Part shown: positions 1 to 39,823 of the stretch, piece by piece | How positions within the stretch are numbered: position 1 is the stretch's first letter | How the letters are laid out: every line of letters starts with the position of its first letter | NCBI GenBank assembly: GCA_051941275.1 | Contig: JAVEBF010000048.1 | Coordinates: 1-39,823 of the forward strand | Direction: 5' to 3' | Source of the DNA: Dirinaria sp. TL-2023a | Lineage: Eukaryota | Length of the DNA: 39,823 bases | Position numbers and translations under genes: made by a program | Notes under the pieces: model-generated | What the model was told of the DNA's origin: nothing | The model's input: only the letters and a program-made list of their open reading frames with translations | Databases searched by the model: none

Positions 1-1405
1 TGCGCTATAGAGCACTGATTCCAGAAATCCCCGTATACGGGAACCCGGCACATGAATGATAGGGAGCCAACCACCTGGACTATTAGCGAGCAAATGAAGT
101 GAAGACGTAAGCATGCTTGAAAATCTGGTTGGTGGCAGAAAGGACAAAGGAAGAACGATGGAGTATTCCTGTTCAATACGCTGTACCTGTTGCTTCTCTG
201 ATCTACCTTATGAATGTTGAGCAAAAATCAGCCCTCTACAGAAAAGGAATGGGAAAAGGAAACGATGAAATCTCTAAGGGAGATGCTTTACGAAGTACCA
301 TAAGGTACGGAGGACCACGCTATGTGGCTCTTAGCTAGCGCGGTTAATGCCACTAATCTGTCTGGTCAATCGAACGTGGCCTGAGAGACGACCCAAGATG
401 ATCATCCGGACATGGGGCCTTGCTACCTAGGATGCGGCTGTGCTCGCCAAAGCTCAATTGTAGTGACCTACACGATACACTCTGGCGCTGGACTGAGCTC
501 CGTCTTATGACGGAGCCTCCTCCGCACTGCATGCATCAGATAACCGAGCCACAAGCTAGTGGCCGGCGCGATTGCATTGGTGCATAATGCCCCAAGGAAA
601 GAATTCAACCAAAAATACACGAGGCGCGTAACCCGACCGGGCCGATCCACTTCACATAAAGTAATCGTAATTGATCGAGAAACCCTGTTCAAAAGTGAAA
701 GAAGTGCACACCGATTCAGCTCGTATATCTTGTATGATCGTAGGGTTCAATGATCGAGCATAGTAATGACGATAAGAGAAGGAATAATGCAGAGTCCCAA
801 AAAAAACATTCGGTTGTCTGTCCGTCCCAGCAAGATAGGATCCAGTCGTTGAATCATGAGTCATGACCGGATCGAAAATGCAATTCGGAAATTTAACAAA
901 TCCACCAACGTGATGCATAGAATCCGGCCATACGCGTCCTGCGCATCAGACCATTCCCTCTCTTACCTAGAGTACGGAAAGGTCTGAGAAGCCTATCTAG
1001 TTTCGAACGCCGAAGGCCAAGTATTTTCGAAGGCCCTGCTCCTCAAGGGATGGGGGGGGGTTTTGCAAACCTCAGATTATCTGATGTCTTTCGGGGTCCT
1101 CGGAAAAAATTCGACGGTTCTTATCTACGGGCTCTAATCGCGCATTAAGATAAGGCCGTTTTCCTTCCGAGCGTAAGATATATCATGCACACTACCATCA
1201 TCGTCATGAAGCGACAGCGAGGACAGCAGATGATTTTACTACTTGCACTGAGTTTCTAGTCTATGAAATATCAGGAGACGACGTTATAGGCGCTGTCAAG
1301 TACTGAACAGATCGCAGTGCCCTCGAGTTTAAAGAGAGCTTATATCACAAGAGCATGGACAAGGATGATTTGTCGACATACGAGGGAATGTTGACTGCTG
1401 ATACG

Positions 1406-1439
1406 CATGATTGCAGCAGTGACATGATTGCAGCAGTGA
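1406..1439. repeat. Perfect 17-bp tandem duplication (CATGATTGCAGCAGTGA x2)
   Basis: Read directly: 1406-1422 is identical to 1423-1439. Confidence 0.9.
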
Positions 1440-1639
1440 GGTCGTTATAGGATACAGCATATTATAATCAGCTGACGACTGCTTCAATTTGCGCGCTCGG
1501 CGACACCTCGCACGAGTATATGCGTTCAAACAAGCTTCATCGCCAAGGCACTACCTGACCTTCGCCTGCCTATCCTAGGTGCAGTACTGTATGTACAGTA
1601 CGGTAGATCATCAAGACGTTGATTGAGGTATCTCGCCTT

Positions 1640-4016
1640 CTATCCGCATCCACCACACCCGCCACATCCACCCCCGTCGTCACCATCGCCTCCAGAACAG
1701 CTCCCACCTCCGCCACAAGCACCAAAAGCGGCTCCCCCACTGCAAGTCCCCGCAACGCAATTTCCGCTTGCGCCAGGTACAACGGTTGCGCAGCTTGGGT
1801 TGGCAGTGTACATGCCCTCGGACACGCACGGATCGCCCTGGTACGGCACATAGACAGGCATGTACAGCGGGAAGCCGTATGCGTGGTAATACTCGTCTCT
1901 TACCGGAGGCTCGCGGCCTTGCTTGCGGGCTTTCACGACCGCCTTCCTGTAGTCGCATTCGAGCTTGATCCTCAGGTTGCGCTCGCAAATGGTACGGTCG
2001 GATGCAGTGTCTGGTTGAATGGAATTATGGGCTGAGATGTGGTTCATCTCGGCGCTCTGATCCATGGCCGAGTGGACCTGGTTCAACTGCTCTTCGATGA
2101 CACTCGCCTTTCCGCCAAATCTTTTCCGGAGGTTGAGGCCGCTCAACGCTGGTGCGTGGGATTCGCGAATGGCTTCGCAATACCAGCAGGTGCATTCGGA
2201 ATACAGTTCGTTATACATCTTCTGGTACGTCTTACTCGTCCATTCAAACCCCGTCGACAACACTGTATCCTCAATCTTGTCATCGTGATTGAGATACTTG
2301 TTGAGACGGGTCACCGTGTGTCGGTAGTACTGTGGTGGGTTGAGCTGGTGAGTATGCCAAGCTAAATCGACGTCTAGCGTTGGTACTGCGATTCGTGATT
2401 TATTGCATTTACTCACAATCACGAGGTAACGATCGTACTTGGTGAGCAGTCGCTGCATCGTGAATCTGGCAGCTGGGGAGTGGATCCAGTCAATCCTATG
2501 CATCTTTTCAATGAAGGTCCCTTGACGGATGACTGCGCCGACGAGATCGAGTGAAAACGGCGAAGCGTTCTCCCAATAGCAGGACATCATGCGGCGAAGA
2601 GCAATTCTCTCATTTGCAGTAGGCCTGTGGCTGTTGACCGTATTGATATAGTCGCTATTCCCAAGACCTTTCTCAATCTCTAGGCACACGCTGTTCATGG
2701 TACCAGGATTTGACGGCTTCAAATCTGTGATCGCATTGAGATTTCTGAGCATCATCTGAGTGGAGGTATCTCCCCTTATGAATCGATTTGGGAAGAAGCT
2801 TTTTCTCTTAACAAACCCGGCAAGCTTTTCTGGTAGACCTAGTTTACCATTAAAACCCCCGAAATCGAAACACAGGATTGCTTGTAACAACAATCTACTG
2901 GGGACTTACCGTTGTTGTCGAGGCAGGTACCATGCATGGGACTGTCATAATACTTTAGTGCTTCGCAGTCTCTACGGAATTTCTGCACCCGCAAAACACC
3001 ATGGGTCGTTTGATACTGATGTCGAGAAAGTGTCGAGCACTTGCAGGTAAATATGAAGTTCTTATCGGCGTAACCGATAGCATCGTGTTCACCGCAGTAG
3101 TCGCCGTTACTGTTCTTCATCCACGCGGATTGATTGTCCCACGTCGTCCAGGGTAAGGCATGCAAAAGCCCGCACGCTGGGCATTTAATGTCCACCGTCG
3201 GTGGGTCACAGAGGCTGTCCCAGCAGTGATTGGTCCGAGACTCAAACGAGGACTTTGCTTCGGCACCAGCATCATACTCGAACGAGTCATTGTCAATGCA
3301 GGGATTGATTAATGCCCAAGGGAGACCCGCTCTCCAAAAGTGCATCTTATCATAAAGGATGCAATCCTCCAAATAGTTTCTCGGGTTAAGCATGTACGCA
3401 TGCCAAACCATGAGGACGTCTATGTCCATGATGAGTAGCGATATGATGAGATCATTTTCTGGGTTCATCGCTTACCAAGTGGGGGAAGAATATTGGGCTC
3501 AAAACTCAACGATCGCCCGACCCAGGGGGTCTGCGTGACGGTAGTCACCGTATACTGGCTTTGTTTTTGCGCACGAGGCATCACGCAAGTCTCCCACCAC
3601 TTTTCGAACCTCTTACTCGCTTTGGAAACATAGACTTGCCATCGCTTCTGCCTGATTCCTGCAAGCTGCTCCGCGCATTGTTGGGCATCGCTAGCAGCGG
3701 CATATTCATCCTTGATACCGAAGAGGCCATCTCGTTGGTATACATCTTCTCGAAGCACGTGGAATGCTTCAAGCAGCTTGAGATGGGCTAAGCACTGGTC
3801 GGGAGTTGGTGTATGGCTTGGAGTAGAGAGATTGGTCAAGTCCAAGTTGGAGAAAGCGCTACTGATGTCGGGTGGCACCTCCTGAGTCGTCGTGGCAGTG
3901 TATGACGGCGGTGAAGAATCGTCCTCCAACCGGGTACGGATCTCAGCTTGACTGACTATCACTTCCGCTCTCTTTCCTTGTACAGTCTCTGGTATTTTCG
4001 ATCGTCTCTTAAACAT
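1640..4016 (-). CDS. Glycine-rich domain-containing (GRDP / DUF1399-family) protein, 3 exons, ~749 aa
   Basis: Exons 4016-3476, 3419-2910 and 2838-1640 are joined by GTAAG..TAG introns (56 and 71 nt). The splices restore the family motifs LPPLDVLMVWHAYMLNPR and VPTLDVDLAWHTHQL. The C-terminal tail is Gly/Cys-rich (GGCGGCGGCG). Confidence 0.85.
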
Positions 4017-5484
4017 ACTGCACTAGGCACAGTCACGTATGGGTCTCTGCGTGTTTCGCCAGACCAATCTGTTGTTGGCCGTCTTTTCCTTCCAGGCTTG
4101 GGGCTGGGAGTTCCTGTCGCGGAGGTGCTGGGAAATTACGAATCATTAAAGACAGGGTATTCAGAGCACATTATCCATTGAAAACCTGCTCTTAGATGCT
4201 GCTACAACCTTAACTCTTTCTTAATTGAGGCTGAGATCTCAATTACGTATATTTCAACTTCCATCTTTTCCTCCAATCGCTGCAGCAACATCTGCCACGC
4301 CCCCACGACGGATCCCGTTAGGAGACAAAAGTATCGTCCCCCTCCCCCTGCGATCAACAGCTCCCGAGCTCACTAAGGCTTGTAAGGCTGACTCGGGCTG
4401 GTTTGCTACGCGGTCCAATCATAACCGTTGCACAGATACATTACATAAGCAAGACTCCGGCCCGGTTTGCCCGATGTTCTCGGAACAATTCAGTCACAAA
4501 ACTTTATCCCAAAGCCCCCCCATCTCTTACGACAACGGCTACTCACCAATTTGCTCTCTATACACTTATGATAAGGAGCTGGAACACTGCATTTTGGTCC
4601 TGGTCTAGGACTCTCTGCCTTTGACTCATTGGGCATGAACAGGACTGCCTTCATTCCGCTTAGACCACAGACTCGACACTCCATTCCGCATCTGTTTGGG
4701 CCTAAAAGTAGGGCTGTCTGCTAGATTCTTTGTTATTTTTTCATCTACTTGATCATTCCTATTTCTTAGCTTAGGAATGCAATGTGTACGAAAATCAGTT
4801 TCATGGCGTTCAAAGACGGGGGTAGGGAGACTTTCTTTGACGTTGTATGCGTGATATATTGCGACTAAATTGGCACTTCAGAAACGCCTCGGGGCAGATC
4901 TGGACACAGGGATGAAGCATTCGACGATGGAGACGTGAACAAGAATATATCTCGGAGCCGCACCTTGTGCGGGACATCCTAATGGTTCTTATTACGTCTA
5001 GTAGAACACCAGAAGCAAACTTCGCTTTGATCCGACCAGCTTTGACATAACACGCTCGAATACATAAGCAGTCGATCGTAGGATGCTTGTTTTCAATTCG
5101 GTCTCAAATATCTACGATCAAGGATACCGTCAAGACTGCGCGAAGATTTTCAATATGGTATATCTGGATTGACTATCCGTACACGTAATCCAAATCTGAT
5201 ATGAAGATTGGCAGAGGGCAATCGTCGACCATGCGAGATGTCTAGCGCTCATTCTGGATGGAACGTAGCTCTGCTAGAATGATATTATCGACATTTTCAG
5301 TTATCAGAAAAAGGGAAGAGCCCAAGAGAATAATAATGACATTTGCCATCTATCCGCGCTCTGGCCTCCTTTCAAGATTTCATCAAGAATTAATTAGCTA
5401 CGCTACAGCAAGATACAATCTCGTCCAATTGTCCCCACAATCGCTTCTTCGAGACCCATTGCTTATCGTTTCCGCAGAGAGCTC

Positions 5485-6751
5485 TCACTGCACTTTCTTA
5501 CCATCAGCCTCAGCTTCAGCATCAGCTGCAGCTTCAGTTTCAGCAATAAGCAGCTCATCCCGCGCCCACACAAGTGCTGTCGCATAGCCTAACAGACCTG
5601 TTATGGCTAGCATTACAATGCCTCCAACGACTAGCACGGATAGACTTCGTTCGATAGTCCCGTTTCTATACGTATTGACAAAGAGCACTGTACTCCACAA
5701 AGCAATGGAAATCGATCCAACAAAGTAATCATACTGCAGGAAAAGGAATGCTCCGGTTCCAATCGACGGCATCTTTGTATACGGTGATGTCGTAACCGGC
5801 ACAAATAGGTTAGAAAAGTTGAACACACCGATGAACTCGTTCGTAAAGAGGCCTGGTAGAAACTGCGACGTCCACATCAACGCCAACGTCTTCGCTTGAC
5901 CTACTGCCGCACCGGCTAAGAGACCGGAATAGAGCGCCCTTAACCACCCCACCTGACTGGAACTCGATATCCTCACTCTGCTGGTACTCGATACTGTCCT
6001 AAAGCCGTCTTCGAATCCAGATAGCAGATACTGCACGGCGCCCTGCGCCAAGGAAATCCAAATAGGAAAGAATTGCCAAAATGCCATCAATAACTGCTTC
6101 AGGTCAAAACTTAGAACCCAAGGGGCGGGTAACGACATTAGAATGGTTAAATAAAGATAGAAAAAGATCATCGCGAATCCGATCCCGGCGAGATCCGGCA
6201 GACTGATGAGAAAATCGGTTATTCGTGTCGAAGAGACCGTTTGTGATAGCGAAAGATGGGCGATGCACCAAATCGGGGTTATAATTGCATATGCGACATT
6301 TTGCATCAACATGCCCCATACCCCTATGCTTTGTTCTTCCCATCAGCGTCATTGTGAACGTATTGCGCCGTTTCCGCAGTGTAACCTACAAAGATATCAA
6401 ACTCCATCGATTTCCAGGCCTCAAACTCTCAGCCACTAGTAAGCCCCACCCACAAGCAACCTGAGTGGCGAAATAAAAGCAGAAAAGAGAGGCCGAAGCC
6501 TCCGATCCGTTGGCGATCTCCCAAATCAACAGCGTCAGGACGTTTATTTGGCGATCAATAGCCGGAACGCCGATATAGACGGTTCTGAGCGGTTCTTTCG
6601 TCCCTGGCAGGAGCCGAAGCTCCAGGCTGTGGGCGATGTGGTCAGCGGTGCCGTTATGGAGGAAGAAGTACCAAGTGGTGTAGTAGCCAGCTGCGAAGAG
6701 GAAGATCAGGGCGACTTTGGTAGCGTTGATGAGTGAAGACATGATCGGCAT
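5485..6751 (-). CDS. Multi-pass membrane protein of the AtmA/PaxA / CtvD-AurD-like family (secondary-metabolite cluster accessory protein), 2 exons, ~401 aa
   Basis: Exons 6751-6390 and 6328-5485, with an intron GTAGGT..CTGAT..AAG. The spliced product contains PLRTVYIGVPAID, ESLRPGN..SLISF..WGMLMQ..YAII.PIWC, WQFFP and FLQYD, which I recognise as typical of this family. It has many hydrophobic helices. The start could be Met1 or Met4. Confidence 0.65.
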
Positions 6752-8022
6752 GAGATGATGATATACTGTCAGACTCTGTGTGCGTGACAGAATGAAGGGA
6801 AAAAGCGCAATTCAGCTTAAGAATCAATCTTTATACCCACGCGAGGATCTCGCAGATTTGCAAGTGGGGAAAGACTACATTGAATAAATGGCGACGACGA
6901 CAAGGTGAGCTACTGTGTGGGCCCGCGCACATCATGATGATTCCTCGTCATGTAAGGCACTTCTTTCTTCTGTGAGGGATCGACCGAGGCGCTGCTAGCG
7001 GACGGAGTCCCCGTTGTGTTTGCAAGAGGCAGTGATTAGTAAGTATCATCAAGTACCTTGATGTGAAAGAGTAAGTACCTTAGGCCCGAACGGATCTTGA
7101 AACGATTGGTCGTTTCCGTTGTGGCTTGATTTTCCGACAGCAAGGAGCCATATGGACCCCCACTGGCCAAGAATATTTTGACAAGGTAGGGAACCAATGG
7201 CGCCACACCACCTTTGCTACCACACCACTTCTCTCCACTACACCTAACCAGGTAACGTGCATGCCTACCTTAATCGGGTAAAGGGAACACGATCATCGCG
7301 AGACTTCGAGTATATACTGTGCGTATTCCCCTCCCTACCTTCTTTTCCCTTGTCTCCTATCGGCTTTATACTCCCCCATCGTACGAGTTGGAATTCTCCT
7401 GCTCTCTGAGAGAGAAAAGAAAAATTCGACAGAAGAAAACAATGACGCTGGAATGTGGTACGGGTTCTGTCTATGCGGCCCTCCATTGCGACCTCAAATC
7501 CTCAACGTGCGGTTTCAGAACTCACTATCGGATTATATCTATTACAACAAATTTGACGCATGTCTCACAGGAACGATATTGATCGAGACAGAACAAGGAT
7601 CCGTGTTGCTTCTTTCTTTTATCTTATTGCGGGCGCCCTTCGTTGACTTTCTACTTTTTATGGAGGGATCTTGGCGAATATTTCTGCCTTTTCGATGCGT
7701 TTTTGATCGGGAGCGTGATGAAGTTAACGAATCGGAGTGTCAGTGCATTCTATTGCCTTGCTTTATTAAAATTATGAATAGTGCATTTACATGCTATACG
7801 TTTTTAGATATGGTTCTGCGCCGCGTTTTGAGGGGCTGACTTCAGTCAGGGCAGCAGAAAGTTCACAGGGAAGATATTGTGAAGGCATCGTGACTGGAGA
7901 AGGATTTTTTCTGACCGATCTCCTTTTCCAGTTGTAAGTGCGACCGATTCCCCGTTTGTCGGGTTCTTTTGCACTGTGTGGACAGCCAGATTTTTCATAT
8001 TGCCCACGTGAATGACAAAGTT

Positions 8023-9255
8023 CTACAATTTAGCGATCCTCTGCAGAAACTCTGGATCGAGTGCAACTTCAAATCCGCGCTGCTTCTGTCTTTCCTGGGC
8101 TTCATTATCCCACTTTACGATTTCTTGTCGTAGCCAGGGCTCTACGGTCTCTGCTGCTTCGCACGGCTTCTCTAACGGAATACTATGACCGGTTTCATTC
8201 ATTGTCGTGGTTTGGACACGGCCGCTGGCAAGACCACCATTCCCTCCGTATCCCGTCCCTGTCCGCCCCACAATCTCCTTGGCATACGAGCTGCCACCGA
8301 GTGACCGGCTTCCCCATACGTACAAGGTATCGGGGAGAATATAAGGGAGATCGCGAAAGACCTGTACGACTTCCCCACGGTAAAATCCACGGATGATGGT
8401 CGTGTCCATTTCTTCTGGGCGGTTGCGGAGGTCGTACGCTTCTGGATAGCCCTCAAGCGGAGGATCAGGACGCATCATGGTACCGATTTCCATGGATTTG
8501 GGCGTTGTCAAGGTCACAGCATCGGGAGAACCGATTTCAGCACACCTTTCTCGCGAGGCGGCACGCAGGTCATATTTAACGACTCGCTCAAATACGCGAG
8601 GGTCAAACGCACCGAAATGCGCTGTTCTACGGAGTCGGGTTCTGGCATCGGCGAGCGAAGGCCAAATGTCCCTGCGCTTGACCATGGTCACTGCTCGATG
8701 CGATCTATCTATGTCTCTATCCGTACGATCGATTTTCCGAATGGCTGGCGTTGTGGCAAAAGCAGGCTCCATGAGGACGATGCCGGCGAATAGCCGAGGA
8801 TGGAACACCGCCAGAGAGACGATCGAGACAGACCCCCAAGATGAACCGACGGCGACCAGCGGAGGAGGCATATGCTCCTGAAAGTGGTTGATCATCTGGA
8901 ACAAGTCCCTGGAACTATCGAACCAGTTCGATTCGTCGCCAATGATGCCTTCGTTCAGCACGTACGATGCTCCGTGATGCGCCGTGTCCATTGACCAAAT
9001 CGCTCGTATACGAAGCCTGCTGCGCTGCAGAAGCTCGTCAAAGAACGGCTCGTAGAGTTCTTTAGATGCGCCAAGACCACTCATCATAATCAATGTGACG
9101 TCGCCGACCTGCGGCTCTGGCCGGGCCTTCGGTGTGTACTGCTTAATGGCAAGTCGAAGGCGTCCATTCTGCTCATCGCGGATGCCTCGACTGAATCCGC
9201 GGATATGCGACGCTGGGATGACATGCTCGGATATACTCCAGAACTCTGTGGACAT
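8023..9255 (-). CDS. Alpha/beta hydrolase (Abhydrolase_6; fungal 'toxin biosynthesis protein'/LPX1-like), probably peroxisomal
   Basis: Intronless 410-aa ORF with the N-terminal family motif EHVIPASHIRG and KELYEP..DEL. The nucleophile elbow is GSSWG (GxSxG), the catalytic His lies in TGHSIPLE, and the C-terminus is -AKL (PTS1). Confidence 0.85.
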   Translation of the reverse strand: MSTEFWSISEHVIPASHIRGFSRGIRDEQNGRLRLAIKQYTPKARPEPQVGDVTLIMMSGLGASKELYEPFFDELLQRSRLRIRAIWSMDTAHHGASYVLNEGIIGDESNWFDSSRDLFQMINHFQEHMPPPLVAVGSSWGSVSIVSLAVFHPRLFAGIVLMEPAFATTPAIRKIDRTDRDIDRSHRAVTMVKRRDIWPSLADARTRLRRTAHFGAFDPRVFERVVKYDLRAASRERCAEIGSPDAVTLTTPKSMEIGTMMRPDPPLEGYPEAYDLRNRPEEMDTTIIRGFYRGEVVQVFRDLPYILPDTLYVWGSRSLGGSSYAKEIVGRTGTGYGGNGGLASGRVQTTTMNETGHSIPLEKPCEAAETVEPWLRQEIVKWDNEAQERQKQRGFEVALDPEFLQRIAKL

Positions 9256-10690
9256 GTCTACTAAGAAATTCGGCAGTCTGTGTCAAGAGCCAAGATGAAC
9301 AATGAAGGAATAGAATGAGTGACTACTGAAGGTATGATGTCATCATTTGGACCTTGGAGCCATTGCTGAGCTACTACGTTGTGTGGTAGAAATGAGGGTC
9401 AACGAGGGTCTTGAGTAACGACCAAGCATCTCTGCATCCATCGCTCTTCTGGCATGTGAAGCTAGAACAGTAAGTAAACGGATTGATATTTGAGAGAAGA
9501 GGAACTTAACCGCGGCATCTTTATTGTGACCCGTTATGTAACATTTTAGTCAGCGAGTCGTCCGCAAAACCCCACCAAGCACTTTGTGCCTGAAACTTAT
9601 TTTTGTCTCAAGAAAGAATCTTCATTCGAAGTTGAAAGACCAACTCCTTGCTAAGCTGTGTCAAGCGAGCCATCAAGAGCAATAATCAGATAATGAAGCG
9701 CTTTAGAAAATCAAGCTCAGAATATATGAGAGGATCAAGTTTTTTACACGCTTCGGACGGTGACGGCACTGATCAAACCGAATTGCGTTCAAGAAGTCGA
9801 ATCCGTTGACTTCTTGAGCAATTTATGATTGATGATCGTTTCGATCTCGGTCATGGCTCCTATGCACCTTAGCATACTCCACAAGAGTGATTCAAACACA
9901 AACGATTTTCACGACCACCAATCCTCCATCGCAGTGTGGGCAGGATCTCGACTACTTACTCGCACGTGCGAATTGAGTATGATTTCTTGCGCCAACGGTT
10001 TGGTACCTTGGCAGCTCTGCCATGCTGGCAACTTTGACTAGTAGGCTGCAAGAGAAGTTTCGGGAACCTACGGTACTGCCTAGTCTACGCTTGATGCGGA
10101 TCCCTCCGATAAAGGGAAGCTGCTGACAGCCGAACCGGCGAATCCTTCCCTTAGTGGCCGATGTCAGAGTGCAAGATGCCGCAGTGGAGCATTTTACCGC
10201 TTTTTGAGGCCGTAGGTGGGATTGGCTCAGCTCACCGTTCACAGCGCCTTAGGGTCTCAATCCCCTTCTAGCGTCCAAGGAGATCCCCGATTGGTTTTGT
10301 CGTGCAGTACGAGGTGTGTAACACCGCAGAGAGGAACATGCGCACCACTCGACGCTTCATGATGTCCTGAACCTGAGTCCATCGATACCCTGCTCACGAC
10401 CGTATGTTGTAGCACATCATGCGGAAAGAAAACGTGGGCATTGGAATTGCGCTGTACACGTCTCGCAGATACTACATTGTGCACCAATGTTGAAACGAAG
10501 TGCTGACTCTCCAAAATTACCTCTATCCGAGTGGCACAGTGCATGAAGCAAAACATCCTTGGTAGCCACCCAGGTAAAGGCATTCAGTCGCTTAGGCCAG
10601 GTACTGATTCGACTCGAGCCTATACCTACTGAGTGCTCCCCTCTTACCAAAGGCCAACTATTTCCCTATTGACAGCATTCTCAAACTGCC

Positions 10691-12168
10691 ATGGTACTTT
10701 CACATCTACTCCGCGATTTTTCCCCGCCTCCGGCCAAGTCTTCTGACTATGTCGAGCTAGTACCACTCGTAAAAGGGGGCATCGTCTGCGTTGCTATATG
10801 CCTGTCGATCACGACAGGCCTTTTCATACTGCGAATATGGGCAAGGCTTGGTGTCTTCAAACAGTGGATTCTAGAGGATTGTATGTTACTCCCGCCATAA
10901 ATCCCACTCCTCTGTTCTAAAGGAGGGTAGATATGTGCTGTGTCTCTTACGTTAGAGCCTCGCTCCCACGAACGTAAACAACATCTTAATTTAGCATCAG
11001 ATCGGCTTGATCATATACTTTGCGTTCATGACAGTTGCAATAGAAAGGTGTGGTCGTGTCCACAAGTGGGATTTGCCTTCACGAGAAGCATATAGTGCCA
11101 TCTACGTAAGTGGCCCTAACCTCGAACTTGAGTCCAGACTTTTGAACATCGCTTCTCTAGTGGTCGTATGCGGCTTCTATAGCATATGCTCCTGCTATGC
11201 TCTGTACAAAACTGACTGCCCTACTACTCTACCGTCGAGTATTCCTGCCACCCCGCTGGAGTATTTTCGACGTGATTCTCCGGATGTTCATGACGATTTC
11301 TTGTTTGTACTACATAAGCACGATCGTTGTTAGAATGTGGGAATGCACTCCAAGAGCAAAGATATGGAATAATTCCATCCAAGGGAATTGCATAAGTGCT
11401 GCTAGCCTCATCAACACTGATGGTGCTTTTAACACCATAAGTGATATCCTGCTCTTGCTACTGCCCGTCAAGGCTCTTCAAAAATTGCAAATGAAGACCA
11501 AAAGGAAGCTTGGCATTGCGCTAATTTCTACAGTTGGGCTGGTGTATGTTCTCTTTTCCACGTCCGCTTGTTGTATATTGCATTGCTCCCCGATTTCTAA
11601 AAATCTTTCAAAACGTCGCTAATGGTAATAAGTGCAATAACTTGTAGTATCGTGGGCTGGATTATACGAGCGCATAACAGTTCTAGTCCAGAGGAAACAT
11701 ACCATGACCCTAGGACTCTCTTTTTGGCGTACGTTGGGCTCATCATGTCATTTTCAAATACTGATAGGGGACAGTGGAGCAGAACTTTCTGCTGGTCTAG
11801 TCTGTGTCTGTCTCCCTACCATCCCTACATTGCTGCACTGTCAGTCGCCGAGCAGTCCAGGCAGCAAGCCGCTGGAAAGGCGCTCCCATCCTTGCCATCT
11901 GCGGACTTTTCCGCGCAGGCAACCGAGTAATATCAGCGATCAAGAGTCTTTGAATCAGGGAAATTCAGACTACCGAGGGGGGTTTCCTCAGGGCTGGGCC
12001 ATCGAATCGCTTCCAACGACTATTGTGACAGCTATCGAAGGGGGCAGCCCTCGCGGGATCCGTGACATTGGACCTGTGGATCTGGAAGCGAAGGACGACG
12101 AGTTCGTTCAAAGACCAGCTATCATGAAGACTGTGGTCGTCGAGCAGTCCAGTGGCCATTCCAGCTAG
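10691..12168 (+). CDS. PTH11-like / fungal rhodopsin-domain integral membrane protein (no CFEM domain), 6 exons, ~395 aa
   Basis: Exons 10691-10880, 10931-10950 (20-nt micro-exon), 11001-11105, 11161-11543, 11633-11728 and 11775-12168 give an open frame. It contains the family motifs LRIWAR..LEDY, K..LLLYRRVF, CTP..K.W....G.C, N..SD..LL.LP and E...G.VC.CLP. Confidence 0.8.
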
Positions 12169-12736
12169 CCGACTTAGTCCAGACATGGAAAAATGTGTTC
12201 CTGGACTTCTGTCAAGTGTGTTCTGACAGATCGGATATCCGAGTAATGTTCTTCGTATCCGCCTCACCACTCTTCTACCGTTCGATTGGGGTCTTCGTAT
12301 GGCAAGTATCGCGCTTTTCAAGTGCAAGGCAACACCAACTCATTATGATGAGTGCTGTATTCATCGCTGGAGAATGCCGGCTGTGCTTTCTGAGGATCTA
12401 CTCGACAATGAAATAGCGTTTGAGTATACTTTAAAACGGTAGCGTGGTCCGAAGGACATTTTACCCGCTAGAAACTAGCTGCGATGCAGAGTCCCATACT
12501 AGGATAAGCCGACGTGCGTCAGCCATTGCTCCGGTCGGAGGACACAGATGGGAACGATTGCGTATGATCACGTGCATGAGGGGCCGAAACTGAAACTAAG
12601 GTAAGCCAGGTGGCCTACAAGGCAGAGAACTTGAGCAATTGCCCTCTTCGGACAACGATGCTTGCAGTAGTCGCCCCAATAACAATTTGTGGAAGGTTGT
12701 AGTATCGCGTCGCTTTGTCTCTAGTCTGGCAAAAAG

Positions 12737-13270
12737 CAGGGCAGAGATAATGGTCCGCTCTGAAACGAACGCGATAAAAATGTTATTGTCTTTTGAAAAA
12801 GGAAAAGAATAAAAAAAGGTTCCCACTACCGCCACACCACCCTATTCTCCTGGCACACCACCCTTCCCCACTAACTGCTACTCATTCTCACGTGATAACG
12901 CATCCGACCTCTTTGATGCCTCGAGCTTAAGTCTATTGATCTCTCTTGCTCTAACAGAGTGCGAGTTTCAAGCCAACGACGGATTCACGAGATGACGATG
13001 AGATTGATTGACCATGAACGTTGTTGCGCCGTCAAATAGACAAATCGTTAAAGTAGATTGAAGATGTTAGAAAAAAAATTGAAGAGAAGATATTGATAAA
13101 TGAAAATAATGAGTGGGGAGAGTGGGTAACAAAAAAAATCAGACGAGAGCGACCAGTCTAAAGCTTCAGGGATTTGATCGACAGTATCACTATTATGCGA
13201 TGTGAAAAGATAAGCAATATTTTCAAGATTTTCTAAAAGAATCTAAGGCAAAACGACAGGGCAGAGATAA
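12737..13270. repeat. ~530-bp AT-rich segment bounded by a 14-bp direct repeat (CAGGGCAGAGATAA); probable degenerate mobile-element relic
   Basis: An identical 14-mer occurs at 12737-12750 and 13257-13270, each preceded by GGCAAAA. The start of the segment also matches 15937-16018. Confidence 0.45.
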
Positions 13271-13397
13271 ATTTTAACTAGGCATGCGAAGTGCAAACAC
13301 AGCAATGTTCGAAAAAAAGCTGCTTTTTTTCTTTTTTTCTTTTTCTTCTTTTTTAATTTTTCTTTTTTTTATATGGGGTGCTACTACTGCTAGGGAA

Positions 13398-13734
13398 TGC
13401 GCCAAGTGCATGGTGAAAAATCATAGCAGTAAAATGCTAGCGCCAAAAGCATAGGAAGAAGCATGTGACGATTCATAACAAAAGTCTTCATAATGAGCAG
13501 AAAAGAACGAATTAGATGAAGGTTTAATGGCTTTACGTTGAGTCATTTTTGCTTTTCGAGACTGGTTGGGATTCCGCCCATGCCTAGCATCTTGGCATGT
13601 TAGCGTGCGAGGGTGTATTTAAACTCACAATCCTACCAGCATTTTCGAACTTCAGCGTCATCAAATATGTCAATTTCCAACATATTCTAAGCCACATTCT
13701 TGCTGACTGAACCAATCTTGTCAGCGCGATCTTG
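13398..13734. repeat. Left arm (outer part) of a long imperfect inverted repeat
   Basis: 13398-13494 aligns to the reverse complement of 17773-17878, and 13495-13734 to the reverse complement of 17338-17593. For example, TTCAGCGTCATCAAATAT at 13651-13668 is the exact reverse complement of 17413-17430. Confidence 0.92.
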
Positions 13735-13887
13735 TCTCTGACGTCCAAACAAGTCTGTCACTTTTGCTCACATATACGATATCGCTCATCCTTATATCGC
13801 AATACGACGGACCGATAAGAGAGGCGCAGCCGGTCGAACGTGTCTAGGTGATCTACAAATAGTGATTTTTGTGCTCTGAGCGCACTC

Positions 13888-14805
13888 ATGGCTGAGTCTT
13901 TGAAGATCGATTCATCCTCGAGGGGTGGATATCTTGACAACACCCTAAGAGTCTTTGAACGTCACAAGCATCCTTTTGTCCTGGTGGGTACACTTGCAAA
14001 GAGATGGAGCGGCTGTGGGCATAATCCAACCTCGAAGATCGATGTGCTAGTACGCAGTTCAAGCCTGCTGCTGATTGTGGATGAGCTTATAGCCAGTAGT
14101 GACTGGGAGCTTCCAAGCGCCGACGAGCTTCAGGGCCTGCGGAATAATAATAGCGGGAAATCCGAAACCTGGCTGAAATTTGGCCACGAGCATATCCTTT
14201 TCCAATATCTACGTCTGTGGCCGGAAGAAGTGTATCATCTCTCATTGGAATGCGAGAAAATCGAAGTGCCCGGCATTTTCACCAAGCCCACTGATTTGAT
14301 GGAAGAAGAATACGATCGCGATCCTTACCATCGATTCGCGCTACCAACAAGGTCGAGGATACCAGAGTCTGAGCTGCTTCCGATTCCACCACTTCGAGCC
14401 AAATCCGATGGACAGGATTCTTGCATTTACATACCGAGCATCAAAGCACATTTGAATGCACTTCTACAGCAAAGAATTACAGAACTTATCACGGGGATAC
14501 CGAATGGTGGCGACCCTCGGGCCCAGCTACGTGATCTAATACGCTATCTCGTCCTAGATTGGAAACCTACAAGGAAGTGGATCCTAGATACCAAGATCGA
14601 ACCTCAGCTTCGAGAGACTATGGAACTCATATTTCGGGGCTTCACACGCAAGAAAGTTGCCCTGTGGGACAAAGAGCTCGGGAAGAGCGTCTTCGGTAAG
14701 ATGCCGTGGGAGCTAACTATCAGCAGAGAGATACACAGCACCTACGCGCCCGATGGTGTAGAAATTTCAGCCCAAGGAGTACCAGTCACTGATCTCGATA
14801 ATTAA
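13888..14805 (+). CDS. Hypothetical fungal protein, 305 aa, with a nucleotidyltransferase-fold-like N-terminus
   Basis: Long intronless ORF of normal composition within an AT-rich zone. The N-terminal PFVLVGTLAKRWSG..PTSKIDVLV resembles the hG..A...hG....T.DhDhhh signature of the Pol-beta NTase superfamily, with the first Asp replaced by Lys. The fold assignment is an inference. Confidence 0.7.
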   Translation: MAESLKIDSSSRGGYLDNTLRVFERHKHPFVLVGTLAKRWSGCGHNPTSKIDVLVRSSSLLLIVDELIASSDWELPSADELQGLRNNNSGKSETWLKFGHEHILFQYLRLWPEEVYHLSLECEKIEVPGIFTKPTDLMEEEYDRDPYHRFALPTRSRIPESELLPIPPLRAKSDGQDSCIYIPSIKAHLNALLQQRITELITGIPNGGDPRAQLRDLIRYLVLDWKPTRKWILDTKIEPQLRETMELIFRGFTRKKVALWDKELGKSVFGKMPWELTISREIHSTYAPDGVEISAQGVPVTDLDN

Positions 14806-15020
14806 CAAGTGTTGCGGCGGAAATAGCAGGCGGGTATCGGTTGTAGTAAATTGATAATTGATTGAGGTATGGCTTGCATTGAGAAGGATATCATGGTCCA
14901 CAGACAGTTCATGGTTTTGGTCTCGATTAGGTTTGACAAAAAAATTCAAAAGGAAAACCGACCTCCAATTTGTGGCCAGATAACAAGCGGTAACGCCGAC
15001 TTTTCTATTTATACAAGGCA

Positions 15021-15210
15021 GAAGAGAAAGGTGTAGTCGAGCTCTTCGTCTGTCGAGACCTTAAGCAGTATTGAAAGGATCAGGATCAAGCAAGTGAAGC
15101 AGGGCTTTGAGACATGAGCTGCCTAAAACTATCAGAAAATCTCGAGGACTCAAAAAAAAAAAAAATACTTATATTTATCGAGCCATGAATGCCAAGATTG
15201 GAGTGCAAGG
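15021..15210. repeat. Left arm (inner part) of the long imperfect inverted repeat
   Basis: Aligns to the reverse complement of 17151-17337. There is a 22-nt exact match, TCGAGCTCTTCGTCTGTCGAGA (15037-15058 versus 17299-17320). Confidence 0.95.
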
Positions 15211-15936
15211 TGACTTTTGCAGGAGGTACCTGAATTTTTTTTTATTTTTTATTTTTTTCTTCTTTCTTCTCGCAGGCATTCAACTTTCAATTTCCATTAC
15301 AGAGCACGAGCACCCGGGTACTTTCCTTTGTTCCTTTTCCTCTCTTGAATACACTGCACGGTGGTCCATGCTCTCATGGAAACTTTTAAATCCTTCTCCT
15401 GGTTTGATCAAAGGTTTCTTCCTGCATCTTCGCGTCCTCGGTTTGTTTTTCCTTTTTTCCTTTGTTTTGGAATTAAACAATTAAGCAAAGGATTCGTTGT
15501 TTCGGTGTATCTCACGCCACTACTCCGATTGCGTCGGAAAGAGGGAGACGTCGTAAGGTACATTCCCTTAGCACTCTCCCTTTCCCGAACATCACTTGGC
15601 GTTAAGATCACCACTGCTACACCGGCCCGTACGTCACGATAGATGTAGCCTAATTGGACTTTACAAACAAAAGCACGGCAGGAAATCTTTCACGAAAAAA
15701 TCCTGATTTTTTTCGACGGATTTGTTTGTCCTAGGCCGTTGGGGGGGGGGAGAGAAGGAAAAGGACTTTGTCGAGCAGTAATCATAAAAGCTGCTCAGGG
15801 AAGTGCGCTCGCTGCATCGGTTGCTTTTTGCGTTCGTATAAAAATGGCAGAGTACCCGTCAGCAAGACGAAAAGCGTTGATCGGGTCGAAAGTGAAAAAA
15901 AAAATGGGAAGAGAACAAGTGACGAGACGGGGCAAG

Positions 15937-16018
15937 TAATCGTCCGCTCTGAAACGCACGCTTTTACAAGTTCTATTTTTCTTTTGAATAAAAAGGGATC
16001 AAAAAAAAAGCTCAACTA
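15937..16018 (+). repeat. Diverged direct copy of 12748-12828
   Basis: TAATCGTCCGCTCTGAAACGCACGC here versus TAATGGTCCGCTCTGAAACGAACGC at 12748. Both are followed by CTTTTGAA, an A-run and ACTA. Confidence 0.75.
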
Positions 16019-16219
16019 AAAACGACCGGCGACCAAACGGTGATGCTGGGCCCATTCGGGCCAGCTTTCGAAAACCTGCCCACCCATCCCAAACGACGTT
16101 AAAATATTCATGAAAATGATGCATAGGCTCTCATCCCCCCAGCTCCTCCATCGCCATTTCCACCGCCTCCACCATAACCTCCAGCTCCTCCCCTCTTCAA
16201 GAAAAGATAATCGAAGCCC

Positions 16220-16672
16220 CTAGGCTTTCATCAGCCTGAGGAGAGGAGCCGCAGGTCCTCGAAGTCCCTTCCCGTCACCCTCTCTATCCAGCACTGTCTC
16301 GCAACTAATGCGCAGCAACTCCTGAAAATTGGTTGGCAACGAACCGCATTCCGGAACTGGATCACAGACGGGACTTTGGCGCAGGGACGCGCCGCCGCCG
16401 AGCTCGATGAACTCGATGCGGACTCGGAAATTCCCATGCAAGCATTGGATTGCCACGACCCGAGCTCTCCCAGAAGTATAGACTCCCCCTGGCCAAGGTT
16501 GATTGCCTCGTCCATAAAGAGGCCAAGCAGACGGGGTCGACATCTTTGGCTTTCCTGCTTGAACCTCCATGGGCGATGGTGGCCACTCCGCCAATAAAGA
16601 TGAAAATGAAGTTTGTGGCCGAGGTTGCGGTGTACTCGTACGAGTTGGCACGCTGATTTCGTATGCGGACAT
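16220..16672 (-). CDS. Possible small hypothetical protein or decayed gene in the loop of the inverted repeat
   Basis: ATG-initiated 150-codon ORF in a GC-richer island between AT-rich flanks. No recognisable motif. Confidence 0.25.
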   Translation of the reverse strand: MSAYEISVPTRTSTPQPRPQTSFSSLLAEWPPSPMEVQAGKPKMSTPSAWPLYGRGNQPWPGGVYTSGRARVVAIQCLHGNFRVRIEFIELGGGASLRQSPVCDPVPECGSLPTNFQELLRISCETVLDREGDGKGLRGPAAPLLRLMKA

Positions 16673-17150
16673 TCATGTTTGCTGAACAGGAGAGAGAATA
16701 GTCATGACGATGATGTAGACGATAAATGAAGCCGAAAGATGAGGCCGCAAAGACTGAGAAACGGTCAGTGCTCAGTACTCGACTCGACTGTCCGGAGTCG
16801 AGCTGCACTTACGCCGCTGTTCAAGAGACAGTGTGGAATTGTAAAGATACTGTCTAATTAATTTAGAATAGCTGCAACCACCAGTCAGTCCAATCTCCAT
16901 AGTCTCCAGGAACCGAAAACATTAATTACCGATGCTCGTTGAAAAATGCACTGAGAGAGAAAGATGGGAGAATTTGCGCCAGTGGGCATGATATATATCG
17001 GTCTGGATATTAGAATGGGAAAGAGCAAGTTGGGGGGGGCGCGACTGCAGGAGCACAAGGAAGGCGCCATTGTAGAGTCAGTCGCTGGAAATGGAATTAA
17101 ATATGAATGTCTCTGCCGGTCGCAGTCGCTATATGAACACTCTGATAAAG

Positions 17151-17878
17151 CCTGCACTCCAATCTTCGCATCCATGACTCGATCAACGAACACTCATTTC
17201 TTTTTGAATCCTCAAGATTCTCTATAGTTTCAGAGACTTCATGTCTCGAAACTCTGCTTCACTTGCTCTGATCCTAATCTTTCAAATACTGCTTGAGATC
17301 TCGACAGACGAAGAGCTCGAATCACATCTTTCTCTTCAAAAATCGCGCTGACAAAATTGTGATTCAGTCCGCAAGAATGAGACTTAAAAAAAGATATGTT
17401 GAAAATCGATATATATTTGATGACGCTGAAAATTCGAAAATGCTGATAAATTTTGTGAAGTTTAAATATATATATATATACACTCTCGCGCAAAATGCTA
17501 AACAAGTTTCAAAAAAGTCAAAATGGACTCATCAGCGCGAAGGCCATTGAGATCTTCTTCATTGAAGTCTTCCTTTTTCTTTTTCTGCTGCTCAACAGAC
17601 AGCGCCCAAATTCGCTTCACATGCTGGGATTTGAAATTTTTAAGATGGAGCGATAACATACCAGACTGAATTATATATATCAAAATTTTGAGAGTCTTTT
17701 TAAATTTTTCAATGTGAAATCGCGTTGGAACTTTTTCCATTGAAGTAACGAATTCGAGATGCGCAGCTAAGAATTATAAAGATTTTTTATTATGGATTTT
17801 CACATGCTTCTTTTCTATGCTTTTGGCACTGGCATTTTTACTTCTGTGACTTTGCACCATCACCATGGACTTGTCGCA
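17151..17878. repeat. Right arm of the long imperfect inverted repeat (AT-richer, lacks the ORF, has its own ~180-bp extra segment at 17594-17772)
   Basis: Its reverse complement is colinear with 13398-13734 joined directly to 15021-15210. Confidence 0.92.
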
Positions 17879-18402
17879 GTAATGTTCTCTTTTCATATGC
17901 TGAGGATCATGACGACGATTGCACCCAGATTTCCCGGGGGATTATTAGAGTCATCGTAGCTTATTTATTTTAAAAATCGATCTTAGATAGTGCTAATATA
18001 CTTAACCCACCACCAATCTGATTCATAACATCTTTCTTCGCTGCGTCCATCTTTCGCTGATACGTCGCGCAACTCATAATCATTACTAAATTTTTTTTCT
18101 CTTTCGCTACATGATAGATTTCGAAAGATGCGCGTTGCGCAGTTTTGAAATAAGTTTCTCCGGTTGGACAATTCTAAGATCGACGGATGATAAATCTTTT
18201 TCGTGGCGCGACATTTAGAATTCTACTGCGCAAAAAATAATAAGGGTTTTTTTGTGCTAGATAACTTTGAAAGTATTTTTTGTAGTGGAAGGTGTGAATT
18301 TCTTCTATCGTGAACTGGAATTGGGAATGGAATCGTAATTGGGGATGGAAATGGAAAGAGTGGGTTTGGATCGTAAGGAGTAAAGTAAATGTAGGATGTA
18401 GA

Positions 18403-18426
18403 TTTTTTTTTTTTTTTTTTTTTTTT
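18403..18426. repeat. Poly(T) tract of 24 nt in low-complexity intergenic DNA downstream of URA2
   Basis: Read directly. Confidence 0.9.
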
Positions 18427-18905
18427 AAGAAAGAGAGATAAAATAGAGAATATGAACTTTTTTTCTTGGAGGCTGAGATATTTTGAACCCCTGCTGAGAG
18501 GTTTCAACAAGGTAAAGTGTGGTTAGGATGATTCATTTTGAGCATTTCCCTCTCTCTCGTTCTGAAAGGACATAGGAGGTATTTCCATTCCGTAGATTTA
18601 ACTTTTTTTTTTTCCCTACTGTTTGCCTCCTCCAAGATATAAAAATGATGTACTGAGTGAGGGGCAAAAAATTCAATAACAAAGGGGACTGACTAGATAG
18701 ATAGACTTTTTTGTTACCTTTCTCTACGAGACAGAACTTTTCTTCTTTCCTCCCCTTCTACAGCCTCCGGTCCACACCCCAGCCTCTTCGCTTTGGCCAC
18801 GCCTCTCCTATCTCATTTTCACCGGCTAGGAAAGAGAGAAAACCAGGGAAAGAGAGAGAGAGAAAAAAACAAAAGTGGCCGAGAAATCCCTCTTCCTCCG
18901 CATTC

Positions 18906-21900
18906 TCACGGCGCCAACACCAGTGCAAGCAGCGCCATCCGACAATACAGCCCGTAGCGCATCTGCCTGAAATAGGCAGCACGGGGATCATCATCCACTT
19001 CATCGGCCAACTCCTCGTTCCTCGGCAACGGATGCATGACAATCATCTTCGCCTTCGCATGCTGCATCACCGCATTGTTGATCCTATACCCTCCCCGCAA
19101 CCGTTCGTACTCCTCCAAATCCTCAAACCTCTCCTTTTGCAGCCTCGTGCAGTAAAGTACATCGCTGCTCGCGATGATCTCTTCGGTGAGGTACTCGGAT
19201 TCATGCAAGAGCTGCCCGGAGCGGACGAGATGCTGGTGGATCTCCGGCGGGATGCAGAGGGATTGCGGGGAAACGAGGGAGATTTGCACGTCGTAGTGGA
19301 AGAGCAGATGGATTAGGGAGTGGACGGTGCGGCCGTAGCGCAGGTCGCCCACGAACGTGATTGTTTTCCCGTTCACGGTGCTGAGCTCTTCGCGGATGGT
19401 GAAGAGGTCGAGGAAGGCCTGGGTGGGGTGTTCGACGCTGCCGTTGCCGCCGTTGATGATGGGCACGGGAGAATATTTTGCGGCGGTCGCGGCGCTGGCC
19501 GGATCTGGGTGCCGCAGCACGATGGCGTCGCTGTAGCAGCCTAGCGTCCGGATTGTATCTTGCAGGGACTCGCCCTTCTGGGTGCTCGAGTGGGTTTGAG
19601 ATATGGGTACCGTACGGCCGCCGAGGAGTTGCATCGCGGCGTCGAACGAGGCCGAGGTTCGGGTTGAGGCTTCGTAAAACATGGTTGTGAGGACGCGGCC
19701 TTTGAGGATGTCGGAGACGGTTTGGCTTTGGATCCCGAGATGCATGTGGTGCGCTACTGTGAATAGATGGTGCAGATCGCTCCGTGCGAATTGGGAGACG
19801 GAGAGGATGTGCCGCTGCTTGAAAGGGGAGTGAGCTAGCAATTCAAGCAGGGTTCGGGACACTGATGGCGGTTGAGAAAACAAAGGAGGGCCAAGTTCTT
19901 TTAGACTTGGTGGTGGTAATGCAATTGGGGGCTGGACGGTTTGGGTGTCTACTTGACGAAGTCGGCTCTGTGGTCGTGAGGCTTGTAAGGATTGACGTCC
20001 AGTATCAGGGTTTGGATAAGGGGTCGGTGAGGAAGAAGCTTTGCTAGACGGTGACGAAAGAGCGTGGATAGAATGGCCTGACACATCTGTCCCATGTGGG
20101 ACGTCTGAGATGGTTCGACCGTCGAGACAGGCTGTCCTGTCCAGGAAAGTAACTCTTTGTACAGATCCGCGTACGGTGGTACCGACGAAGGGGGACCAAG
20201 CCGAAGGCGCTTGGAAGACGTACTGCCGATCGATATCAATCTCCACAGAAGTAATCGCCTGATCGTGGAGCTCAAAGATCTCCTTCGGCTTGTCATAAAG
20301 TCGCTGGACAATCCCATCAATGGTAAGCCGACCGTCTGACACAGCGGTAAATAGCAACGGTAAAGTCTCTGCGATACCAACAGTAGGATCAGGCACTTCA
20401 TGGGCTTCAAGGGCGACATGGAAAGGGATGCTCCCTATCGAGAACACGTCTATTGCCTCCAGGTGGTTCCACAATGCTTTTTGATCTTTGACAGTGGGCA
20501 GTGCTGTGCACTTGGGGTAGTCCTCTTGCGTCAGGAATAGCGAATACACAGCAACATCACAGGTGACTTTCAACCCCTTTGATTTCCCCAGTGAAATGAG
20601 ATTGATGTCATCTTCCGTACTGACGCTGGTAACATGCAGCTTGCGGTTATGTAGGCTTGCCAGCAGGAGCACAGAAGCTAGGTCTGTAGTCTTAGCGTCT
20701 GTGATGATGGGCTTGTTGACAGGCCATGATGAAAAGTGTGATGTGATTGTCGCCACCTTACTGATGTTCTCGCACAAATGATTGAATGGCAGGGATAGCG
20801 AGCCGACTTCAGCGGTAACCTTGCTAATGATATCTGCGTTGGTAGCATTGGCCGCGACCGAGAAGTTGTAATCGCAAAAGGCTCCTAGTAAGCTATTCTG
20901 CTGAGCTACCTTCAACGAAGCCACGTTGGTTATTGAAGAATGAAGTCCCAATGGCATAATTCGAAGCATGCTGAAACCGGAGGCAATGGACGCCTGTGTG
21001 ATAGCGCGGAAGTCACTGTTGCATTTGGTCGCTAAACCCGGTACGAAAGCTGCGACATTGATTAGGCCTGGAAGAACCACGGTACGGTGACTGTTCTGAT
21101 AGTCGATGGTCTGGATCCCGAACTCATATCGTCTAGCGAGCGCTTCGATCAGCAATTTCGCATTCTTCACATTTGTCACCAGTGGGGTTTGATAGTCGAC
21201 TGCCATCCTGCGGGTGCGGTAGCCTTGGCTAACATAGTTCGCCGGTCGCCGGTACTGATTGCTTGAAGGTAGATTGATGTAGAGATCGATGAGATTATTA
21301 GCCAGGTGTTGCGTGAGAGAGTACTCGGATTTCTGATGTTGTTGTTCACTGTCCAATATCTCCAGATATTTTACCGGTATCTTGTGCTCTTGAATGTAAT
21401 CTGCGGTACCTGCCGTGGCAAAGATACAGTAACCAAGCCGATGGAGTTTCTCAATTGATGGCAACATTTCCATCTTGTCCTTGAAAGACCCGATCGATAC
21501 AAGGATGTTTTTCTTCGGCAGTCGAAAGCCAGTGGACATCAAAGCCTTAATGTATGCTTCGTATCTGTCACGGCCGAAGCAAGCGACCTCTCCAGTCGAA
21601 GCCATTTCTACGCCCAAGACTGGATCAGCACCAGACAGCCTTGAAAAGGAGAATTGAGGCACTTTGACCCCGACATAGTCCTTGGGAATGTCGATCGGCG
21701 GATACGCTGTGAGCGGAACACCCATTATCGCCCGCGTGGCCAGAGCAATGAGATCGACTCCCATCACCTTTGAAACAAAGGGAAAGGACCTTGAAGCACG
21801 GACATTGCATTCAATCACTTTGATCTCGTTATCTTTCGCGATGAATTGGATATTGAACGGCCCCGTCACTTTAAGTTCTTCGCCAATCTTGCGCGTGGCT

Positions 21901-24900
21901 TCTTCTATCCTTTTGACTGTCTCGGGATCCAGGTCTTGCGGTGGAAGGATCAATGTCGCATCGCCAGAGTGCACACCTGCATTCTCGACATGCTCAGAAA
22001 CGAAATGGCCCACCATTGTCCCGTTTAGAGCAACAGCGTCCATTTCGATCTCTTTGGCATTTTCGATGTACTTGGTGATCACCACAGGATGTTCCCGCGA
22101 GACGGCTGCAGCCTGCTGAAGATAGTTGGCAAGGTCATTCTCCGAATAGACAGTGTTCATTGCTGCGCCAGACAATACATAGGACGGTCGGACGAGCACA
22201 GGGTAGGTAACTTTGCCGCAGAACTCCTTCGCCTCTTCAAAGCTTGTCAATTCTTTCCACGCAGGTTGGTCCACATCGATACCATCCAGCATACGAGAAA
22301 ACTTATAGCGGTCCTCCGCCATATCGATCATTTCGGGAGACGTGCCGAGCACTCTGACATTGGCTCTCGACAGCGGCAAGGCGATATTGTTTGGGGTTTG
22401 GCCTCCCATCGATATGATGACTCCACTAGATGTTTCGAGTTCGTATATGTCGAGTACCGTTTCGAGACTGATTGTCTCAAAATACAGTCTGTCGGCTTCG
22501 TCATAATCGGTGCTCACGGTCTCGGGGTTGTAATTAACCATCACCGTCTTATAGCCTTGATCCCTTAATGTACGGATGCCTCTCACAGAGCACCAGTCGA
22601 ACTCGACCGAGGATCCAATACGATACACACCAGAACCAAGGACCATGACGCCATGATCATCGAAAGACACGTCGTTCTCGTAGCCATTGTACGTCAAATA
22701 GAGATAATTGGTGTAAGCTGGGAACTCGGCGGCAACAGTATCGATCTGCTTTACATAAGGGGTAATGGAATGCTCCATACGCAACCGGCGGACGGCGCGC
22801 TCATTGGAATTCCAGAACTTGGCCAATTGACGATCCGAGAATCCCATCTGCTTTGCCTGTAGAATCATTTCTGGCGGCGCGTTCGCTACTTTGTACTGAC
22901 TTATACGGTTTGCAAAGTCACTCAGGCCTCGAAGCTTTCGCAGAAACCACTTGTCAATTTTCGTCATCTCCCATATCTTATCCACGGTGTACCCAGAGTG
23001 CATCGCGTTCGCGATTGCAAATAAGCGTTGATCTGAGGGCGTCTGCAATTCGTGGTCTATGGACATAAGAGCCTCAGTAGCATTAAAGCCCAGATTGTGG
23101 AAATCAATAGATCGTATCGCCTTCTGTATTGCTTCCTCGAAGGTCCTGCCAATACTCATGACCTCTCCCACGCTCTTCATTGACGAATTCAACTCCGTCT
23201 TTACCCTGGTGAATTTTTTCAAGTCCCAGCGCGGGATCTTGACCACGACATAGTCAAGGGAGGGTTCGAAGCATGCACATGTAACCTTGGTCACCGAGTT
23301 GGATATTTCATTGAGCGGTATACCGAGCCCAAGCTTGGCGGCGACGAACGCTAATGGGTACCCGGTAGCCTTCGATGCGAGTGCTGACGAACGCGACAAG
23401 CGTGCGTTGACCTCGATGATACAATAGTCTCTAGAATCTGGGTTGAGTGCGTATTGAATATTGCATTCCCCCACTACGCCCAGATGGCGGATGACATTGA
23501 CAGCCGTAGTCCGCAACATATTGTAATCCTCGTCGGAAAGTGTTTGCGAAGGCGCTACTACAATGGAGTCGCCAGTATGGATTCCCAGTGGATCAAAGTT
23601 TTCCATGTTACAAACTGTGATGCAGTTGTCTCTTGCATCTCTGACGACCTCGTATTCGATCTCTTTCCAGCCTTTCATGCTCTTCTCAATTAGAACTTGC
23701 GGGCTTGCAGCAAACGCCTTATCACATAGATCGATCAGCTGTGCCTCGTTTTCTGCAAAGCCGCTGCCCAGACCTCCCAGTGCGTAAGCAGCGCGAATGA
23801 TGACTGGGAAACCGATGCTTTTTACAGCTTCTTTCGCCTCCGCAGTTGAGCTCGCTGACGCTGACTTAGCGCACTTTTCGCCAATAGACTCCATGCTACG
23901 AGCGAAGAGCTCTCGATCTTCTGTGGTGATAATCGTATCAATTGGGGTGCCGAGCACCTGCACACCCAAAGCTTTAAACTCGTCTTTCAATTGTATACCA
24001 ACTTGAAGTGCTGTCTGACCGCCGAATGTCACGTATATAGCATCAGGCCTTTCGTAATTGATAATTTTTCGGACAGAGTCAGCTGTCACAGGGAGGAAAT
24101 AGACCTTGTCAGCCAAGCCTTTTGAGGTTTGAATGGTCGCAATATTAGGGTTTATTAGAACCGTGTAGATGCCTTCTTGTTTCAAGGCCTTGATGGCTTG
24201 GCTTCCTGAATAATCGAACTCTCCAGCTTGACCGATACTCAGCCCACCACTCCCGAGGATCAGGACTTTGCGAGCGGCGACTCTCGGATGAAGTTTCTTG
24301 TTGTCCTCAACGTTGCCACCTGGGAAGCTTACAGCACTGAGCAGTGCCTTGGGCGACACCACACAGTTCTGCATGGTCTTGATGAATATATCAAAAAGGA
24401 ACTCAGTATCGCGAGGGCCAGGCGTGCTCTCAGGGTGGAATTGAACACTAAAGTAAGGACGAGCTTTATGTCTTATCCCTTCGTTGCTGCCATCATTCGC
24501 ATTGACAAACAACTCTTCCCATTCAGTGGGAAGACTGGTGGCGTCTACTGCGTATCCGTGGTTCTGAGATGTAATATAACATCGACCAGAAGCCGAGTGA
24601 GTGCATGGGATGTTGTGACCTCGGTTGCCAAATTTCATTTTCAAAGTTCTCGCTCCAGCTGCCTGAGCTAACAGCTGATGACCCAGACAGATGGCAAATA
24701 TAGGCACGCGGCCTTCTTCCATGGCTACTGCAATGTTTCTCACAGTGGTCGTAAGCATCGCAGGATCTCCGGGGCCATTGGAAATGAACAGTCCATCATA
24801 GTCCTTGCCTGCGAGACGATGGAAGTCGTAATCCCACGGTACTACCAGAACCTCGAGTCCTCGTGATGCCAAGCATCGGATCTGGTTATATTTGAGACCT

Positions 24901-25705
24901 ACATCAACACATAGGACGCGCAATGGCCGACCCGAAGGGTGCTTCAGTGCAACATCTTTTGGCGGACTGTAGTAGAATGGCTCGCGAATGGACACTGCGA
25001 CCCGACGTCAGATATTCCATGCATCATAGATAGTGTTTTCTTACCACTAGCAACAAGATTTTGCTTGTTGGGGTCAGTCCAGTCCACGTGCTCAAATCTC
25101 CCCTTGATTGCCTTGGATGAGCCTCCCTTTGCAACTGCAGGCGTTTTACAATCCCCATTCGTCACACCATTTGCTACATTTGTTTTCTCGATCAGCATTC
25201 TGCCAAGCATACTGCCTTTCTCTCGAATCCTTTTCGTCAACGCACGGGTGTCGACCCCGTACATGGCGGGCACTTGCTGCTCCTTGAGCCATGTTCCCAG
25301 CGAAGACGTCGCAAGATGGTGCGAATAGTCCTCGCCAGAATACGAAGCGACAACCAATCCGGCGATGTGGATCCGAGCCGATTCAAAATGCGCTGGTAGG
25401 CCTTGGACGGTTTGATCCGGTGTTGCCCTCGATGGCACACCATAATTACCGATCAAAGGGTACGTCACCACCAGAATTTGGCCTTCATACGATGGGTCGG
25501 TAATGGATTCGGGATAACCTACCATACCCGTCTGGAAGACCAATTCGCCAGAAACATTCTTGTCCGATGCACCAAAACTATAACCTTGATGATAACTGCC
25601 ATCCTCCAATTCCAGCAGCATCGCTGGCGCAATGGTCGTATAATTCATATCGCCATTCATCGTGTTGATTGAATGGTCAGTTAATGTTCGGAGAGATGTG
25701 TTCAT
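18906..25705 (-). CDS. URA2: Multifunctional pyrimidine biosynthesis protein URA2/PyrABCN (glutaminase + CPSase + inactive DHOase-like domain + ATCase), 2 exons, ~2249 aa
   Basis: Exons 25705-25045 and 24994-18906, with a 50-nt intron GTAAGA..CTGAC..CAG. Motifs: [21 protein letters not shown] and QFHPE (GATase); [17 protein letters not shown] and GSSVEFDW (CPSase); LPGLINVAA (DHO-like, lacking the HxH metal ligands, as usual in fungi); STRT, HPTQ and HPLPR (ATCase). The start could alternatively be the Met at 25660. Confidence 0.97.
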
Positions 25706-26459
25706 TTATCTTCACCGTGTTCGGGTGTCTATCCCGTAGATGCTTCTGCCAACATGCTCCAGGTAGACTGTACAGCAGAACAACAAATTGTCATCGTATC
25801 AGCAAAAGCATTATGCAAAGAAAGGAAGAAAGGATGTCACCAATTCTCAGAGAAAATATTGAATTCAAAGAGTGAAAAGCCAAACGGTGTGCGCTAGGAA
25901 ACACATGCATAACACGGTACCTGATTCAGTGAAAAAATGTGTTGGATTCGACGCCTCGACGCGTGCAAGACTGGCCAATCGGACCCTGCCGATCAGGGTC
26001 CTCATTCGCGGTGCCCCTCGGGCCTGTTCGGGGTTGCCGCGGGGTTACAGATCACCCTTGATGCCCAAAGTACAGTAATATGGAAGGGAAGCACTGGAGT
26101 GATGGACTTTCGCACTCGTCACAATAAGGTATTCAAAGCTCGCAAAGACACATACCTTATCCGTGTTGTTCCAAGGGACAGTCAGCGAGTAACACATCAA
26201 TCTTTGCGGGCCTCCATCACCCGGACCCCACATATGCCTTTGGGTGGTCAATGGTCATCACTGACAGCACGTCATCTTGGGAGATGGGGTACAGCAAATA
26301 ATTTGCATCATACACTAACCGTATGAGTCCGCAGTCGCAATTATGGTACTTCTCCTCCTGCAGGTACTCTGCATCTAGGTCTTTAATCTGCTTGGTGGGG
26401 CTGTACTTGCTCGCTCGCTGTTTGCTACCATGCATGAGGTTACGTTTCGTCCAAACTTC

Positions 26460-29400
26460 TCATATGGCAGTCCCGATAGTGTCGAAGGAAGCCTCGCCAC
26501 CGTCTCCCTTGGTTCCACAATCGCAGCCATATTGCATGCGATACTGGTATGGCGCGATGCCTTCGAGTTGCTTCAGCGCCTCTTGGCTCGCTTTCACCTT
26601 GGCATTCTTTCCAGAACTCGCCTCTCCGTCCGCAATGATCTGGTCGTGAATCATAACAACAGCGACATTGCGAGCAAAGCCGCCGTCGAATGCGGGGATC
26701 TCATTCGCCATGAGGCGATAATTGGTACAACCGAAGGACAACGTCAGGAGGTTGTGAAGATGAGTCTGTAAGGCGCTCGTCAGGATGCCTCCTACGTGAG
26801 AGCAGAGTGGTATAGCGCGCTTAGATGCACTTACCGTGGGATGGTTATTGGCAAAGGTGTCGTAGACGTTCATGTCTTCGAAGAACCAGCGGACATGCTC
26901 CTCGAAGAACCGCTCCACCTGGCCGTAATCGTATTCCGAATCGACAAACAGCGCTCCAACGTAGGATTCGATCACATCAGAGAGAGACTGCAGGTCGTGA
27001 GAAGCAATCTCGACACGTAGAAGACTCGCGCTTACCTTCGGGGGATTTTTGGTCAAGGTCCAATAATCGGGAGCACCGTTGGACTCTTTCTCCGCGTCAT
27101 TGGCCTCAGCTACGAATTCGCGGACCTGAACCTCGATCACTGCGCCACCGCATCTCAAGTGCTTGTGAAACCCTAGCTTGACGGCCAATGCTGCGAGGAA
27201 TTTATTGGAGACCATTGCCATCTGCTTTCGTTAGCTTTACGACTTCATTCAGACGTTTGAGGCCTACTTTGTGCTCAGTAAGCCACTGAGGGTCTCGATC
27301 AGGATGACGATGGAAGAGAAAATTGATGCAGGCCATGTCAAGTAGCGCGTCTCCCAAAAACTCCAAGCGTTGGTAGGAAGGAATCTTCTCGTACATGGAG
27401 GGATAAGATGGGTGCATAAATGCAGACCTCAACAATCGCGGATATCGGAATCTGTAATTGTGTTCTTTGGCTACTTTGGCAGCGAGATCGAGCTGCGACG
27501 CCGTCGCCGCAGCCAATTGCCAACTAGGCTTTGTATAAAGCGGATAGTATTCAGCCCAGGTGGTGACATCATGATCGCTCTTGGAGACCAGAGATGAGAC
27601 TGCCGTAACTGCCATGTCCATATTACCTGCATCTCTGTATGACAGCAAAGCTCCTCCAATCATTGCTTCACAAACGTCAGCGATGGTCTTGTCGCCAAGT
27701 CGGTGCTTTTGCACTTCCGTGCCGGTTTTCTTGTGCCCCTTCCCCTCGAGAAGCTTGATACCCTCAGGATACCATGTGCGCCTGTTGATGTCAGTGATGC
27801 ATGAACTTCCTCGAGAGCGAAACGTACCTAGAAAAGCCTTGAGTACGGATATATTCGTAGAGCTTCTTGTTCAGAGCTACGCTGAACAGGTTCTTGTTAC
27901 AGATCATCTCCATCCTTCGAACATGATACTCGAACTCATCGTTCTCCGGACACTTAGAAAACAGTGATATTGATGTTGCCATTTTGAGAAAACAATCGCC
28001 GATGAATTCTAGTCGCTCGTAGTTTTTGCCCATGCCTCGCTGGACGTGGATCTGCTCGCTACGGTGTTCTTCTGTGTTGTCCGAATCTTTCGTCATGGCT
28101 TCTAGGGCCAGATCTGGCCGAACCGTGATGCCAATTAAGTCGCAAGCTTCCAGAGCAATTAGGTATGACTCAATCCTTGTTAGGATAGCCGAAAACAGAT
28201 AGCCCATGGAGGCGACAGAGATTGGAAGCTGCTATGATTAGTCAAAATTGCTTGAGGTATATCTTCAACTTACCGTGGAGATCTTCAGCGGCTCTGGGCA
28301 TACATAGGCTGTGGTCTTGACAGCCGTTTCTTTCTCCGTATAATCATCAAGCCAGTTAAGCCGATGAAGTATTCTCTCAGCCAGGATTACAGGCTGCTCG
28401 TCATTCCAGGTAGCCTTTGCTCGAGATTTCGAGAACAAGCTAACACTATAGTCAAGTATGCTGTTCATGTATTTGTGGGATGCAGCATCTGCCGGAACAG
28501 GATCGAGTGGCTTCAGGCCCGGCATCACCGCGACAGAGAAAAATCGCCTGCCTCCGTCCCATCTGTCCACCAGGTATCGATTTGCTAGCTCGGAGTTTAG
28601 GGTCTTTGGCGTCCACTTCAAGTCGGAATCATTGTCGTGTTCGTGAACGAAATCAAGCGTTGGCCAATCAATGAGCATTTCCGGTGTTTCGTTGTCCTTA
28701 TGGAACAATTGACGGTTGAGTAATGGAGCGATCCAGTAGGACATGTCCGGAATGTTATCTTCAAACTTCTTGTTGAAGATGTCCTTATAAATGCACAAAG
28801 TGAAGTCATTAAGCTTCCTAAGTAATAAATCTGTCATTGGGAGGCTTTTCGCGATCGAAGTACAGGTAACATAAGATTGCTTGTCAATCTTCAGGTACAG
28901 CAGTATTGGCGGAAAGTCTGGCATTGGCGTGCGCGTTAATAATGCCAGCGGTTGGGAGGGCCGGCCAAGGTTCTCTGGCAGCTCCAATTGAAGCACGGTC
29001 ATGAACAGCTCATTTGGAGTCGTGCCACGAGTGTGCTCCCAAATACTCGGCTTAGTCTTCATTGCGTACATATCAGTCTTATTCATGTTGAGGGCAAGGT
29101 GGGCGTTCCGCATCGCTGGTAGGTATTTTTTGATCGTAGGCATCAAATTACTGTCCAAATGGTTGCCCTGCCGTAGGAGTAGGCACATTTCGAATGCAGC
29201 CGACCTCTTTGCTATGGCTTTCTTGCTCGATGGCTTCCCAATTGCAGAACGGATAGGAGAACCTTCTGGTAGCATGACTTCGCAGACATAGCGTTTGCTC
29301 TCCGCTGTCATGAGATATGAGGGTTGCAATGTAACATCTTCATGATGTGGCTGAGTATTATCAGCTCATATTTCCCATCATGCATGAAGGATCACTTACT

Positions 29401-31572
29401 AAACAAGTAACGAAATGTTGAAGTATGACCAAAGCCGAAGTGTAAGTCAATCTAGCACCTGTTTCTGGATCGGTATATCGCCTCATTGATTTCTCCTTTG
29501 CCAAAACAGTGTCAAGGTTATAGTCATCGCCCTGAAGTAACCTATCTGCTGGTAAAGCCTCGCAAAATCGTCGCATAACGCCTTCTCCTTGACGTACGTC
29601 ATGGATGGCTTGTAGGTCTATTTTGTTGCCTGACTCGATGAAATGAACGTAGGTTGAATTTCTGTGACGCGCGCGACCTCTGCTTTGAATGTACTGAATG
29701 AGAGTATCGTATAAGTCGAATCTAAAGACTTTGTTACAGTCAGGAATATCCAAGCCTTCTTCGGCAATGGATGTGGCGAAAAGGCAGTTGATTTCCCCAT
29801 TCCTGAATTTTTGAAGCGTGAGGACCTGCTCTCGAAAGCTGATTTTGACATCACCTGCGTCGCCATATCTAGTGCCAATAAGCAGGCCGAGGCGGAGGTG
29901 AGGACTGCCAATTCGAGCAAAAAGCTTTGTGAGAACTCTTGCAGTGTATCTTCTTCGGACAAAGACGATGGATTTGGACGTATCAGACCGTTCATACTCC
30001 AAATCAAGATATCTTTTGAGCAAAAGCACTTTAGGGCTTATGCTGTTACCAACAGATGATGGCGGCGGAAATTGCCATCCTTTGATGAACTCCTGCGCCT
30101 GTCGAATGCGTTGTATGTCGGCATCAAATTGTTCAACTGGGCGAGGCTCCCGCTCGGCTGACCATAGCCGCTCAGTCGTCCGTTCGATCTTGCGCGCTTG
30201 CTCGTCTTCTAAGGCCAGCTCCCAGATATGGTCAGCACACCACTCGCCAAGCTGGGACGTAGCGTGGTGCGATTTCGCAATGGTTCGCTTCGTAGCTTCT
30301 AAGTCCCCGAATAGAATTTTCAGCTGAGCACAGAGTGGTGTAGTGTAGGGAGCTTCTAGGCGTGCATAGGGCGCGAGAGCCTCCTGCGGGCGACTGACTG
30401 ACATTCGAAGTAAGGAAAGATCCGCGGTGGTGGCTATTTGGCAATGCAGTATTGCTTCGAGCTCCCTAGGCCGTTGTTACCGATTGACAAAGCCTCTTGC
30501 CTGAAAGACTTACTTCGCTGCTTCGACGACATCTTGCCGCGCATCAACCGGAGACGCGGTCATACCAAAGACTTTAGGTCGCTTGCTGATATTGTTTTCG
30601 GCAATATAGAAGTCCTTGATGATTCTATGTCGAGATTAGTAATTGCTACGGAAGATAGAAGATGCAATCAAACCGGGCATAAGCATGGTTCTTCTTTGCA
30701 TGATGTGCCTCGTCAAAGATAAGGAGGTTGATCTGGTCAAGAGCTATGAAGGAATGCATTAGACACTGGTAGAGGATTTCTGCCGTGCAAACAATGACCA
30801 TATTTTCTCGGAAGTGCTTCTCCCAGGTCCCTTTATCCCACAAATCGCACCCCATCTCGCCACAGAACCGCTCAATTTTGTGGTCCAGGTTGCACTCTAG
30901 CACTGCGAATTGCTGAAAGACTAGCGTAACAGAATCAACGAGGAAGAAGGAGATTCTCGGCTTCTTGCCAATCAGGCGATCCTCGAGCTCCTGATCTAAC
31001 ATGTGTCGTAATAGCAGTACTGCTATCAATGTCTTGCCTGACCCTGTATCAAGCACCGCAATGATGTTCTGCTTCTTCGCCTTCTCAAACAATTCGACTT
31101 GATAGTCTCTCGGATCAGTTATGATGACATTTGGCTCTTGCTTGGCCATGAGTTGTCGTATAGTGAGCGTTTCTTCGTCGGCGTTCTGAATTTGTGTTTT
31201 GACTTGCTCTTTGGTTACCTTCTCAGCACGTTGTGACAGCCAGGACGAGAACTTCATATTCTGCGCTCTCCTGCGTTCGGATACTTTTGGCGTCCCGGGT
31301 CCAGCGCCATTGTTCCAGTCACTGTCATCGCTATCGCTATCAGAAGACAGTTGAACGTCAAGGCCTCCAACATCTGCACTCGAAACATCTTCGTCACGGG
31401 ATTTGTTAGGAAGGAGGGTGGCATGATTGGCAAGCTCCATGCCTGGCTTGGTTTTTTGTTCTATGGACCCCGATAACGAAGCGTTTTGGAGATTTCTGGG
31501 CGTTAAAGGAACTTCTAATGGAGCGTCTTGAAAGGCTGGCCCCGTATCCTGGGACAGAAAGACTGCAGCCAT
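26460..31572 (-). CDS. dcl1: Dicer-like protein 1 (DEAH helicase, dimerisation domain, PAZ-like region, two RNase III domains, C-terminal dsRBD), 9 exons, ~1570 aa
   Basis: Exons 31572-30674, 30624-30514, 30465-29400, 29350-28274, 28228-27828, 27781-27268, 27221-27036, 26987-26835 and 26765-26460 sum to 4713 nt. Motifs: [33 protein letters not shown] and QRLEFLGD. The C-terminal C..H..CxC zinc motif is typical of the fungal Dcr1/Dcl1 clade. Confidence 0.95.
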
Positions 31573-32249
31573 GTTCCTTAGGGTAACATGGGCTTGGTAG
31601 ACATATTTATGTCTTGAGTTGAGTTTGCGGAATGAAGCATGAACTAAAAGTGGAATGGATCAGAAGCGAAGAGTGTAGAATCCATCTACACTTCAAAGAA
31701 TCTAAAGAACGAAAAGAAGGCACGGTGACAAGCTCTCACTGGAATCAAGAGACTGATGACTAAGGACTATGAGCTTTCAAGACTTTGGCGGATCACAGTT
31801 ATCAAGTGTTGGCGTAAGTATTCATTTATCACCTGTGGTATTGGAGCAGAGGAAAGTGACATGATGGGGTTGGGGAAGGTTTGGTAGTAGAATAGCCGGT
31901 TTGGCTGTGATGTACGACAGCTGCACGCAAACAATTCGGGTGAATCTGTAGGCAGTGAAACCCGAGCGCGGAAGTGATCCGGCTCTGGTGCTGTTGTCTT
32001 GATGATGATGAAGGCATTTAAGGGGAACCCCAAGGGTCACTCTTCTTGTAGATTAGACCAATAAGTAGATACTGCGCTATATAAGATTTAATATCCAGGG
32101 TCTTCGGCAACGCGTTCCAGACAGACCGGTCTGGACTCTTGCGGAGAAACATAACAATGATCTAGTCGGAGCTTCTTCCGCAACAATAACGTTCAAATCT
32201 GTGCTACCTTCCAAACCTCGACAAAAGACGTATATTAATATTCTAAGCA

Positions 32250-33443
32250 ATGAACCCGAACCCACCAGATGCAGAATATAGCATTCGGAGTCTTTTCAGT
32301 GCTGCCAAAGCCCAACGCAAAAATCTAAGCTCCTACTCCGACTCGACGACCTCCGCGTATCAGGAGAACCTCCAAGCCGCCATCTCGTCCCTCGAAGAAT
32401 GCCGCCGGCTCGCGCGACAGATCTCGCTGTTCAGCTCGAACGAGTCCGAAGATGATATTGCATCGGCAGATCTCCAGTAGACGCCAATTCTCGTAACGGC
32501 CTGCGTTTTCCGGCTCGTTGGCTGACAAAGTGTGCCAGATATCTGCTCGTGGACTATTATCTGGGAGAACTGGTCATCAAAGACAGCGTGTCGAGTCGCA
32601 AAGGCGTGTTGCAGAGCGCAAGGGAAGCGTATGAGCGGTACCTGCGGCTTCTGGACAGTTATGGCATGCTTTCGAAGAACGACAAGAAGCTATATGAACA
32701 GTATCTCGAGAACAAGGACGAGTTCACGCTGATGCCCGCCGCCGACCTTACATCGCGTCGAGACACGAAGATTGCACGGTTGAAGCAGGAGAAGGAGCTG
32801 GAGCTGAAGCTCGAGGTACTCCTTTTAATTTCCATAGTCCCGATGATCTCTTCTGACAGTGCCACGAAAGTATCTCTCCCAGGTACCTAAAACTCTTGAC
32901 GCAGACGAGTCTGTGCTGCGCGAGGTTTACAACGCCGACATCCAGCTTTGCGCGCATCGCACATTTCACGCTCTCGATATAATTGCCCAGGAGGTCAAGA
33001 TCCTGGCGCTGATGCCACCCACTCCTGCTTCCGAAGCACCAAATCCTCTGAACTCTCAAGACCAGCCACGTGCGGACGGTGATGGGTATTCAGAGCGGCT
33101 CGACCGTCCAGACACTCTCAAAAATGGCAAAGCGGGGCCTTTACTCAACAAGGAGGGGAAACCATTAAAACCTTTCATTCTGCTGGACAATCGGCAGCGA
33201 CTCCGTAGCGGCGTCTTCAAGCCCGACCACAGCCTGCCGACCATGACGATTGACGAGTACTTACAGGAAGAGAAGCGGAGAGGCGGGATTATAGAAGGCG
33301 CGGACAAGCAGAGTGGACAGTCTGCCCCGATTGATGAGGATGATTTGGAAAAGGCGGATCAAGAAACAATGAAGGCCAGGGAATGGGACGACTACAGAGA
33401 GGACCATCCGAGAGGGAGCGGCAACACGCTGAACATGGGATGA
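32250..33443 (+). CDS. TAP42: TAP42/alpha4-like PP2A-associated TOR signalling regulator, 3 exons, ~358 aa
   Basis: Exons 32250-32476, 32539-32815 and 32871-33443 (an alternative in-frame acceptor lies at 32882). Motifs: SLFSSNE..DDI, RRDTKIAR, LPTMTIDEYL and KAREWDDY.E..PRGSGNTLNMG. Confidence 0.92.
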
Positions 33444-33595
33444 GTGAGATACCAATGCCGGCAACTATATCGTTAAAATCTTGAATCTATAGGACCTGAA
33501 CGGGAAATGGCCATCTTTCAGAGGCTATGCCCGATGCGAAAAAGCCCGCGCTGTTATGCTTTGTAGTCGTCTTCCAGAATCTCATTTATGTTCAC

Positions 33596-34450
33596 TCAAG
33601 TATCCCTGCCCAACCTCTCCTCACCATCTTCAACTAATTCATACGCAGGTCTATATTTATCTTCTCCCTGTACCTTCAACGCGGGATTAGGATGCGTGTC
33701 CTTCGTGCCCCCTAAACTTGTGTATCCCAGATTATACAGATCGCAGTACTCCACACCCAAATGCCTTAAGAAAGCCCACACCTCCGCATAGTGCCAATCG
33801 ATCACCGGGTGCACGCGCATGAATTTCGGCCAGCCTCTGTCGGTTTCGTCGAATGCCGTTAGATTCCCGCCGTGAGGGTCGGTGCGCCGGGTGCCGACGA
33901 AAATGGCTTTGATGTGGGGGTTGTCGGCCAGGTAGTCTGCGAACGCAAGGCGCATGGACGGGTTCTGGTAGCGTTGGAGGGAAAGATGGTAGTGCATCGA
34001 AGAGCTGGCCACGAAGGCATCGACGGAGGCGAACGGATGGAGCGGGGGGATGTAAATCGCAGGGAGCCGGGGCGGGAGCTCGGGGTGGTTGGAGAGGAGG
34101 GAGAGGTAGAGGATGAGAAGGACAAGGCAATCTTTGCCGCCGTTGTAGGAGAGGGCGAGAGAAGACAGTCTGTTCGCGACCGATGATAAGCTCCACAGCC
34201 TGAACATTGCGGTTATCTCGTACTCATAGTTGTCCAAGGCGTCTTGAACGACGCCGAGACTGTGGCGGGTTTGGTTTTGAACCGCCTTCAACCTTTCCGT
34301 CTTGACGTCTTCCAGTAGAAATGCGTTGACTTGGTCGTGAAGCTTCGAGCACAGTTTCCGGAACGCGGAGCTGTCGCCATTCGAGGCATCGGCATCTAGC
34401 TGCTTGCTAGAGAGCTGCTCATCCGTATGCCGGAGTCCAGACTCCGTCAT
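33596..34450 (-). CDS. FAD1: FAD synthetase (FMN adenylyltransferase, PAPS-reductase fold), 2 exons, ~266 aa
   Basis: Motifs: SYNGGKDC, GTRRTDPHG, TD.GWP.FMRVHP..DW.Y..VW.FL, GYTSLG and ERLGR. The listed 284-aa ORF includes a probable in-frame 54-nt intron at 34223-34170. Confidence 0.92.
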   Translation of the reverse strand: MTESGLRHTDEQLSSKQLDADASNGDSSAFRKLCSKLHDQVNAFLLEDVKTERLKAVQNQTRHSLGVVQDALDNYEYEITAMFRLWSLSSVANRLSSLALSYNGGKDCLVLLILYLSLLSNHPELPPRLPAIYIPPLHPFASVDAFVASSSMHYHLSLQRYQNPSMRLAFADYLADNPHIKAIFVGTRRTDPHGGNLTAFDETDRGWPKFMRVHPVIDWHYAEVWAFLRHLGVEYCDLYNLGYTSLGGTKDTHPNPALKVQGEDKYRPAYELVEDGEERLGRDT

Positions 34451-35148
34451 TGCGGTAGGGATACGTTATTGTCCGTCACTTGAGCTCTGGCTGGGCATTA
34501 TGTGAAGCAACAGTAACATGCTCGCAAGGACAAAGCTGATGCGACCTCGGGGCTCCTTTTGCCAGCCTGTGGCTACTGGTAAGATGATGGCTCAGCTCGT
34601 CCTGTAATGAGGGGCGGTGGTGGCACGCTCGGAGAAACCTCGGGCCTCTCAACGGTGTCCCGAGGTCCGATTCAACACTCATGTTACTCCTGAGGCTTCA
34701 ATTCAGTGATATACGTTCTTACGCTGACAGGCAATCTTTCCATTCTGCTTTTGATCACTTGAAACTATCTTCCGTAGGCTTTGCAACTGGCGGCATGTTC
34801 TTAATCAATTGAGGTCATTGTAGTATTACGACCAATCCGCACTCATGTAGCTCAACACCATAGGATAAGCCTGCGGTGATTGGATCTGGTGCAATCCGCA
34901 ACAATTCATTTTGTATGTAACGGAAAATGAGATGAGAGAACCGCCATGTACATGTATTGGGTATGAGGTTGTGTAGCAACGATCTGACCTGCGGAGAAAT
35001 CTAGAGCACCACATAGCTCTCGGAAAATGCCGAAATGCTCTGACGCAAATGGTTGAGCGCCCTGAGCGCTGAGAAACTCCTATCCAGCTGGCCCCCGTTC
35101 ATGCATAACTCCTGTATTTTGGCCGATTGGATTCCCCTAAAAGCTTCT

Positions 35149-37479
35149 TCAATCGTCGATAACAATAGCTCCGTTGTGGGTATCATCAAGATTGATGGTG
35201 TCTTCAGCCTTGTTGGTTCCGCTTTTCGAGCTCGGCTGCTCGGTTTCAAGCTCTGCTTCGCGCTTACGCTTGAGAAGCTGCTCTTGATCATATGACGAGT
35301 CATCAGGCGAGCGCTTTCTCTTCGCGGCGGTGCCGTTCAGAGGCATCGTAGATCCATTCACCTCACCATTCGTCACCGAAGCGTTGCTAATGGTTGGCTT
35401 AGCAGGGATTTCGATTTTCTGCGGAAGGAGCACCGGCTTCGAATCCAAGGGCAACGTTCTGTAAAGGTTAGCAATGGTGTTTACAATGTAGAGACGAGGA
35501 CCAGACCTCTCTGATATTGACAATGAAAGGTTTACCCTCGGACTCTTCTCATCATCATCAATGACGGTCAGAAAGTTATCGACTTTAATGCCGAGGTCAC
35601 TGAAAGTCTTGGAAAGATTGTCGTCTAGCTCCGGATCGTACAGGATGCCGGCTTCGCTATTCACAGTAAATTCGTCACCATACTCTAGCTGTGTCTTGAG
35701 CACGTCCTCCACGAGGTCATTGAGGGTAGCGCGGCTCAAATCAACAAACAGCCTCGATTGCATGACGCCACAGATGTTGCAATTTGGGTTCGGTGGCCGG
35801 AGACCGTCCGTGTTGATGACACGAGCAGTTGAGCGCTCTAAAAAGACCTACCCAGAGTGAGCAGTGCACGCGGCAGCACGCATTCAATTCTTACCATCCT
35901 AGCTTTCTTCAAGTCTTCCCTCAATATTTTGAAAGCTTGCAATACACAAAGACCCGCGGTCATGGCGTTGGTTGTTGCAATTGCAGGGATGATGTTACCA
36001 GCCATTTCTATCTGTGATTAGACCAATGTATGAACAAGGGCTAATCACTGGCTTACGCTTAATGTCGAATTTGGATCGAGGTTCTATTCCAAATACGATA
36101 GCTCGAAGATTTGCGGTTGAAGCGACGAAGTCCAATGTGTCGTCATCGTCTTTGTCAAAGGCCAAAACAGCGGGCGCGGAGATAACAGCGCCTTTCGCCT
36201 GGACAGCTTCCAATCGTGCACTTAAGCGATGGAGACTGCTGACATTAATCAAGCTTTTCAAGAAATCGAAGGATTTTTCATACCTCTCACAGAATACGCT
36301 AAAGTTTTCAGCCAAGCTCCAGGTGTCGTGGACTCGGCGAGAGACTGAATGCCGTATTTCGGCGGCTGCTTCTGCTACCTGATCGAACTGTAGAGGCTGT
36401 GGAGGTTTTCTTGATTTCCACATGTCATCCATAGTTCGTAGTCGGTCGACATCCTCTGTGAAAACCTTCTCAAATACTTTACGTGGGAAATCGCCCGAGC
36501 CCATGGAATTGCGGATCTCTTTCAAAGCTTGGGCCTCTCTGCGCAGGTTCTCAATCTCTTTGGCTTTGAATCTGTGAGCAAGAATTGTCCAAAGCTCAAC
36601 CACAAGCTACCCACCGTTTTCAGAGTCTTCGGTGAGATCCATTTCTGGTGCTTCCTCTTCGCTAATGCCAAAGATCTCGCTTTCTCGGGTTAGACTGGCA
36701 GCCTTTTGCAGTAGATGTGACATACGTGAATAGATAGCTCTTTGCCCATACAATGCAGTGAATCGGTTGGCTTGGTGTGCTTCGTATCGTGCAGACAGGA
36801 AAGGTCTTCGGAACCTCCTTGGTGTTGCAGTCATAGCATTCGGTTCTCCCCTAAATCCGTCAGCGCAGTTTCAACAAGATCATACGCCAGCTCTTGCGCA
36901 ACCTTCTTGATCACTTGGACTTGCCCATTGAAGCCAGTTGTGCCGCTCTCGATCAAGGGTACGTCGGCCGCCAGACACATTTTGTTGACATGGCGACGCG
37001 CATCCAAGTTATCCAGCGCATTGAAGACGAGATTGAAGCTCCCGAACCAATCCACGTTGAACTGAGGGTCTTTGATGTTGGCATGGTAGGCTTGGAGCCT
37101 GACGTGGGGGTTGAACTTGGCCGCGGATTCTTTGGCGATCTTGAGGAGGATCAGTGCACGCGCAGCCATATAGAGTCAGGAGGGACGCGAACCAAAGCTT
37201 TCGACTTCTTGATATGTTCGTGGCGGAACAAGAACTGGCGGTTCAGGTTGCTGAGATCGATCGTGTCGAGATCGACAATGTGAACCTCGCCGAAGCCCGT
37301 CAGGACAAGATTTTTCAGCAGTTCGCAACCGATGCCACCGGCGCCGACCAGGAGAATTCGTGCCTATGTAACCCAAAGTTGGCCGGGATCACAAAATCGC
37401 GCTTGGGACGCAATACCTGTTTAACCCGAGCACTGTAGAGAGCGCCGAGAGACTGCTTGGCGAAGCGTTCGCGACCCAT
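35149..37479 (-). CDS. UBA2: SUMO-activating enzyme E1 subunit 2 (Uba2), 10 exons, ~627 aa
   Basis: Exons 37479-37417, 37363-37193, 37139-36903, 36850-36726, 36679-36615, 36563-36284, 36235-36057, 36007-35895, 35847-35507 and 35458-35149 sum to 1884 nt. Motifs: [29 protein letters not shown], the catalytic Cys in [30 protein letters not shown], a basic NLS (KRKR) and a C-terminal IVIDD. Confidence 0.95.
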
Positions 37480-38243
37480 TGTTGTAGGTCGTAACCATGC
37501 AAGGAAGATGGGAGGGTGGGAGAAGGAACCGGAGTGAGGAAGGGGTAGAAAAATACTTTACAGAAAGAATAATTTATTGAGTGTGCTTAAGGCATGCAGA
37601 GACGAAGCGACGGAAGTGAAGTAAGATTGAGTGACGGAACTGGTGAAGGTGAGTTTGAAGATGTGCAGGGATACCCCTGTTTACCGTCAAACTGGTTTGA
37701 TCGCAGTCTCGCAGTACAAAATACTACCTAAGGTACGGAGTACTAACCCTACCAGTAACCAGTTAGTCTACCCGCAACTCGGAGCGCTTGCTCGCTTGCA
37801 GCCCTAAGCTGTAAGCCGCATCAGGTACCTTTAGGTAAGATTACTAAGGTAGAGGTAAGATGCATTCAAAGAACTCCGCCAACAAATTTCATTTCTTCAG
37901 GTAAAAGTCAGCAACTCCCATTCCAGTCACCGGTCTTGATAGATCTCCTTGCCACGCTCCTTCTTTTCCTTGCGCTGTCTCTGCCAGCAATTCGTTTTAT
38001 CAATTGTATCGTCCTCTTTCCTCGTCTTAGAGTTTGTGTGTTGCTAGCAAGTTATCTACCTAACCTAGTCCTGCAATGACCCGTTGAGGTAGCTACGCGT
38101 TTGTGCTTGCATTTGGGCGGCTCTCTGGCATATCATTTGTATTGGCTCGCATATAGATCCTGGTCTGGCGGTGTATTGCGATCTCAGTCAGGGTTGCTAC
38201 TTTGAGGCGGATTATTGGAAGTCTGTGGGCGTAATTTCACAGC

Positions 38244-39626
38244 ATGAGCGACGATGAAGCAGACCCAGAGCTCTTGGCGCTTCTGCGGGAATCTTTGGGT
38301 CTGAACGGAACCACCAGCTCGCGACCTTTAGAGACTCGTGTACTGGAGAATGCCGAATATGTCTATGACAACTCGGTGGATGTAGCGTTGGACATGCACA
38401 GCACCAAGGCCGCAGCATCGGCCATTTGGAACATGATGCAGGAGAAGGACTACAGCTGCAAGACCTGGTCGGAACATGAACTGCACCCGCAAGCCAAGGA
38501 CGAAAGCACCGTCAACTTCATCTTCATCATGGATCTCCTGAATTTCTGCTTCTGGTCCGACACGCAAGATCCGGGGAGCGAGTTCTTTGTCGACTTTCGG
38601 CAGAAGAGGTGGACAGGGTATTGGAGCCTCGTTGCCTCGCTGCAAAGGGCTTTGGACGAAGGTAGACTGCCTTACGGCTAGGCCTGTAGCATCGAACGCA
38701 TTGGACTAAAATGCATTTGATGGCAGGCATCCCAATCACAAGCCCAGTCTTCTGGTCAGATGAAAGTTCTACAGATGATGAGCTCAGACATGTGTTCAGA
38801 TCGGCATCTTCCGAACCCATGCCAATGTTAGAGGATCGCATCAGCTGCATTCGAGAAGCCGGACGCATCCTCAATAAGGTCACATTTCCCAATCCTCGCC
38901 CCAAACAAGAAAAGAAAAAAAATAAAATAAAAGCGCTGACACCAAACCAGGAATTCCACAGCAGCTTCCTAACCTGCATCGAAGAAGCGAACGGCTCCGC
39001 CGCAGCACTGGTGAATCTCCTCGTCGACAACTTCCCATGCTTCAGAGACACGACCAGGTTCGAAGGCAAAACCATCCGGTTCTACAAGCGCGCCCAGATC
39101 CTCGTCGCAGACCTGTGGGCCTGCTTCGAAGGAACCAGCTACGGTCGATTCGACGACATCGACAGCATCACCATGTTCGCCGGTAAGCATCCCCCAAGAA
39201 ACCACCAACCACATTCCACAAAACAACAACAGCAATCTCAAAACCCTTATCAAACCCACTAACAGTCGATACCCCCCCTAAAAAAAAACAGACTACCGCA
39301 TCCCACAAATGCTCAACACGCTGGGCGTGCTGCAGTACAGCCCGCCACTGGAGAGCCACATCCGACGACGAAAACGGATCGCGAGCGGGCACGCCTGGGA
39401 AGTCCAATTGCGCGGCTGCAGCATCTGGGCCGTGGAGCTGCTCCGGCGCGAGATCCGGCTGCACCACCAGCAGCAGCAGGAGCAGCAGCCCCAAAAAGAA
39501 AAAGCGCGCCCCGTCAATGTCAATGCAATCTTGATCGATTTCTTCCTGTACGACACGATCAAAGACCGCGAAGCCAAGGCCGATAGTCTGATTCCGCATC
39601 ATCGCACGAGGTGTATCTGGTATTGA
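38244..39626 (+). CDS. QNG1: Queuosine 5'-phosphate N-glycosylase/hydrolase (queuosine salvage protein, DUF2419), 4 exons, ~378 aa
   Basis: Exons 38244-38661, 38727-38878, 38951-39182 and 39292-39626. Motifs: HELHP, DLLNFCFWSD, GYWSLVA, FPCFRD, FYKRAQILVADLW, TMFADYRIPQ, LIDFFLYD and PHHRTRCIWY. Confidence 0.93.
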
Positions 39627-39823
39627 TGATGAGTAATGTGATTTACTTTGTTTCTAGAATGTACGATATATATAGATATATAGATCGCATCTTCGGGGGT
39701 ATCTTGTCTCTGAAACGATGCTTTTGGTTGTTGATGAAAAAGAAGAAAAAAGAAACGCCGGAACACCTACGCTCAATACAACAATACCTCATGAAAATCA
39801 CCTCCCTCTCCTCCCCCGTCCTC

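Follow-up and report, generated by a model that had tools for sequence, protein, structure and literature searches.

Two long, diverged arms of inverted similarity enclose a spacer in contig JAVEBF010000048.1 of Dirinaria sp. TL-2023a. An initial annotation of the window (the whole 39,823-nucleotide stretch of DNA analysed here) offered three readings of this foldback, namely a long-TIR (MULE-like) element, two copies of an undescribed dispersed element, or a local inverted duplication, and the question is which of them fits the locus. Our results support the third: the structure is most probably an old, one-off local inverted duplication, whatever its mechanism, and is best read as one without a function of its own.

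Extent of the inverted arms

Self-BLASTN of the whole window, together with anchored global alignment, recovered the three inverted blocks reported initially. The pairs found by BLASTN are 13398-13494 with 17878-17773 (78%, E 3e-15), 13616-13733 with 17468-17339 (79%, E 1e-20) and 15021-15207 with 17337-17153 (80%, E 4e-39). The proximal half of the middle block (13495-13615 with 17595-17469) lies below the reach of BLAST; its anchored global alignment scores 0 against a shuffled maximum of -11, a score reached by none of 200 shuffles. Over the four global alignments the arms match in 420 of 518 ungapped columns, and a tighter cut gives 464 ungapped columns with an identity of 0.83 and a K2P distance of 0.20. 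This difference of ~17-20% between the arms makes a foldback assembly chimera unlikely. Exact runs of 22 and 18 nt between the arms are both present, and the spacer, put at ~1.9 kb, measures 1.94 kb (15211-17150).

The weaker similarity proposed to continue inward to 15335/17050 is not supported: dinucleotide shuffles equalled it in 34 and in 114 cases out of 200. Its outward continuation to 13371/17899 is plausible, both ends lying in the same LTR family; beyond those positions only a low-complexity match is seen (6 of 200 shuffles score as well). No transposase, recombinase or reverse transcriptase family was found among 34 frames scanned against Pfam, as the annotation had held. The arms and their borders comprise the following features:

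13324-13370, plus strand: T-rich tract at the outer end of the left copy, containing a 12-nt word that recurs in the tract at 15235
13371-13480, plus strand: block A, left; limited to the last ~110 bp (3') of LTR-A, starting mid-LTR and ending ...CATAACA
13481-13564, plus strand: linker B1, left (by alignment), starting with the LTR-A 3' target-duplication copy; no other genomic match
13565-13682, plus strand: block B core, left; a decayed copy of a 112-bp TRIM-like LTR, with no recognisable target-site duplication (TSD) of its own
13683-13734, plus strand: post-B linker, left (by global alignment)
13735-15020, plus strand: segment X, a 1286-bp piece interrupting the left copy only; single-copy, with no visible TIR or TSD
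15021-15207, plus strand: block C, left; its only other place is 17153-17337
15235-15270, plus strand: T-rich tract ~25 bp past the inner end of the left copy
17153-17337, minus strand: block C, right (by self-BLASTN), joined directly to the post-B linker, without X
17338-17593, minus strand: post-B linker, 5'-eroded TRIM LTR (about 17397-17500) and linker B1, right (by alignment)
17594-17772, minus strand: 179-bp piece interrupting the right copy only; single copy by genome search
17788-18030, minus strand: complete 243-bp solo LTR-A (TGTTATG...CCATAATA), of which only the 3' ~110 bp is duplicated; its continuation to 18030 has no counterpart on the left

LTR pieces within the arms

Block A belongs to LTR-A, a dispersed family of ~290 bp with 23 matches in the genome, whose copies of 274-347 bp have TG...CA ends (TGTTATGG...CCATAACA) forming a short terminal inverted repeat. 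Among 10 copies with both ends (12 examined), the 5-bp flanks agree at 5/5 positions in two and at 4/5 in two. These ends, the short inverted repeat and the 5-bp TSD are the features of solo LTRs. No interior (gag/pol) could be tied to the family; the 5' flank of copy L024 equals the 3' flank of copy L015, a possible LTR-A pair on separate contigs. In the window, the right-hand LTR-A is flanked by AAAGA (5') and AAAAA (3'), and the 3' flank of the left copy is AAAGT. The 3' flank of each arm's LTR-A thus matches the right-hand 5' flank at 4/5, as would a decayed 5-bp target duplication, although these are 4/5 matches of A-rich words. Since the right LTR-A is complete and both 3' flanks agree in this way, the right side appears to be the insertion site, with the duplication ending inside the LTR.

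Block B comes from a second LTR family, TRIM-like, with a 112-bp LTR and 25 matches in the genome. Two paired-LTR elements were found, one on C652 (112-bp repeats 96% alike, 863 bp overall, with the TSD ACTAG on both sides) and one on C2436 (identical repeats, 954 bp); in both a purine run precedes the 3' repeat, and a common motif follows the 5' repeat. Single copies (22 examined, 20 with an end found) have 5-bp flanks agreeing at 5/5 in five cases and at 4/5 in three. The family thus shows several features of TRIMs: a direct repeat pair of 100-250 bp, a length below 1 kb, a 5-bp TSD and a polypurine tract. PMC6934838 describes TRIMs with the same terminal direct repeats (112 bp here), total length below 1 kb, 5-bp TSD and purine tract, whereas in the window only single decayed LTRs are left.

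The two arms appear to have inherited these pieces together. In a tree of 18 sequences the window's two block-A copies are sisters (UFBoot 90), and so are its two block-B copies in a tree of 21 sequences (UFBoot 97), where the pair joins two long branches and the grouping may be inflated; the left B copy has a raw identity of 0.80 to some family members versus 0.72 to the right copy. Both arms also share one deletion and the A-B junction. Sister relationships in both trees, the common deletion and the common junction together point to descent from one composite, and the sequence comparison gives good support to a single copying event for the whole mosaic of LTR pieces, linkers and block C.

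None of the linkers, block C, segment X or the 179-bp piece was detected at any other site in the 27.7-Mb assembly, and a 17-nt pattern from the post-B linker matched the two arms and one site without extended similarity. These genome searches give lower bounds in an assembly of 3105 contigs; one of them missed a copy of direct repeat D (copy 1, below), placing the sensitivity limit near 100 bp at 80%. The idea of two copies of an undescribed dispersed element therefore survives for the pieces, blocks A and B containing members of two different dispersed LTR-type families, but not for the composite A-B-C, which is not dispersed.

ORF1, the spacer and direct repeat D

Segment X, within the left arm, carries an intact gene that is absent from the initial annotation. 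The features relevant here are:

12739-13155, plus strand: direct repeat D, copy 1, with a MITE (12818-13130) interrupting its ~105 bp of homology
13888-14805, plus strand: ORF1, intact, 305 aa, without a Pfam family; predicted pol-beta-type nucleotidyltransferase (NTase) fold
15211-17150, unstranded: spacer, not similar to the arms or X in self-comparison
15930-16035, plus strand: direct repeat D, copy 2
16220-16676, minus strand: frameshifted pseudogene with an NTase-like N-terminal motif (a weak assignment); broken paralogue fragments on C65 and C823

ORF1 has no second copy in the genome and no match in Pfam, and 50 members of its family, which comprises at least 122 clusters of relatives, gave only two unrelated weak matches. 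The structure model (pLDDT 90.7) nevertheless points to a pol-beta-type NTase fold. Its best structural match is MenT1 (Z 10.6, rmsd 4.5, 166 residues, 13% identity), TM1012, ANT(2'')-Ia and Paracoccidioides 5uvd follow at Z 7-9, and the best nine matches (Z 6.8-10.6) are all NTase-fold entries by title, one of them titled antitoxin; the top Foldseek matches (E 6e-4) agree. The pol-beta-type motif is hG[GS]...[DE]h[DE], with acidic metal ligands. ORF1 retains G34 and D52 of this motif, but position 50 is Lys; all seven close relatives covering the site have Glu there, and 23 of 49 wider relatives have Glu or Asp. E113 is near-invariant (47 of 49 relatives). ORF1 thus aligns with the four named structures in predicted fold and differs from them in being longer, with extra insertions, in having Lys for the first motif acid and in lacking a Pfam match.

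Relatives of ORF1 occur in at least three unrelated genomic contexts, and at 10 related loci there was no conserved neighbour, no spacer gene and no arm-like DNA. Some repeats in the same genome are heavily C>T-mutated (23/26 in L026), yet ORF1 has no C>T/G>A excess: such changes are required for only 2 of its 18 derived residues, and the reverse for 4-5. This pattern suggests that ORF1 has probably not been duplicated for long, if at all.

The spacer pseudogene is possibly NTase-like, judging by its motif. The tail of the homologue P0006 hints at a convergent pair of ORF1 and spacer gene (score 72, equalled by 0 of 300 shuffles). The two copies of D are 82% identical over ungapped positions, a match equalled by 0 of 200 shuffles, and the core 15-mer of D has no further occurrence. 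The genome also contains other palindromic and MITE-type elements. ORF1 is the more useful lead of this locus, with a confidently predicted NTase fold nearest bacterial MenT1 and no Pfam model; a literature search for the combination of nucleotidyltransferases with fungal Starship cargo, and for that combination only, returned nothing.

Origin of the inverted copy

Of the three extreme tracts in the window, defined as 30-mers with at least 26 T or A, two (13324 and 15235) lie on either side of the left copy. In 98 other loci, 257 kb in all, there are 6 such tracts, or about 1 per 43 kb; the coincidence was spotted after the fact. We propose a history in which donor, acceptor and pre-insertion state are all inferred from one sequence. 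Unique DNA ~0.9 kb downstream of URA2 would first have gained the solo LTR-A and the TRIM LTR, a step that is well supported. The stretch from the LTR-A interior through the inner end of block C would then have been copied, inverted, into a T-rich tract at a distance of about 2 kb, probably when a break in the tract was repaired by template switching to nearby DNA (an MMBIR/SDSA-type templated insertion), and the insertion would have split one T tract into the two runs now bracketing the left copy. Later the copies may have drifted to ~0.2 substitutions per site while large pieces were gained or lost, the 179-bp piece surviving on the right only and the 1.29-kb piece with ORF1 on the left only; ORF1 would either have belonged to the copied stretch and been lost from the donor afterwards, or be a later insertion in the left copy. 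We put the chances that the arms are such a copy, templated into a broken T tract and then eroded by indels, at about even. The scheme leaves direct repeat D unexplained and does not predict the convergent layout hinted at by P0006.

Templated inverted insertions at breaks, mostly of 5-34 bp, are reported for yeast in PMC11724301, and inverted duplications as repair footprints in PMC7584159. The window shares with such MMBIR-type cases a non-recurrent inverted copy of neighbouring DNA, arbitrary ends and low-complexity junctions, but its copy is fixed, old (K2P 0.20), eroded and 0.6-2 kb in size, and it has no parental allele for comparison.

We consider it unlikely that the ~1.9-kb spacer was instead inverted by staggered breaks that duplicated the URA2-side block at the far breakpoint (P M d Q -> P d' M' d Q), with D perhaps the footprint of an earlier inversion of this kind. 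Inversions made by staggered breaks carry inverted duplications at their ends, and PMC7584159 gives copies of 534-540 bp around the 2-kb Drosophila microinversion O7, much like the ~0.5-kb inverted duplicates around a ~2-kb segment in the window; here, however, only one end would be duplicated, T tracts lie on both sides of one copy, and inversion of the spacer is a proposal only. Such an event would explain why the duplication ends in mid-LTR and would leave the convergent layout of ORF1 and the spacer gene unchanged, in line with the P0006 tail; the ancestral D would have been an inverted pair. It would nevertheless need extreme T/A tracts, independent of each other, at two of the three breaks, where one split tract covers both; the P0006 hint comes from one of 128 proteins, the spacer gene is found at 0 of 10 related ORF1 loci, and one literature search for this mechanism in fungi returned no paper combining all of its terms.

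It is also quite unlikely that the arms represent two insertions, or else a donor with its retro- or rolling-circle copy, of a composite unit (part of LTR-A, the TRIM LTR and C) whose other copies are lost or unassembled; in one form of this idea LINE machinery made the copy, and the left T tract is a poly(A) tail on the other strand. The arm copies are monophyletic, an A-rich target plus a tail would also put T runs on both sides, and a fragmented assembly may miss copies. But neither C nor the linkers or junctions were found a third time in the assembly, the outer end of the donor falls in the middle of an LTR and not at an element terminus, and a retrocopy would require a transcript antisense to both LTRs and ORF1. 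Inspection of the junctions by eye showed neither Helitron-type ends nor splice-type boundaries.

An inverted triplication (TRP/INV), or a tandem duplication with one copy inverted, trimmed by reciprocal deletions and leaving D as its direct and the arms as its inverted part, is very unlikely, even though one event would then give both the direct repeat (82%) and the inverted arms (83%) at similar ungapped identity. The study 10.1101/2025.01.14.632981 reports that TRP/INVs arise spontaneously in Aspergillus flavus, as transient and not fixed events. A TRP/INV has direct-inverted-direct copies of one segment with palindromic junctions. In the window the further homologies it predicts, between 15211-15930 and reversed 16006-17150, 13128-13392 and 16000-16400, and 12400-12738 and 15400-15929, are all at chance level (114, 67 and 110 of 200 shuffles, respectively), although later deletion could hide them.

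A non-autonomous long-TIR (Pack-MULE/foldback-like) element, with TIRs made of LTR debris and ORF1 and the spacer gene as cargo, is highly improbable. Long colinear inverted arms, two lineage-patchy genes inside, ORF1 relatives in several contexts and palindromic or MITE-type elements elsewhere would suit it, and PMC3310237 describes MULEs and Pack-MULEs with arms in the same 100-500 bp range and genes inside. The window differs from them in having no shared termini, no dispersed TIR family and no visible 9-11-bp TSD, and in arms built of LTR pieces and interrupted by a gene. Matching intact outer termini are absent, the left arm starting at ~13371 within a solo LTR whose right-hand copy is complete, up to 18030. 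C, the linkers and the junctions occur in the window only, in searches that give lower bounds, ORF1 lies inside an arm and not between the arms, and arm-like DNA accompanies 0 of 10 related ORF1 loci. The longest exact word shared at two candidate end pairs is 6 nt and of low complexity, in 56-nt windows where a decayed TSD with mismatches could escape notice. Foldback elements of the FB/Galileo type have long TIRs with internal tandem repeats and genome-wide copies; among direct repeats of at least 18 nt the arms have no internal repeat family, and their specific DNA is not dispersed. The further idea that the ORF1 family are MenT-like NTases of lichen-type ascomycetes, paired with a convergent NTase-like partner (hinted at in one other species) as a possible toxin with its modifying antidote and carried in a mobile accessory cassette with the LTR-debris arms as TIRs, is just as improbable.

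The one-off inverted duplication is thus an ordinary rearrangement that matters little as it stands; it serves as a worked example that a diverged foldback in a repeat-rich fungal genome may simply be duplicated DNA with nested solo LTRs. A T tract beside a gene block may be a landing site for copied DNA and one route for the relocation of accessory genes. The locus does lie beside a gene block, as first annotated and in agreement with Pfam: on one side is the block URA2-Dicer-TAP42-FAD synthetase-like-UBA2-like-QNG1, and on the other are accessory-type genes encoding, by Pfam, a fungal rhodopsin domain, an alpha/beta hydrolase and a GRDP-like protein.

Inverted arms downstream of URA2

Self-BLASTN of the window recovered, where the initial annotation had placed them, three inverted blocks that pair a left arm (13371..15207) with a right arm (17153..~17899) around a spacer (15211-17150), at 78-80% identity and E values of 3e-15 to 4e-39. 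The two exact runs described between the arms, of 18 and 22 nt, are both present, and for the middle block an anchored alignment whose score was reached by 0/200 shuffles bears out the weak proximal half as well. The suggested inward extension of the arms is at chance level, with 34/200 and 114/200 shuffles scoring as well. Over 464 ungapped columns (conservative cut) the arms have an identity of 0.83 and a K2P distance of 0.20, a divergence that would be too great for a foldback chimera of the assembly, which is therefore disfavoured.

The window is a fungal locus by its gene content, called with Pfam on 34 frames and with a URA2 homologue search that returned 975 homologues from the database, among them P0133, at 88% over the searched region; the assembly comprises 27.7 Mb in 3105 contigs.

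Features in and around the inverted arms
Left of the arms: fungal rhodopsin-domain gene, alpha/beta hydrolase, GRDP-like gene (Pfam)
12739-13155 (D1) and 15930-16035: direct repeat D, ~105 bp, 82% identical ungapped with the MITE removed
12818-13130: MITE of a high-copy family with GG...CC ends and, in several copies, 8-bp AT-rich TSDs
13888-14805: ORF1, 305 aa, within the left-only segment X (13735-15020); single copy in the genome
17594-17772: right-only 179-bp piece
About 16220-16676, minus strand: spacer pseudogene, frameshifted; two other contigs carry broken fragments of paralogues
Right of the arms, stop at 18906: URA2 (Pfam and URA2 search)
26460-31659, minus strand: Dicer gene, directly upstream of URA2 (Pfam)
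Right of the arms: TAP42, PAPS-reductase-domain gene, UBA2-like gene, queuosine-salvage gene (Pfam)

Each arm consists of block A (a piece of an LTR, LTR-A), a linker, block B (which contains a 112-bp repeat), a second linker and block C. No RNA or tRNA gene was found near the arms by ARAGORN, or by Rfam at E<=1 over 11500-19000, and four segments taken from D and the arms show no folding beyond that of shuffles (z -0.7 to +0.5). Block C was considered as a coding relic and rejected: the protein-like 50-aa frame of its right copy matches only itself and has no Pfam match, and on the left the matching frame is closed. The genome is rich in nested and inverted repeats: 19/91 fetched loci (overlapping loci not merged) contain an inverted match at E<=1e-6. 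The feature in the window is real but ordinary.

Two LTR-type families within the arms

The 112-bp repeat of block B has 25 matches in the genome, 22 of which were aligned. On contigs C652 (loci L047/L050) and C2436 (L056/L057) paired 112-bp repeats flank an interior of 640-730 bp, with a purine tract preceding the second repeat, and the C652 element has ACTAG at both sides. The interiors of these two complete elements differ, each being internally repetitive. Among 20 single copies with an end found, the 5-bp flanks agree at 5/5 positions in 5 and at 4/5 in 3. The family fits the definition of TRIMs in the accessible part of PMC6934838, and it was recently active, since one complete element has identical LTRs.

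Block A, too, is part of a dispersed family, which has 23 matches in the genome; the 19 non-window copies aligned exclude the window hits and two partial repeats on contig C4. Copies have the format TGTTATGG...CCATAACA and measure 274-347 bp, and among the 10 with both ends (12 examined) the 5-bp flanks agree at 5/5 in two and at 4/5 in two. No gag/pol interior was tied to the LTR-A family, which we read from these ends and flanks as a putative solo-LTR family. On C4, a 421-bp palindrome (L017:1433-1853, G000:C4) joins a full LTR-A copy to the inverted 3' part of another (76%), and sits within a separate, MITE-type inverted repeat of 64 bp. This outer repeat was rejected as a second case of the window structure, being a dispersed MITE-type end with 6 matches.

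RIP usually acts in a CpA context. In the LTR-A family C>T changes are mostly CpC (15/23 in copy L026, 18/36 in copy L028), and L026 is heavily C>T-mutated, a RIP-like bias (23/26 changes). Within the arms, there is a lean towards C>T/G>A on the right (B: 15 vs 5) and none on the left (B: 4 vs 9; A: 8 vs 5); RIP between the arms, which is expected to leave a symmetric pattern, was therefore rejected. ORF1, unlike some repeats, is without RIP-like bias (2/18 derived residues), suggesting that ORF1, if ever duplicated, was so only for a short time. RIP has been reported in lichen fungi, according to the available text of PMC13486527.

A composite probably copied once, and by what route

The linkers, block C, X and the 179-bp piece were not found elsewhere in the genome by searches that give lower bounds, as they missed the ~100-bp partner of repeat D. 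Three 3-mismatch matches to the block C 22-mer and one 1-mismatch match to a 17-mer of the post-B linker were considered as further copies and rejected, because the similarity does not extend. The two A copies of the window are sisters with UFBoot 90 (16 other copies in the tree after removal of three partial ones), and have in common one deletion and the A-to-linker junction. The two B copies are sisters with UFBoot 97 (19 other copies after removal of three partial ones; one copy shortened by trimming), a pairing to be read with the caveat that both are long branches; by raw identity the left B copy stands at 0.80 to some family members vs 0.72 to its right partner. Although these two points count against it, a single copying of the A-B-C composite as a unit is well supported.

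The right A element is complete (17788-18030, 243 bp), whereas the left arm holds only the last ~110 bp of LTR-A. The 5' flank on the right, AAAGA, agrees at 4/5 positions both with the right 3' flank, AAAAA, and with the left one, AAAGT. This makes the right side the likely original site of insertion; as the flank words are short and A-rich, the evidence for copying from right to left is moderate. The duplication would then end at an arbitrary point within the LTR, unlike a transposon terminus; possibly, the 5' part of LTR-A was instead lost later from the left copy. Of the three readings put forward in the initial annotation, the single copying of the composite and the complete right LTR-A favour the local inverted duplication. 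We consider it likely that LTR debris and unique DNA were duplicated here in inverted orientation, once and long ago.

A T tract (13324-13370) directly precedes the left copy, and a second one (15235-15270) follows ~25 bp past its end. Both tracts, which have a 12-nt word in common, are among the three 30-mers of the window with at least 26 T or A, such 30-mers numbering 6 in 257 kb over 98 other loci. The simplest reading of this arrangement, noticed post hoc, is that one tract may have been split by the insertion. The third extreme tract, a pure T run of ~25 nt (18403-18428), has the right LTR on one side and the URA2 stop on the other. We favour, at roughly even chances, a templated insertion into a T tract: a break in the tract would have been repaired with the neighbouring locus as template, read on the opposite strand, and decay and large indels would have come later. 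In yeast, templated inverted insertions at breaks are mostly 5-34 bp long, according to the accessible part of PMC11724301.

The main rival to a templated insertion is a staggered-break microinversion of the spacer; the available part of PMC7584159 discusses how staggered breaks or BIR/MMBIR repair leave inverted duplications behind. With arms only 83% identical, continuing inversion of the spacer would not be expected. An eroded inverted triplication, as outlined in the accessible portion of 10.1101/2025.01.14.632981, would also account for the direct repeat D, but the extra homologies that it predicts are absent. A Pack-MULE requires that its TIR ends be intact, that a TSD of 9-11 bp be present and that its TIRs form a family (available text of PMC3310237). 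The long-TIR, MULE-like element, one of the readings first offered, is not supported, as the arms have neither such ends nor such a family; the longest word shared between candidate ends is 6 nt, with which a decayed TSD is still compatible. On the features tested the arms lie outside the MULE and foldback families. Judged by eye, the junctions of X and the 179-bp piece do not fit spliced introns, nor do the arm junctions fit Helitron ends.

ORF1, the spacer gene and repeat D

ORF1 has no match in Pfam, and its 50-member alignment yields only two unrelated weak hits. It has four close relatives at 47-73%, the nearest being protein P0002 (70%), and 122 cluster representatives at E<=0.001. Among 10 relatives two have named sources, Ikaeria and Ptychographa, which we take to be lichen-type ascomycetes. 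The confidently predicted structure (pLDDT 90.7) matches nucleotidyltransferases, with MenT1 first (Z 10.6, rmsd 4.5 over 166 residues) and TM1012, ANT(2'')-Ia and a Paracoccidioides NTase-like protein next, a common fold being no proof of function. Position 50 is Lys in ORF1 and Glu in 7/7 close relatives, so ORF1 may be impaired. Ten loci of ORF1 relatives, which represent about three independent contexts, have neither the arms nor the spacer gene. At loci L074-L081, ORF1 relatives match residues 10-156 only, and thus seem broken or truncated; they adjoin changing small repeats.

A motif judged by eye and weak leads (atlas best 0.86; DUF6036 only as a 0.84 lead) hint weakly that the spacer gene may be NTase-like; none of 11 candidate homologues reached E<=0.001. 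Paralogy with ORF1 found no support, with an hhalign probability of 3% and a DNA alignment at chance level. The tail of the ORF1 homologue P0006 (residues 328-364) matches the antisense frame of the spacer gene at 16518-16622 (score 72, 0/300 shuffles; 1/128 proteins tested), a hint that the ORF1 and spacer-gene families may lie adjacent and convergent in its species. A C-terminal paralogue fragment of the spacer gene adjoins a ~480-bp palindrome (77%; L070:1844-2322, G000:C823), probably another MITE.

The core of D occurs at its two places only, and a 14-nt word from close upstream of D1 is found again at about 13259. The window MITE, located in the A run of D, lacks most of the right TIR through an internal loss; its family has 68 matches, from 40/64 candidates scored. 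Another fungus has, immediately upstream of an ORF1 relative (L077-L079), an inverted repeat that the left end of the window MITE weakly matches (76% over 58 bp).
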